DNA of 64,000 nucleotides, from the sequence record OZ335963.1, one strand, 5' to 3'. The translations under genes and the position numbers were made by a program. The notes under the pieces were generated by a model that searched no databases, was not told where the DNA came from, and worked only from the letters and a program-made list of their open reading frames with translations. Below, one piece after another: positions 1 through 64,000 of the stretch. Source of the DNA: a phage. Every line of letters begins with the position of its first letter. Positions within the stretch are counted from its first letter, which is position 1.

Positions 1-1836
<1,836 letters not shown>

Positions 1837-1864
1837 TATTAAAGCATATTAAAGAGGATTAAAA

Positions 1865-3844
1865 ATGACTTTATTATCTCCGGGCATTGAGCTCAAAGAA
1901 ACTACGGTTCAAAGCACCGTGGTTAATAACTCTACTGGTACAGCAGCTTTGGCCGGTAAATTCCAGTGGGGTCCTGCTTTTCAGATCAAACAGGTTACAA
2001 ATGAAGTAGATTTAGTTAATACTTTTGGTCAACCTACAGCTGAAACTGCTGACTATTTTATGTCTGCAATGAATTTCTTACAATATGGAAATGATTTGCG
2101 AGTTGTGCGTGCTGTCGATAGAGATACCGCTAAAAACTCATCTCCGATTGCTGGTAATATTGAATACACTATTTCTACTCCAGGTAGTAACTACGCGGTT
2201 GGAGATAAAATCACAGTTAAGTATGTTTCAGAAGACATTGAAACGGAAGGTAAAATTACCGAAGTAGATGCTGATGGAAAAATTAAGAAAATTAGTATTC
2301 CTACCGCAAAAATTATCGCTAAAGCGAAAGAAGTCGGTGAATATCCAGCATTAGGTTCTAACTGGACCGCGGAAATTTCTTCGTCTTCATCTGGTTTAGC
2401 TGCAGTAATAACTCTTGGAAAAATTATTACTGATTCCGGTATTTTATTAGCTGAGATTGAAAATGCTGAAGCTGCTATGACAGCGGTTGACTTTCAGGCA
2501 AATCTCGAAAAATATGGAATTCCAGGAGTAGTAGCTCTTTATCCGGGCGAGTTGGGCGATAAAATCGAAATTGAAATCGTATCTAAAGCTGACTACGCAA
2601 AAGGTGCTTCTGCATTACTTCCAATTTATCCAGGTGGCGGAACACGCGCATCTACTGCCAAGGCAGTTTTTGGATATGGACCACAAACTGATTCGCAATA
2701 CGCTATTATAGTTCGTCGTAATGATGCTATTGTTCAAAGTATTGTTCTTTCAACAAAGCGTGGTGAAAAAGATATTTACGATAGTAACATCTACATTGAT
2801 GACTTTTTCGCAAAAGGCGGTTCAGAATATATTTTCGCAACTGCACAAAACTGGCCAGAAGGATTCTCTGGAATTTTAACTCTGTCTGGTGGATTATCAT
2901 CAAATGCTGAAGTAACAGCAGGAGATTTAATGGAAGCCTGGGACTTCTTTGCTGACCGTGAATCTGTTGACGTTCAGTTGTTTATTGCGGGTTCTTGTGC
3001 CGGTGAATCTTTAGAAACAGCATCTACTGTCCAAAAACACGTCGTTTCAATTGGGGATGCTCGCCAGGATTGCTTAGTACTGTGCTCACCGCCGCGTGAA
3101 ACTGTAGTTGGAATTCCTGTAACTCGTGCTGTTGATAACTTAGTCAATTGGAGAACCGCAGCAGGTTCATACACTGATAATAACTTTAATATCAGTTCAA
3201 CCTACGCAGCAATTGATGGTAACTACAAATATCAGTATGACAAATATAATGATGTAAATCGTTGGGTTCCATTAGCAGCTGATATTGCCGGTTTATGTGC
3301 AAGAACCGATAACGTTTCTCAGACTTGGATGTCTCCAGCTGGTTATAATCGCGGCCAGATTCTTAACGTTATTAAACTTGCTATTGAAACTCGCCAAGCT
3401 CAGCGCGACCGTTTATATCAAGAAGCTATCAACCCAGTAACTGGTACAGGTGGTGATGGTTACGTATTGTATGGTGATAAAACAGCTACTTCTGTTCCTT
3501 CTCCATTTGATCGTATTAACGTTCGCCGTCTGTTTAATATGTTGAAAACGAATATCGGACGTAGTTCAAAATATCGTTTGTTCGAATTAAACAACGCGTT
3601 TACTCGTTCATCATTCCGCACAGAAACTGCCCAATACTTACAGGGAATTAAAGCTCTCGGTGGAATTTATGAATATCGTGTAGTTTGCGATACAACAAAT
3701 AACACTCCGTCAGTAATTGATAGAAATGAGTTTGTTGCAACATTCTACATCCAACCGGCGCGCAGTATAAATTATATTACTTTGAATTTCGTCGCAACTG
3801 CTACTGGTGCAGACTTCGATGAGTTAACTGGTCTTGCAGGTTAA
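1865..3844 (+). CDS. 18: Contractile tail sheath protein
   Basis: 659-aa ORF, same length as T4 gp18; TATAAATA late promoter directly upstream. Confidence 0.96.
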   Translation: MTLLSPGIELKETTVQSTVVNNSTGTAALAGKFQWGPAFQIKQVTNEVDLVNTFGQPTAETADYFMSAMNFLQYGNDLRVVRAVDRDTAKNSSPIAGNIEYTISTPGSNYAVGDKITVKYVSEDIETEGKITEVDADGKIKKISIPTAKIIAKAKEVGEYPALGSNWTAEISSSSSGLAAVITLGKIITDSGILLAEIENAEAAMTAVDFQANLEKYGIPGVVALYPGELGDKIEIEIVSKADYAKGASALLPIYPGGGTRASTAKAVFGYGPQTDSQYAIIVRRNDAIVQSIVLSTKRGEKDIYDSNIYIDDFFAKGGSEYIFATAQNWPEGFSGILTLSGGLSSNAEVTAGDLMEAWDFFADRESVDVQLFIAGSCAGESLETASTVQKHVVSIGDARQDCLVLCSPPRETVVGIPVTRAVDNLVNWRTAAGSYTDNNFNISSTYAAIDGNYKYQYDKYNDVNRWVPLAADIAGLCARTDNVSQTWMSPAGYNRGQILNVIKLAIETRQAQRDRLYQEAINPVTGTGGDGYVLYGDKTATSVPSPFDRINVRRLFNMLKTNIGRSSKYRLFELNNAFTRSSFRTETAQYLQGIKALGGIYEYRVVCDTTNNTPSVIDRNEFVATFYIQPARSINYITLNFVATATGADFDELTGLAG

Positions 3845-3850
3845 TTGATT

Positions 3851-4501
3851 ATGGGGCTTCGGCCCCTATTCTCGAGGAAACAAGTGATTATTTCTAAGTT
3901 TGTTAAAGTGAAAATTGTACCATCAAATTTTAAACATTATCAATCAAAGGGTTATAAATTAACACCTCTTGGAGCGGTTAAACATGGATTTAGGTATTAT
4001 GAAATTGATGTTAAAGTTGAAGACATTAAAGGTAATACCGCGTATGTAAAATGCCGTTGCGATAAATGTGGAATTGAATATAACCAACGCATTGGAAGAA
4101 ACACTGATATTTGTCGTGATTGCCGTCATAAAGATAAAATGCGCAATAATTCATATGGTTCCGCGAATAAAGGAAAAACAGTAGAATGTATGCATGGCGT
4201 AAATCATCCAAGATGGAACCCAAATAAATCTGAAATGCGTGAATATATTTCATTGGTATATAAAGAAACTCGTAAGCATAAGAAAATTTGGTCAAAATGG
4301 CCAAATGCTGATAAAATAGGAGTGTGCGGTACAAAAGGTGCTTACCAGCTTGATCATAAGGTATCTATCAAATACGGTTTTGATAATTTAATTCCTGCTG
4401 AAATAATTGGCGGTATTAATAATTTAGAAATAATCACTTGGGAATCTAACCGAGAAAAATCAAAAAGAAATAGTGTAGATCTTTGGGATTTACTAGAATG
4501 A
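3851..4501 (+). CDS. HNH-family putative homing endonuclease (Cys4 zinc finger plus HNH motif)
   Basis: Open frame from 3845 (TTG), first ATG at 3851; CRCDKCG...CRDCRH followed by LDHKVSIKYGF...GGINNLEIITWESN; lies between genes 18 and 19. Confidence 0.7.
   Translation: MGLRPLFSRKQVIISKFVKVKIVPSNFKHYQSKGYKLTPLGAVKHGFRYYEIDVKVEDIKGNTAYVKCRCDKCGIEYNQRIGRNTDICRDCRHKDKMRNNSYGSANKGKTVECMHGVNHPRWNPNKSEMREYISLVYKETRKHKKIWSKWPNADKIGVCGTKGAYQLDHKVSIKYGFDNLIPAEIIGGINNLEIITWESNREKSKRNSVDLWDLLE
3854..3867 (+). terminator. UUCG tetraloop hairpin after gene 18 stop
   Basis: GGGGC-TTCG-GCCCC 10 nt after gene 18 stop; weak U tract; abuts HNH ATG. Confidence 0.5.
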
Positions 4502-4527
4502 TTCTAAAGGCCTGTTTCGGCAGGCCA

Positions 4528-4535
4528 TATAAATA
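4528..4535 (+). promoter_or_regulatory. Late promoter TATAAATA
   Basis: Exact TATAAATA right after hairpin 4509-4526 downstream of the HNH ORF. Confidence 0.55.
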
Positions 4536-4586
4536 CACTATATCCTTAATTCTTTAATTCTATATGCCCTAGGTTAAACATAGGGA

Positions 4587-4594
4587 TATAAATA
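4587..4594 (+). promoter_or_regulatory. Late promoter TATAAATA (gene 19)
   Basis: Exact TATAAATA 15 nt upstream of gene 19 ATG. Confidence 0.7.
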
Positions 4595-4608
4595 CTACAG
4601 AGGCTAAT

Positions 4609-5100
4609 ATGTTTGTAGATGATGTAACACGAGCGTTTGAATCTGGTGATTTTGCTCGACCTAACTTATTCCAAGTAGAAATTTCTTATCTTGGACAAAA
4701 TTTTACGTTTCAATGTAAAGCCACTGCTTTACCAGCTGGTATTGTAGAAAAAATTCCAGTCGGATTCATGAACCGTAAAATTAACGTAGCAGGCGATCGT
4801 ACATTCGATGACTGGACTGTTACAGTAATGAACGATGAGGCACATGATGCTCGCCAGAAGTTTGTTGATTGGCAAAGCATTGCTGCTGGGCAAGGGAACG
4901 AAATTACTGGTGGAAAACCAGCAGAGTATAAAAAGAGCGCTGTTGTTCGCCAATATGCTCGTGATGCTAAAACTGTAACAAAAGAAGTCGAAATTAAAGG
5001 CCTGTGGCCTACTAACGTGGGTGAACTTCAATTAGATTGGGATTCAAACAATGAAATCCAAACCTTTGAAGTAACTCTCGCTCTCGATTATTGGGAATAA
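4609..5100 (+). CDS. 19: Tail tube protein
   Basis: 163-aa ORF, T4 gp19 length; late promoter upstream. Confidence 0.95.
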   Translation: MFVDDVTRAFESGDFARPNLFQVEISYLGQNFTFQCKATALPAGIVEKIPVGFMNRKINVAGDRTFDDWTVTVMNDEAHDARQKFVDWQSIAAGQGNEITGGKPAEYKKSAVVRQYARDAKTVTKEVEIKGLWPTNVGELQLDWDSNNEIQTFEVTLALDYWE

Positions 5101-5132
5101 AATGAATGGGGAGAAATCCCCATCCTGCTTAA

Positions 5133-6757
<1,625 letters not shown>

Positions 6758-6758
<1 letters not shown>

Positions 6759-6955
6759 TGGAAGGTTTAATTGAAGCTATTAAATCAAACGACCTCGTAG
6801 CCGCTCGTAAATTATTTGCTGAAGCCATGGCTGCAAGAACGATTGATTTAATTAAAGAAGAAAAAATCGCTATCGCTCGTAATTTCTTAATCGAAGGTGA
6901 AGAACCTGAAGACGAGGATGATGACGAAGATGACGAAGACGAGGATGATGAATAA
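6758..6955 (+). CDS. 67: Prohead core protein with acidic C-terminal tail
   Basis: 65-aa ORF overlapping gene 20 stop; C-terminus [18 protein letters not shown]. Confidence 0.75.
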
Positions 6956-7380
6956 TGCTTCTGATCCCTGAAACTCATGAATTAGTTCTCGAGAATGTCG
7001 AAGCACTTATTCCTGAAGCACAGGGTCGCTTTGACGAATTGTCTTCTGCTTTAAATAAAGACGATATAAATACAATTGTCGAGAATATGCTTGATGATGA
7101 AACTGATTTAGCAGTTGCATTAGCTTCTATTAATGAAAATATGCCGTTAAATGAATTCATCGTTAAACATGTTTCAGCTCGTGGCGAAATTACACGTACT
7201 AAAGATCGCAAAACACGCGAACGTAATGCATTTCAAACCACTGGGCTGTCTAAAGCAAAACGTAGACAAATTGCTCGCAAAGCTACCAAAACGAAGATTG
7301 CCAATCCAGCAGGTCAATCTCGTGCTCAGCGTAAGCGTAAAAAAGCTCTTAAACGCCGTAAAGCATTAGGATTAAGCTAA
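6955..7380 (+). CDS. 68: Prohead core protein
   Basis: 141-aa ORF, T4 gp68 length and position. Confidence 0.8.
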
Positions 7381-8018
7381 TGAATGAACCCCAATTACTA
7401 ATTGAAACTTGGGGTCAACCTGGCGAAATTATTGATGGTGTGCCAATGCTTGAATCTCATGATGGAAAAGACCTAGGTTTAAAACCCGGTTTATACATCG
7501 AAGGAATATTCATGCAAGCGGAAGTCGTCAATAGAAATAAACGTCTTTATCCAAAACGCATATTAGAAAAAGCGGTAAAAGACTATATCAATGAGCAAGT
7601 TTTAACTAAACAAGCTCTCGGAGAATTAAATCATCCTCCACGCGCTAATGTTGACCCGATGCAAGCCGCTATCATTATAGAAGATATGTGGTGGAAAGGA
7701 AATGACGTATACGGACGAGCTCGTGTTATTGAAGGTGACCATGGTCCTGGAGATAAATTAGCAGCTAATATTCGTGCCGGATGGATTCCAGGAGTTTCTT
7801 CTCGTGGATTAGGTTCATTGACTGACACAAATAAAGGTTATCGTATCGTAAACGAAGGATTCAAATTAACTGTAGGTGTTGATGCAGTATGGGGTCCAAG
7901 TGCTCCAGATGCATGGGTAACTCCTAAGGAAATTACCGAATCACAGACGGCGGAAGCCGATACAAGTGCCGATGACGCCTATATGGCTCTCGCAGAGGCC
8001 ATGAAAAAAGCGTTATAA
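7380..8018 (+). CDS. 21: Prohead core protease
   Basis: 212-aa ORF, T4 gp21 length and position. Confidence 0.93.
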   Translation: MNEPQLLIETWGQPGEIIDGVPMLESHDGKDLGLKPGLYIEGIFMQAEVVNRNKRLYPKRILEKAVKDYINEQVLTKQALGELNHPPRANVDPMQAAIIIEDMWWKGNDVYGRARVIEGDHGPGDKLAANIRAGWIPGVSSRGLGSLTDTNKGYRIVNEGFKLTVGVDAVWGPSAPDAWVTPKEITESQTAEADTSADDAYMALAEAMKKAL

Positions 8019-8021
8019 ATA
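8014..8021 (+). promoter_or_regulatory. Late promoter TATAAATA (gene 22)
   Basis: Exact TATAAATA overlapping gene 21 stop, 27 nt upstream of gene 22 ATG. Confidence 0.65.
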
Positions 8022-8048
8022 TTATTATCTAAACAACAGGACTACAAA

Positions 8049-8858
8049 ATGCTTAAAGAACAACTGATTGCTGAAGCGCAAAAAATTGATGCTTCCGTTG
8101 CTCTTGATAGTATTTTCGAATCAGTTAATATTTCTCCGGAAGCAAAAGAAACTTTCGGCACTGTATTCGAAGCTACCGTCAAGCAGCACGCCGTTAAATT
8201 AGCTGAATCTCATATCGCTAAAATTGCTGAAAAAGCAGAAGAAGAAGTAGAAAAAAATAAAGAAGAAGCCGAAGAAAAAGCTGAGAAGAAAATCGCTGAG
8301 CAAGCTTCTAAATTCATCGACCATCTTGCGAAAGAATGGCTCGCTGAAAATAAATTAGCAATTGATAAAGGCATCAAAGCCGAACTGTTTGAATCCATGC
8401 TTGGTGGATTAAAAGAGCTCTTTGTTGAACACAACGTTGTTGTTCCAGAAGAATCAGTTGATGTTGTAGCTGAAATGGAAGAAGAGCTGCAAGAACATAA
8501 AGAAGAATCAGCTCGTCTGTTCGAAGAACTCAATAAGCGTGACGCATATATCAATTATGTGCAGCGTGAAGTGGCATTGAGCGAAAGTACTAAAGATCTG
8601 ACTGAGTCTCAAAAAGAAAAAGTCTCTGCTCTGGTCGAAGGTATGGATTATTCAGATGCATTCTCAAGTAAATTGAGTGCCATCGTAGAAATGGTGAAGA
8701 AGTCTAATAAAGATGAAAGCACTATTACTGAGAGTATAAATACTCCTGATACTGAAGCAGCCGGACTGAATTTCGTCACTGAAGCTGTAGAAGATAAAAC
8801 TGCACCTGGTGCAGAAGATATTGTAAGTGTATATGCGAAAGTCGCATCTCGTTTCTAA
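8049..8858 (+). CDS. 22: Prohead core scaffold protein
   Basis: 269-aa acidic coiled-coil-like ORF, T4 gp22 length. Confidence 0.9.
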   Translation: MLKEQLIAEAQKIDASVALDSIFESVNISPEAKETFGTVFEATVKQHAVKLAESHIAKIAEKAEEEVEKNKEEAEEKAEKKIAEQASKFIDHLAKEWLAENKLAIDKGIKAELFESMLGGLKELFVEHNVVVPEESVDVVAEMEEELQEHKEESARLFEELNKRDAYINYVQREVALSESTKDLTESQKEKVSALVEGMDYSDAFSSKLSAIVEMVKKSNKDESTITESINTPDTEAAGLNFVTEAVEDKTAPGAEDIVSVYAKVASRF

Positions 8859-8876
8859 TTTTAAAGGTTAACACAA

Positions 8877-10442
8877 ATGACTATCAAAACTAAAGCTGAA
8901 CTTTTGAACAAATGGAAGCCATTACTGGAAGGTGAAGGTTTACCGGAAATTGCTAATAGCAAACAAGCGATTATCGCTAAAATCTTTGAAAACCAGGAAA
9001 AAGATTTCCAGACAGCTCCAGAGTACAAAGACGAAAAAATCGCCCAGGCATTTGGTTCTTTCTTAACAGAAGCTGAAATCGGTGGTGACCACGGTTACAA
9101 CGCTACTAACATCGCTGCTGGTCAGACTTCTGGCGCAGTAACTCAGATTGGCCCAGCTGTTATGGGTATGGTACGTCGTGCTATTCCTAACCTGATTGCT
9201 TTCGATATTTGCGGTGTTCAGCCGATGAATAGCCCGACTGGCCAGGTATTCGCACTGCGTGCAGTATATGGTAAAGACCCAATCGCTTCCGGCGCTAAAG
9301 AAGCATTCCACCCAATGTATGGTCCAGATGCAATGTTCTCTGGTCAGGGTGCTGCTAAGAAATTCGCTGCTTTGAAAGCAAGTGATACTCTTGAAGTTGG
9401 AACTATTTACACCCACTTCTTCCAGGACACTGGTACTGTGTATCTGCAAGCTACAGAAGTTAAGCAAATTGATACTAGTGCAACTGACGCAGCTAAATTA
9501 GATGCTGAAATTAAGAAACAAATGGAAGCTGGTGTACTGGTAGAAATCGCTGAAGGCATGGCTACTTCTATCGCTGAACTTCAGGAAGGTTTCAACGGTT
9601 CTACCGATAACCCATGGAATGAAATGGGCTTCCGTATCGATAAACAAGTTATCGAAGCCAAATCTCGTCAGCTGAAAGCTGCTTACTCTATCGAATTAGC
9701 ACAAGACCTCCGCGCTGTTCACGGTATGGATGCTGATGCTGAACTGTCTGGTATTCTGGCTACCGAAATCATGCTGGAAATCAACCGCGAAGTTGTTGAT
9801 TGGATTAACTACTCTGCACAGGTTGGTAAATCTGGTATGACCCTGACTCCGGGTTCTAAAGCTGGTGTATTTGACTTCCAGGATCCGATTGATATTCGTG
9901 GTGCTCGCTGGGCGGGTGAATCATTTAAAGCTCTGTTGTTCCAGATTGACAAAGAAGCAGTTGAAATTGCTCGTCAGACCGGTCGTGGTGAAGGTAACTT
10001 CATTATCGCTTCCCGTAACGTAGTTAACGTTCTGGCTTCAGTTGATACTGGCATTTCTTATGCTGCACAGGGTCTGGCTACTGGCTTTAACACTGATACT
10101 ACCAAGTCAGTATTTGCTGGTGTTCTGGGTGGTAAATACCGTGTATATATCGACCAGTATGCTAAACAGGATTATTTCACTGTAGGTTATAAAGGTCCGA
10201 ACGAAATGGATGCTGGTATTTACTATGCTCCATATGTAGCTCTGACTCCGCTGCGTGGTTCCGATCCGAAGAACTTCCAACCGGTAATGGGATTCAAAAC
10301 TCGTTACGGTATCGGTATCAACCCATTTGCAGAATCCGCTGCTCAGGCTCCGGCTTCTCGCATCCAGAGCGGTATGCCTTCTATTCTGAATAGCCTTGGT
10401 AAAAACGCTTACTTCCGCCGTGTATATGTTAAAGGTATCTAA
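8877..10442 (+). CDS. 23: Major capsid protein
   Basis: 521-aa ORF, T4 gp23 length, high-expression codon usage; terminator hairpin after stop. Confidence 0.98.
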   Translation: MTIKTKAELLNKWKPLLEGEGLPEIANSKQAIIAKIFENQEKDFQTAPEYKDEKIAQAFGSFLTEAEIGGDHGYNATNIAAGQTSGAVTQIGPAVMGMVRRAIPNLIAFDICGVQPMNSPTGQVFALRAVYGKDPIASGAKEAFHPMYGPDAMFSGQGAAKKFAALKASDTLEVGTIYTHFFQDTGTVYLQATEVKQIDTSATDAAKLDAEIKKQMEAGVLVEIAEGMATSIAELQEGFNGSTDNPWNEMGFRIDKQVIEAKSRQLKAAYSIELAQDLRAVHGMDADAELSGILATEIMLEINREVVDWINYSAQVGKSGMTLTPGSKAGVFDFQDPIDIRGARWAGESFKALLFQIDKEAVEIARQTGRGEGNFIIASRNVVNVLASVDTGISYAAQGLATGFNTDTTKSVFAGVLGGKYRVYIDQYAKQDYFTVGYKGPNEMDAGIYYAPYVALTPLRGSDPKNFQPVMGFKTRYGIGINPFAESAAQAPASRIQSGMPSILNSLGKNAYFRRVYVKGI

Positions 10443-10456
10443 TCTTTGACGATTTA

Positions 10457-10487
10457 AGGGACCTTCGGGTCCCTTTAGTTGTTTTTA
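10457..10487 (+). terminator. Intrinsic terminator after gene 23
   Basis: AGGGACC-TTCG-GGTCCCT then T-rich tract. Confidence 0.75.
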
Positions 10488-10490
10488 TGG

Positions 10491-10498
10491 TATAAATA
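10491..10498 (+). promoter_or_regulatory. Late promoter TATAAATA (gene 24)
   Basis: Exact TATAAATA between gene 23 terminator and gene 24 ATG. Confidence 0.7.
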
Positions 10499-10525
10499 AA
10501 TCATATAAACCAAAAGGAAAGCGCA

Positions 10526-11809
10526 ATGGCTAAAATCAACGAACTTCTGCGCGAATCAACCACAACGAATAGCAACTCAATCGGTCGCCCAAATCTCGTT
10601 GCTTTGACTCGCGCTACCACTAAATTAATATATTCTGACATTGTAGCAACGCAAAGAACTAATCAACCTGTTGCTGCTTTTTATGGTATCAAATACCTTA
10701 ACCCAGATAATGAATTAACATTTAAAACTGGTGCTACTTACGCTGGCGAAGCTGGATACGTAGACCGAAAACAAATCACAGAATTAACAGAAGAGTCTAA
10801 ATTAACTCTCAATAAAGGCGATTTATTCAAATATAATAATATCGTTTATAAAGTATTAGAAGATACACCATTTGCTACCATTGAAGAAAGCGATTTAGAA
10901 TTAGCTCTTCAGATTGCAATCGTTCTTTTAAAAGTTCGTCTATTTTCTGACGCAGCGTCAACAAGCAAATTTGAAAACTCTGATAGCGAAATTGCGGATG
11001 CTAGATTCCAGATTAATAAATGGCAAACCGCAGTTAAATCTCGTAAACTTAAAACTGGCATTACAGTTGAATTAGCACAAGATTTAGAAGCAAATGGATT
11101 CGATGCTCCTAATTTCTTGGAAGATTTGCTCGCAACTGAAATGGCAGATGAAATCAATAAAGATATTTTACAGTCTCTGATTACAGTATCAAAACGCTAT
11201 AAAGTTACAGGAATTACTGATACTGGATTCATTGATTTGAGTTATGCATCTGCACCTGAAGCTGGTCGTTCATTATACCGAATGGTATGTGAAATGGTTT
11301 CACATATCCAGAAAGAATCAACTTACACAGCAACGTTCTGTGTTGCTTCAGCTCGTGCCGCTGCGATTCTTGCTGCGTCAGGTTGGTTAAAACATAAACC
11401 AGAAGATGACAAATATCTTTCACAAAATGCCTATGGGTTCTTAGCTAATGGTTTACCGCTTTATTGCGATACCAACAGCCCATTAGATTATGTAATCGTT
11501 GGCGTAGTAGAAAATATCGGTGAAAAAGAAATTGTTGGATCAATTTTCTATGCTCCGTATACAGAAGGTCTTGACTTAGATGACCCTGAACATGTAGGTG
11601 CATTTAAAGTTGTAGTTGATCCAGAAAGTTTGCAGCCATCTATCGGTTTATTAGTTAGATATGCTTTATCTGCAAATCCTTACACTGTAGCAAAAGATGA
11701 AAAAGAAGCAAGAGTAATTGATGGTGGAGACATGGATAAAATGGCGGGTCGTTCAGATTTGTCTGTTTTATTAGGTGTTAAGCTACCAAAAATTATCGTT
11801 GATGAATAA
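10526..11809 (+). CDS. 24: Capsid vertex protein
   Basis: 427-aa ORF, T4 gp24 length; late promoter upstream, terminator downstream. Confidence 0.93.
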   Translation: MAKINELLRESTTTNSNSIGRPNLVALTRATTKLIYSDIVATQRTNQPVAAFYGIKYLNPDNELTFKTGATYAGEAGYVDRKQITELTEESKLTLNKGDLFKYNNIVYKVLEDTPFATIEESDLELALQIAIVLLKVRLFSDAASTSKFENSDSEIADARFQINKWQTAVKSRKLKTGITVELAQDLEANGFDAPNFLEDLLATEMADEINKDILQSLITVSKRYKVTGITDTGFIDLSYASAPEAGRSLYRMVCEMVSHIQKESTYTATFCVASARAAAILAASGWLKHKPEDDKYLSQNAYGFLANGLPLYCDTNSPLDYVIVGVVENIGEKEIVGSIFYAPYTEGLDLDDPEHVGAFKVVVDPESLQPSIGLLVRYALSANPYTVAKDEKEARVIDGGDMDKMAGRSDLSVLLGVKLPKIIVDE

Positions 11810-11814
11810 AACAA

Positions 11815-11840
11815 AGGGACCGAAAGGTCCCTTTTTATTT
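11815..11840. terminator. Bidirectional terminator between gene 24 (+) and rnlB (-)
   Basis: AGGGACC-GAAA-GGTCCCT flanked by A-rich and T-rich tracts. Confidence 0.75.
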
Positions 11841-12843
11841 AACTTACCAATTCAATCCAAGCCGGACGAAGTATATCTTGCACCATTTTAACTAATTCCT
11901 TTTTAACCAAAGAAGGATTATCTGCTTGAATTAGAGTAATACCTTCACGAGAAGTTTCTTCCAAAATATCTTGAACAGTTAGTCCCATCACCTTTCCAAA
12001 ATCTTTTGGACCAATTTCGCCAATTTTAGAAATAACGTTATTTACTCGGTTCAGTGTAACGTAACAAGCTAAAATTCCCACCAATTTGTTATCAGCTTCT
12101 GACAGTTCAACTTTAGCTTTAATAGGCTTATCAGACTTTTTCTTTTCACTGAATTTAGAGTTCTTGCATTTGATAGCTACACGATTGCCGTTATGCAGCC
12201 AAGAAGGATAACAAGGTTTCAATACATATCCTTCAGCGGTAAATACTTCGCCTTTTGCTTCAGCATTCCAAACGCATTTATTTGCATCAACTAATCCAGC
12301 ATGGTCTACCGTAAAATTATAATCCTGGACGACAGAATCTAAATCATTTGGCAATTTAATAAGCTCTTCAAATTTACCGCGACCTAAAAGTGGAGCCATT
12401 TTAAATTTAAATGTATTACAGAATGATTCCATCATATAATCATCGACATAAGTCACATCACCACTTTCTGTAGTAACAATAATGTCAAATACATAAAAAT
12501 CTTTATCACCATAATCGACATTCTTCTGAATGCCAGGTCCAGCGAATTCGCCAAAAACTTGATAAGATACAACCGCTGAAGTTTCCATAATATCTTGTAC
12601 TGCTTTAATGGAATCAGAGTAATTCTTCAAAATAATTTCATACCCAAAGAAATCTTCAGCAGGAAGAATAGGACCAGTGCGTTTAGCACAAGTTACTTTA
12701 TCACGCTCAATAATTAATGAGAAATTTGTACCATGAATCTTTTCACGAGCTACCCATTCGCCACCAGTCAATCCTAAACTATAAAGTTTTTCAATGAATT
12801 TAGAATTGTAATGATTTTCAAGACTGCTATACTTTTTAAACAT
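11839..12843 (-). CDS. rnlB: RNA ligase 2
   Basis: 334-aa ORF with nucleotidyltransferase KIHG motif; T4 Rnl2 length and position. Confidence 0.9.
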
Positions 12844-12852
12844 AATTAATCC

Positions 12853-13131
12853 TCAAAATGTAATTTCTAACCAATCACCATCACGCTGATCACTATTGAC
12901 TTTAAAGCTAAATCCTTCTTTTCTCAGCCAATCACCAATTTCTTCAGTAATCAATTTATCGCGAGCAGTGCAATAATAACTAAAATATGTTTTACCTTGT
13001 TCAGCTGCTTTATTAGCAAGTTCCGAAAAATCTTTAATAAAACACTCTAGCTTAAACTGTTTACTTTTAAGTGCTTTTTCGCGTAATTGATTAGCAAAAG
13101 ATTCATTTTCATAAAGATCATACTGTTCCAT
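12853..13131 (-). CDS. Hypothetical protein (T4 24.2-like position)
   Basis: 92-aa ORF, tightly packed after rnlB. Confidence 0.55.
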   Translation of the reverse strand: MEQYDLYENESFANQLREKALKSKQFKLECFIKDFSELANKAAEQGKTYFSYYCTARDKLITEEIGDWLRKEGFSFKVNSDQRDGDWLEITF

Positions 13132-13333
13132 TTTTCACCTTTTTATTAATATGCCTTTTTCTATAGACAACTTTTTCTCGAGTTTCAAATTTATTCTTAG
13201 CAGTCATAGCTCGAGCCCATAATACAGCCACTTCTTTTGCCTGTAAGTTCAATTCACGAGCAATTTCAATGAATGACTTTCCAGACTCATGAAGAGTAAA
13301 CACCACAACTTCATTTCTCATAATCAATCTCAT
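13118..13333 (-). CDS. Small basic protein with possible helix-turn-helix (T4 24.3-like position)
   Basis: 71-aa ORF; segment SGKSFIEIARELNLQAKEVAVLWARA resembles an HTH. Confidence 0.5.
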   Translation of the reverse strand: MRLIMRNEVVVFTLHESGKSFIEIARELNLQAKEVAVLWARAMTAKNKFETREKVVYRKRHINKKVKNGTV

Positions 13334-13390
13334 GTTATCGAGTTGATGCCATTATATACATCATTTTCTGAGTGTGTTTTGTGTGCTTTC

Positions 13391-13416
13391 AAAATGAAGA
13401 AAGGGGCCGAAGCCCC
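13391..13416 (-). terminator. Terminator after hoc
   Basis: GGGGC-CGAA-GCCCC with U-rich tract on minus strand. Confidence 0.6.
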
Positions 13417-13422
13417 CTATGA

Positions 13423-14553
13423 TTATGGATAGGTATAGATTATACCAGTTTCTAAAGCAGTTTTATGAATGATGTATCCATTACGCGATTCTTGAACATC
13501 GACTTCTGGATAGTCTTTTATCATCTTCTGAAGAGTGTAACGATGCAGGTAGTATTTACTGTCCGGATCTTCAGTTTTCCAATCTTTACCTTCTTCGGTC
13601 ATTTTTTGGATTTCATCCATAACCCACCAACCGCACCAGATATAAGCTGAAGTACGATGTGGAAGAGGATGAACATAAGGCAATTCACCTTCTGGTTCCG
13701 GAGCAACTTTATCAGTTACCTGAACTTGACCAGTCGCTTTAACTGTTTTACTATCATAGTCAGTTGCTGTAACGACAGCAGTAACTTCAATAGTTTGACT
13801 TCCAACAGATGAGGTATCGATAGTATATACGTTAGTTGACCCTTCTACAGGAGAAGAATCTTTCTTCCATGAATAAGTAATTTGTGCTGCTCCAGGCGCG
13901 CCAGTAACATTAGCAGTAAATGTAGCCGAAGCATCTTGCTGAACGTTAATAGAAGGAGGAGTCAATGCAATCTGTGGATTCATTGTCTTCTTATTAACCG
14001 TCAATGATACTTCATTGGAAGTAACGCTCAATGTATCATAATCAGTCGCGGTTACTTGAGCTACACACTTGATTTTTTTAACTCCGCTTGTAGTAGGAGT
14101 GTAATTGAATGTAGCAGAAGTTGCTTCGCTTACAGGAGAACCGTCAACGTGCCATTGATACGTGGCAGTTGCGCCTGATGGATGTGAAGCTAAGGCAGCA
14201 GTAAATTGGACAGCTGTTCCAATTACTCCAGCTGGAGGACTAGCAGGAGTTACTGCTAAGGTAGTTGTCTGCGTCTTCTTATTAACTGTGATAGTTGTAG
14301 TAGCTTCTGCCGTTTCAGCATCAGTATCTGGAATTGTATTTGTTGCAACTACTTTAATAGTCTTTTGACCGGCAGGTCCTTTTAGTACATAACTAAAAGT
14401 TGCTTCAGTTCCATCTTGTGGAACATCGTCTACAGTCCAAGCATAGGTAATAGTTCCACCTCCAGTTTCACCACTGGGTGTAGCAGTAAACTGCTGAGTC
14501 TGATCTATAACTCCAGTAGGTGTTTTAGGAGTTATATCAACTGTAAAAGCCAT
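13423..14553 (-). CDS. hoc: Highly immunogenic outer capsid protein with Ig-like repeats
   Basis: 376-aa ORF, T4 Hoc length; Thr/Val-rich repeated beta-type domains; terminator hairpin after stop. Confidence 0.88.
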   Translation of the reverse strand: MAFTVDITPKTPTGVIDQTQQFTATPSGETGGGTITYAWTVDDVPQDGTEATFSYVLKGPAGQKTIKVVATNTIPDTDAETAEATTTITVNKKTQTTTLAVTPASPPAGVIGTAVQFTAALASHPSGATATYQWHVDGSPVSEATSATFNYTPTTSGVKKIKCVAQVTATDYDTLSVTSNEVSLTVNKKTMNPQIALTPPSINVQQDASATFTANVTGAPGAAQITYSWKKDSSPVEGSTNVYTIDTSSVGSQTIEVTAVVTATDYDSKTVKATGQVQVTDKVAPEPEGELPYVHPLPHRTSAYIWCGWWVMDEIQKMTEEGKDWKTEDPDSKYYLHRYTLQKMIKDYPEVDVQESRNGYIIHKTALETGIIYTYP

Positions 14554-14562
14554 AAGTTATCC

Positions 14563-15243
14563 TTATTTTAATGTTACGAAAGAAGAATTACGTGTTTCAC
14601 GAATTAGAACTGATCCGTCACGATTAATGTAGTAAATTAAGCTAAATAAAGTTTGATGTGCCGACGCGTGTTCAAAACTAGTTGGGTGAGATTTCCAATC
14701 CGGAGTTTCAGCAATCCACTGGTAAATCCACCAAGGAACAGTGCAGAATCCTGGATTTTTTCCAATCAGCTGAAGATTCGGACTAAAGTTTTCCGGAAGA
14801 GTAAATACAGACGGCTTTTCAGATTCAATAATCTCAGCTACAGCCTGTTCGAATTTTTCTTCAACAAAAGGAGTATCTTCAATCAAAACATCGGTATTTT
14901 CGGGAATTTTATCCGTTTCGACTACTTCAATTTTAATGTCAGATTTAACCGGAGAATCAATCAGAAGTGCTGCTTCTGGATTGACTTCTTCATCGTCATA
15001 TTTTAATCCCTCTGCGGCATCAGCAGCATTGATTAAGTCTTTAATAGATAACCCATCAGTCTCTGGCATAGGTTCACTAGCGAGCTTCTGGAGGGCTTCT
15101 TCAATATCATTAACGATATTATCAAAAGATTTATTCTTTTTGACCTTTATACCAAACTGTTCAGCATATTCAGCTAATTTAGCTTTAGCTTCTTTATTAT
15201 CATCAAGAGCCTTCAGCTCTGCAATATAATCTTTATCTATCAT
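14563..15243 (-). CDS. inh: Inhibitor of prohead protease
   Basis: 226-aa ORF at the T4 inh position. Confidence 0.75.
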   Translation of the reverse strand: MIDKDYIAELKALDDNKEAKAKLAEYAEQFGIKVKKNKSFDNIVNDIEEALQKLASEPMPETDGLSIKDLINAADAAEGLKYDDEEVNPEAALLIDSPVKSDIKIEVVETDKIPENTDVLIEDTPFVEEKFEQAVAEIIESEKPSVFTLPENFSPNLQLIGKNPGFCTVPWWIYQWIAETPDWKSHPTSFEHASAHQTLFSLIYYINRDGSVLIRETRNSSFVTLK

Positions 15244-15256
15244 AATATTTCCTCAG

Positions 15257-15264
15257 TATAAATA
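15257..15264 (+). promoter_or_regulatory. Late-type promoter TATAAATA upstream of the seg-like gene
   Basis: Exact TATAAATA 28 nt upstream of ATG 15293. Confidence 0.5.
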
Positions 15265-15292
15265 TAGATATATTTATTACTCGGAAAATAGT

Positions 15293-15910
15293 ATGTACCA
15301 CTTTGTATATGAAACAACAAATCTAATAAATGGTAAAAAGTATATAGGAAAGCACTCTACTGACGACTTGAATGATGGCTACCTTGGTTCCGGTAAGGCA
15401 ATTCAGCAGGCTATAAAGAAATATGGTGAAAACAATTTCTCTAGAAAAATACTAAAAGAGTTTAAAACTTCAGAAGAAGCGTACATGTATGAAGAAGAAA
15501 TTATAACTCCTGAACTAATAAAAAGCAAAAATTATTATAATATGAAACCTGGTGGAATTGGTGGAATTGTTATGACTACAGAGGTTATAGCAAAGATGAA
15601 AGAATCTTCCGCTAAGAGATTTGAAAACTCACCGGGCACGGTATTAGGTACAACTTGTTACACTAATGGAACTAAAAATATTTTTATTAAACCTGGAGAA
15701 CTTATTCCAGAAGGATTTGTAAAAGGAATGGTTCATCCTAATAGAAAGTCTAGAAAAGGATGTAAAGTTAAACCGACTACTACAGGAACTTTTTGGGTCA
15801 ATAATGGCGTAATAAATAAATTAATACAACCAGACGGTATTATTCCCGACGGATTTATTAAAGGTCGTCTCATGAAAAGAGACTCTAAAGGCAAATTTAG
15901 TAAGGCATAA
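15293..15910 (+). CDS. GIY-YIG homing endonuclease (SegD/SegE-like)
   Basis: 205-aa ORF; N-terminal YHFVYETTNLINGKKYIGKH...YLGSG GIY-YIG motif; directly upstream of uvsW. Confidence 0.85.
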   Translation: MYHFVYETTNLINGKKYIGKHSTDDLNDGYLGSGKAIQQAIKKYGENNFSRKILKEFKTSEEAYMYEEEIITPELIKSKNYYNMKPGGIGGIVMTTEVIAKMKESSAKRFENSPGTVLGTTCYTNGTKNIFIKPGELIPEGFVKGMVHPNRKSRKGCKVKPTTTGTFWVNNGVINKLIQPDGIIPDGFIKGRLMKRDSKGKFSKA

Positions 15911-15912
15911 TT

Positions 15913-17421
15913 ATGGATATTAAAGTACATTTTCACGACTTCAGTCATGTACGCATCGATTGTGAAGAGAGCACGTTCCACGAATTAAGAGATTTCTTTT
16001 CGTTTGAGGCCGATGGATATAGGTTTAATCCTCGCTTCAGATATGGCAACTGGGATGGACGAATCCGTCTTTTAGATTATAATCGTCTTCTTCCATTCGG
16101 CTTAGTCGGGCAAATTAAAAAGTTCTGCGATAACTTTGGTTATAAAGCCTGGATTGACCCACAGATTAACGAAAAAGAAGAATTATCAAGAAAAGATTTT
16201 GATGAATGGCTTTCTAAATTAGAAATCTATTCAGGAAATAAAAGAATTGAACCACACTGGTATCAAAAAGATGCAGTGTTCGAAGGATTAGTTAATCGTC
16301 GTAGAATTCTTAATCTTCCAACATCCGCAGGTAAATCTTTAATTCAAGCTTTGCTCGCTCGGTATTATTTGGAAAATTATGAAGGTAAAATTCTTATCAT
16401 TGTTCCAACAACTGCTCTGACAACTCAGATGGCTGATGACTTTGTTGACTATCGTTTATTCAGTCATGCAATGATAAAGAAAATCGGTGGTGGAGCATCA
16501 AAAGATGATAAATATAAAAATGATGCACCTGTCGTTGTTGGTACATGGCAAACTGTAGTAAAACAACCGAAAGAGTGGTTCTCACAGTTTGGAATGATGA
16601 TGAATGATGAATGCCATCTTGCTACTGGAAAAAGTATTTCATCTATCATATCAGGTTTAAATAACTGTATGTTTAAATTTGGTTTGTCTGGTTCATTACG
16701 TGATGGCAAAGCTAATATCATGCAGTATGTTGGAATGTTTGGTGAAATATTTAAGCCAGTAACGACCTCTAAATTAATGGAAGATGGACAAGTAACTGAG
16801 TTAAAAATTAATAGTATTTTTCTTCGCTATCCCGATGAATTCACTACTAAATTAAAGGGAAAAACTTACCAAGAAGAAATAAAAATTATTACTGGACTCA
16901 GTAAAAGAAATAAATGGATCGCTAAATTAGCTATTAAGCTTGCGCAAAAAGATGAAAACGCTTTTGTCATGTTTAAACACGTATCGCACGGTAAAGCTAT
17001 TTTCGATTTAATTAAAAATGAATACGATAAAGTTTATTACGTATCAGGAGAAGTTGATACCGAAACACGCAATGTAATGAAAACCTTAGCTGAAAACGGT
17101 AAAGGAATAATTATAGTAGCTAGTTATGGTGTATTTTCTACTGGTATTTCAGTTAAAAATCTGCATCACGTTGTTTTAGCACACGGTGTTAAATCTAAAA
17201 TTATTGTATTGCAAACAATAGGTCGCGTATTACGTAAGCATGGTTCCAAAACAATTGCAACAGTCTGGGACCTCATCGATGATTGCGGTGTTAAGCCAAA
17301 ATCTGCTAATACGAAAAAGAAATATGTTCATTTGAACTATCTTTTAAAACACGGCATTGATCGTATTCAGCGCTACGCAGATGAAAAATTTAATTACGTA
17401 ATGAAAACAGTTAATTTATAA
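15913..17421 (+). CDS. uvsW: UvsW DNA/RNA helicase
   Basis: 502-aa ORF with helicase motifs (TSAGKS, DECH); matches T4 UvsW as remembered. Confidence 0.95.
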   Translation: MDIKVHFHDFSHVRIDCEESTFHELRDFFSFEADGYRFNPRFRYGNWDGRIRLLDYNRLLPFGLVGQIKKFCDNFGYKAWIDPQINEKEELSRKDFDEWLSKLEIYSGNKRIEPHWYQKDAVFEGLVNRRRILNLPTSAGKSLIQALLARYYLENYEGKILIIVPTTALTTQMADDFVDYRLFSHAMIKKIGGGASKDDKYKNDAPVVVGTWQTVVKQPKEWFSQFGMMMNDECHLATGKSISSIISGLNNCMFKFGLSGSLRDGKANIMQYVGMFGEIFKPVTTSKLMEDGQVTELKINSIFLRYPDEFTTKLKGKTYQEEIKIITGLSKRNKWIAKLAIKLAQKDENAFVMFKHVSHGKAIFDLIKNEYDKVYYVSGEVDTETRNVMKTLAENGKGIIIVASYGVFSTGISVKNLHHVVLAHGVKSKIIVLQTIGRVLRKHGSKTIATVWDLIDDCGVKPKSANTKKKYVHLNYLLKHGIDRIQRYADEKFNYVMKTVNL

Positions 17422-17446
17422 GGGCTTCGGCCCTTTGGAGAAAAAG

Positions 17447-17677
17447 ATGTTACTAGAATTTAAACAATTTCTTTATGAAGCTTCTATTGATGAATTTATG
17501 GGTAAAATTGCCTCTTGTCAAACAATAGAAGGTCTAGAAGAACTTGAAGCTTATTATAAGAAAAGAGTTAAAGAAACTGAATTAAAAGATACTGATGACA
17601 TCTCAGTCAGAGATGCTTTGGCAGGAAAAAGGGCTGAATTAGAAGATTCAGACGATGAAGTAGAAGAAAGTTTTTAA
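17447..17677 (+). CDS. uvsW.1: UvsW.1 small acidic protein
   Basis: ORF track opens at TTG 17435; first ATG 17447 gives 76 aa. Confidence 0.7.
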   Translation: MLLEFKQFLYEASIDEFMGKIASCQTIEGLEELEAYYKKRVKETELKDTDDISVRDALAGKRAELEDSDDEVEESF

Positions 17678-17680
17678 ATT

Positions 17681-17710
17681 AAAAAAAGGCCCAACCAAGA
17701 AGGAAGGGCC
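17681..17710 (-). terminator. Terminator after the uvsY.-2-like ORF
   Basis: GGCCC...GGGCC stem (13-nt loop) followed by U7 on minus strand. Confidence 0.5.
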
Positions 17711-17733
17711 AAAACTATAGACTAAAGGTCACA

Positions 17734-17901
17734 CTATAGCAAAAGTTGTGTTTCATTTAATTGTTCTTCCGAACTTTCTGAAACTGGTAGTTCTTTAATG
17801 TAATTATAACAAGGCCCAGGATGTACAGGACCTTTGTCTGTTTCAACAACCAATGCAGAATCGATTGGAGTTTTACAGACAACACAAATCTTATCTGACA
17901 T
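17734..17901 (-). CDS. Small Cys-containing protein (uvsY.-2-like), 55 aa
   Basis: Hand-translated minus-strand ORF MSDKICVVCKTPIDS...; AGGAGA Shine-Dalgarno and TATAAATA upstream; below ORF-track size cutoff. Confidence 0.45.
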   Translation of the reverse strand: MSDKICVVCKTPIDSALVVETDKGPVHPGPCYNYIKELPVSESSEEQLNETQLLL

Positions 17902-17927
17902 GATTGTCTCCTTTTTGAATATAGTAA

Positions 17928-17935
17928 TATTTATA
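17928..17935 (-). promoter_or_regulatory. Late promoter TATAAATA (minus strand, uvsY.-2-like ORF)
   Basis: Plus-strand TATTTATA is TATAAATA on minus strand, 26 nt upstream of ATG 17901. Confidence 0.5.
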
Positions 17936-18025
17936 AACCCATTTTAATCCGCATTTCTTGCACACGGATTAAGCAAGCTTCCATCTCTGCTAATAGTCGA
18001 AATACTTCTTTATAATCTGTCATAT

Positions 18026-18253
18026 TTACCCCATATCTCTCATATGCATATCAATGCCCATATCTTTAGAATAAAAATATTCATCAAGATATCCAGCAAA
18101 TTTTCCTTTAACATAAAGTACATCTTCACCACATGGGTGGTCGGCCAGGATACGAATATCCTGACGCTTGAGATTATACTTTTTCATTAAGAATTGAATT
18201 TCCGTTTCGAATTCTTCTTCATAATTAAAAGCATCATCAATGCTATATTTCAT
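18026..18253 (-). CDS. Hypothetical protein (uvsY.-1-like)
   Basis: 75-aa ORF immediately downstream of uvsY. Confidence 0.6.
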   Translation of the reverse strand: MKYSIDDAFNYEEEFETEIQFLMKKYNLKRQDIRILADHPCGEDVLYVKGKFAGYLDEYFYSKDMGIDMHMRDMG

Positions 18254-18666
18254 TATTTTCCAGCCTCAAATGCTCGCATGTCTTGAATATGCTTAATAGC
18301 AAATCCGCGTGATTTAATAGCATCAAGAGCTCCGCTACAGAAATCCAATAAAATTCCCCAATATTGCAATGAAGTATCAACTTTTAAAACATCCTTATCA
18401 GCTGATAGAACTGTCTTCATTTCTGATTTCTCATAACGGTCCATACTAAATTCATCACCATCTCCTCGTCCCGAGTAGTAGTCTAATTTAGCTTTAAGAG
18501 CAACTTTTTTCTGTGCTTCAATTCTAAGCATTTCCTTTTTAATACTTGAATGCTTATTAAGCCATTTACTATATAACATTACGTTATTAGCTGCTTCATA
18601 CTGTAATTTAGTCGAATCTATAAACACATCTTTCTTCAATTCTTCTTGAAGATCTTCTAATTTCAT
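18253..18666 (-). CDS. uvsY: UvsY recombination mediator
   Basis: 137-aa ORF, T4 UvsY length; middle-type promoter upstream. Confidence 0.92.
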   Translation of the reverse strand: MKLEDLQEELKKDVFIDSTKLQYEAANNVMLYSKWLNKHSSIKKEMLRIEAQKKVALKAKLDYYSGRGDGDEFSMDRYEKSEMKTVLSADKDVLKVDTSLQYWGILLDFCSGALDAIKSRGFAIKHIQDMRAFEAGK

Positions 18667-18706
18667 ATTGTTCTCTATTCAATTATTATTGGATGGACTT
18701 AGATTC

Positions 18707-18732
18707 ATTATACCACGTTTATACGTGAAGCA
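18707..18732 (-). promoter_or_regulatory. MotA-dependent middle promoter upstream of uvsY (candidate oriF region)
   Basis: Minus strand reads AATGCTTCA (MotA box), 13 nt, then TATAAT, about 40 nt upstream of uvsY ATG. Confidence 0.6.
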
Positions 18733-19131
18733 TTATACTCTGTTACTAGAAGCCAGTTGCAGTTTTATCTGCTCAATATCATCAGGGTTATCGATGACTG
18801 AAAAGCGTATTTCTACTATCAGAGTATAATCATCATAAACCGGTATTACATTAACTGCTAATTTATCAATACGTGGCTCGTAGTTTCTTACTGCGCTTTC
18901 AATGTTACGCTCAACAGTATCAGCAGTAAGAGGAGTCATATTCTCAAAAAGCTGGTCAGATAAATCGCATCCAAATTCTGGGTCAAATGGCCTTGACCCT
19001 TTCCTGGTTGTAATAATTCCTAAAAGGCTATTTTTAATTGACCTTAATCCAAGGGATCTAGAAACATCTTTATCCCAATCCATTTTCATTTCTGGGTCAA
19101 TGTCAGAATAAAGCTTATTAATATTTGCCAT
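18733..19131 (-). CDS. 25: Baseplate wedge protein gp25
   Basis: 132-aa ORF, T4 gp25 length and position. Confidence 0.92.
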   Translation of the reverse strand: MANINKLYSDIDPEMKMDWDKDVSRSLGLRSIKNSLLGIITTRKGSRPFDPEFGCDLSDQLFENMTPLTADTVERNIESAVRNYEPRIDKLAVNVIPVYDDYTLIVEIRFSVIDNPDDIEQIKLQLASSNRV

Positions 19132-19757
19132 TATAATAGCTCAAAGAATTCTTTGAGTCCTCTTATTACATGAGCGTGAGTTTTTCCACACTCTGGACAC
19201 TTAATTGGAACAGCCAAATAAACAGTAGGCTTTAAAAGCATATCTTTTATAGCTACAATATCTGACTCTGTGATGATAGAATATAAATCTTCCAACTCTT
19301 TTTCATTCAAGTCTTCAATTGGAATGCTTTCACCGTTAGCATGAATTGTTTCTATACATGATACTATCATGTGGGCTATATTTTTATCATCAAAAATTTT
19401 AGGGTAATGGAACTTAATTTTAATGTCACCCAGTGTATACCAGAGGTCTTCTGGTGCATCTATTTGCGTATGTAATAGATTTATATGGGTTGGTATTTCA
19501 GTTCCACAGGTGCACTTCCAGGAGTTTTCGTGATTAACTTCTCCAAGAGAATGCGCCCATAAATGAATCAACAATAGTTCTGATTCTTGGCGGTTTAAAT
19601 CTTTTGCATTTGTACAGTCTTTAATTAGCTTTTTAACGATCTCTTCTACTGAACCGTTCTTTTTAGCAGTAATAAGTTCTAGATATTCTTTAAGAGTAAA
19701 TGCGCGACAGTTGATTATTTTAGAACCAACTCTCACATCAAATTTGTATTCATACAT
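19131..19757 (-). CDS. 26: Baseplate hub protein gp26
   Basis: 208-aa ORF, T4 gp26 length; divergent from gene 51. Confidence 0.88.
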
Positions 19758-19778
19758 ATTTAGCTCCTTTATTTATCA

Positions 19779-19786
19779 TATTTATA
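19779..19786 (-). promoter_or_regulatory. Late promoter TATAAATA on minus strand (gene 26), overlapping the gene 51 promoter
   Basis: Core ATATTTATAAATAG reads TATAAATA on both strands. Confidence 0.55.
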
Positions 19787-19790
19787 AATA
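19783..19790 (+). promoter_or_regulatory. Late promoter TATAAATA (gene 51)
   Basis: Exact TATAAATA 17 nt upstream of gene 51 ATG. Confidence 0.65.
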
Positions 19791-19807
19791 GAATAAAAGG
19801 AGCATCT

Positions 19808-20557
19808 ATGGCAAACATTATTCGTTGTAAATTACCAGATGGTGTTCATCGTTTTAAACCATTTACGGTAGAAGATTATCGAGATTTTTTGTTAGTTCGA
19901 AACGATATAGAACATCGGTCACCACAAGAACAAAAAGAAATAATTGCTGATTTAATTGCCGATTATTTTGGAGACTATCCGAAGACTTGGCAACCATTTA
20001 TATTTTTGCAGGTATTTGTAGGGTCAATAGGTAAAACTAAAGTACCGGTCACATTTGTATGTCCAAAATGTAAAAAAGAAAAGACAGTTCCATTTGAAAT
20101 ATATCAAAAAGAATTAAAGGAACCTGTTTTTGATGTAGCTAATGTTAAAATTAAATTAAAGTTTCCTTCTGAGTTTTATGAAAATAAAGCAAAGATGATT
20201 ACTGAAAATATTCATTCTGTTCAAGTAGATGAAACATGGTATGATTGGAAGGAAATTAGCGAATCAAGTCAAATAGAACTTGTTGATGCAATCGAGATAG
20301 AAACATTAGAAAAAATTCTCGATGCAATGAATCCTATTAATTTAACATTGCATATGTCATGTTGTAATAAGTATGTAAAAAAATACACTGATATAGTAGA
20401 TGTGTTTAAGCTATTAGTTAACCCAGATGAAATATTTACTTTTTATCAAATTAATCACACACTCGTAAAAAGTAATTATAGCTTAAATTCAATAATGAAA
20501 ATGATTCCTGCTGAGCGCGGATTCGTATTAAAACTGATTGAGAAGGATAAACAATAA
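19808..20557 (+). CDS. 51: Baseplate hub assembly protein gp51
   Basis: 249-aa ORF, T4 gp51 length; late promoter upstream. Confidence 0.88.
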
Positions 20558-21732
20558 TGAGTATGTTGCAACGCCCCGGATATCCAAATCTCAGCGTTAA
20601 ATTATTTGAGAGTTATGACGCTTGGAGTAATAATAGATTTGTTGAATTAGCTGCTACTATTACCACATTAACTATGCGGGATTCTCTTTATGGTCGAAAT
20701 GAAGGAATGCTGCAGTTTTATGATTCTAAAAATATCCATACAAAAATGGATGGAAATGAAATAATTCAGATTTCTGTAGCTAATGCAAACGATATTAATA
20801 ATGTTAAAACAAGAATTTATGGATGTAAGCATTTTTCAGTGTCAGTAGATTCAAAGGGTGATAACATCATTGCTATTGAATTGGGAACTATTCATTCTAT
20901 AGAAAATCTTAAATTTGGCAGACCGTTTTTCCCTGATGCAGGTGAATCTATAAAAGAAATGCTTGGCGTCATTTATCAGGATCGCACGTTATTAACTCCA
21001 GCAATAAATGCTATAAATGCTTATGTTCCTGATATTCCCTGGACTAGCACATTTGAAAACTATTTGTCGTATGTCAGAGAAGTTGCTCTAGCTGTAGGAA
21101 GTGACAAATTTGTATTTGTATGGCAAGACATCATGGGAGTTAACATGATGGACTATGATATGATGATAAATCAAGAACCGTATCCAATGATTGTCGGTGA
21201 GCCATCTTTAATAGGTCAATTCATCCAAGAATTAAAATATCCATTAGCATATGATTTCGTTTGGTTGACTAAATCGAATCCTCACAAACGTGACCCAATG
21301 AAAAACGCTACTATCTATGCTCATTCATTTTTAGATTCTTCATTGCCAATGATTACTACAGGAAAGGGCGAAAACTCTATTGTAGTGTCAAGGTCAGGTG
21401 CTTATTCTGAAATGACTTATAGGAATGGATATGAAGAAGCTATTCGTCTTCAAACTATGGCACAATACGATGGTTATGCTAAATGTTCTACTGTCGGTAA
21501 TTTTAACTTGACTCCTGGCGTTAAAATTATTTTTAATGATAGTAAAAACCAATTTAAAACAGAATTTTACGTTGATGAAGTTATCCACGAATTATCCAAT
21601 AATAATTCAGTAACTCATCTATATATGTTCACTAATGCAACGAAACTGGAAACAATAGACCCAGTTAAGGTTAAAAATGAATTTAAATCTGATACTACCA
21701 CTGAAGAAAGTAGTTCTTCCAATAAGCAATAA
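20557..21732 (+). CDS. 27: Baseplate hub protein gp27
   Basis: 391-aa ORF, T4 gp27 length. Confidence 0.92.
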
Positions 21733-22210
21733 AGAAGTTTCTATTCCTAAAATGGGTCTTAAACACTATAACATTTTAAAAGATGTTAAAGGTCCTGATG
21801 AAAATTTAAAACTTCTTATTGATTCTATTTGTCCAAATTTATCACCAGCAGAAGTTGATTTCGTTTCCATTCATTTATTGGAATTTAATGGAAAGATTAA
21901 ATCTCGCAAAGAAATAGATGGTTATACTTATGACATTAATGATGTTTATGTATGCCAAAGATTAGAATTTCAATACCAAGGAAATACATTTTATTTTAGA
22001 CCTCCTGGAAAATTTGAACAATTTTTAACGGTGAGCGATATGTTATCTAAATGCTTGCTTAAGGTCAATGATGAAGTTAAAGAAATTAATTTTCTTGAGA
22101 TGCCAGCATTTGTATTAAAATGGGCAAATGATATTTCTACAACTTTAGCAATTCCTGGCCCTAATGGTCCAATAACTGGAATTGGCAATATTATTGGATT
22201 ATTTGAATGA
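21677..22210 (+). CDS. 28: Baseplate hub distal protein gp28
   Basis: 177-aa ORF, T4 gp28 length; overlaps gene 27 3' end in another frame. Confidence 0.85.
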
Positions 22211-23979
22211 AAAAGCCACAAGAAATGCAAACGATGCGTAGAAAAGTTATTTCAGATAATAAACCAGTTCAGGAAGCGGCTAAATCCGCTTCTAACACTT
22301 TATCTGGGCTTAATGACATTTCTACAAAATTGGATGATGCTCAAGCTGCTTCTGAATTAATAGCTCAAACTGTTGAAGAAAAATCGAATGAAATAATTGG
22401 AGCAATTGACAATGTCGAAAGCGCAGTGAGTGATACTACTGCTGGTTCTGAGTTAATTGCTGAAACTGTAGAAATTGGCAACAATATTAATAAAGAAATC
22501 GGTGAATCACTCGGAAGTAAATTAGATAAATTAACGAGTTTACTAGAACAAAAAATTCAAACAGCTGGAATTCAACAGACAGGAACCAGCTTAGCTGTAG
22601 TCGAAAGTGCTATTCCCGTTAAAGTTGTTGAGGATGATACAGCTGAATTTGTTGGTCCATTATTACCAGCTCCTGAAGCAGTTAATAATGATCCTGACGC
22701 TGATTTTTTCCCTGCCCCTCAACCAGTTGAACCTAAGCGAGAGTCACCGGAAGAAAAACAGAAAAAAGAAGCATTTAATTTAAAATTATCTCAAGCTTTA
22801 GATAAATTAACAAAGACTGTTGATTTTGGATTTAAAAAATCCATTTCAATTACTGATAAAATATCAAGCATGCTATTTAAGTATACTGTCAGTGCTGCTA
22901 TTGAAGCTGCTAAAATGGTTGCATTAATAATGGCTGTTGTTATTGGAATAGACCTACTGATGGTTCATTTTAAATATTGGTCAGATAAATTTTCAAAAGC
23001 CTGGGATTTGTTTAGCACTGATTTTAAAACTTTTTCAAGCGAAACCGGAACTTGGGGTCCTTTATTACAGAGCATCTTTGAATCTATTGATGAAATTAAA
23101 AAGTTCTGGGAAGCTGGAGACTGGGGTGGATTGACAGTAGCTATTGTGGAAGGACTTGGAAGTGTTCTTTATAATTTAGGAGAACTTATTCAACTTGGAA
23201 TGGCTAAATTATCAGCAGCAATTCTTCGAGTTATTCCTGGTATGAAAGATACTGCTGATGAAGTAGAAGGAAGAGCATTAGAAAATTTCCAAAATTCTAC
23301 TGGAGCATCTCTCAATAAAGAAGACCAAGAAAAAGTAGCAAATTATCAAGATAAACGAATGAATGACGATCTTGGTCCAATAGCAAAAGGATTAGATAAA
23401 ATTGCTAATTGGAAAACCCGTGCATCTAACTGGATTCGTGGTGTTGATAATAAAGAAGCATTGACAACTGATGAAGAACGCGCAGCAGAAGAAGAAAAAT
23501 TAAAGCAACTTTCACCAGAAGAAAGAAAAAACGCTTTAATGAAGGCTAATGAAGCTCGTGCTGCGATGATTCGTTTTGAAAAATACGCTGATTCGGCTGA
23601 TATGAGTAAAGACTCAACGGTTAAATCAGTTGAAGCTGCCTATGAAGACCTTAAAAAACGGATGGATGACCCGGATTTAAATAATTCACCGGCAGTTAAA
23701 AAAGAACTTGCTGCTAGATTTTCTAAAATTGATGCTACTTATCAAGAGCTCAAGAAAAATCAGCCTAATGCCAAACCTGAAACTTCTGCTAAATCGCCAG
23801 AAGCAAAACAAGTCCAGGTAATAGAAAAGAACAAAGCACAACAGGCTCCTGTTCAACAAGCATCTCCTTCGATCAATAATACTAATAATGTTATTAAGAA
23901 AAATACTGTCGTTCATAATATGACACCTGTAACGAGCACGACTGCTCCTGGTGTATTTGGCGCGACTGGAGTTAATTAA
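22207..23979 (+). CDS. 29: Baseplate hub / tail length determinator gp29
   Basis: 590-aa ORF, T4 gp29 length; ATGA overlap with gene 28. Confidence 0.92.
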   Translation: MKKPQEMQTMRRKVISDNKPVQEAAKSASNTLSGLNDISTKLDDAQAASELIAQTVEEKSNEIIGAIDNVESAVSDTTAGSELIAETVEIGNNINKEIGESLGSKLDKLTSLLEQKIQTAGIQQTGTSLAVVESAIPVKVVEDDTAEFVGPLLPAPEAVNNDPDADFFPAPQPVEPKRESPEEKQKKEAFNLKLSQALDKLTKTVDFGFKKSISITDKISSMLFKYTVSAAIEAAKMVALIMAVVIGIDLLMVHFKYWSDKFSKAWDLFSTDFKTFSSETGTWGPLLQSIFESIDEIKKFWEAGDWGGLTVAIVEGLGSVLYNLGELIQLGMAKLSAAILRVIPGMKDTADEVEGRALENFQNSTGASLNKEDQEKVANYQDKRMNDDLGPIAKGLDKIANWKTRASNWIRGVDNKEALTTDEERAAEEEKLKQLSPEERKNALMKANEARAAMIRFEKYADSADMSKDSTVKSVEAAYEDLKKRMDDPDLNNSPAVKKELAARFSKIDATYQELKKNQPNAKPETSAKSPEAKQVQVIEKNKAQQAPVQQASPSINNTNNVIKKNTVVHNMTPVTSTTAPGVFGATGVN

Positions 23980-23987
23980 GGAATAAT

Positions 23988-25082
23988 ATGGCAATTGTTA
24001 AAGAAATAACTGCTGATTTAATTAAAAAGTCCGGTGAGAAAATTTCAGCCGGACAGAGTACTAAATCAGAAGTAGGAACTAAAACATACACAGCCCAGTT
24101 TCCAACTGGGCGTGCTAGTGGGAATGACACTACAGGGGACTTCCAGGTAACAGATCTATATAAGAATGGATTATTATTTACTGCATACAATATGTCATCT
24201 AGGGATTCTGGAAGTCTCAGAACGATGAGATCTAACTACTCTTCTTCATCTTCTAGTATTTTACGTACAGCCAGAAACACTATCAGTAATACAGTATCAA
24301 AACTGTCAAATGGATTAATATCAGATAATAATTCAGGAACAATAAGTAAAGTTCCTGTTGCAAATATTCTTTTACCGAGATCTAAATCCGATGTTGATAC
24401 ATCATCACATAGATTTAACGATGTTCAAGATAGTCTTATTACAAAAGGTGGAGGTACTGCTACTGGCGTGTTAAGCAATATGGCTTCAACTGCAGTATTT
24501 GGAGCACTGGAAAGTATAACACAAGGTATAATGGCTGATAATAATGAACAGATTTATACGACAGCCAGAAGTATGTATGGTGGTGCTGAGAATAGAACTA
24601 AAGTGTTCACTTGGGATTTGACTCCGCGTTCCACAGAAGATTTAATGGCTATTATTAATATCTATCAATATTTTAACTATTTTTCTTATGGTGAAACGGG
24701 TAAATCTCAATATGCTGCTGAAATAAAAGGATATCTAGATGAGTGGTATCGCTCTACTTTTATTGAGCCATTAACTCCAGAAGATGCAGTTAAAAATAAG
24801 ACGTTATTTGAGAAAATGACATCGAGTTTAACTAACGTTCTTGTAGTTTCAAACCCGACAATTTGGATGGTTAAAAACTTTGGCGCAACTTCTAAATTTG
24901 ACGGAAAAACAGAAGTGTTTGGACCGTGTCAAATTCAAAGTATTAGATTTGATAAAACTCCGAATGGTAATTTTAACGGATTAGCTATTGCTCCAAACCT
25001 CCCTAGTACATTTACTCTTGAGATTACTATGAGAGAAATTATCACGTTAAATCGTGCTTCTTTATATGCGGGGACTTTTTAA
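23988..25082 (+). CDS. 48: Baseplate-tail tube junction protein gp48
   Basis: 364-aa ORF, T4 gp48 length. Confidence 0.9.
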   Translation: MAIVKEITADLIKKSGEKISAGQSTKSEVGTKTYTAQFPTGRASGNDTTGDFQVTDLYKNGLLFTAYNMSSRDSGSLRTMRSNYSSSSSSILRTARNTISNTVSKLSNGLISDNNSGTISKVPVANILLPRSKSDVDTSSHRFNDVQDSLITKGGGTATGVLSNMASTAVFGALESITQGIMADNNEQIYTTARSMYGGAENRTKVFTWDLTPRSTEDLMAIINIYQYFNYFSYGETGKSQYAAEIKGYLDEWYRSTFIEPLTPEDAVKNKTLFEKMTSSLTNVLVVSNPTIWMVKNFGATSKFDGKTEVFGPCQIQSIRFDKTPNGNFNGLAIAPNLPSTFTLEITMREIITLNRASLYAGTF

Positions 25083-26047
25083 TGTATTCTTTAGAGGAAT
25101 TTAATAATCAAGCAATAAACGCAGATTTTCAACGTAATAATATGTTTAGCTGCGTTTTTGCGACAACTCCATCAACTAAAAGCTCTTCGTTGATAAGTTC
25201 AATTAGCAACTTTTCTTATAATAATTTGGGTCTAAATTCAGACTGGTTAGGATTGACTCAAGGCGATATTAATCAGGGAATTACCACGCTAATTACTGCT
25301 GGCACACAAAAACTGATAAGAAAATCAGGGGTTAGTAAATATCTTATTGGTGCCATGAGTCAACGTACAGTTCAAAGTTTATTGGGCTCATTTACCGTCG
25401 GTACATATTTAATTGACTTCTTTAACATGGCATATAACTCGTCTGGATTGATGATATATTCTGTAAAAATGCCAGAGAATAGATTATCCTATGAAACTGA
25501 CTGGAACTATAACTCTCCTAATATTCGTATAACTGGGAGAGAATTAGACCCTTTGGTTATTTCATTTAGAATGGATTCAGAAGCTTGTAACTATCGTGCA
25601 ATGCAAGACTGGGTTAACGCTGTTCAAGACCCAGTAACTGGATTGCGTGCTTTGCCACAAGATGTCGAGGCAGATATTCAGGTTAATCTTCATGCTCGTA
25701 ATGGATTACCTCATACTGCGGTGATGTTCACTGGATGCATTCCAGTCTCAGTGAGCGCTCCTGAGTTATCATATGATGGAGATAACCAAATAACTACATT
25801 TGATGTTACTTTTGCATATAGAGTCATGCAGGCTGGGGCAGTTGATAGACAAGCTGCGCTTGAGTGGCTTGAATCTGCTGCTATAAATGGCATTCAAAGC
25901 GTTCTCGGAAATAGTGGAGGTGTTACTGGATTATCTAATTCGCTTTCACGGCTTAGTAGATTAGGAGGAACTGCTGGAAGCATTTCAAACATTAATACTA
26001 TGACAGGAATTGTCAATTCGCAAAGTAAAATATTAGGAACAATATAA
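25082..26047 (+). CDS. 54: Baseplate-tail tube initiator gp54
   Basis: 321-aa ORF at T4 gp54 position; terminator after stop. Confidence 0.9.
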   Translation: MYSLEEFNNQAINADFQRNNMFSCVFATTPSTKSSSLISSISNFSYNNLGLNSDWLGLTQGDINQGITTLITAGTQKLIRKSGVSKYLIGAMSQRTVQSLLGSFTVGTYLIDFFNMAYNSSGLMIYSVKMPENRLSYETDWNYNSPNIRITGRELDPLVISFRMDSEACNYRAMQDWVNAVQDPVTGLRALPQDVEADIQVNLHARNGLPHTAVMFTGCIPVSVSAPELSYDGDNQITTFDVTFAYRVMQAGAVDRQAALEWLESAAINGIQSVLGNSGGVTGLSNSLSRLSRLGGTAGSISNINTMTGIVNSQSKILGTI

Positions 26048-26051
26048 CAAT

Positions 26052-26080
26052 GGGGACCTTTCGGTCCCCATATTTTTATT
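26052..26080. terminator. Terminator after gene 54
   Basis: GGGGACC-TTTC-GGTCCCC then T-rich tract. Confidence 0.75.
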
Positions 26081-26366
26081 TACGGAATGAAATAAAAGCA
26101 GCAACTGAAGCAACTAAACTGTCTTCAATATAAACTTCAATTTTTACCGGAGCTTCTGACTCAAATTTACCTGTTACTACACCTTGGAAAATGCTTTCAG
26201 TCTGTTCTGGCTTTGAAAAATTTTCAGAAGGAAAAATTCCGAACTTTTTATCTGTTCCAAAAATTTTGATAAATTCATCATAAACTGCTTCATTAAAAGC
26301 GTTATCAGCAGGAATAACGCCTTCAACTACAAGTTCTTGGCCTAAAAAGCGTAAAGAAGATTTCAT
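26076..26366 (-). CDS. Hypothetical early protein (alt.-3-like position)
   Basis: 96-aa ORF with sigma70-type promoter and GAGGA Shine-Dalgarno upstream. Confidence 0.55.
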   Translation of the reverse strand: MKSSLRFLGQELVVEGVIPADNAFNEAVYDEFIKIFGTDKKFGIFPSENFSKPEQTESIFQGVVTGKFESEAPVKIEVYIEDSLVASVAAFISFRK

Positions 26367-26397
26367 TTTGTGTTCCTCATGTTATGTCAGTAAAATT

Positions 26398-26426
26398 ATT
26401 ATAACACAACACGAGGGACTTGTAAA
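26398..26426 (-). promoter_or_regulatory. Early sigma70-type promoter (TTTACA, 17 nt, TATAAT) upstream of alt.-3-like gene
   Basis: Minus strand -35 TTTACA at 26421-26426, -10 TATAAT at 26398-26403, 17-nt spacer; block duplicated at 42356-42384. Confidence 0.65.
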
Positions 26427-28484
26427 CTACATCTTGAACTTTTTAGACATTCCGTTGATGTTAACCAAAGAAGCCAAGATTTGAGAAACTTCGTTTTCCT
26501 CTTCTTTTGATTCTTCTACAAGGAATTGATTAAACCCAGCCATTGGACGAACTTCACCAGTTTCCATTAGATGATCGCCATCATATACCGATTCTTCTAA
26601 TTGTTCAGAAGGAGGAACGATTGTGCCTTCGATTAGATACTTGTTATAAGCAGTTTCTTTCATCATGTACGTGCTCACTTTATTAATCTTCAGCAAAATT
26701 CCACGCGGTAGAATAACTTCAGCTTCTGATGGAAATCCTGATAAATGACCTGGAACGATAACTTTGATTCGCTCAGCCCCTTTAATTACCATACCTACGC
26801 TAGTTTCAGCATCTTCATTAGCATATGCAGAATGACTACCCATATGCATTAAATCTTCAGCATCAACAGAACCTTCTCCTTCACCAGAAAATACTGCGCC
26901 GGAATCATCTAGAGCCATATAGTTTTTACCATGCTCACCGAAGATATTTGGTTTAAGCGATGTTGATACGAAGTTCTTAAAATAGAACATTTTATTTTCA
27001 ATATTATGACGTAAAGTTTTAAAAGTAACTTCTTGCCCACGATAAAGCGTAGTTCCTGGAGGAAGAACTGATCCTTTGGCGAACGCAGAATCCAGCGTCT
27101 CGATGTGTTTAATAGCTCGTTCCATGTATTCTTCACGGGTAGAATCTGGTTTACCCAAGAGGAACGAGTTCATTTCAACATATGAATCTGCACAATAATC
27201 TTCAATTACATCAGACTCAGCCTGAGTTAATCCTTTTGGAGTTACTTCGGTGCTTGCGTATTCATATGCCTGAGCAGCAGATTCATTAATCAATTTATAA
27301 ATGCCATTCATGACAAATTGAATAATAGCTACCTTTTCGTCTGGTGTGGCTTTAGAACCTTTAACTAAATCATTGATAATTTTCTTAATAACATCAAAGC
27401 TATTAGAAATATTAATGTCAGCGAGATCGCTCAAAATTTTATCAGTTTTATAATCAAAAAATTCTTTATTCTTTAAATATTCTTGAGAACCTTGATATGT
27501 TATATCGCTCTGCAGCTTGATAGATGGATCACGTAAACGTGCATGGGCCAATGCAATATGATTTCGGAAGCTTTCTAGTTCATAATCGTTAGATTTAAAA
27601 CGAGAAGCACTTCTCATACCACCGATAGCTCCTTTGCTGAAGTTTGAACCAATCTGAATAACGCCAGAGTTCATTGGTCCTTCTGCTTTATATACCGGAA
27701 CTTTAGATTCAAACTCTTGATATTTCTTAGCGGCGAAGCTATCACCCTGAAGTGAAGCATCAACAGTAGAATATTGAGCTTGCGCTGCTAATCGACGACT
27801 AATTTTAGTTTTCTGAATAACAGCTTGATCCGTGCGCTTATCATTTTCTAAAGCAATAGAAGCAGCAACAGCAACAGCTTTAGGGACAGCATTACCTGTT
27901 TTAACATCTACATACACATCACCAACCTTTGATTCAACTTTTGTGAATAACTCAGTTGAAATAGGAGGTACACCTGGAATGTCTTCTAAATTGGCATTTT
28001 TACGGTAAACCATAATATATGCATACTTTTTATCATAATCCCAGATTTCTTTTAAAAGAACATATCGACCTGCTCCTTTAGTACGTACTAAACGGTCAGC
28101 AATAACTTGCATTTGACGAGCTGCGCCATTTGTTTTACTTTTTAGTACGCGGAATAGGCATGCGTCAATTTTATACTGTTTCATTGTTTGAAGAGCAGTA
28201 TCAAAAACTGCATTAATGACACCAATTGGATTTCCACCCAAGTTTTTAAGCTTAACTAATGATAGTTTCTCATTAACACCTATCATTACGATATGCATCA
28301 TTTTATCGCCTGGCTTAACGTTTTTATTTGTATCACCGCCAGAGGTGTATGTACAAAATCTAAATCCAGGAAGCACGCTTTCTTCACCGGCTTGAATAGC
28401 AAAAATTTGAGGTATTTTATGCTTAGGATTTAAGTTAACAACCGGCGCCGAAGCGCCGTCAAATAATTCTGTAATAAGTTCCAT
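26427..28484 (-). CDS. Alt-like ADP-ribosyltransferase paralog
   Basis: 685-aa ORF; N-terminus MELITELFD and C-terminal ART motifs (YRGQ, FVSTSL, EAEVILPRG) shared with neighbouring alt; central region divergent. Confidence 0.85.
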   Translation of the reverse strand: MELITELFDGASAPVVNLNPKHKIPQIFAIQAGEESVLPGFRFCTYTSGGDTNKNVKPGDKMMHIVMIGVNEKLSLVKLKNLGGNPIGVINAVFDTALQTMKQYKIDACLFRVLKSKTNGAARQMQVIADRLVRTKGAGRYVLLKEIWDYDKKYAYIMVYRKNANLEDIPGVPPISTELFTKVESKVGDVYVDVKTGNAVPKAVAVAASIALENDKRTDQAVIQKTKISRRLAAQAQYSTVDASLQGDSFAAKKYQEFESKVPVYKAEGPMNSGVIQIGSNFSKGAIGGMRSASRFKSNDYELESFRNHIALAHARLRDPSIKLQSDITYQGSQEYLKNKEFFDYKTDKILSDLADINISNSFDVIKKIINDLVKGSKATPDEKVAIIQFVMNGIYKLINESAAQAYEYASTEVTPKGLTQAESDVIEDYCADSYVEMNSFLLGKPDSTREEYMERAIKHIETLDSAFAKGSVLPPGTTLYRGQEVTFKTLRHNIENKMFYFKNFVSTSLKPNIFGEHGKNYMALDDSGAVFSGEGEGSVDAEDLMHMGSHSAYANEDAETSVGMVIKGAERIKVIVPGHLSGFPSEAEVILPRGILLKINKVSTYMMKETAYNKYLIEGTIVPPSEQLEESVYDGDHLMETGEVRPMAGFNQFLVEESKEEENEVSQILASLVNINGMSKKFKM

Positions 28485-28487
28485 GAT

Positions 28488-30584
28488 TTATCCTTGAACG
28501 AACTTGTACGGCATGTTTGTAATATCTATGCAAGACGCAATAATTCCAAGAGATGATTCTACTTTTTGTTTAACATTTGATGAAACAAATGATGCAAAGT
28601 CAACTCTGTCTTCTATTTCAATATCACCTGTCATTGCAACTACTTCACCAGTTTCCATTAGACGGTCACCGTCATAAATTACTGATTCGGTGAGTTCTTC
28701 CGTAGTCATAACTTCAGCTTGAATGAGTTTTGTATTATTAGATGTTGTTCCGTCATTATTAGAAGCATCAGTTATTTTATTAACTTTGACCATCAATCCG
28801 CGTGGTAGAATAACTTCAGCTTCAGTTGCTATTCCGAGACTTCCTGGATATACAACATTAACTTTATGAGCTCCATCAATTGCCCATCCTATTTGAACTT
28901 TAACGTATTCAGGATTTTCTTTATACGCTCTTATTTCGTTTGGATTAATAGTTATTCCTTCTTCATTTTTATCAACTGTTAATTCATTGCGAGCTTCTGG
29001 TTCTAAAAGACCAATACCAGCATGTGTAATTCCAAAACGTCCAAAAATGATAGGAGTTAAAGAAGTAGATACAAAATTTCTGAAATAGAACACTTTATTT
29101 TTAACTAGTGCTTCGTATATAGGAGCAGTCATACTTTGAGCACGATAAACTGTAATGCCTTCTGGTATACGGTCACCATTTTCAAAAGCTGAATCTAAGT
29201 TATTTATAGCAGATTCAATTTCTTTTTCACTCATTACATCATATCGTTCTGGATTGTAGCGGCCTAAAAGAAGATTATTGATGTCAGTATATCCTGATCC
29301 ACAATACTCTCTAATGCCGCGCTTTTGCGATGGAGTATATTTAGAACCATCGCGTGCAATGGTAATATCAATCATTGGACCTGCACCAATTCCAGAAAAG
29401 CTATAAATCATTCGTTTGAGGAATTTAGTTTTTGCTGCGTTCCAGGAATTTTTAGTTATTTCTTCCCAGACTTCATCTGGCTGCCCTTTGCGAGTTTTAT
29501 TATGTTTATCAAGCCATTTATCTTTGTAATCTTCAAAGAATCTATTAACAGCTGCTGCGTATTTCTCTAAACATTTTATTGAAGTAGTTGGTTCATTTTT
29601 AATCGCATTAAGAATTACATCTTTAATCTTTTCAGAAACTTCATTAACCTCACTTTTTGAAAAGAATTTATAGTCATAATGAAGTTCATCTGCAGTTCCT
29701 TCGGCAATAATTTTTGCTGCCTTAGTTTTAGAAGCCAATGAATTAATTCCAAGTTTCATTTCTTCTGCTTCGGGAATTAAAGGAGCGGTAGCAGGTTTAT
29801 TGAAATTAGCTGCAGTAGATTCATACTTTTGGAATAATTCACTTTCAAATCTAGAAGATTCCAATGACTGACTTTGTGCAATTGCTCTACGGGAAATTTT
29901 AACTTTAACGATTACAGCTTGGTCAGAACGTTTATCGTTTTCTTGCGCAATAGATGCTGCAATTGCCTCATTTTTAGTTACTTGAGCTCCAGTATCTTTA
30001 TTGATATAAACATCACCGACCTTCGATTCAACTTTAGTAAAGAGCTCGGTACTAATTTCAGGAACTCCTGGGATGTCTTCTAATGATACATTTTTGCGAT
30101 GTATAAGAATATATGCATACTTTTTATCGTAATCCCAGAGTTCCTTAAGAAGGACGTATCTGCCACCTGAACGACTGCGGATAAGCCTATCAGCAATAAG
30201 TTGAATTTGACGAGCTTGACCAGCAGTTTTAGACTTAAGAATACGGAGCATACAGGCATCAATTTTATACTGACGCATCGTTTGCATTGCAACAGTAAAA
30301 ACTGAATTGATGTAATTAATTGGGCTTGGACCGAGACCTTTTAATTTAGCAATTGAACCTTTAGCAGTTAATGTAAAAGGAACAATATGCATCATTTTAT
30401 CGCCCATCTTTAAATCGCGATTAGTATCACCTCCAGATGTATAAGTACATAAACGAAAACCTGGTTGTTCAATTGCGTCATCAACATGAACTGAAAAAAT
30501 TTGCGGTATTTTCTTCTTTGGATTTAAGTTTGTAATCGGAAGAGTAGTATCTTCGTCAAATAATTCTGTAATGAGTTCCATCAT
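28488..30584 (-). CDS. alt: Alt ADP-ribosyltransferase (capsid-packaged)
   Basis: 698-aa ORF (MMELITELFDEDTTLP...); ART motifs YRAQ, FVSTSL, EAEVILPRG; TATAAATA late promoter upstream; adjacent to gene 30 as in T4. Confidence 0.88.
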   Translation of the reverse strand: MMELITELFDEDTTLPITNLNPKKKIPQIFSVHVDDAIEQPGFRLCTYTSGGDTNRDLKMGDKMMHIVPFTLTAKGSIAKLKGLGPSPINYINSVFTVAMQTMRQYKIDACMLRILKSKTAGQARQIQLIADRLIRSRSGGRYVLLKELWDYDKKYAYILIHRKNVSLEDIPGVPEISTELFTKVESKVGDVYINKDTGAQVTKNEAIAASIAQENDKRSDQAVIVKVKISRRAIAQSQSLESSRFESELFQKYESTAANFNKPATAPLIPEAEEMKLGINSLASKTKAAKIIAEGTADELHYDYKFFSKSEVNEVSEKIKDVILNAIKNEPTTSIKCLEKYAAAVNRFFEDYKDKWLDKHNKTRKGQPDEVWEEITKNSWNAAKTKFLKRMIYSFSGIGAGPMIDITIARDGSKYTPSQKRGIREYCGSGYTDINNLLLGRYNPERYDVMSEKEIESAINNLDSAFENGDRIPEGITVYRAQSMTAPIYEALVKNKVFYFRNFVSTSLTPIIFGRFGITHAGIGLLEPEARNELTVDKNEEGITINPNEIRAYKENPEYVKVQIGWAIDGAHKVNVVYPGSLGIATEAEVILPRGLMVKVNKITDASNNDGTTSNNTKLIQAEVMTTEELTESVIYDGDRLMETGEVVAMTGDIEIEDRVDFASFVSSNVKQKVESSLGIIASCIDITNMPYKFVQG

Positions 30585-30604
30585 ATCCTCTCTAGTGTTT
30601 ATTC

Positions 30605-30612
30605 TATTTATA
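30605..30612 (-). promoter_or_regulatory. Late promoter TATAAATA (minus strand) upstream of alt
   Basis: Plus-strand TATTTATA 21 nt upstream of alt ATG, followed by GAGAGGA Shine-Dalgarno. Confidence 0.6.
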
Positions 30613-30617
30613 AAATT

Positions 30618-30635
30618 AAAGGCCCGAAGGCCTTT
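30618..30635 (-). terminator. Hairpin between gene 30 block and alt late promoter
   Basis: AAAGGCC-CGAA-GGCCTTT. Confidence 0.5.
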
Positions 30636-30822
30636 AATAATCTATTGGTAAGAGAGTACGATATATTTCAAACTTTGGACCTTTTTCATAGGTATCAAAT
30701 GTTTCCGTGAATTTATTATAAGCATATGCATCTACAAATTCAATCATAATTTGTGATACAGAAGTAGAAACATCTCCACCTTCTTTTTGAGCCACGACAA
30801 TTGTTTCTAAGTAAGCTTTCAT
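30634..30822 (-). CDS. Hypothetical small protein
   Basis: 62-aa ORF between gene 30 and alt, overlapping gene 30 stop. Confidence 0.4.
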   Translation of the reverse strand: MKAYLETIVVAQKEGGDVSTSVSQIMIEFVDAYAYNKFTETFDTYEKGPKFEIYRTLLPIDY

Positions 30823-32279
30823 AGACCAGTTACCTCATGAAAATCACCAAATACATCCTCGAATGTATTAGCTTTAGTTTTATCTTCACGTAAACGAATC
30901 GCAATCGGAAGAAATAATTTAACGTAATCAGTGCGGCCATCAGATTTTAACCAACCATTACATTCGCATTCTAGAATTTTTCCAATATAATAATTTTGGT
31001 TTTCCATAATGCGAGTACGGTCAAGTTCATGCGATTTTACGCCGGCTTTATCTTTTAAGCCTGAACCAGCATTTACTTTAATTTTTCCACACTCTGATTC
31101 AAGAATAAATCCACCTGCTTTAGTAGGGTCTTTACGGTGAGGATAAATTCCTACAATTTTTAAATCAACATCAATTACTTCTTTAAATTTATAGAGATTT
31201 TTTGAACGAGCATTTTCCCATAATCCATCGATATTTTTGAGAATAATACCTTCAAGACCTTGGTCAATATACTTTTTATAAATTACCTTAGCTTCATCTA
31301 GGTTATTTACTACCTGGTTTTCAATTAAAATTACTTTATCATATCCTGATGTCATTTGTTCTAGTTTAGAAAAACGTACATCATATTTTAAACGAAACGC
31401 CGGAAGACCGTATATTTCTACCAACGGGACATAATCCCATACCTGAAACTTCATGCATTTGGCTTCTTTTTCAGAAATGGTTCCTTTTAAGGATTTATTG
31501 GCGATTCCATTAGAAGCAGTACGTGATTCAGCTACTTCGGCAAACTCTTTAGCTTTATTGATTTCAGGAGCATCAAAAAGAAAATCTAGGCCTTCTGGCT
31601 CCTTTTCAGCTTGCTCATGGTATACCAATTCGCCATCGATTAACACACCTTCTGGATGAATCTGGCGGGCTTCAGCAGTCATTTTGATTAACTCTTCCTT
31701 AAGAAGATCTAATCCTAGATATTCATTACCAGCTCGTGATAAAAGACGAACATCATCTAATTCATCGCCTCGGACTTCAGCAAAACACCGAGCTCCATCT
31801 GCTTTTAACTGTGCAAAGGCTGGAAACTTGATATTCTTATTAATGCCTTTTTCATCATAAGAACTTGCCAGCATTTGAGGTTGTTCAGGAATTAAACCTG
31901 GCCAAACTTTATTTGCGATAGATACTGAAGCACCGCATTCAAGGTCTCGCATCATAACTCGACGCAAAACTTCAACATCATCTTTTTTACCATCGGTGAT
32001 ATATCCAGTTAATTCCTCAATTGCTGCATTGCCAGTTAATTTCCGAGTAGCTAACGTGAATTCAATGAAGTCCAGCATATCAGTAATAGTCAGCATTCCA
32101 AAACTCTGGGTAGCAATACCAGGCTTAGGCCATTTCTTAATATAATACTGTAACCCACGAGAATAAGTCAGACGATACACTCGTTTAAGCAATTCATTAT
32201 CTTTATTCTTTTCAAGAATTGCTTGCTTCTGCTTAGTTGATCCGATAGATGCTATTTCATTCAGAATTTTAAGAATCAT
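30819..32279 (-). CDS. 30: ATP-dependent DNA ligase
   Basis: 486-aa ORF with adenylation motif KADGAR; matches T4 DNA ligase as remembered. Confidence 0.96.
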   Translation of the reverse strand: MILKILNEIASIGSTKQKQAILEKNKDNELLKRVYRLTYSRGLQYYIKKWPKPGIATQSFGMLTITDMLDFIEFTLATRKLTGNAAIEELTGYITDGKKDDVEVLRRVMMRDLECGASVSIANKVWPGLIPEQPQMLASSYDEKGINKNIKFPAFAQLKADGARCFAEVRGDELDDVRLLSRAGNEYLGLDLLKEELIKMTAEARQIHPEGVLIDGELVYHEQAEKEPEGLDFLFDAPEINKAKEFAEVAESRTASNGIANKSLKGTISEKEAKCMKFQVWDYVPLVEIYGLPAFRLKYDVRFSKLEQMTSGYDKVILIENQVVNNLDEAKVIYKKYIDQGLEGIILKNIDGLWENARSKNLYKFKEVIDVDLKIVGIYPHRKDPTKAGGFILESECGKIKVNAGSGLKDKAGVKSHELDRTRIMENQNYYIGKILECECNGWLKSDGRTDYVKLFLPIAIRLREDKTKANTFEDVFGDFHEVTGL

Positions 32280-32545
32280 TGTTCATCCTTCAGAGTTTGA
32301 TTTACAGCTCTATTATAAATCAATTCATCATTAAGCTCAGGCAAAGACCTATGATATGTAGTTCTAACTTTATTTCCTTGCATCCAGTGCTTAACGTAAA
32401 TGAAACCTTGCTCTACACATTTTTTAAAAATTCGTTCGTCTTTTTGAGCTCGGAATTCTGGATTGCATCTAAAAAATTGATTTACGTGACCGTAATCACG
32501 TGTAGTATTACCTTCATTTTCATAAATAGTGTGAACGACAAACAT
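32276..32545 (-). CDS. Hypothetical protein (30.1-like)
   Basis: 89-aa ORF, translationally coupled. Confidence 0.55.
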   Translation of the reverse strand: MFVVHTIYENEGNTTRDYGHVNQFFRCNPEFRAQKDERIFKKCVEQGFIYVKHWMQGNKVRTTYHRSLPELNDELIYNRAVNQTLKDEQ

Positions 32546-33384
32546 TAGAATGCTCCTTGAAAAATATTGTCACCACTAGTAGGTCTATTATACAAATACT
32601 CTATGCCACCAGGTTTAATGTAGTTCCATGTCTGAAACGGATGTGTCTGATATGGATGATATAGATGATTATATGGATTTAATCCAGGCGTTCTCCAGGT
32701 AGTGTTCCAAGGAAAAGAATCGTTTTTAACCATCTTCTCAATTAAATCTTTTATAGCTTTTTCACTATCAAATCTTTCTTTATTTTCCTTCGGCGAAAAA
32801 AGCTTATTTTCTACATCATTCCATGTATAAACTCGCTGGGCAGTTTTTGGAATATTGTCACGCTCTCCTCGAGCCATCCAATAAACAGGAACATTTAATA
32901 TTTCACTCGCATGATCACAGTGATGAGCGAGATCGTCAATATAACAAATTACGTTATATTTCTCTTTTGCCTTTTTGAACAGCTCTTCTTTTGAAGAATC
33001 ATGACCACACATCATTACTTCTGAAAATGCACCAGGAAAAAGAGCATTCAAATTAAATTGACGATTCAGCAGAGCGTCAATAGAATCACCTAGTGCTGTA
33101 ACAGCTACAAAATTATAATCTTCTTTTAATTTGTTAATTACACACAGGGCATCTTTATATGGAGACAAGTAACGAATAAAATCTGATCGATTGTATTTTT
33201 CAATTAACTTGACACCAAGTTCTTCATCACAATTAAAGAGTTTACCTGGAGAAATAAATTTCTCATCTTGGATCATTTTTAAAATATGTTCTAACGGAAG
33301 ATTATATTTCTGAGCAAAATAAGGAAGACCTGATTGCCAGCTTAAACATACTCCATCAATATCAGTTAAAATAGTAGGCTTCAT
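32545..33384 (-). CDS. HAD-superfamily hydrolase-like protein (30.2-like)
   Basis: 279-aa ORF with N-terminal LTDIDGV (DxDG motif I). Confidence 0.65.
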   Translation of the reverse strand: MKPTILTDIDGVCLSWQSGLPYFAQKYNLPLEHILKMIQDEKFISPGKLFNCDEELGVKLIEKYNRSDFIRYLSPYKDALCVINKLKEDYNFVAVTALGDSIDALLNRQFNLNALFPGAFSEVMMCGHDSSKEELFKKAKEKYNVICYIDDLAHHCDHASEILNVPVYWMARGERDNIPKTAQRVYTWNDVENKLFSPKENKERFDSEKAIKDLIEKMVKNDSFPWNTTWRTPGLNPYNHLYHPYQTHPFQTWNYIKPGGIEYLYNRPTSGDNIFQGAF

Positions 33385-33839
33385 AGAGAGTCTCTTAATA
33401 GGTTTAACACATCAATAAATTCAGCTTCGGTTAGTATTGTATCATCTTTTGTTAGACCACTAGCCATGCTGTGCTTCAAAACTTTTCCTTTCGAGGCTTG
33501 TAACGCATCACGAAAGCCCTTGTTTTGGAACGCTGCTTCAAAATATGCATTTGTGTATAATTCTTTCCACGCTGGAGAGTATCTTGAAAACGGAACTCCA
33601 AGCCAGAAGAGGGTCCCACGGTCCTGAGCTCTAGCATAAGACCTTCCGGCTTGTTGGGCGGCAAGCCCGGATAACCCAAATATACGACGTTGCTGTTCAA
33701 TATTTTTCACTTTACACCCTTGGAGGAATCCTTCGAGACCTCCAAATTGGATACCATCCATAACGAAAGGCCATTGGGCGAAATTGCTTAATGCGCATGA
33801 TGGCCATTTAAAATTGCTTCTTATCTCTAGCTCAGACAT
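33381..33839 (-). CDS. NADAR/YbiA-like domain protein (30.3-like)
   Basis: ORF track opens at TTG; first ATG 33839; motif LSNFAQWPFVMDG...LEGFLQGCK resembles YbiA SNFAAWP...DG...EHYFQAQK. Confidence 0.6.
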   Translation of the reverse strand: MSELEIRSNFKWPSCALSNFAQWPFVMDGIQFGGLEGFLQGCKVKNIEQQRRIFGLSGLAAQQAGRSYARAQDRGTLFWLGVPFSRYSPAWKELYTNAYFEAAFQNKGFRDALQASKGKVLKHSMASGLTKDDTILTEAEFIDVLNLLRDSL

Positions 33840-34038
33840 TTTCAATACTTATAATTTCAACATCAGCCCAATGACCATAGCAAGGAAGACGAAATTCAAC
33901 TGGCCAGTTAGGGTCCTTTTCTAATATAATAGACTCAACTTGTGGTTCTTCATGTTCATCAGTATATGGATTTTTATCTGTTACTTTATATGTGACCTTA
34001 ATGTACTGAATTCCAAAAATCTTATTAATTATATTCAT
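33832..34038 (-). CDS. Hypothetical protein
   Basis: 68-aa ORF in coupled minus-strand array. Confidence 0.45.
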   Translation of the reverse strand: MNIINKIFGIQYIKVTYKVTDKNPYTDEHEEPQVESIILEKDPNWPVEFRLPCYGHWADVEIISIENV

Positions 34039-34232
34039 ACTAATTCCTTTAATCCGTAAATAGGAGATAATTCATCGCCCATACGAAGGTCTTCATTTCC
34101 ATCTACCCAAGAAACAATATAAGCCTCTTTTATTTGAATACCACTCCATTTAAATGGAGGTAGAACCTTAGAAATTAATCCAGGTATACCAACTCCCTTT
34201 AATTCAACAGTTTGACCTAAAAAGAATTTCAT
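34035..34232 (-). CDS. Hypothetical protein
   Basis: 65-aa ORF, coupled. Confidence 0.45.
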   Translation of the reverse strand: MKFFLGQTVELKGVGIPGLISKVLPPFKWSGIQIKEAYIVSWVDGNEDLRMGDELSPIYGLKELV

Positions 34233-34519
34233 TAGAACCTCATCTGAAAACCGTGCGATTTAACATTACCGCCGCCAATATCAGAAATGTTAATTTCACG
34301 CGCAATTGAAGGGTCAATGTCAATTTCACGATTGAATTTAGTGATAGCTAAAGTATCGCGCCCATTTACAGTACGGAATTCTAAAGGACATACTACATTA
34401 ACGTAGTTTTTAATCGATTCGCTAGTAGGTTGCAAATGAGCAGGAAGGTCTTTAGGCGCCTTAGAGAAAACTACTTCGCAGAAGTTTTTACGAGTATCAA
34501 AATAAGTAGTCATAAACAT
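34232..34519 (-). CDS. Hypothetical protein
   Basis: 95-aa ORF with GAGGAAAA Shine-Dalgarno. Confidence 0.5.
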   Translation of the reverse strand: MFMTTYFDTRKNFCEVVFSKAPKDLPAHLQPTSESIKNYVNVVCPLEFRTVNGRDTLAITKFNREIDIDPSIAREINISDIGGGNVKSHGFQMRF

Positions 34520-34546
34520 AGTATTTTCCTCAGTAAGGGGCCGAAG

Positions 34547-34572
34547 CCCCTTATTTTATTTTAAATATCAAA
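34547..34572 (+). terminator. Plus-oriented hairpin with T tract inside a minus-strand gene block
   Basis: GGGGC-CGAA-GCCCC followed by TTATTTTATTTT on plus strand. Confidence 0.45.
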
Positions 34573-34926
34573 TTCGTTAAGAACTACATCAAAGATTGCT
34601 TCAAGATGCTCAGGTTTAGCTCTGTTACTCAGAATATGACGAATCCAAGTTTTAACCAGAAGTTTACGATTAACACCATTCCAGCAAGGATGAGTCCCTA
34701 AATCGCGTTGGCGAAAATCATCATCCAGAGCGATTTTAAAAGAAGAACCTTCTTTCGTGATTGAAACCGTGATGCCATTTTCAAATCGCATATAAACGTA
34801 GTTAGGAGTCATATACTGTTCAATTTCGCATACTGATCCATTTTGATGTTTCCAAAGGCAGATAGTATCAATAGAACCTGCAATACCGTTAGAAACATAT
34901 TTACGTTCAAAGTTGATGTAGTTCAT
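34561..34926 (-). CDS. Hypothetical protein
   Basis: 121-aa ORF with sigma70-like promoter upstream. Confidence 0.55.
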   Translation of the reverse strand: MNYINFERKYVSNGIAGSIDTICLWKHQNGSVCEIEQYMTPNYVYMRFENGITVSITKEGSSFKIALDDDFRQRDLGTHPCWNGVNRKLLVKTWIRHILSNRAKPEHLEAIFDVVLNEFDI

Positions 34927-34963
34927 TTTTATTCTCCGAGATGTTTAATTGCGGTACAGGTAT

Positions 34964-34992
34964 ATAATATCATATCCTGTACCAAAGTAAAC
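34964..34992 (-). promoter_or_regulatory. Candidate early promoter overlapping an 8-bp inverted repeat
   Basis: Minus strand GTTTAC, 17 nt, TATTAT; inverted repeat GGTACAGG / CCTGTACC at 34953-34983. Confidence 0.4.
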
Positions 34993-34994
34993 AA

Positions 34995-35327
34995 TTATTT
35001 TACTACTTTCCAATGTTGCATGTCAAGTTTACCAACTTTTTTCATCTTCTCAATTAAGCGTTCGGCACGTTGGCGAGCTGTAACATAATACCATTCACCT
35101 AATTCATTTTGTTCAATTTTTCCAACGATTACTGTATTCAATTCATAAATCCAACCAGTAAAGAAATTATGAACTTGAATTGCAAAGGTGAAATCTGTTC
35201 CCATACCTTCTGTTGTTTCTACTTCAATAATATCACCTTCAACTGCCATTAAGAACCACATAGTTTCATCATATTTACCGTTGAAGCATTTAGTTTTAAC
35301 TGTAGCGTTCAGATTAATCGTTTTCAT
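34995..35327 (-). CDS. Hypothetical protein
   Basis: 110-aa ORF. Confidence 0.55.
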   Translation of the reverse strand: MKTINLNATVKTKCFNGKYDETMWFLMAVEGDIIEVETTEGMGTDFTFAIQVHNFFTGWIYELNTVIVGKIEQNELGEWYYVTARQRAERLIEKMKKVGKLDMQHWKVVK

Positions 35328-35401
35328 TTTATTCTCCTTTGTTTGTGTAAGATAATACTATCACAAAGGAACCATACTGTAAACAACTTTGTGCAATCTT
35401 T

Positions 35402-35432
35402 GAAAAATAAAAAAGGACTCCCGAAGGAGTCC
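35402..35432 (-). terminator. Strong terminator after the 30.9-like gene
   Basis: GGACTCC-CGAA-GGAGTCC; minus strand continues UUUUUUAUUUUUC. Confidence 0.75.
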
Positions 35433-35437
35433 TCAAC

Positions 35438-35614
35438 TTATGCTTTCTGCTTACCAAAACGAGAAGCATCATCTCGAAGAACCGCACGTGCTCGGCGCAT
35501 GATCTTCTCAACAGTTTGATTGATACGAGAGTTCGACCCACGCTTGTAACCAGCGCGTTTAGAATCACCAACTTTCTTTTCAACTGCTTTCTTTGCTTTA
35601 GCTTGTTTTGCCAT
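35438..35614 (-). CDS. Small highly basic protein (30.9-like)
   Basis: 58 aa from ATG 35614 (MAKQAKAKKAVEKK...); followed by strong minus-strand terminator. Confidence 0.5.
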   Translation of the reverse strand: MAKQAKAKKAVEKKVGDSKRAGYKRGSNSRINQTVEKIMRRARAVLRDDASRFGKQKA

Positions 35615-35656
35615 TATAAATTCTCTTTTAAATGAAAATGCAGGACTTATTGGCAT

Positions 35657-36011
35657 TGCCTGCGAAAGCCCTCAAGGGGTACTTAGGTTTTGAATATTTA
35701 CCGACAGGATAACCATAAACCTCGTCAACATACCTTATAGCTCTTATCTGTTGCACACCGTTAGCTTAAAGGTTCCGGGTTCGATTTCTCGAGGATAAGA
35801 TATATACTGATGGATATATAGGCCTTGAGGCGTACTCCCGATTGGCCATCACCTCGGGGTAGCATGCACTTGCCGCTATAAGAATAACATTCAAGAGGTA
35901 CACCGTAAAACTGCCGGGGTCTTAAAACTATAATGATTCGCAAATCATTAATCAGACAGTTCGACGGCTCCTCGATTTTAGCTCACACTAAGGCAGTGAA
36001 TCTCCAATAAA
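35657..36011. other. Non-coding GC-richer island with local hairpins between rIII and the 30.9-like gene
   Basis: About 355 bp without a credible ORF on either strand; GC-richer than flanks; hairpins CCCGA/TCGGG (35837-35858) and TAATGATT-CGCA-AATCATTA (35931-35950). Confidence 0.5.
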
Positions 36012-36260
36012 TTACTTCAGTGTTACCACAAAGTGACGAACTGCTTTTCGTGCGGCAGAAGCCAGAGGCTTAGCATATTTAAGTTCATCTTTTTCCTGAA
36101 GCTCAACAGCTAATGCAGTTTGAGCAGGATTCAGATGTTTGAAATAACGCAGGATTTCAAGAGCTTCGGCTTCAACATCAATAGATGCGCCATAGTTTTC
36201 GTGACCATTATTCCATGCGTTTCGTTGCAGTTCAAGAGCGTGTTGTAATTGTTTAATCAT
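36012..36260 (-). CDS. rIII: rIII lysis inhibition accessory protein
   Basis: 82-aa ORF, T4 rIII length and position. Confidence 0.85.
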   Translation of the reverse strand: MIKQLQHALELQRNAWNNGHENYGASIDVEAEALEILRYFKHLNPAQTALAVELQEKDELKYAKPLASAARKAVRHFVVTLK

Positions 36261-36407
36261 TTAAAAATTCTCGTTAGAGATTAAAACTCGGTAGTCACGT
36301 TCTTCTGAATTTCATCTTCTTTCGACAGATCTCTCAGTTGTAGACTACCACATAGAATTGTTCGGTTAACTTATTATTCCGACACCCAATTCATATTATT
36401 ATTTATA

Positions 36408-36743
36408 TCACTTATAAAGACACGGAATAGCTTTATAGTGACAGGTAACAAATTTTTGTTTAATTTCTTTTGGCTGCTTAAGACCCAGAGCTACAAAAGG
36501 ATGCGGAACGTTTCGAATTTGACCAACTGGAAGAGAAGTCAAATCACCAACTTCACAGAAACCTTCAGGAACATCAGGACCAACAGAGTGAATTACACAC
36601 AGTTCAGGAACTTCACCTTGAACACGTTTACCGATAATAAGTCCTGATTCTGTAACTTCTTCATCACCGGCTTGTGCAGGTTCAGAAACTAAAATAACAT
36701 ATTCACCGACAGCACGAATTGGTAGCTGTTGTACTTCAGACAT
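36408..36743 (-). CDS. 31: Co-chaperonin for GroEL (GroES-like)
   Basis: 111 aa from second ATG ([19 protein letters not shown]...); matches T4 gp31 as remembered. Confidence 0.93.
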
Positions 36744-36799
36744 CATTTTTCCTTTTTGTTAACAGATGAATTAATAATAACAAATAATTCTTAAAGCAT

Positions 36800-37108
36800 T
36801 TATTTACCAATAAATTGGAGCAAATGCTCAACTTTCATACCATTAACGGAAATCAATTTGTCAATAGAAAAACCTCGCCATGCACCAAGCTCAACATCAA
36901 ATACTGGAACCATATCAGTAGATTCTTTCCGAGTAGATTCAGTCAATTTACCAGTTTGCATGGTTGGCATAAAGTCAGCATCACGAGTACCTTTCATAGT
37001 ACGAATAGTGCCATCAGACTTTTCAAAAACTACATTTGAAATACCCATGGACAATTTAGTTTTCAAAATTTCGCGAATTGCTACTTTTTGTTCAGTCGTC
37101 AGTTTCAT
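36800..37108 (-). CDS. Hypothetical protein (31.1-like)
   Basis: 102-aa ORF. Confidence 0.55.
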   Translation of the reverse strand: MKLTTEQKVAIREILKTKLSMGISNVVFEKSDGTIRTMKGTRDADFMPTMQTGKLTESTRKESTDMVPVFDVELGAWRGFSIDKLISVNGMKVEHLLQFIGK

Positions 37109-37345
37109 TTATTTACCTATTACAGTTTTAATATGAGTTGTTCCACGTTCTTTAAGAGTGGAAAGCAACTTTTGGCATTTTTCTAAATCAGATTTCCAAC
37201 TATACGGTCTATCAATACTAGTCCAGTCAGTTTTATAATACTGTTTCCATTTAGAGAAAAAATATTTCTTATACTCTACAGCAAATGAAATGTTCTCGTT
37301 AGAATAAGAACTAATTGCTGTGAGTTGTACCAAACGAAATTTCAT
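37109..37345 (-). CDS. Hypothetical protein (31.2-like)
   Basis: 78-aa ORF. Confidence 0.5.
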   Translation of the reverse strand: MKFRLVQLTAISSYSNENISFAVEYKKYFFSKWKQYYKTDWTSIDRPYSWKSDLEKCQKLLSTLKERGTTHIKTVIGK

Positions 37346-37926
37346 TATTCACCACAGAATTCGTTGATATTTTCCCAGTTTAACTTATTCAAGTTTTTCT
37401 TAGGAACATTAAACACTTCAATACCTGCATTTCGCAGAATATCATCCCAGCCAGGTTTATTTTTATCGTATGTTTCGCAATAAACCAGCTTTTTAATTCC
37501 AGATTGAGCTATTGCTTTTGCACAATCTGGGCAAGGAGAAAGTGTTACATACATAGTAGCACCTTCAATTGAAGAACCGTTTCGTGCAGCAAACAAAATC
37601 GCATTTAGTTCAGCATGAATTTCATTTTTAGACGACCATTCAGAGTGAGCGCTACGGTGTTCTTTCGCCAAGACAAAACGATCAGTTGAACCAAACGATA
37701 CACATTCAGGCTTATGACCTTGAATGATAGTATGTTTAGGTTTATTCAGCAACCAACCTTGCTCAGCAGCATAATCACAGCAGTTCACACCCCCGGCAGG
37801 TGAACCATTATATCCGGTAGAAATAATACGTCCATTCTTTTCAATTACTGCTCCTACCTTCCAGGAGCAACATTTTGATTCTTGTGATACTAAATATGCA
37901 ATTTGAAGTACTGTACTCGCTTTCAT
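37345..37926 (-). CDS. cd: dCMP deaminase
   Basis: 193-aa ORF with zinc-binding deaminase motifs HAELNAI...PCPDCAKAI. Confidence 0.93.
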   Translation of the reverse strand: MKASTVLQIAYLVSQESKCCSWKVGAVIEKNGRIISTGYNGSPAGGVNCCDYAAEQGWLLNKPKHTIIQGHKPECVSFGSTDRFVLAKEHRSAHSEWSSKNEIHAELNAILFAARNGSSIEGATMYVTLSPCPDCAKAIAQSGIKKLVYCETYDKNKPGWDDILRNAGIEVFNVPKKNLNKLNWENINEFCGE

Positions 37927-38261
37927 TTCATAATCACCAGATAAGCAGATTTAGCAGTTTCAACACGATAAATTTCGTGACGAAGTTTAGTTATACTTTT
38001 AATAACAGAACTAATTATATTCTGCCCATCTTTAAAGCGGTTTTTCTTATCAATAAAAATTGCGCCAACCATCTTTTTGTGAAGCTCAACTGGATACTTC
38101 GTCACAATAATAGCATCATACACAGAAGGATGAATACTGTTCACCAGAGTATCGTTCATTAAAGTTATTCTAATGAACTGTGCTGTTTCAGAATCAAGCG
38201 CTCTATGATCGCCAGTATCATTTTCAAGACAAGTATCAATTATATCAGTTAAATTCATCAT
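37923..38261 (-). CDS. Hypothetical protein (cd.1-like)
   Basis: 112-aa ORF. Confidence 0.55.
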   Translation of the reverse strand: MMNLTDIIDTCLENDTGDHRALDSETAQFIRITLMNDTLVNSIHPSVYDAIIVTKYPVELHKKMVGAIFIDKKNRFKDGQNIISSVIKSITKLRHEIYRVETAKSAYLVIMK

Positions 38262-38494
38262 AGTACGCCATACACCCTTTGTGCTTCAACTAATCCATCA
38301 AAATCCAATTTAAGATGTGTTATTTGGTCACCATCACCTGGATTCACAATTACTAATACTGAACGAGGAGTTTCGGTAATAACGCGAACCGATGTTTCTG
38401 GAAATCGTTCAGAAACCTTATTTACCAATTCTTGAGCAAATATTTTAACTTTTTCTTGGAATTCTTTAACAGTAATTGGTTTTTCACTTAGCAT
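38258..38494 (-). CDS. Hypothetical protein (cd.2-like)
   Basis: 78-aa ORF. Confidence 0.5.
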   Translation of the reverse strand: MLSEKPITVKEFQEKVKIFAQELVNKVSERFPETSVRVITETPRSVLVIVNPGDGDQITHLKLDFDGLVEAQRVYGVL

Positions 38495-39015
38495 GTTGAT
38501 CCCAGCTCCTTACTTTCAACGTTTTTAACTAATTTGACAGAAACTAATTCAGCATCTTGAGTAATCATTACCGGACCTTCTTCATACTCTTCGAGATATT
38601 CTAGAGCTTTCTTTTTAGCTTCTTCCTTCGTATCAGTTTGAGCATAGATATAAAACATACAACCAGTAATACCTACTACTTTCCACTTAATTTCTTTATC
38701 AGTTTTAATTTCAAATTTACTGACAGAATCATCTTTTTGAACTTCTTCGAAAAAAGAATATTCTAACATATAAGCAATTGAAAATAACGGGCTAACTTTA
38801 TAGGATTCGCCCATTACATCAACAGCTTTATACCAGCAATCATCAATTTCACGTTTAATGCTAATAACATTTTTCGCAGGATCTATTTTTACTTTAAATG
38901 AATTTTCCCCAATAAACTGAGCAATTCGTTTATTAGCCCCACAGGTTTCATTAAAAATATCTTTATATCCAGCTTTAAAGCGATAAACCTTATCTTCTTC
39001 AAACCATTCGCTCAT
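38488..39015 (-). CDS. Hypothetical protein (cd.3-like)
   Basis: 175-aa ORF. Confidence 0.55.
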   Translation of the reverse strand: MSEWFEEDKVYRFKAGYKDIFNETCGANKRIAQFIGENSFKVKIDPAKNVISIKREIDDCWYKAVDVMGESYKVSPLFSIAYMLEYSFFEEVQKDDSVSKFEIKTDKEIKWKVVGITGCMFYIYAQTDTKEEAKKKALEYLEEYEEGPVMITQDAELVSVKLVKNVESKELGSTC

Positions 39016-39077
39016 TTCAATTTCCTCATTTGTTTTGGTAGAGCTATAATATCACAACTCTACCGTAAAGTAAACTA

Positions 39078-39353
39078 TTAAATTGCTTTGAATTCTGCTG
39101 TCTGCGATTCAAAACGAATATCGCCTTTGATGACTAGCTCAGCATCAAGACCGAATACGACAATGATATGCGCGGAACCTGGATACAGCGTAATTGCAAT
39201 AGAATCCACTTGGTCTGGAAGCAAAGCGTTCAATACATGAGTCACTTGAGCATGAATTCGAAGCTCAGCTGCGTTATCAAGCTTTTCAAACATGTTATTA
39301 GCGATAATTTGGCTAAACACTACTTCTACGATTTTAGAGTAAGTCGGAAACAT
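39078..39353 (-). CDS. Hypothetical protein (cd.4-like)
   Basis: 91-aa ORF. Confidence 0.5.
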   Translation of the reverse strand: MFPTYSKIVEVVFSQIIANNMFEKLDNAAELRIHAQVTHVLNALLPDQVDSIAITLYPGSAHIIVVFGLDAELVIKGDIRFESQTAEFKAI

Positions 39354-39355
39354 AT

Positions 39356-39556
39356 TTACCTCACATAATTTTCTTCAAGCCAATCAATAACATCCAAAGC
39401 GTTATCAAAAATTGAACCATCTACTTTGTCTTCTGTTTCATAATCAAGAACATCTAATCCTACTCTTCCATCAACAATAGGCCATAAACAAAATAGATAT
39501 TTCTTTTCTTTTTCAATTTTATCACAAAGACGATAAATCTTTTCTAGATTATTCAT
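39356..39556 (-). CDS. Hypothetical protein
   Basis: 66-aa ORF. Confidence 0.45.
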   Translation of the reverse strand: MNNLEKIYRLCDKIEKEKKYLFCLWPIVDGRVGLDVLDYETEDKVDGSIFDNALDVIDWLEENYVR

Positions 39557-39748
39557 AAGTTTTCCACGGTAAAGGCAGTTTAGTTTTCTTTACTGTTAGT
39601 TCAACATCAGGATTCTTTTCCCTTAATTTAAGGCATTCCTCCCAAGCTCTGATTTCACTAGTGAATACACAAAATTGCCCATTACTAGTACCAACTAAAC
39701 CACTATTTACAATAATAATAATAGCCCAAGTTTCATGATGTAAAGCCA

Positions 39749-39749
<1 letters not shown>
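39549..39749 (-). CDS. Hypothetical protein
   Basis: 66-aa ORF abutting pseT. Confidence 0.45.
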
Positions 39750-40956
<1,207 letters not shown>

Positions 40957-40959
40957 TTA

Positions 40960-41190
40960 TTATTTCTCAACCAATGATTGAATATAATCATGCAGGTCTT
41001 TGGATGCTTTACCCCACTTATTTTGGTATTCATTTTTAAGATTAGCACGTGATTGAGCTAATAAAACATCATTAGTTGGAGGTAAAGATTCTAACCGCTG
41101 AATCTGGCGTCCGTAAATCATTGCAGCCATCTCGGATTCATAAATCAATCCTTTGAGATGTTCAAATTGATGCCATGAAATCATTTGCAT
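40960..41190 (-). CDS. Hypothetical protein
   Basis: 76-aa ORF. Confidence 0.45.
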   Translation of the reverse strand: MQMISWHQFEHLKGLIYESEMAAMIYGRQIQRLESLPPTNDVLLAQSRANLKNEYQNKWGKASKDLHDYIQSLVEK

Positions 41191-41480
41191 TTATCCTCTT
41201 TTAACTCTTGGCGATAATAACATATCATAGTTTTCTGATCATGTACATATCGTTTTACATCATTAAGCCAAATACGAAATTCCTGGGAATCTTCGAATGG
41301 CATACCGACCCAAGCTTTACCATCAATAACTTTAACTTGCCAAGATAGTTTAGCTTCATCATATGACTTTATTTGTACTGGCCAATTAGGATGAACTGTT
41401 TCTTTCTTTACTTCTAGAGGCTTTGTCGAACAACCAACTAGAAGACCAATAGATAATATTAATGCTGATAGTTTAATCAT
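41181..41480 (-). CDS. Putative outer-membrane lipoprotein (o-spanin-like)
   Basis: 99-aa ORF with lipoprotein signal MIKLSALILSIGLLVGC. Confidence 0.65.
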   Translation of the reverse strand: MIKLSALILSIGLLVGCSTKPLEVKKETVHPNWPVQIKSYDEAKLSWQVKVIDGKAWVGMPFEDSQEFRIWLNDVKRYVHDQKTMICYYRQELKEDKCK

Positions 41481-41830
41481 TTAGAAAGGTCCTGGATGTC
41501 TTCTGCGAACTTGTTGAAGGAGTTGTTGATTTGTTTTTCAACCAATCCTGGCTTATGAGCCACCACATCCGCCTTCTTTGCGTCTTTGCGCAGTTTTTCA
41601 TTTTCACGCTCAATAGCAGCAATTGCCTCACGATTTTTATTATTCATCGCATCAATATAATTATACTGAATTCGCAAATTATTTAATGCTAAAGCGTTTT
41701 CATTGGCCGTTTTTGTAATTTCTACAACAGACGTTTCTAATCTTTCAATTTTATTTTTTAAAATTAAAGAAGTTCCGCCCAATGCAATTACAATTAATAA
41801 CAAGCCTGTTGTCGTATTACTTAATTGCAT
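41477..41830 (-). CDS. Putative inner-membrane spanin (i-spanin-like)
   Basis: 117-aa ORF; N-terminal transmembrane segment then coiled-coil-like region; overlaps the lipoprotein gene. Confidence 0.65.
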   Translation of the reverse strand: MQLSNTTTGLLLIVIALGGTSLILKNKIERLETSVVEITKTANENALALNNLRIQYNYIDAMNNKNREAIAAIERENEKLRKDAKKADVVAHKPGLVEKQINNSFNKFAEDIQDLSK

Positions 41831-42324
41831 AAAGTTTTAATAACCTCTACAATATCGTCTTGAGAAAGACCGTTAATTAAAATATGATGTTCAGCTGGAG
41901 ATTTAGAAATTTTAAAGCATGCCTCAACATCTTCTGCCATATCCGATGCGCTACGATTTGGATTACTAATTCCAAGACGATGTTTTCCCGTTAAAGGATT
42001 AACGATGATATAGCATTTACAGTTGTTAATATGAACATTAGGTTGAGTCTGATTAATGAATACATCACAATCATATTTCGCAAGCTGATTTTCTAAAAAG
42101 ACTTTCATCTCCTCAACCGCATCAGGAAGCATATCACGAGCTTGCTCAAGACGACGATTTCGATATTCTTTAATGGTCGTTTTCCGCTTGACTTGCTTAG
42201 CTAAATCTTTCTTAAGATCGGTGATATATCCAACTCGACGATTTCCTTTAAATACAGAAATCCCATCTGTAGTATCACCGTATGCTTCAACGACCATCTC
42301 AGTAGTAATAAGCTGCAAATCCAT
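41821..42324 (-). CDS. alc: Alc host transcription shutoff protein
   Basis: 167 aa from second ATG, T4 Alc length and position; early promoter upstream. Confidence 0.85.
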   Translation of the reverse strand: MDLQLITTEMVVEAYGDTTDGISVFKGNRRVGYITDLKKDLAKQVKRKTTIKEYRNRRLEQARDMLPDAVEEMKVFLENQLAKYDCDVFINQTQPNVHINNCKCYIIVNPLTGKHRLGISNPNRSASDMAEDVEACFKISKSPAEHHILINGLSQDDIVEVIKTLCN

Positions 42325-42355
42325 CATAAAGTCCTCATGTTATGTCAGTAAGATT

Positions 42356-42384
42356 ATTATAACACAACACGAGGGACTTGTAAA
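42356..42384 (-). promoter_or_regulatory. Early sigma70-type promoter upstream of alc (duplicate of the 26398-26426 module)
   Basis: Minus strand -35 TTTACA at 42379-42384, -10 TATAAT at 42356-42361, 17-nt spacer. Confidence 0.65.
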
Positions 42385-42388
42385 CAGC

Positions 42389-43976
<1,588 letters not shown>

Positions 43977-43998
43977 AATAAAATGGGCCTTGCGGCCC
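43977..43998 (-). terminator. Hairpin between nrdB and denA
   Basis: GGGCC-TTGC-GGCCC; minus strand followed by AUUUUAUU then denA ATG. Confidence 0.5.
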
Positions 43999-44003
43999 AC
44001 TCC

Positions 44004-44506
44004 TTAAAAATATTTTTTAAAACTCATCATAACTTTATCATCAACATCATTATCAATCTGTGCTACAAGATAAGATGAAAGTTCTACTTCTTGTGGCGCG
44101 GATTGAACATTATCAGAATTAAGGTATTCACGAATCCAAGGATACGGATGTTTAACCGGAGCATCGGTAATTGGGCATGGAAGACCACACTGTTTCATAC
44201 GAGATACAGTCAAGTAATCAATAAAGTTCCACATGCTATTTGTATTTAATCCAGGAACATCGCCATCTTTAAATAAATGAACTGCCCAGTCTTTTTCTTG
44301 ACGGTTAACTTCCATGAAAATATCAACTGCTTCTTGTTCACACTCTTGGGCGATTTTAACCCATTCATCACCATCAGTGCCAAGTTGAAGTTGACGAATA
44401 ATATATTGGGTGCCTTTAAGGTGAAGCTGCTCATCACGTGCAATAAACTTCATAATCTTGGCATTACCTTCCATGATTTCCATGTTCTTATGGAAGTTGA
44501 AAGTAC
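44004..44506 (-). CDS. nrdB: Ribonucleotide reductase small subunit NrdB, exon 2
   Basis: In-frame continuation ...TFNFHKNMEIMEGNAKIM...; splice acceptor after intronic G at 44507 inferred from frame and R2 family conservation. Confidence 0.8.
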
Positions 44507-45597
44507 CGTTATGTTCGATTGAGCTCGCTAATTCTCAACCCGTTCTCTTATGAACTGCTACATATTACTATGCAGACCAGACTATATCACAATCCCAGAG
44601 GGATTCTCCCCATTTCGAGTCGCTTGACCCTACGTCCGAAGACTAGTCGTTGAACCTTGCTTTGCAATTGTCGCCGTGCCATCGTTTATATGTTGATGGT
44701 GATAAATCTTTCTTATCACAATATGGACAATTCAATTGAATTCTATTTGGATTTAATTTACATCTGTCATTATGTTTTAGATAAAATCCAGGACCTTTAC
44801 CAATGTGACCGCAGAAATCACATGTGATTTCTTTTTGTGCAGGATGGGTCCCGTTCTTAACCATTTCTAATGTTTTTGCTGATGTTCTTTTCTTATGGTC
44901 TTCTGACAAGAAATGATGTGAACCGTCATTTACCCGTTTTGATTGAGTTTCTGACTGCATTTTACCACCGCAAAATACATGAGTACCTTCTTTTATAGCT
45001 GCAATATTGCGTTCTTTAACTTTTGCAATATGCTCAGCTTGTTGAAAATTATGTATACCTAATGCAACTCTATTTAAATTAGATTTACGCTGTATTTCAC
45101 CGTCTAAAAGATGAAATGTACCATTTTCTATCTTAGATTTAATAGAGGCAATATTTTTAGCTCGTACTTCAGGGATATTAAAAATCTGGATTTCTCTAGA
45201 TTTTGCGGCTTTAGAAGCTAATTCAGAAATTTCTTCAGGAGAATATTTCATTCTAAGCTTTATAGCATGACAAGCCTGGTAATCTTTTTGAGCTAAATGT
45301 ATATCATAATGTTCCTGTATAGAAAGGCACATCAAATTATCTAAATCATTATTTTCACGGTTACCGTCTTTATGATGGATTTCGTATGTTCTTCCATCAG
45401 AATCTTTAGGTATAGGTCCGTTAGCATCTATCCAAATTTTTCTATAGTTCAATTGTGCATCCTCTTAAAAGTATAATCATATTTATATTATACTAATTAA
45501 AGGTGCAAGCAAAACCTTGGCTGCTAGTTTTCCTATAAAGGACTTTCCAGCAATTAAAGGAGTTTTCGATAAACGTTACCGTTTAAAGGCGCATTTT
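44507..45597 (-). mobile_element. Group I self-splicing intron in nrdB carrying a homing endonuclease ORF
   Basis: nrdB reading frame interrupted for about 1.09 kb; exon 1 ends on U, intron starts AAAAUGCGCC (GCGC can pair with exon GCGU as P1), intron ends on G; HNH ORF inside. Confidence 0.75.
44643..45452 (-). CDS. Intron-encoded HNH-type homing endonuclease (I-TevIII-like)
   Basis: 269-aa ORF inside the nrdB intron; apparent TTG start 7 nt after AAGAGGA; zinc-finger-like CDFCGH...CPYCDKK. Confidence 0.85.
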   Translation of the reverse strand: MNYRKIWIDANGPIPKDSDGRTYEIHHKDGNRENNDLDNLMCLSIQEHYDIHLAQKDYQACHAIKLRMKYSPEEISELASKAAKSREIQIFNIPEVRAKNIASIKSKIENGTFHLLDGEIQRKSNLNRVALGIHNFQQAEHIAKVKERNIAAIKEGTHVFCGGKMQSETQSKRVNDGSHHFLSEDHKKRTSAKTLEMVKNGTHPAQKEITCDFCGHIGKGPGFYLKHNDRCKLNPNRIQLNCPYCDKKDLSPSTYKRWHGDNCKARFND

Positions 45598-46273
45598 ACG
45601 CAAAAGATACATAAAAACGAATAGCTTCTAAGGCATTAATGACATGCAGGCAGAGATAAAGAGATTTCATTAGTGCTCGTTTAGCTTCGGCTTCTTGTTT
45701 AATAGCTCGATTTAAACGAAAATCAGCATCAGGAGATTCTTTAGCTAGTTCTACAAATTCTTTAGCATTTTCCCATTCACGGGTCTTCTTAAGAACATCA
45801 TCGTAATAGCGACCAATGGACTCAGCACGTTTCATAATATCTTCATCTAATACAATCTCATCAAATACCTTTGATGGATCAGTATAAAGATTTCGCATGA
45901 TATGAGTATATGAACGACTGTGAATAGTTTCACTAAAAGTCCATGTAGCAACCCATGTATCAAGACTTGGATCTGAAATTAATGACATAAGTACAGCAGA
46001 CGGTGCACGACCCTGAATGCTATCTAGAAGTGATTGATACTTCAGGTTATTAGTAAAAATATCTTGCTGATACTGAGGAAGCTTATTAAATTGTGCAGCA
46101 TCCATCATCAAGTTTACTTCTTCAGGACGCCAGAAAAATGACAACTGCTTTTCGGTTAAATCTTCAAAAACTTTATGACGTTGAATATCATAACGCGCAA
46201 TACCAAGACCTGAACCGAAGAACATGGGTTCTTTTAAAACATCAACTGGATTTGTATTAAAAACTGTGCTCAT
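45598..46273 (-). CDS. nrdB: Ribonucleotide reductase small subunit NrdB, exon 1
   Basis: 225 in-frame codons ending ...EAIRFYVSFA, then intron; exon ends on a U that can pair with intronic GCGC guide. Confidence 0.85.
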
Positions 46274-46324
46274 AAATTTTCCGCTTAGTTAATAGATAGT
46301 GACTCGTCCGTGAGTCAAATTATA

Positions 46325-48589
46325 TCATAATTTACAGGATGAACAATCTTCAGCTTTTGGAGTTTCTATTTCATAATCATCAGTACCAGAACCGTCACGG
46401 GTATTATGATAATAGAAATTTTTTCCGCCAAAATACCAAAAATATAAAAGGTCATCAATCATTATTGACATTGGAACCTTTCCTTTTGGAAAAATCTGCG
46501 GGTCATAATATGTATTCGCTGAAGCTGATTGACACACCCATTTCAGCATAATAGCTACTTGCGTAAGATAAGGTTTATTGCCTTTCTTGGCTAATTTCCA
46601 TGTATAATCATAGAGGTCTATGTTGTGCTCAATATTGGGCACGACTTGATTAAAGGAGCCCTCTTTTGATTCTTTAACAGAGACTGGTCCACGTGGAGGC
46701 TCGATACCGTTTGTACTGTTAGAAACTTGGGAAGATGACTCACATGGCATAAGTGCTGATAATGTGCTATTACGGATGCCAAAGAGCTTAAGGTCTTCCC
46801 GCAGCGACGACCAGTCACAAACGTATTTTGGAGCTGCGATTTGGTCAATCTTTTTATTGTACCAGTCGATAGGTAATTCGCCTCGAGACCAACGAGTGTC
46901 TGAATAATATTCGCAAGGTCCTTTTTCTTTGGCGAGCTTAATGGATGCTTTAATGAGTCCATACTGTAGTCTCTCAAATAGTTCATGCGTTAAATCGTTA
47001 GCATCTTCATAAGAAGCAAAATTACTTGCCAGCCAAGCTGCATAGTTAGTAACACCTACACCAAGATTTCGACGCTTTTTAGCTTTTTCTGCTTCAGGAA
47101 CCGGATATCCTTGGTAGTCCAAAAGATTATCAAGAGCACGAACTTGGACTTCTGCCAATTCATTAATTTTATCTTGGTCTTGCCAATCAAAGTTATCTAA
47201 CACAAATGCAGATAACGTGCACAATCCAATTTCAGCATCAGGACTATTCACATCATTTGTTGGAATAGCAATTTCACAGCACAAGTTACTCTGACGAATA
47301 GGTGCCTTTTCACGAATAAATGGAGTATAGTTATTCGTATTATCAATGAACTGTACATAAATCCTTGCTGTTCCTGAGCGTTCAGTCATGAGCAATTCAA
47401 ACAGTTCACGGGCTTTAATACGCTTTTTACGAATATTAGGGTCTTTTTCTGCAGCTTCGTATAATTCACGGAAACGGTCTTGGTCTTTAAAATAAGAATA
47501 GTAAAGTTCGCCACCCATTTCATGCGGACTGAACAAAGTAATGTAATCATTCTTTCCAAATCGTTCCATCATCAAATCATTCAGCTGGACGCCATAATCC
47601 ATATGACGGATACGGTTTTCTTCTACACCTTTGTTATTTTTCAAAACGAGAAGATTTTCAACTTCCAAATGCCAAATAGGATAATAAGCAGTAGCAGCGC
47701 CGCCACGAATTCCACCCTGTGAGCATGATTTAACAGCAGTTTGAAAATGTTTCCAAAAAGGAATAACACCAGTATGACGTACTTCACCTGTGCCAATCTT
47801 AGAACCTTCGGCACGAATCATACCAACGTTAATACCAATTCCAGCACGTTTGGAGATATATTCAACAATTGAAGCGGAAGCCTTATTGATAGACTTTAAT
47901 GAATCACCTGCCTCAATAACAACGCATGAACTAAACTGTCGAGTTGGAGTACGACAACCAGCCATAATAGGAGTTGGCAGTGAAATCTGTCGAGTAGATA
48001 CTGCTTCATAAAAACGAATAACGTGTTTTAGTCTATCAACAGGTTCATCTTGATGCAATGCCATTCCAATAGTCATAAATGCAAACTGTGGAGTTTCATA
48101 AATTTTACCGGTGGTTTTATCTTTAACTAGATATTTTTCTTTTAATTGCATCGCCCCGGAATAAGTAAATTCCATATCCCGCTCGTGCTTAATTTTTGAT
48201 TCTAAAAATGTAATTTCTTCTGCTGAATATTTTGACAACAATTCAGGGTCGTATTTACCTTCATTTACACAGTAAGAAATATGGTCAATAAATGAACGTG
48301 GTTCATACTGCCCGTAAACATGCTTACGAAGAGCAAACATTAAGCAGCGTGCAGCTACATATTGATAATCAGGCTCTTCAACTGAAATAGAATTCGCAGC
48401 AGCCTTAATGACAATAGTCTGAATGTCATCAGTTGTCATTCCATCACGGAGATATGATTTAATATTTTCATATAATTCATAAGGATCTACAGATGTTCCT
48501 TCAGCTGCCCAAGATAAAACTTTAATAATTTTTTGCGGATCAAAGCTCTGAGAAACACCACTACTTTTGATAACATTAATTAATTGCAT
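46325..48589 (-). CDS. nrdA: Ribonucleotide reductase large subunit
   Basis: 754-aa ORF, T4 NrdA length; class I RNR catalytic motifs. Confidence 0.97.
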   Translation of the reverse strand: MQLINVIKSSGVSQSFDPQKIIKVLSWAAEGTSVDPYELYENIKSYLRDGMTTDDIQTIVIKAAANSISVEEPDYQYVAARCLMFALRKHVYGQYEPRSFIDHISYCVNEGKYDPELLSKYSAEEITFLESKIKHERDMEFTYSGAMQLKEKYLVKDKTTGKIYETPQFAFMTIGMALHQDEPVDRLKHVIRFYEAVSTRQISLPTPIMAGCRTPTRQFSSCVVIEAGDSLKSINKASASIVEYISKRAGIGINVGMIRAEGSKIGTGEVRHTGVIPFWKHFQTAVKSCSQGGIRGGAATAYYPIWHLEVENLLVLKNNKGVEENRIRHMDYGVQLNDLMMERFGKNDYITLFSPHEMGGELYYSYFKDQDRFRELYEAAEKDPNIRKKRIKARELFELLMTERSGTARIYVQFIDNTNNYTPFIREKAPIRQSNLCCEIAIPTNDVNSPDAEIGLCTLSAFVLDNFDWQDQDKINELAEVQVRALDNLLDYQGYPVPEAEKAKKRRNLGVGVTNYAAWLASNFASYEDANDLTHELFERLQYGLIKASIKLAKEKGPCEYYSDTRWSRGELPIDWYNKKIDQIAAPKYVCDWSSLREDLKLFGIRNSTLSALMPCESSSQVSNSTNGIEPPRGPVSVKESKEGSFNQVVPNIEHNIDLYDYTWKLAKKGNKPYLTQVAIMLKWVCQSASANTYYDPQIFPKGKVPMSIMIDDLLYFWYFGGKNFYYHNTRDGSGTDDYEIETPKAEDCSSCKL

Positions 48590-48906
48590 AAGTCCTCAAC
48601 TTGAAAATCGTCTTTAAACAATCGGTTAACTATATGAGCTATTATATCACCATGACACGGCTTTGGTTTACATGTGCATCCTAGCCTCATTCCACGTAAA
48701 GGCTCTAAATGTGCTTTAGTTATTTCTCCGGATTTAATTCGACGTATAAAATCTTTTTTGAATAATTCAATGGCAGCCTCCCGGCTGCCAGCATCTTTAC
48801 CGACGTAATTTCCCCAAAATGTACCACGGTGAATATTAACATCAAAGTCGGATTTATATTTATTCACTACCTGGCATAGACGGCCCGCGCGGTGATAATT
48901 CGTCAT
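48580..48906 (-). CDS. Hypothetical protein (nrdA.1-like)
   Basis: 108-aa ORF with Cys/His cluster. Confidence 0.55.
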
Positions 48907-49135
48907 ATTGTTTTTCCGTTAAAACAGTAATATCATAATAACAGTCAGAAGAAGTTTTAACTGTGGAAATTTTATTATCAAAATACTCACGGGTCATTTT
49001 ATGAGTATAATATTTTTTGCCATAAATGATAATAGGCTGATTTGGTCCTGGAACTTCTAACTCACTTGGGTTAGGAAGTGTAAAAAGAACGACACCAGAA
49101 GTATCCTTAAATCGTAAAATCATATATCCTCTCAA
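48860..49135 (-). CDS. Hypothetical protein (nrdA.2-like)
   Basis: 91-aa ORF. Confidence 0.5.
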
Positions 49136-49146
49136 TTAAATTAAAA

Positions 49147-50006
49147 TTACACCGCCATCTTTCCTTTAATTGGCGGGTGAGATACATAGTTGTTAAGAAC
49201 AAAATTATGCGGCTTTGCGAATTGACTCAACCAAAATACCTGCGATTCTGTGTCCCATTCATCAAATTCATCTGGAAATTTTAATTGTAATTCGCATAAA
49301 TCCATAGGTTCACGACGCAAAATTTCTTTACATTGTTCTACGTGATTCATATAGATATGAGTATTACCACCAGAAAATATCAAATCTCCTGGAATAAGAT
49401 TACACATCTTAGCTACAATATGAACTAACGTAGCATATGATGCAATATTAAATGGAAGACCGAGGAAAACATCTACCGAACGTTGATACCACTGCAGATC
49501 CAAATAGCCATTACGCACATTAAACTGATAGAACATATGACAAGGTGGTAATGCCATTTGCTTAAGTTCTGCCGGATTCCATGCTGAAACAATTTGACGT
49601 CTATCATTTGGCAGTTTTTTAATACGTTCAACAACTTCTATAATTTGGTCTACGCCACCAAAATCGCGCCACTGTTTTCCATAAATTGGACCAAGTTCAC
49701 CGCTATGGTATCCTAAATCTTTTGCTTGTTTTTCGTAATTTTCATCCCAGACTGTTTTGCCTTGAATTAATGAATCATGTTGAATTAATCGCAAATCATT
49801 GACATTTGTGCTTCCCGATAAAAACCATATTAGCTCAGCAATGCAAGCTTTCCAGGCAAGCTTCTTAGTCGTTACTGCAGGAAAACCTTTAGTTAAATCC
49901 CAGCGTAATTTAGTACCGAACAAAGCAATTGTTCCTGTGCCTGTTCGGTCATCGGTTTCATAACCATTTTCAAAAATGTCTTTAATTAAATCCTGGTATT
50001 GTTTCA

Positions 50007-50007
<1 letters not shown>
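49147..50007 (-). CDS. td: Thymidylate synthase, uninterrupted (no intron)
   Basis: 286 aa from ATG 50007 (MKQYQDLIKDIFENGYETDDRTGTGT...); contiguous through active-site region PPCHMFYQFNV...DVFLGLPFNIASYA. Confidence 0.93.
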
Positions 50008-51039
<1,032 letters not shown>

Positions 51040-51047
51040 TTTATCTC

Positions 51048-51383
51048 CTAATATAAAGGATCGGGAACATATCCACTAGCTTTAATCATTTTAATTAACG
51101 TTAACATTCCTTTATTAACGGCTCGCGAGATTTCATCAAAAACTTCATCACTAAAAAGTTCTAACACGCCCTTCTGAACTTTTAATTTACAGCCAACAAT
51201 TTCGTCATCGCCTATAGTAAATTCGTTTCCGCCAATTCCACCAAAAAACTTAATTACGCCAGTTAACTGTCTTCCACGAGAATATGGGTCATGTGATAAA
51301 GTAATATGAGTCACCCCAGGTACAGTTTTAAATTGGCAGCGAATGTTTACTCGGGAAATTCCAGTTACATGAATGTCAGACAT
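51048..51383 (-). CDS. Hypothetical protein (frd.2-like)
   Basis: 111-aa ORF. Confidence 0.5.
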   Translation of the reverse strand: MSDIHVTGISRVNIRCQFKTVPGVTHITLSHDPYSRGRQLTGVIKFFGGIGGNEFTIGDDEIVGCKLKVQKGVLELFSDEVFDEISRAVNKGMLTLIKMIKASGYVPDPLY

Positions 51384-51393
51384 AATATTTTCC

Positions 51394-51636
51394 TCAAACA
51401 GACTTTTTCACAATTTTCCAATCAGCTTTAAACTGTTCAACATCAGAATGGTAAATCCAAAATCCTGCGCTTTCTCCATCCTCATAAAGCGGGCATCCAT
51501 CACATTCATCTTCCCATCCCATATCACGCAAAAGACGTTCAGCTTTTTCAACGAGTTCAGAATCTTTACCGATGATATTAAAATACCATTTACCTCTAAC
51601 TTCTGAATCTTTAATACTCTGACGTTGTAATCTCAT
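51394..51636 (-). CDS. Hypothetical protein (frd.3-like)
   Basis: 80-aa ORF. Confidence 0.5.
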   Translation of the reverse strand: MRLQRQSIKDSEVRGKWYFNIIGKDSELVEKAERLLRDMGWEDECDGCPLYEDGESAGFWIYHSDVEQFKADWKIVKKSV

Positions 51637-51690
51637 TTTATTCTCCTTAGTTGATAGGGTAATAGTATCACACTACTACCCTTCTGTAAA

Positions 51691-52071
51691 CTACTTTTTG
51701 AAAGTTTTTCGCAAAAGTTCAATGATTTCATCTACATTGTTTTCGTCAACAACGCAGTGAATTTTCGTTACGCCGGAAATCTTGTCTTCGACTTCATCTT
51801 CTTCAGAAGTCGGTTCTTTATACTCACGAAAACAATGAAATTCATCTTCGCAAATTTCTAAAAGTCTATCTTTAAGGTAAAAATGCTTTCCATTTGCGCA
51901 TTCAATGTGTTTTACGGCTTTATATCCATTAGCGACTGAAACTTCTTTAACTTCAAACCATCCGCCATTATCTCGAATAGCTTTAACTATTGATGAATTG
52001 GAACGTGGGCTATAATTAATAAATGTATCAATAAGTCTTGGAACAAGTTCATACTTTCGACCAGTATACAT
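51691..52071 (-). CDS. Hypothetical protein
   Basis: 126-aa ORF. Confidence 0.5.
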   Translation of the reverse strand: MYTGRKYELVPRLIDTFINYSPRSNSSIVKAIRDNGGWFEVKEVSVANGYKAVKHIECANGKHFYLKDRLLEICEDEFHCFREYKEPTSEEDEVEDKISGVTKIHCVVDENNVDEIIELLRKTFKK

Positions 52072-52115
52072 TGTGTTTTCCTCATTTTAACGGGGCTGTA
52101 ATAGCCCCTTGATAA

Positions 52116-52367
52116 TTATTGTTCAATCAATCCCATGTAAAATTCTGCGTCTTCAGAATCCATACCATCACAGTATTCATTAGCCATAAATCGTTCAAGA
52201 ACTTCTAAAGGACCTTCAATAACAATAGAAAAATTGCAATAATTGGGATCATCATGAATACTTGTGATACTAAGTTCAGGATAACGATTACGAATAATTT
52301 CTTCAATATATTCAAAATCAACGATGTCAATATCAACTTTAGCCATATTATTTTCCTCTTTAATCAT
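52116..52367 (-). CDS. Hypothetical acidic protein
   Basis: 83-aa ORF. Confidence 0.5.
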
Positions 52368-52440
52368 CAGCAGTATTGCCGATAGTTGTATAGTACCACA
52401 GTATGCTTTGGTTGTAAACCGTTTTGTGAAAAAAATTTTT

Positions 52441-52469
52441 GAAATAAAAAGGGGACCTCTAGGGTCCCC
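52441..52469 (-). terminator. Terminator after gene 32
   Basis: GGGGACC-TCTA-GGGTCCCC; minus strand followed by UUUUUAUUUC. Confidence 0.75.
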
Positions 52470-52491
52470 AATTAATTAGTAATATAATCTA

Positions 52492-53400
52492 TTAAAGGTC
52501 ATTCAAAAGGTCATCCAGGTCCGTGTCATCAGCACTAGATGAACTGCCAGAGCTTGAGCTCATAAAATCATCTTCAGTTTTTGTTTTGAAGTCATCAACA
52601 TTGAATGCATCCAAATCATCAGCAACTTTATCAGCTTTCTTAGCGGCAGTCGCTGCGGCACCACCCATAGCAGCAGTTCCCATAACTTGACTGAACTTAG
52701 TGCTCAGTTCTTCAAACGATTTGAATTTATCTTTAGAAGTCATTTCAGAAAGGTCAACCATTTGTTCGAACAATTCTTTCTGGAAAGATTCATCATCAAT
52801 GTTTGGAATCGCAGATTGATTCAGGAATTTAGATTCGTCGTAGTTACTAAAACCAGAAACTTGTTTAACTTTCAGTACAAAGTTAGCACCTTCCCACGGA
52901 CAAGTTACATCAACCGGAGTTTCACCCATTTCAACATCAACTGCAATCATTGCATTGATTTTATCCCAGATTTTCTTGCCGAAACGGTATTTAAATACTT
53001 TACCTTCATTTTCTGGAGTAGCTGGGTCTTTTACTACAAGAATGTTAGCCCAGTAAGAAGTTTTACGTTTAACAAGACCGTACTCTTTATTGTCAGTGTT
53101 GTACAAATCATTTTTACTGATGTACTGACATACTGGACAGGAATCGTAATCACCGTGGGTAGATGAACATGTTTCAATATACCATTTACCATTTTTCTTG
53201 AAACCGTGATTTACAAGAATTGCGAATGGTGCTTGTTCATCATTTTTAGACGGAAGAAAACGAATTACTGCTTGACCGTTACCCGCATTATCGAGTTTCA
53301 GTTTCCACTCGCCTTTATCTTCAGAAGAAAAACCACCTTTATTGCCATTCAGTTTAGCCATTTGTGCAGCAAGTTCAGCAGTAGATTTACGTTTAAACAT
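52492..53400 (-). CDS. 32: Single-stranded DNA-binding protein
   Basis: 302-aa ORF (T4 gp32 is 301 aa as remembered); acidic Ser/Asp-rich C-terminus; operator leader and terminator flank it. Confidence 0.97.
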
Positions 53401-53454
53401 TTTATTTCCTTTTTAATTTAATTTAATTAACAGTTGGTGCTATGACACTTTACC
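53401..53454 (-). promoter_or_regulatory. Gene 32 autoregulatory translational operator
   Basis: Minus strand leader GGTAAAGTGTCATAGCACCAACTG then UUAAAUUAAAUUAAAAAGGAAAUAAA before the ATG. Confidence 0.7.
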
Positions 53455-54087
53455 TCATAGCTGGCATAATTCGCAATACTCTGGGTCTTCGAGAGGTATC
53501 CAACCTGAGTTGAAATACTTTACCATCGATTTAGCAGTTGTATCAGTTATATTTATATTACCTTTAACTCTTCGCCATCCAGGAGTTTTACCGTAAAGAT
53601 TAGAGGATAATAATAACACATAATTCTCGTAAGCAATATGAGATAATTTCCAAGACTCTATATTAGCTCGTGATGTTTTCCAAGGTCTAAAATCGTCACG
53701 GTTCATATAATTAGCCAATCTCATATGCTCTCTAACTTCCGGGTCTTTGGCTGGATGAGTTTCACCACTCACACCAAATCCACCACCAGCATATACCAGA
53801 TTAAAATAGTCTGGATTATCTCTGGCATTTACTTCAAGTTGGTATTTTCGCTCTGCTTCAATAACATCCAAATCATCATCAATTTGAATTATTTTAACGC
53901 TTGGTTTTTGAAGCATTACTGCATTCAAAAATCTTTTTTGTTTGCATGAGCTCCAGTATTCCTTTCCGGAAGAGTCATATATTATTCCGTTCTCAAATGA
54001 GCAATTTAATTTACTACCGATATAGTAGTATGGCGGAGTCTTATTTTTGACACGGTCTTCAAATGTAAACCAATATACTATATTCAT
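53455..54087 (-). CDS. GIY-YIG-like homing endonuclease (SegG-like)
   Basis: 210-aa ORF; N-terminus IVYWFTFEDRVKNKTPPYYYIGS; sits between genes 32 and 59. Confidence 0.7.
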   Translation of the reverse strand: MNIVYWFTFEDRVKNKTPPYYYIGSKLNCSFENGIIYDSSGKEYWSSCKQKRFLNAVMLQKPSVKIIQIDDDLDVIEAERKYQLEVNARDNPDYFNLVYAGGGFGVSGETHPAKDPEVREHMRLANYMNRDDFRPWKTSRANIESWKLSHIAYENYVLLLSSNLYGKTPGWRRVKGNINITDTTAKSMVKYFNSGWIPLEDPEYCELCQL

Positions 54088-54088
54088 A

Positions 54089-54742
54089 TTAATACTTGCA
54101 AGATTTCACAGTTTCAATAAAAACACTTTTAGCTTTCTGTGAATCAATATTTAAAATTTTTCTATAAGCCTTTAACTTTATAGAATAATTATTCCAGACT
54201 AAATTATCAGTCTGTTCATCATGTTTATCGATTATATTTAAAAACGAATCAAGCAAGATAAACGTCTCAAACGAAATTATATTCGATTGAAGTAGTTTAA
54301 AAATATAACTTGATTGAACTTTTGGATTATACTCAAAGATTTCTTTAAAAGCAGAAACTTCAACTTTTTTACTAAAATAATAAATGTTGCGAATATCTTC
54401 TTCAAACTTAAATTTAATTTGCTTTAAGCGTCCGATATATTCACGATAAAACACAAGTGCATCAGCGTCAGAGATGTCACCAATCCAAGCATCTTGGTTA
54501 GCAACGAGATTGCTTATAAAGATTAAAGCAAGTTCCTTTAATTTATATTTTTCTGATAACTTCTGGAAAAAATACTTATCCCTTCGCTTTTGATAAGCGG
54601 CATCAGACACCCGCATGCACCAATTATACTTAATTACATCATACTTTCCATTCATATGTTGTTTTATCATTAAGTATAATTTATAAACTGATTTACCATC
54701 AATGTATCTTTCACCACCAGCAGGCATGCGGAGTTTAATCAT
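54089..54742 (-). CDS. 59: Helicase loader gp59
   Basis: 217-aa ORF, T4 gp59 length and sequence as remembered. Confidence 0.95.
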   Translation of the reverse strand: MIKLRMPAGGERYIDGKSVYKLYLMIKQHMNGKYDVIKYNWCMRVSDAAYQKRRDKYFFQKLSEKYKLKELALIFISNLVANQDAWIGDISDADALVFYREYIGRLKQIKFKFEEDIRNIYYFSKKVEVSAFKEIFEYNPKVQSSYIFKLLQSNIISFETFILLDSFLNIIDKHDEQTDNLVWNNYSIKLKAYRKILNIDSQKAKSVFIETVKSCKY

Positions 54743-55077
54743 AGTAGAAAATCTAATGTATTAGTTTTTTCACAACGAACAACAGAAGGACGTAAAAGAT
54801 TTTCGTCAATAGCTTCTGACTGAATTTTTTCAATTATACCCGAAGGAATAAATTTAGCAAATTGAGTTTCAGGAATAGAATTTTCTTCTAAGAATGCTGT
54901 TGTAGCTTCAAGATAACTCATTCCAAACTCTTCTACCATTTTTTCAATTATAAATCCATTTTCTTGACGGTCAAGAAGCTTTGCAATTTCATCTTTTTCT
55001 TTCTTAATTGAAAGTTCTTTTTCTGAAAGACCGGTCTCATCGACCGGACGAATATCATTTAGAGAAAACTGTGTCAT
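54739..55077 (-). CDS. 33: Late transcription co-activator gp33
   Basis: 112 aa from ATG 55077 (ORF track opens at TTG). Confidence 0.85.
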   Translation of the reverse strand: MTQFSLNDIRPVDETGLSEKELSIKKEKDEIAKLLDRQENGFIIEKMVEEFGMSYLEATTAFLEENSIPETQFAKFIPSGIIEKIQSEAIDENLLRPSVVRCEKTNTLDFLL

Positions 55078-55324
55078 AAAGTTCAACTACCTCTTCAGTT
55101 TCAGCTTCAAACACATCACGGTTATCTTTATGATACAAAGCTAACAGACGATTAAACATCTTGCCATCAACACCAAGTTCATCTTTGGCACGAATTCGAA
55201 TATCTTTAATCAATTCATTATAACCAGAAATTTTCAGTTTATGATCAGATGCTTCTTTAATAAATTTAGCCAAGTCTTCGCCATGGATAGCTTCATCAAA
55301 TTCAACCATTTCTTTTTTAGCCAT
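55055..55324 (-). CDS. dsbA: Double-stranded DNA-binding protein
   Basis: 89-aa ORF overlapping gene 33 start. Confidence 0.85.
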   Translation of the reverse strand: MAKKEMVEFDEAIHGEDLAKFIKEASDHKLKISGYNELIKDIRIRAKDELGVDGKMFNRLLALYHKDNRDVFEAETEEVVELYDTVFSK

Positions 55325-55332
55325 TATTCACC

Positions 55333-56250
55333 TCAAAATTCATTAATGCTATTAGTTAATTTAGAAAGACCAGCTTTTACAAAATATGAATAAATTTTGC
55401 CACGCGGTGGTAATTTATATGAATTATAGTAATTCACAATGTTTGAAGCAATATTATCAGGAATATAATCAAAATCAATTAGAACTAAATTTTCTTTATA
55501 TCGATTATATTCAGATTCAGTGAGAAGCACCTTAGCTTGCTCACGGTCATTAGCAATAGCTTCAACAATAGAGGTTTTCATTGAAGGAGTTCGTTCACCT
55601 TCAACTCTGGTAAACCAAAAGTCAGATCGTACTTTAACTGAAGCAACGTTATCCTTTTTGTCGCCTTTAAGGATTTTAGTCATACAGTCAATTTCAGCAG
55701 AACCGCTTTTAATTTTAACCCATTTCTTGTGCATCGGTGACCATTGCTTAACATTTGGGTATTTGTGAAGTTGAGTAAAGTCACCATCCGACGAAATGAT
55801 TAAAATCTTATGTCCTTCTAAAGAGAACTTTTTAACAAGAACAGCAATATGGTCATCTGCTTCATACTTATCAATATCCATAACAATGTATGGCATATAA
55901 GCTTTCAATTCATCTATAACTTTATGACTGGATTCAAAATAACCTTCCCAGTCCCAAGTAGATTCTTCTCGTGCTTTTCCACGGTTTTTCTTATAATAAT
56001 AAGCAAAATCACGACGCCAATATCCGGATTTTGCGTTATCGATACACAGTACAATTTTAGTGTATCCAAGAGTTTTTGCTTTTTTGACATTAAACTTAAT
56101 TGAGTTCAATATCAAATGACGAACCATTGATAAGTTAATTTTTTCTTTATCTGGGAAGTTTACTAGAGCAGTCGAAAGTGCAATTTGACTAAAGTCAATT
56201 AAGCAAATTCCTTCTTTGTAATCTTCATCCAGCATCATTTCTAAATCCAT
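55333..56250 (-). CDS. rnh: RNase H (5'-3' exonuclease)
   Basis: 305 aa from ATG 56250 (MDLEMMLDEDYKEG...); ORF track opens at TTG. Confidence 0.93.
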   Translation of the reverse strand: MDLEMMLDEDYKEGICLIDFSQIALSTALVNFPDKEKINLSMVRHLILNSIKFNVKKAKTLGYTKIVLCIDNAKSGYWRRDFAYYYKKNRGKAREESTWDWEGYFESSHKVIDELKAYMPYIVMDIDKYEADDHIAVLVKKFSLEGHKILIISSDGDFTQLHKYPNVKQWSPMHKKWVKIKSGSAEIDCMTKILKGDKKDNVASVKVRSDFWFTRVEGERTPSMKTSIVEAIANDREQAKVLLTESEYNRYKENLVLIDFDYIPDNIASNIVNYYNSYKLPPRGKIYSYFVKAGLSKLTNSINEF

Positions 56251-56312
56251 ATGAACCTCGTTCAATTAGTGAGATTTCTATTATATACTATCCAAATCTT
56301 AAAGTAAACAAG

Positions 56313-56320
56313 TATAAATA
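56313..56320 (+). promoter_or_regulatory. Late promoter TATAAATA (gene 34); rnh/34 junction, candidate ori(34) neighbourhood
   Basis: Exact TATAAATA 34 nt upstream of gene 34 ATG. Confidence 0.65.
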
Positions 56321-56354
56321 CTTATTATTGAAAACACAATAGGAGCCCGGGAGA

Positions 56355-59300
56355 ATGGCCGAGATTAAAAGAAAGTTCAGAGCAGAAGACGGTCTGGACG
56401 CAGGTGGCGATAAAATAATCAATGTAGCTTTAGCTGATCGTACCGTAGGAACTGACGGTGTTAACGTTGATTACTTAATTCAAGAAAACACAGTTCAACA
56501 ATATGATCCAACTCGTGGATATTTAAAAGATTTTGTAATCATTTATAATAATCGTTTTTGGGCAGCAACGGATAATATTCCAAAACCTGCTGGAAGTTTT
56601 AATAGAATTCGTTGGAAAGCATTACGTACTGATGCCGTATATACAACCGTATCATCTGGACCGTATCAATTAAAGTCCGGAGAAGCAATTTCAGTAGATA
56701 CATCAGTTGGTAATGACATTGAGTTTACTTTACCACCTTCTCCGCTCGATGGAGAAACAGTAATAATTCAAGATATCGGTGGAAAACCTGGTATAAATCA
56801 GGTTAAAATAAGTTCTTCAAATCAGAGCATTGTTAATTTTAGAGGTGAACAAGTACGTTCAGTTTTAATGACTCATCCAAAGTCACAGATGATATTCATT
56901 TTTAATAATCGTTTGTGGCAAATGTATGTTGCTGATTATAGCAGAGAAGCTGCAATTGTTACTCCATCGACTGCGTATCAAGCGCAATCTAATGATTTTA
57001 TCGTGCGTAGATTTACTTCCGCAGCGCCGATTAATATTAAACTTCCGAAATTTGCTAATCATGGCGATATTATTAATTTCGTTGATTTAGATAAATTAAA
57101 TCCTCTTTATCATACAATTGTCACGACATATGATGAAACAACTTCAGTACAAGAAGTTGGAACTCATTCCATTGAAGGCCGTACATCGATTGACGGTTTC
57201 TTGATGTTTGATGATAATGAAAAATTATGGAGATTGTTTGACGGGGATAGTAAAGCGCGTTTACGTATCATAACGACTAATTCTAATATTCGTCCAAATG
57301 AAGAAGTTATGGTATTTGGTGCGAATAACGGAACAGCCCAAACAATTGAACTTCAACTTCCAACCGATATTTCCATTGGTGATACTGTTAAAATTTCCAT
57401 GAATTACATGAGAAAAGGACAAACAGTTAAAATCAAAGCTGCCGGTGAAGATAAAATTGCTTCTTCAGTTCAATTGCTGCAATTCCCAAAACGCTCAGAA
57501 TATCCACCTGAAGCTGAATGGGTGACTGTTCAAGAATTAGTTTTTAATGGTGAAACTAATTATGTTCCAGTTTTACAGCTTGCTTATATTGAAGATTCTG
57601 ACGGAAAATACTGGGTAGTACAACAAAACGTTCCAACAGTTGAAAGAGTTGATTCTTTAAATAATTCTACTAGAGCAAGATTAGGCGTAATTGCTTTAGC
57701 TACACAAGCCCAAGCTAACGTCGATTTAGAAAATTCTCCACAAAAAGAATTAGCAATTACTCCAGAAACATTAGCTAACCGTACTGCTACAGAAACTCGT
57801 AGAGGTATCGCAAGAATAGCAACTACTGCTCAAGTAAATCAGAACACTACATTCTCTTTTGCTGATGACCTTATCATCACTCCTAAAAAGCTGAATGAAA
57901 GAACTGCTACAGAAACTCGTAGAGGTGTTGCTGAAATTGCTACGCAGCAGGAAACTAATACAGGTACTGATGATACTACAATCATCACTCCTAAAAAGCT
58001 TCAAGCTCGTCAAGGTTCTGAAACATTATCGGGTATTGTAACTTTTGTATCTACCGCAGGAGCTACTCCAGCCTCTAGTCGTGAATTAAATGGTACAAAT
58101 GTTTATAATAAAAATACTAATAATTTAGTTGTTTCGCCTAAAGCTTTGGATCAGTATAAAGCTACTCCAACACAACAAGGCGCAGTAATTTTAGCAGTTG
58201 AAAGTGAAGTAATTGCTGGACAGAGTCAAGAAGGATGGGCAAATGCGGTTGTAACGCCAGAAACGTTACATAAAAAAACATCAACTGATGGAAGAATTGG
58301 TTTAATTGAAATTGCTACGCAAAGCGAAGTTAATACAGGAACTGATTATACTCGCGCAGTCACTCCTAAAACTTTAAATGACCGTAGAGCAACTGAAAGT
58401 TTAAGTGGTATAGCTGAAATTGCTACACAAGTTGAATTCGACGCAGGCGTCGACGATACTCGTATCTCTACACCATTAAAAATTAAAACTAGATTTGATA
58501 GTACTGATCGTACTTCTGTTGTTGCTCTATCTGGATTAGTTGAATCAGGAACTCTCTGGGACCATTATACCCTTAATATTCTTGAAGCAAATGAGACACA
58601 ACGTGGTACACTTCGTGTGGCTACACAAGTTGAAGCTGCTGCAGGAACATTAGATAATGTTTTGATAACTCCTAAAAAGCTTTTAGGTACTAAATCTACT
58701 GAAGCGCAAGAAGGCGTTATTAAAGTTGCAACTCAAGTTGAAACTGTTACTGGAACGTCAGCAAATACTGCTGTATCTCCAAAAAATTTAAAATGGATTG
58801 TGCAGAGTGAACCTACTTGGGCAGCAACTACTTTGGTAAGAGGTTTTGTTAAAACTTCATCTGGTTCAATTACATTCGTTGGTAATGATACAGTTGGTTC
58901 AACACAGTCATTAGACTTGTACGAGAAAAATAGCTATGCAGTATCGCCATATGAATTAAACCGTGTATTAGCAAATTATTTGCCGTTAAAAGCAAAAGCT
59001 GTAGATAGTAATTTATTGGATGGTCTAGATTCATCTCAGTTCATTCGTAGGGATATTGCGCAGACGGTTAATGGTTCACTAACCTTAACACAACAAACGA
59101 ATCTGAGTGCCCCTCTTGTATCATCTAGTACTGCTACGTTTGGTGGATCAGTTTCGGCAAATAGTACATTAACTATTTCTAATACTGGAACGGCAACTCG
59201 TCTGATTTTTGAGAAAGGACCTCAAACTGGAACGAACCCAGCGCAGACGATGACAGTCAGAGTGTGGGGAAATCAATTCAGCGGTGAATCGGACACAACA

Positions 59301-60224
59301 CGTTCTACTGTATTTGAAGTTAGTGATGAAACTTCTAGTCATTTTTATTCTCAGCGTAATAAAGCTGGTAATATAACATTTAATATCAATGGTACAGTAA
59401 CGCCGATAAATGTTAATGCTTCAGGAACATTGAATGCGAATGGCGTAGCAACATTCGGCAGTTCGGTTACTGCTAATGGCGAATTTATCAGTAAATCATC
59501 GAATGCTTTTAGAGCAATAAACGGTGATTATGGATTCTTTATTCGTAATGATGGTGCTAACACCTATTTTATGCTTACTGCATCTGGTGATCAGACCGGT
59601 GGATTTAATGGATTACGTCCTTTAACTATTAATAATGCATCTGGTCAAGTAACGATTGGTGAAAGCTTGATCATTGCTAAAGGTGCTACTATAAATTCAG
59701 GTGGTTTAACTGTTAACTCGAGAATTCGTTCTCAGGGTACTAAAACCTCTGATTTATATACCCGTGCGCCAACATCTGATACTGTAGGATTCTGGTCAAT
59801 CGATATTAATGATTCAGCCACTTATAACCAGTTCCCGGGTTATTTTAAGATGGTTGAAAAAACTAATGAAGTGACTGGGCTTCCATACTTAGAACGTGGT
59901 GAAGAAGTTAAATCTCCTGGTACATTGACCCAGTTTGGTAACACACTTGATTCGCTTTACCAAGATTGGATTACTTATCCAACGACTCCAGAAGCACGTA
60001 CCACTCGCTGGACACGTACATGGCAGAAAACCAAAAACTCTTGGTCAAGTTTTGTTCAGGTATTTGACGGAGGTAACCCTCCTCAACCTTCAGATATAGG
60101 AGCGATCCCATCTGATAACGGAATAATAGGTAATCTTACTATTCGCGATTTCTTACGAATTGGTAATGTTCGCATTATTCCTGACCCAGTGAATAAAACT
60201 GTTAAATTTGAGTGGATTGAATAA
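56355..60224 (+). CDS. 34: Long tail fiber proximal subunit
   Basis: 1289-aa ORF, T4 gp34 length; internal ~40-aa repeats; late promoter upstream. Confidence 0.97.
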   Translation: MAEIKRKFRAEDGLDAGGDKIINVALADRTVGTDGVNVDYLIQENTVQQYDPTRGYLKDFVIIYNNRFWAATDNIPKPAGSFNRIRWKALRTDAVYTTVSSGPYQLKSGEAISVDTSVGNDIEFTLPPSPLDGETVIIQDIGGKPGINQVKISSSNQSIVNFRGEQVRSVLMTHPKSQMIFIFNNRLWQMYVADYSREAAIVTPSTAYQAQSNDFIVRRFTSAAPINIKLPKFANHGDIINFVDLDKLNPLYHTIVTTYDETTSVQEVGTHSIEGRTSIDGFLMFDDNEKLWRLFDGDSKARLRIITTNSNIRPNEEVMVFGANNGTAQTIELQLPTDISIGDTVKISMNYMRKGQTVKIKAAGEDKIASSVQLLQFPKRSEYPPEAEWVTVQELVFNGETNYVPVLQLAYIEDSDGKYWVVQQNVPTVERVDSLNNSTRARLGVIALATQAQANVDLENSPQKELAITPETLANRTATETRRGIARIATTAQVNQNTTFSFADDLIITPKKLNERTATETRRGVAEIATQQETNTGTDDTTIITPKKLQARQGSETLSGIVTFVSTAGATPASSRELNGTNVYNKNTNNLVVSPKALDQYKATPTQQGAVILAVESEVIAGQSQEGWANAVVTPETLHKKTSTDGRIGLIEIATQSEVNTGTDYTRAVTPKTLNDRRATESLSGIAEIATQVEFDAGVDDTRISTPLKIKTRFDSTDRTSVVALSGLVESGTLWDHYTLNILEANETQRGTLRVATQVEAAAGTLDNVLITPKKLLGTKSTEAQEGVIKVATQVETVTGTSANTAVSPKNLKWIVQSEPTWAATTLVRGFVKTSSGSITFVGNDTVGSTQSLDLYEKNSYAVSPYELNRVLANYLPLKAKAVDSNLLDGLDSSQFIRRDIAQTVNGSLTLTQQTNLSAPLVSSSTATFGGSVSANSTLTISNTGTATRLIFEKGPQTGTNPAQTMTVRVWGNQFSGESDTTRSTVFEVSDETSSHFYSQRNKAGNITFNINGTVTPINVNASGTLNANGVATFGSSVTANGEFISKSSNAFRAINGDYGFFIRNDGANTYFMLTASGDQTGGFNGLRPLTINNASGQVTIGESLIIAKGATINSGGLTVNSRIRSQGTKTSDLYTRAPTSDTVGFWSIDINDSATYNQFPGYFKMVEKTNEVTGLPYLERGEEVKSPGTLTQFGNTLDSLYQDWITYPTTPEARTTRWTRTWQKTKNSWSSFVQVFDGGNPPQPSDIGAIPSDNGIIGNLTIRDFLRIGNVRIIPDPVNKTVKFEWIE
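57740..58800 (+). repeat. Array of ~40-codon (120-nt) repeats inside gene 34
   Basis: ACTGCTACAGAAACTCGTAGAGGT identical at 57782 and 57902; ATCATCACTCCTAAAAAGCT at 57874 and 57981; protein motif TxTRRG..IAT...TPKKL recurs about 7 times. Confidence 0.8.
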
Positions 60225-60232
60225 GAGGTATT

Positions 60233-61348
60233 ATGGAAAAATTTATGGCAGAGTTTGGACAAGGATATGTCCAAACGCCATTTTTATCGGAAAGTAATTC
60301 AGTAAGATACAAAATAAGTATAGCGGGTTCTTGCCCGCTTTCCACAGCAGGACCGTATGTTAAATTTCAAGATAACCCAGTTGGAAATCAAACATTTAGT
60401 GCAGGTCTTCATTTAAGAGTTTTTGATCCTTCTACGGGAGCATTAGTTGATAGTAAGTCATATGCTTTTTCTACTTCAAATAATACTACATCAGCTGCTT
60501 TTGTTAGTTTCATGAATTCTTTGTCAAACAATAGACTTGCTGCTATATTGACTAGCGGAAAGGTTAATTTTCCTCCTGAAGTGGTATCTTGGCTAAGGAA
60601 AGCAGGAACTTCAGTTTTTCCATCAGATTCAGTATTGTCAAGATTTGACGTATCATATGCTGCTTTTTACACTTCTTCTAAAAGAGCTATTGCATTAGAA
60701 CATGTTAAACTAAGTAATAGAAAAAGCACAGATGATTATCAAACTATTTTAGATGTTGTATTTGACAGCTTAGAAGATGTTGGGGCGACAGGATTTCCTA
60801 AAAGAACATATGAAAGTGTCGAGCAATTTATGTCAGCGGTTGGTGGAACTAATAACGAAATTGCGCGATTGCCAACTTCAGCTGCTATAAGTAAACTTTC
60901 TGACTATAATTTAATTCCTGGTGATGTTCTTTATCTTAAAGCACAGTTATATGCTGATGCTGATTTACTTGATCTTGGAACTACAAATATATCCATTCGT
61001 TTTTATGATGCATCAAATGGATATATTTCTTCGACACAGGCTGAGTTTACTGGACAAGCTGGATCTTGGGAATTAAAGGAAGATTATGTAGTTGTTCCTG
61101 AAAATGCAGTCGGATTTACGATATATGCACAGAGAACTGCTCAAGCTGGTCAAGGCGGCATGAGGAATTTAAGTTTTTCTGAAGTGTCAAGAAATGGCGG
61201 CATTTCAAAACCTGCCGAATTTGGCGTCAATGGTATTCGCGTTAATTATGTCTGTGAATCGGCTTCACCTCCAGATATAATGGTACTTCCTACACAAGCA
61301 TCGTCTAAAACTGGCAAAGTATTTGGGCAAGAATTTAGAGAAGTTTAA
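60233..61348 (+). CDS. 35: Long tail fiber hinge (knee) protein
   Basis: 371-aa ORF at the T4 gp35 position. Confidence 0.9.
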   Translation: MEKFMAEFGQGYVQTPFLSESNSVRYKISIAGSCPLSTAGPYVKFQDNPVGNQTFSAGLHLRVFDPSTGALVDSKSYAFSTSNNTTSAAFVSFMNSLSNNRLAAILTSGKVNFPPEVVSWLRKAGTSVFPSDSVLSRFDVSYAAFYTSSKRAIALEHVKLSNRKSTDDYQTILDVVFDSLEDVGATGFPKRTYESVEQFMSAVGGTNNEIARLPTSAAISKLSDYNLIPGDVLYLKAQLYADADLLDLGTTNISIRFYDASNGYISSTQAEFTGQAGSWELKEDYVVVPENAVGFTIYAQRTAQAGQGGMRNLSFSEVSRNGGISKPAEFGVNGIRVNYVCESASPPDIMVLPTQASSKTGKVFGQEFREV

Positions 61349-61353
61349 ACTGA

Positions 61354-61380
61354 GGGAGCCTTCGGGTTCCCTTTTTCTTT
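61354..61380 (+). terminator. Terminator after gene 35
   Basis: GGGAGCC-TTCG-GGTTCCC then TTTTTCTTT. Confidence 0.75.
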
Positions 61381-61387
61381 ATAAATA
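61380..61387 (+). promoter_or_regulatory. Late promoter TATAAATA (gene 36)
   Basis: Exact TATAAATA after gene 35 terminator, 23 nt upstream of gene 36 ATG. Confidence 0.65.
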
Positions 61388-61410
61388 ATATTAAAATAAA
61401 GGGGCATATA

Positions 61411-62061
61411 ATGGCTGATTTAAAAGTAGGTTCAACTGTGGGTGGATCTGTCATTTGGCATCAAGGAAATTTTCCATTGAATTCAGCCGGTGACGATGTA
61501 CTCTACAAATCATTTAAAATATATTCAGAATATAATAAACCGCAGGCAGCTGATAACGATTTCGTTTCTAAAGCTAATGGTGGTACTTACACCGGTCCAG
61601 TTACTATTAATTATGGTGTAAATAGTTATCTTCAATTAAGTAATAATGAAACCCCCATTCGAATTCGTTCTGGTGGCGGTACCGGTAATACTCTTGTAGT
61701 TGGCGGCTCTTCTGGCGGTATTAGTTTTAGACCTGCAGGTAGTGAAATCACAACTGGACAAATTACTATTACGCAAGAAGGTTTGACAACATTTACTAGG
61801 GCTGTAACGGCTCCATCTGTAACTGTTACATCTACTCCTTCCGCAGCATCTGATGTTACTCGTAAAGATTATGTTGATGGAGCAATAAATACTGTTACAG
61901 CAAATGCAAACTCTAGAGTGTTACGATCTGGTGACACCATGACAGGAAATTTAACTGCGCCAAACCTTTTTTCACAGAATCCTGCATCTCAACCTTCACA
62001 CGTTCCACGATTTGACCAAATCGTAATTAAGGATTCTGTTCAAGATTTCGGCTATTATTAA
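61411..62061 (+). CDS. 36: Long tail fiber proximal-distal connector
   Basis: 216-aa ORF; late promoter and terminator upstream. Confidence 0.88.
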
Positions 62062-62069
62062 GAGGACTT

Positions 62070-64000
62070 ATGGCTACTTTAAAACAAATACAATTTAAAA
62101 GAAGCAAAACTGCAGGTCAACTTCCTGCTGCTTCAGTATTAGCCGAAGGTGAATTGGCTATTAATTTAAAAGATAAAACAATTTTCACAAAAGATGACTC
62201 AGGCAATGTTATAGAATTAGGTTTAAAATATGGAGGAACAATTGATGGTTCTTTAACTGTTAATGGAAATATAATTGGAAATTTAACAGGTAACGCTGCA
62301 ACTGCAACGAAATTAAAAACAGCACGAAAAATTAATGGTATATCCTTTGATGGGTCAAAAGATATCACGCTAACTCCATCTGACATAAATGTCAATAGCA
62401 CAACGTTTATAAAAAATAACGGCGAATTACCGGTTGATGCTAATTTAGATGAGTATGGGCCTGTTGAAGAATATCTTGGAGTTTGGTCGAAAGCAACTTC
62501 AACCAACGCTCAACCAGCAAATAAATTTCCAGAAGACAATGCTGTAGGTGTGCTAGAAGTATTTGTGGCCGGTCAATTTGCTGGTACTCAGAGATATACA
62601 ACTAGATACGGAAATGTTTATATTCGTTCCTTGACTGCTACATGGAACGGAGTAAATGGTCCGTGGAGTGTGTGGCGAAATATTCAATCCGGTACTCGTC
62701 CACTGTCAACAACAATTGATCTTAATGATCTAGGAGGCGCTGAACACCTTGGTTTGTGGCGAAATAGTTCAAATTCCATTGCTACATTTGACAGAAATTT
62801 CCCAGAAGAGGGGTCGTCAGCTCAAGGTCTTTTGGAAGTATATGAAGGTGGAAACTATTCTCGTACACAAAGATATACAACCAGATTTGGTGTTGTTTAT
62901 ACTCGTTGTCTTGCTGCCGCGTGGGATTCTACTGCGCCTAAATGGGGACCGTGGCAACAAGTCGGTAATGTCACACCAGCGACTTTTTATGATGGAGATC
63001 TGAATGATTTTAAAACTCCTGGGTTATATAATATTTTAGGCACTGATGCCGTTATTAATTGTCCTACAGGCGAAGGTTTACCAGCCGTTATTGTTGGTTT
63101 GCTGGAAGTTAAACAGCGTGCTTCTGGTGGTGCTATTTTCCAAAAATTTACTACTGCCGGAACAGGTGCAACTACCCGCGATCGTATTTTTGAGCGCGCA
63201 TATACCGGCGGTGTGTGGGGTGAATGGAACGAAGTATACACATCTTATTCTCTACCAATTACTTTGGGTATGGGCGGTATTAAATCTAACTTAGCAGAGT
63301 TAGACTGGCAAGCATTTGATTTTGTTCCTGGTAGTATGTTTAGCGTTCCTTTGAACAAAATAAAGAACATGCCAGCTAATATGGATTGGGGTACGATTGA
63401 CGGAAACTTAATTATGTTTTCTGTTGGTCCTAGCGAGCACACCAGTACAGGACGTACTGTTCAAGTTTGGCGTGGAACTGTATCCCAGACAAACTATCGT
63501 TATTTTGTCGTTCGTGTATTCGGTAATCCAGGGAGTAGAACATGTACAGTTCGACGCGTTGTTCTTGAAGACGGATCACATACTTGGACTGCTAAACAAG
63601 ATTTTAATGGCGCAGTTAACTTTAACTCTACTGTTAACCTTAATAACACTACCACATTTAAAACAGAAGTTAAATTCCGCTCGTTGAATGCATTCCGTAT
63701 GTATGGCGGAAAATTTGGTACATTTTTACGTAATGATGGAGAGAGTCTTTATATTCTTTCCACCGACGAAGATGATCAAGATGGAAACTTTAATACAAAT
63801 AGACCTTTCCGTTATGAATTAAGAACTGGTGATGTTACTTTAGGTGGTACTAGTGGTGCTAACGTTTTAAAATTAAAACGTGATTCTCTCACCGCATTTT
63901 TTGGTGGTGATATTAACATGAAAGGCTTGCTGACTTTTGACGCCGGACGTTTAGGATCACGAGATTATTTTAAATTTAACCATTGGGGTGATAGTAATAA
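62070..64000 (+). CDS. 37: Long tail fiber distal subunit, 5' partial (runs off window end)
   Basis: Hand-translated frame from ATG 62070 ([13 protein letters not shown]...) read without a stop to 64000; not in ORF track because no stop in window. Confidence 0.85.
62440..63240 (+). repeat. Three tandem ~90-aa knob-like domain repeats in gp37
   Basis: Each repeat carries DLND/NLDE...G.W...FPE...LEV...QRYTTR.G.VY.R...W; coordinates approximate. Confidence 0.7.

Follow-up and report, generated by a model that had tools for sequence, protein, structure and literature searches.

A T6-type cassette of three tandem pyocin-knob domains in gp37 of a T4-like phage, with a probable architectural role

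The 3' end of the window, by which we mean the whole stretch of 64,000 nucleotides of phage DNA analysed here (record OZ335963.1), is occupied by the cluster of long-tail-fibre genes of a T4-like phage, a Tequatrovirus. Upstream of gene 37 the cluster comprises the genes for gp34 (56355-60224), gp35 (60233-61348; 371 aa) and gp36 (61411-62061), the last of which directly precedes gene 37. Gene 37 encodes the distal subunit of the long tail fibre; it starts with an ATG at 62070 on the plus strand and is represented by its 5' part (62070-64000), 643 codons that are still open at the window end. Its best overall match in the phage collection is to Shigella phages SF2-1 and SHFML-26, with 98.0% nucleotide identity. 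In the RefSeq record of SHFML-26 (NC_031011; locus L001, 3339-4278) gp35 is only 200 aa long and has a small reverse ORF upstream, against 371 aa in the window; the short form is probably due to a frameshift or a mis-annotation.

The available part of gp37 is composed of several consecutive segments, all on the plus strand. The N-terminal one, aa 1-66 (62070-62267), is presumably the adaptor that joins gp37 to gp36, a role that we carry over from T4; it is 79% identical to aa 1-66 of T4 gp37, 89-100% to the other Tequatrovirus gp37s compared and 91-100% to two IMG/VR contigs with the same N-terminus, in agreement with the conserved segment noticed in a previous inspection of the DNA (the sequence-only reading). 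It is followed by a linker (aa 67-120, 62268-62429) containing the GNAATATKL motif (aa 74-96, 62289-62357), and then by three tandem domains of about 85 aa each, which together span 62430-63236: Knob1 (K1, aa 121-205, 62430-62684; HMM envelope i-E 5.7e-31), with five predicted beta-strands; Knob2 (K2, aa 213-298, 62706-62963; i-E 2.1e-28); and Knob3 (K3, aa 307-389, 62988-63236; i-E 2.8e-16), a diverged third copy with the same strand pattern. The knob cassette is accompanied by an unnamed domain of about 110 aa, here called domain 4 (aa 395-505, 63252-63584), which is matched by no Pfam or NCBIfam model. A gp34-like trimerisation domain (aa 519-581, 63624-63812; Pfam PF21446 Gp34_trimer, E 7.8e-13) comes next, and its sequence matches the T4 gp34 entries 4uxe and 5nxf of the PDB with E of about 2e-8. 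Two minus-strand ORFs of 129 aa (62117-62506) and 84 aa (62987-63241) run antisense to the knob-coding region; they are most likely spurious because they are unsupported and start with TTG or GTG.

K1, K2 and K3 are homologous to one another, K3 being diverged. The sequence-only reading had placed three tandem knob-like domains of about 90 aa at 62440-63240 (gp37 aa 124-390), and the repeat is confirmed, with the slightly shorter domains given above. It is clearest between K1 and K2 (aa 120-212 against aa 213-306), which are 37% identical and align with a Smith-Waterman score of 163, compared with 28 +/- 5.6 for shuffled sequences (z = 24; none of 1000 shuffles as good). The K2-K3 pair is marginal (z = 3.5; 11 of 1000 shuffles as good). 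The idea that there is no real repeat, and that the likeness of the three segments comes from chance or low complexity, could find some comfort in the K1-K3 pair, insignificant when taken alone (z = 1.4; 90 of 1000 shuffles as good), and in the self-BLASTP of the 643-aa gp37, which gave the diagonal only, the repeat being seen by Smith-Waterman with shuffles and by profiles. In fact, an HMM built from K1 and K2 only and iterated over 176 homologous proteins recovered K3 (aa 307-389) in the second round with an i-E of 1e-5, which reached 3.5e-15 by the fourth, and hhalign of the K1/K2-seeded profile against a K3-seeded one gave a probability of 98.6% and an E of 5.2e-15 over 76 columns. Moreover, an AlphaFold2 monomer model of aa 101-400, of moderate confidence (mean pLDDT 74.7, pTM 0.39), displays an identical five-strand pattern three times, so that the structure prediction proposed by the sequence-only reading also speaks for three copies. 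The shuffles with their z of 24, the iterated HMM, the profile-profile comparison, the shared predicted strand pattern and the independent match to solved pyocin knobs described below refute a chance or low-complexity repeat, to which we give next to no credence. At the DNA level the knobs share scraps of 14-15 nt only, and direct repeats are negligible; since almost nothing repeats at this level, the triplication can be considered ancient.

The domains were identified through a profile. Pfam leaves the knob region of gp37 unmatched, Gp34_trimer being the sole match above threshold, NCBIfam yields nothing significant, and a search of the PDB with the whole gp37 sequence returns gp34-like matches only; homologues from E. 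coli carry the NCBI name "pyocin knob domain-containing protein". A profile of 54 diverse gp37-type knobs (alignment A2) matches the R2 pyocin fibre 6CL6 with an E of 8.1e-16, positions 2-73 of the 74 of the model falling on chain residues 138-207, and more weakly the preceding knob. Judging by its position after the weaker upstream one, this match, whose residue numbers are those of the construct, is presumably on Knob2 (published residues 445-528). The same profile also matches 6CT8/6CU2 (5.9e-13), the R1 fibre 6CL5 (4e-12), an F2-pyocin fibre, the fibre of phage P68 and the phi812 receptor-binding protein. The predicted fold is that of the pyocin knob, about 85 aa with five or six strands in an antiparallel beta-sheet that is covered by long, curved loops, and by sequence profile and modelled fold together K1-K3 are true pyocin-knob domains (CDD "pyocin_knob"). 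Thus the label "knob-like" was well chosen, and a profile search of the kind suggested with it does reach pyocin fibre structures although neither Pfam nor NCBIfam has a knob model; the signature quoted at the time (DLN-, G-W/Y, -P-, LEV, Q-YT/FTT, R, W--W) turns out to agree with the family consensus, and all 54 aligned sequences share P34, R66 and W82. The knobs of gp37 are homologous to Knob1 and Knob2 of the R-type pyocin fibres (P. aeruginosa PA0620; PDB 6CL5, 6CL6, 6CU2; Buth et al. 2018), with three differences: (i) the pyocin fibre has two knobs and gp37 three; (ii) the pyocin knobs are about 100 Å from the lectin foot, whereas those of gp37 fall within the first third of a fibre of 1000 aa, a long way from its tip; (iii) at the tip of the gp37 fibre a separate gp38 adhesin is expected, in contrast to the R-pyocin fibre.

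How far this region departs from T4 gp37, which the sequence-only reading could not gauge, is answered by the alignment with T4, T6 and RB phages that it proposed. T4 gp37 (NP_049863) has the same gene position, but its alignment with the window protein is limited to aa 1-66 and to a short stretch (aa 519-593) of the gp34-like domain that both have, so the two are far from near-identical. With the knob HMM no match is found in T4 gp37, gp35 and gp36, and only a weak one in the gp34 C-terminus (i-E 0.012); BLASTP likewise reveals no cassette in T4 gp37. The tips also differ, T4 gp37 having a Collar/needle tip and a gp38 chaperone, compared with the S74 chaperone and gp38 adhesin of the relatives of the window phage. 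T6, RB14, RB32 and RB6 do have the cassette, and the triple knobs occupy identical coordinates in their gp37s and in those of Nami and SHFML-26. The whole order found in the window, namely adaptor, GNAATATKL linker, K1-K2-K3 at aa 121-389, domain 4 and gp34-like domain, is that of the T6-like gp37s (T6, RB14, RB32, RB6, IP008, fPS-90, SHFML-26), which end, where the full gene is known, in an S74 chaperone followed by the gp38 adhesin. Differences from T6 are allelic only, with identities of 86% in K1, 73% in K2 and 95% in K3. The pyocin knob has already been described as a mobile pseudo-domain of tail fibres (PMC12143355). Because of this description and of the wide distribution of the T6-type architecture, which is present in many sequenced phages and is, on sequence comparison, the architecture of the window gp37, the feature is already known.

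The cassette is widespread and seems to travel. In the phage collection, from which the T-even relatives for comparison were drawn, knob DNA is matched by 217 records, of which 188 cover 80% or more of it, with nucleotide identities of 75-99.5% in Straboviridae and about 66-70% in Peduovirus and other temperate-phage records; a search for related loci in IMG/VR gave nine. A library of 1.84 billion representative proteins yielded 172 proteins at E<=0.001. A separate search for homologous proteins returned no T-even gp37, its best match being E. coli prophage fragments at 62% identity. The number of knobs varies from one to six per protein. Two proteins of the representative library, P0029 (1300 aa) and P0040 (1182 aa), carry two full K1-K2-K3 cassettes, that is six knobs each, and thus the triple cassette seems to be the unit of duplication. 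T-even gp37 and P2-like prophage fibres alike always have domain 4 after the three knobs; compared with the window, it is 79-100% identical in T-even relatives and 57% identical in the equivalent part of the P2-like H fibre.

In the H fibres of P2-like phages (Peduovirus) and the side tail fibres of E. coli prophages, the block K1-K2-K3-domain 4 is found in the same order at aa 242-508, with identities to the window of 68% (K1), 70% (K2), 46% (K3) and 57% (domain 4). The surroundings of the block are different: the N-terminus consists of a PF12571 baseplate-attachment domain and PF03406 repeats, and the tip is of gp37_C type, accompanied by a tail-fibre assembly protein. In P2-like fibres the GNAATATKL motif comes after the cassette, in T-even ones such as that of the window ahead of it, and these opposite positions make it a possible junction of recombination or shuffling. 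It occurs once in the window and in 13 of 175 homologous fibre proteins, in up to five copies at 40-aa spacing, and it is located 47 aa ahead of the cassette both in the window and in the prophage protein P0002; in fibre protein P0032 (aa 833-1086) it forms a 40-aa periodic repeat of five copies. Tail-fibre mosaicism between virulent T-even and temperate P2-like phages has long been known, and the present locus is one more well-documented case. In Escherichia phage UPWr_E1, whose record is filed under Krischvirus (locus L021, 3125-6169), the cassette is at aa 58-326 of the fibre; the N-terminus is only 48% identical to that of the window while Knob2 is 94% identical, hence a recent transfer of the cassette between genera appears likely. 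The UPWr_E1 fibre gene is not followed by a gp38-like gene.

At its distal side the cassette is joined to three kinds of fibre end: (i) in most T-even relatives, a Peptidase_S74 intramolecular chaperone, the gp38 adhesin being encoded downstream; (ii) in Salmonella phage Lv5cm, a gp37_trimer/Collar tip of T4 type, together with a gp38 chaperone of T4 type; (iii) in the P2-like fibre, gp37_C and a tail-fibre assembly protein. The Lv5cm locus (MZ150757; L018, 2936-5722 and 5827-6378) combines a T6-type triple-knob N-terminal half with the T4-type tip (gp37_trimer, Collar) and chaperone, and by its domain content this fibre is a natural chimera of the two classic fibre types. The module swap that the sequence-only reading had put forward is therefore supported, by T4 lacking the cassette, by the three fibre-tip kinds and the P2-like prophage fibres that have it, and by the mosaic Knob2 alleles described below. 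Gene 38 and the last part of gene 37 lie beyond the window, and the tip type of the window phage is deduced from relatives at 94-98% identity; those at 94% or above that were read through all have S74 plus adhesin, including locus L023, whose gp36 is identical. The exact look-up by gp36 gave relatives at 96-97% only. Peptidase_S74 was found by Pfam scan in SHFML-26, T6, RB14, RB32, RB6, OMNI12, C2-3, VIPECOOM01 and UPWr_E1, and by precomputed Pfam annotation in L023; GP38 and Gp38_N were found by scan in SHFML-26 (E 3.8e-72) and by precomputed annotation in L023. T6, Nami and RB14 have after gp37 a gene of about 260-270 aa annotated as tail fibre adhesin or tail fibre protein. That gp38 acts as the adhesin in T2/T6-type phages is also taken as a premise in PMC12032242. 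In Yersinia phage fPS-90, whose knobs are 97.7% identical to the window at the nucleotide level, recognition of the receptors OmpF and LPS core was attributed to Gp38, and the alignment of Gp37 did not track receptor specificity (PMC7917993).

In a comparison of 14 Tequatrovirus gp37 sequences, the N-terminal 505 aa vary most in Knob2. Its mean pairwise amino acid difference is 0.23, compared with 0.09 for Knob1 and 0.11 for Knob3 and with domain 4 within 0.09-0.11, that is, it is 2-2.5 times as variable as the other knobs. In Knob2, 39 of 57 loop positions vary against 9 of 29 strand positions, as loops and strands are predicted, and pooling the three knobs loops remain more variable than strands (Mann-Whitney p 8e-5). 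Pairwise Nei-Gojobori dN/dS, a coarse measure that would miss site-specific positive selection, is 0.15 for Knob1, 0.16 for Knob2, 0.18 for Knob3 and 0.13 for domain 4; in Knob2 dS climbs in parallel with dN and is saturating at about 1.2. The Knob2 allele of the window is of the Nami / SHFML-26 / UPWr_E1 type. T-even alleles are 72-79% identical to each other and 70-74% to prophage alleles, and that of Lv5cm is 66% identical to prophage alleles and 53-59% to the other T-even ones; alleles are mosaic, with the T-even and prophage classes interleaved. We considered and rejected a "hypervariable adaptive module", since the dN/dS of Knob2 is like that of the neighbouring segments and its dS is saturating. 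Because dS rises with dN and dN/dS equals that of the neighbours, the variation fits recombinational exchange of old alleles that are under purifying selection, and not a locally hypervariable receptor-binding surface.

From these results we consider it quite probable that K1-K3 are an architectural and exchangeable shaft cassette and that the receptor is read by the gp38 adhesin. As established for T4, gp37 is a homotrimer. In R-pyocin crystal structures the knob is trimeric, with its sheets buried at the three-fold axis (PMC6116203). In a parallel gp37 trimer the five-stranded antiparallel sheets of the three chains would, for each segment of about 85 aa, be packed around the three-fold axis with their loops outside, and the distal half-fibre would bear, near the knee, a row of three globular beads right after the gp36-joining N-terminus. 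Such beads could nucleate the trimer and set its register, and they would lengthen and stiffen the shaft. The cassette would be a self-contained building block, and its exchange can be seen: together with domain 4 it moves as a unit among T-even gp37s, other Straboviridae fibres and P2-like prophage fibres, and it is joined to unrelated receptor-binding tips. In the lineage of the window phage, a gp38 adhesin docked on the processed gp37 C-terminus beyond the window end would most probably read the receptor.

The job of the knobs is most likely architectural. The variability of Knob2 in its predicted loops, which resembles that of R-pyocin Knob2, is a point against it, and several alternatives have to be weighed. 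The sequence-only reading had seen in the knobs the likely host-range determinant, a receptor- or glycan-binding module that decides which bacteria are infected. Knob-like domains are known in saccharide-binding fibres, Knob2 is the most diverse region of R-pyocins, where it has been proposed to shape the killing spectrum (PMC6116203), and Knob2 is also the most variable knob here; nevertheless our results do not support this role, which we judge very unlikely. In fact, the knobs are situated near the knee, in the N-terminal part of gp37 and well away from the tip, one and the same cassette stands behind three unrelated tips, all close relatives have S74 chaperone plus GP38 adhesin, specificity in fPS-90 was assigned to gp38, and dN/dS is about 0.16. 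That the knobs serve as a docking surface, touching the fibritin whiskers, the sheath or the head during fibre retraction or attachment, is suggested by the closeness of the cassette to the gp35/gp36 knee, since according to Granell et al. 2017 (PMC5537660) it is through the knee that fibres attach to the whiskers when retracted; however, T4 gp37 does without the cassette despite the same gp34-gp36 fibre set, and the cassette also works in P2-like fibres, the loci of which, as read here (L004, L010-L014), have no gp35/gp36-type knee genes beside the fibre gene, which makes this role highly improbable.

An auxiliary binding site is somewhat more probable, though we still regard it as unlikely. 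Knob2 or the whole cassette would weakly bind a surface glycan (LPS core, O-antigen or capsule), and this second contact, as in the two-site model proposed for R-pyocins, would orient or concentrate the fibre and modulate the host range without defining it. The deeply divergent Knob2 classes, interleaved with prophage alleles, and the gathering of their variation in predicted surface loops are consistent with such a site, and there is a precedent in the pyocins, whose Knob2 was proposed to contribute to LPS binding (PMC6116203). On the other hand, a dS that parallels dN and the low dN/dS point to imported old alleles under purifying selection and not to local adaptive diversification, and loops more variable than strands are also expected from relaxed constraint alone. 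In T4 the knee end of the distal half-fibre is tens of nanometres from the receptor-binding tip. If the present fibre has that geometry, the knobs would be equally far from the contact. It is rather doubtful that the Knob2 classes mark a second, glycan-reading contact on the T6-type fibre, of the kind proposed for R-pyocin Knob2, that would tune host range independently of gp38; if they did, this polymorphism would be kept by exchange between virulent and temperate phages.

The practical value of the analysis is in the domain boundaries of the N-terminal half of T6-type gp37, a region unannotated by Pfam and NCBIfam, which can be used in annotation and engineering. K1-K2-K3 and domain 4 behave as one portable unit that goes with three or more kinds of fibre tip, and this portability suggests where chimeric fibres could safely be cut. 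The cassette is probably not what chooses the host, and knob variation in gp37 should not be taken as a host-range determinant where the phage carries a gp38 adhesin. As regards annotation, the public gene call in locus L023 (GCA_039690175.1, 6660-9626) covers the last 445 aa of gp37 while the full 988-aa ORF is open; the short call is an annotation artefact of the source collection.
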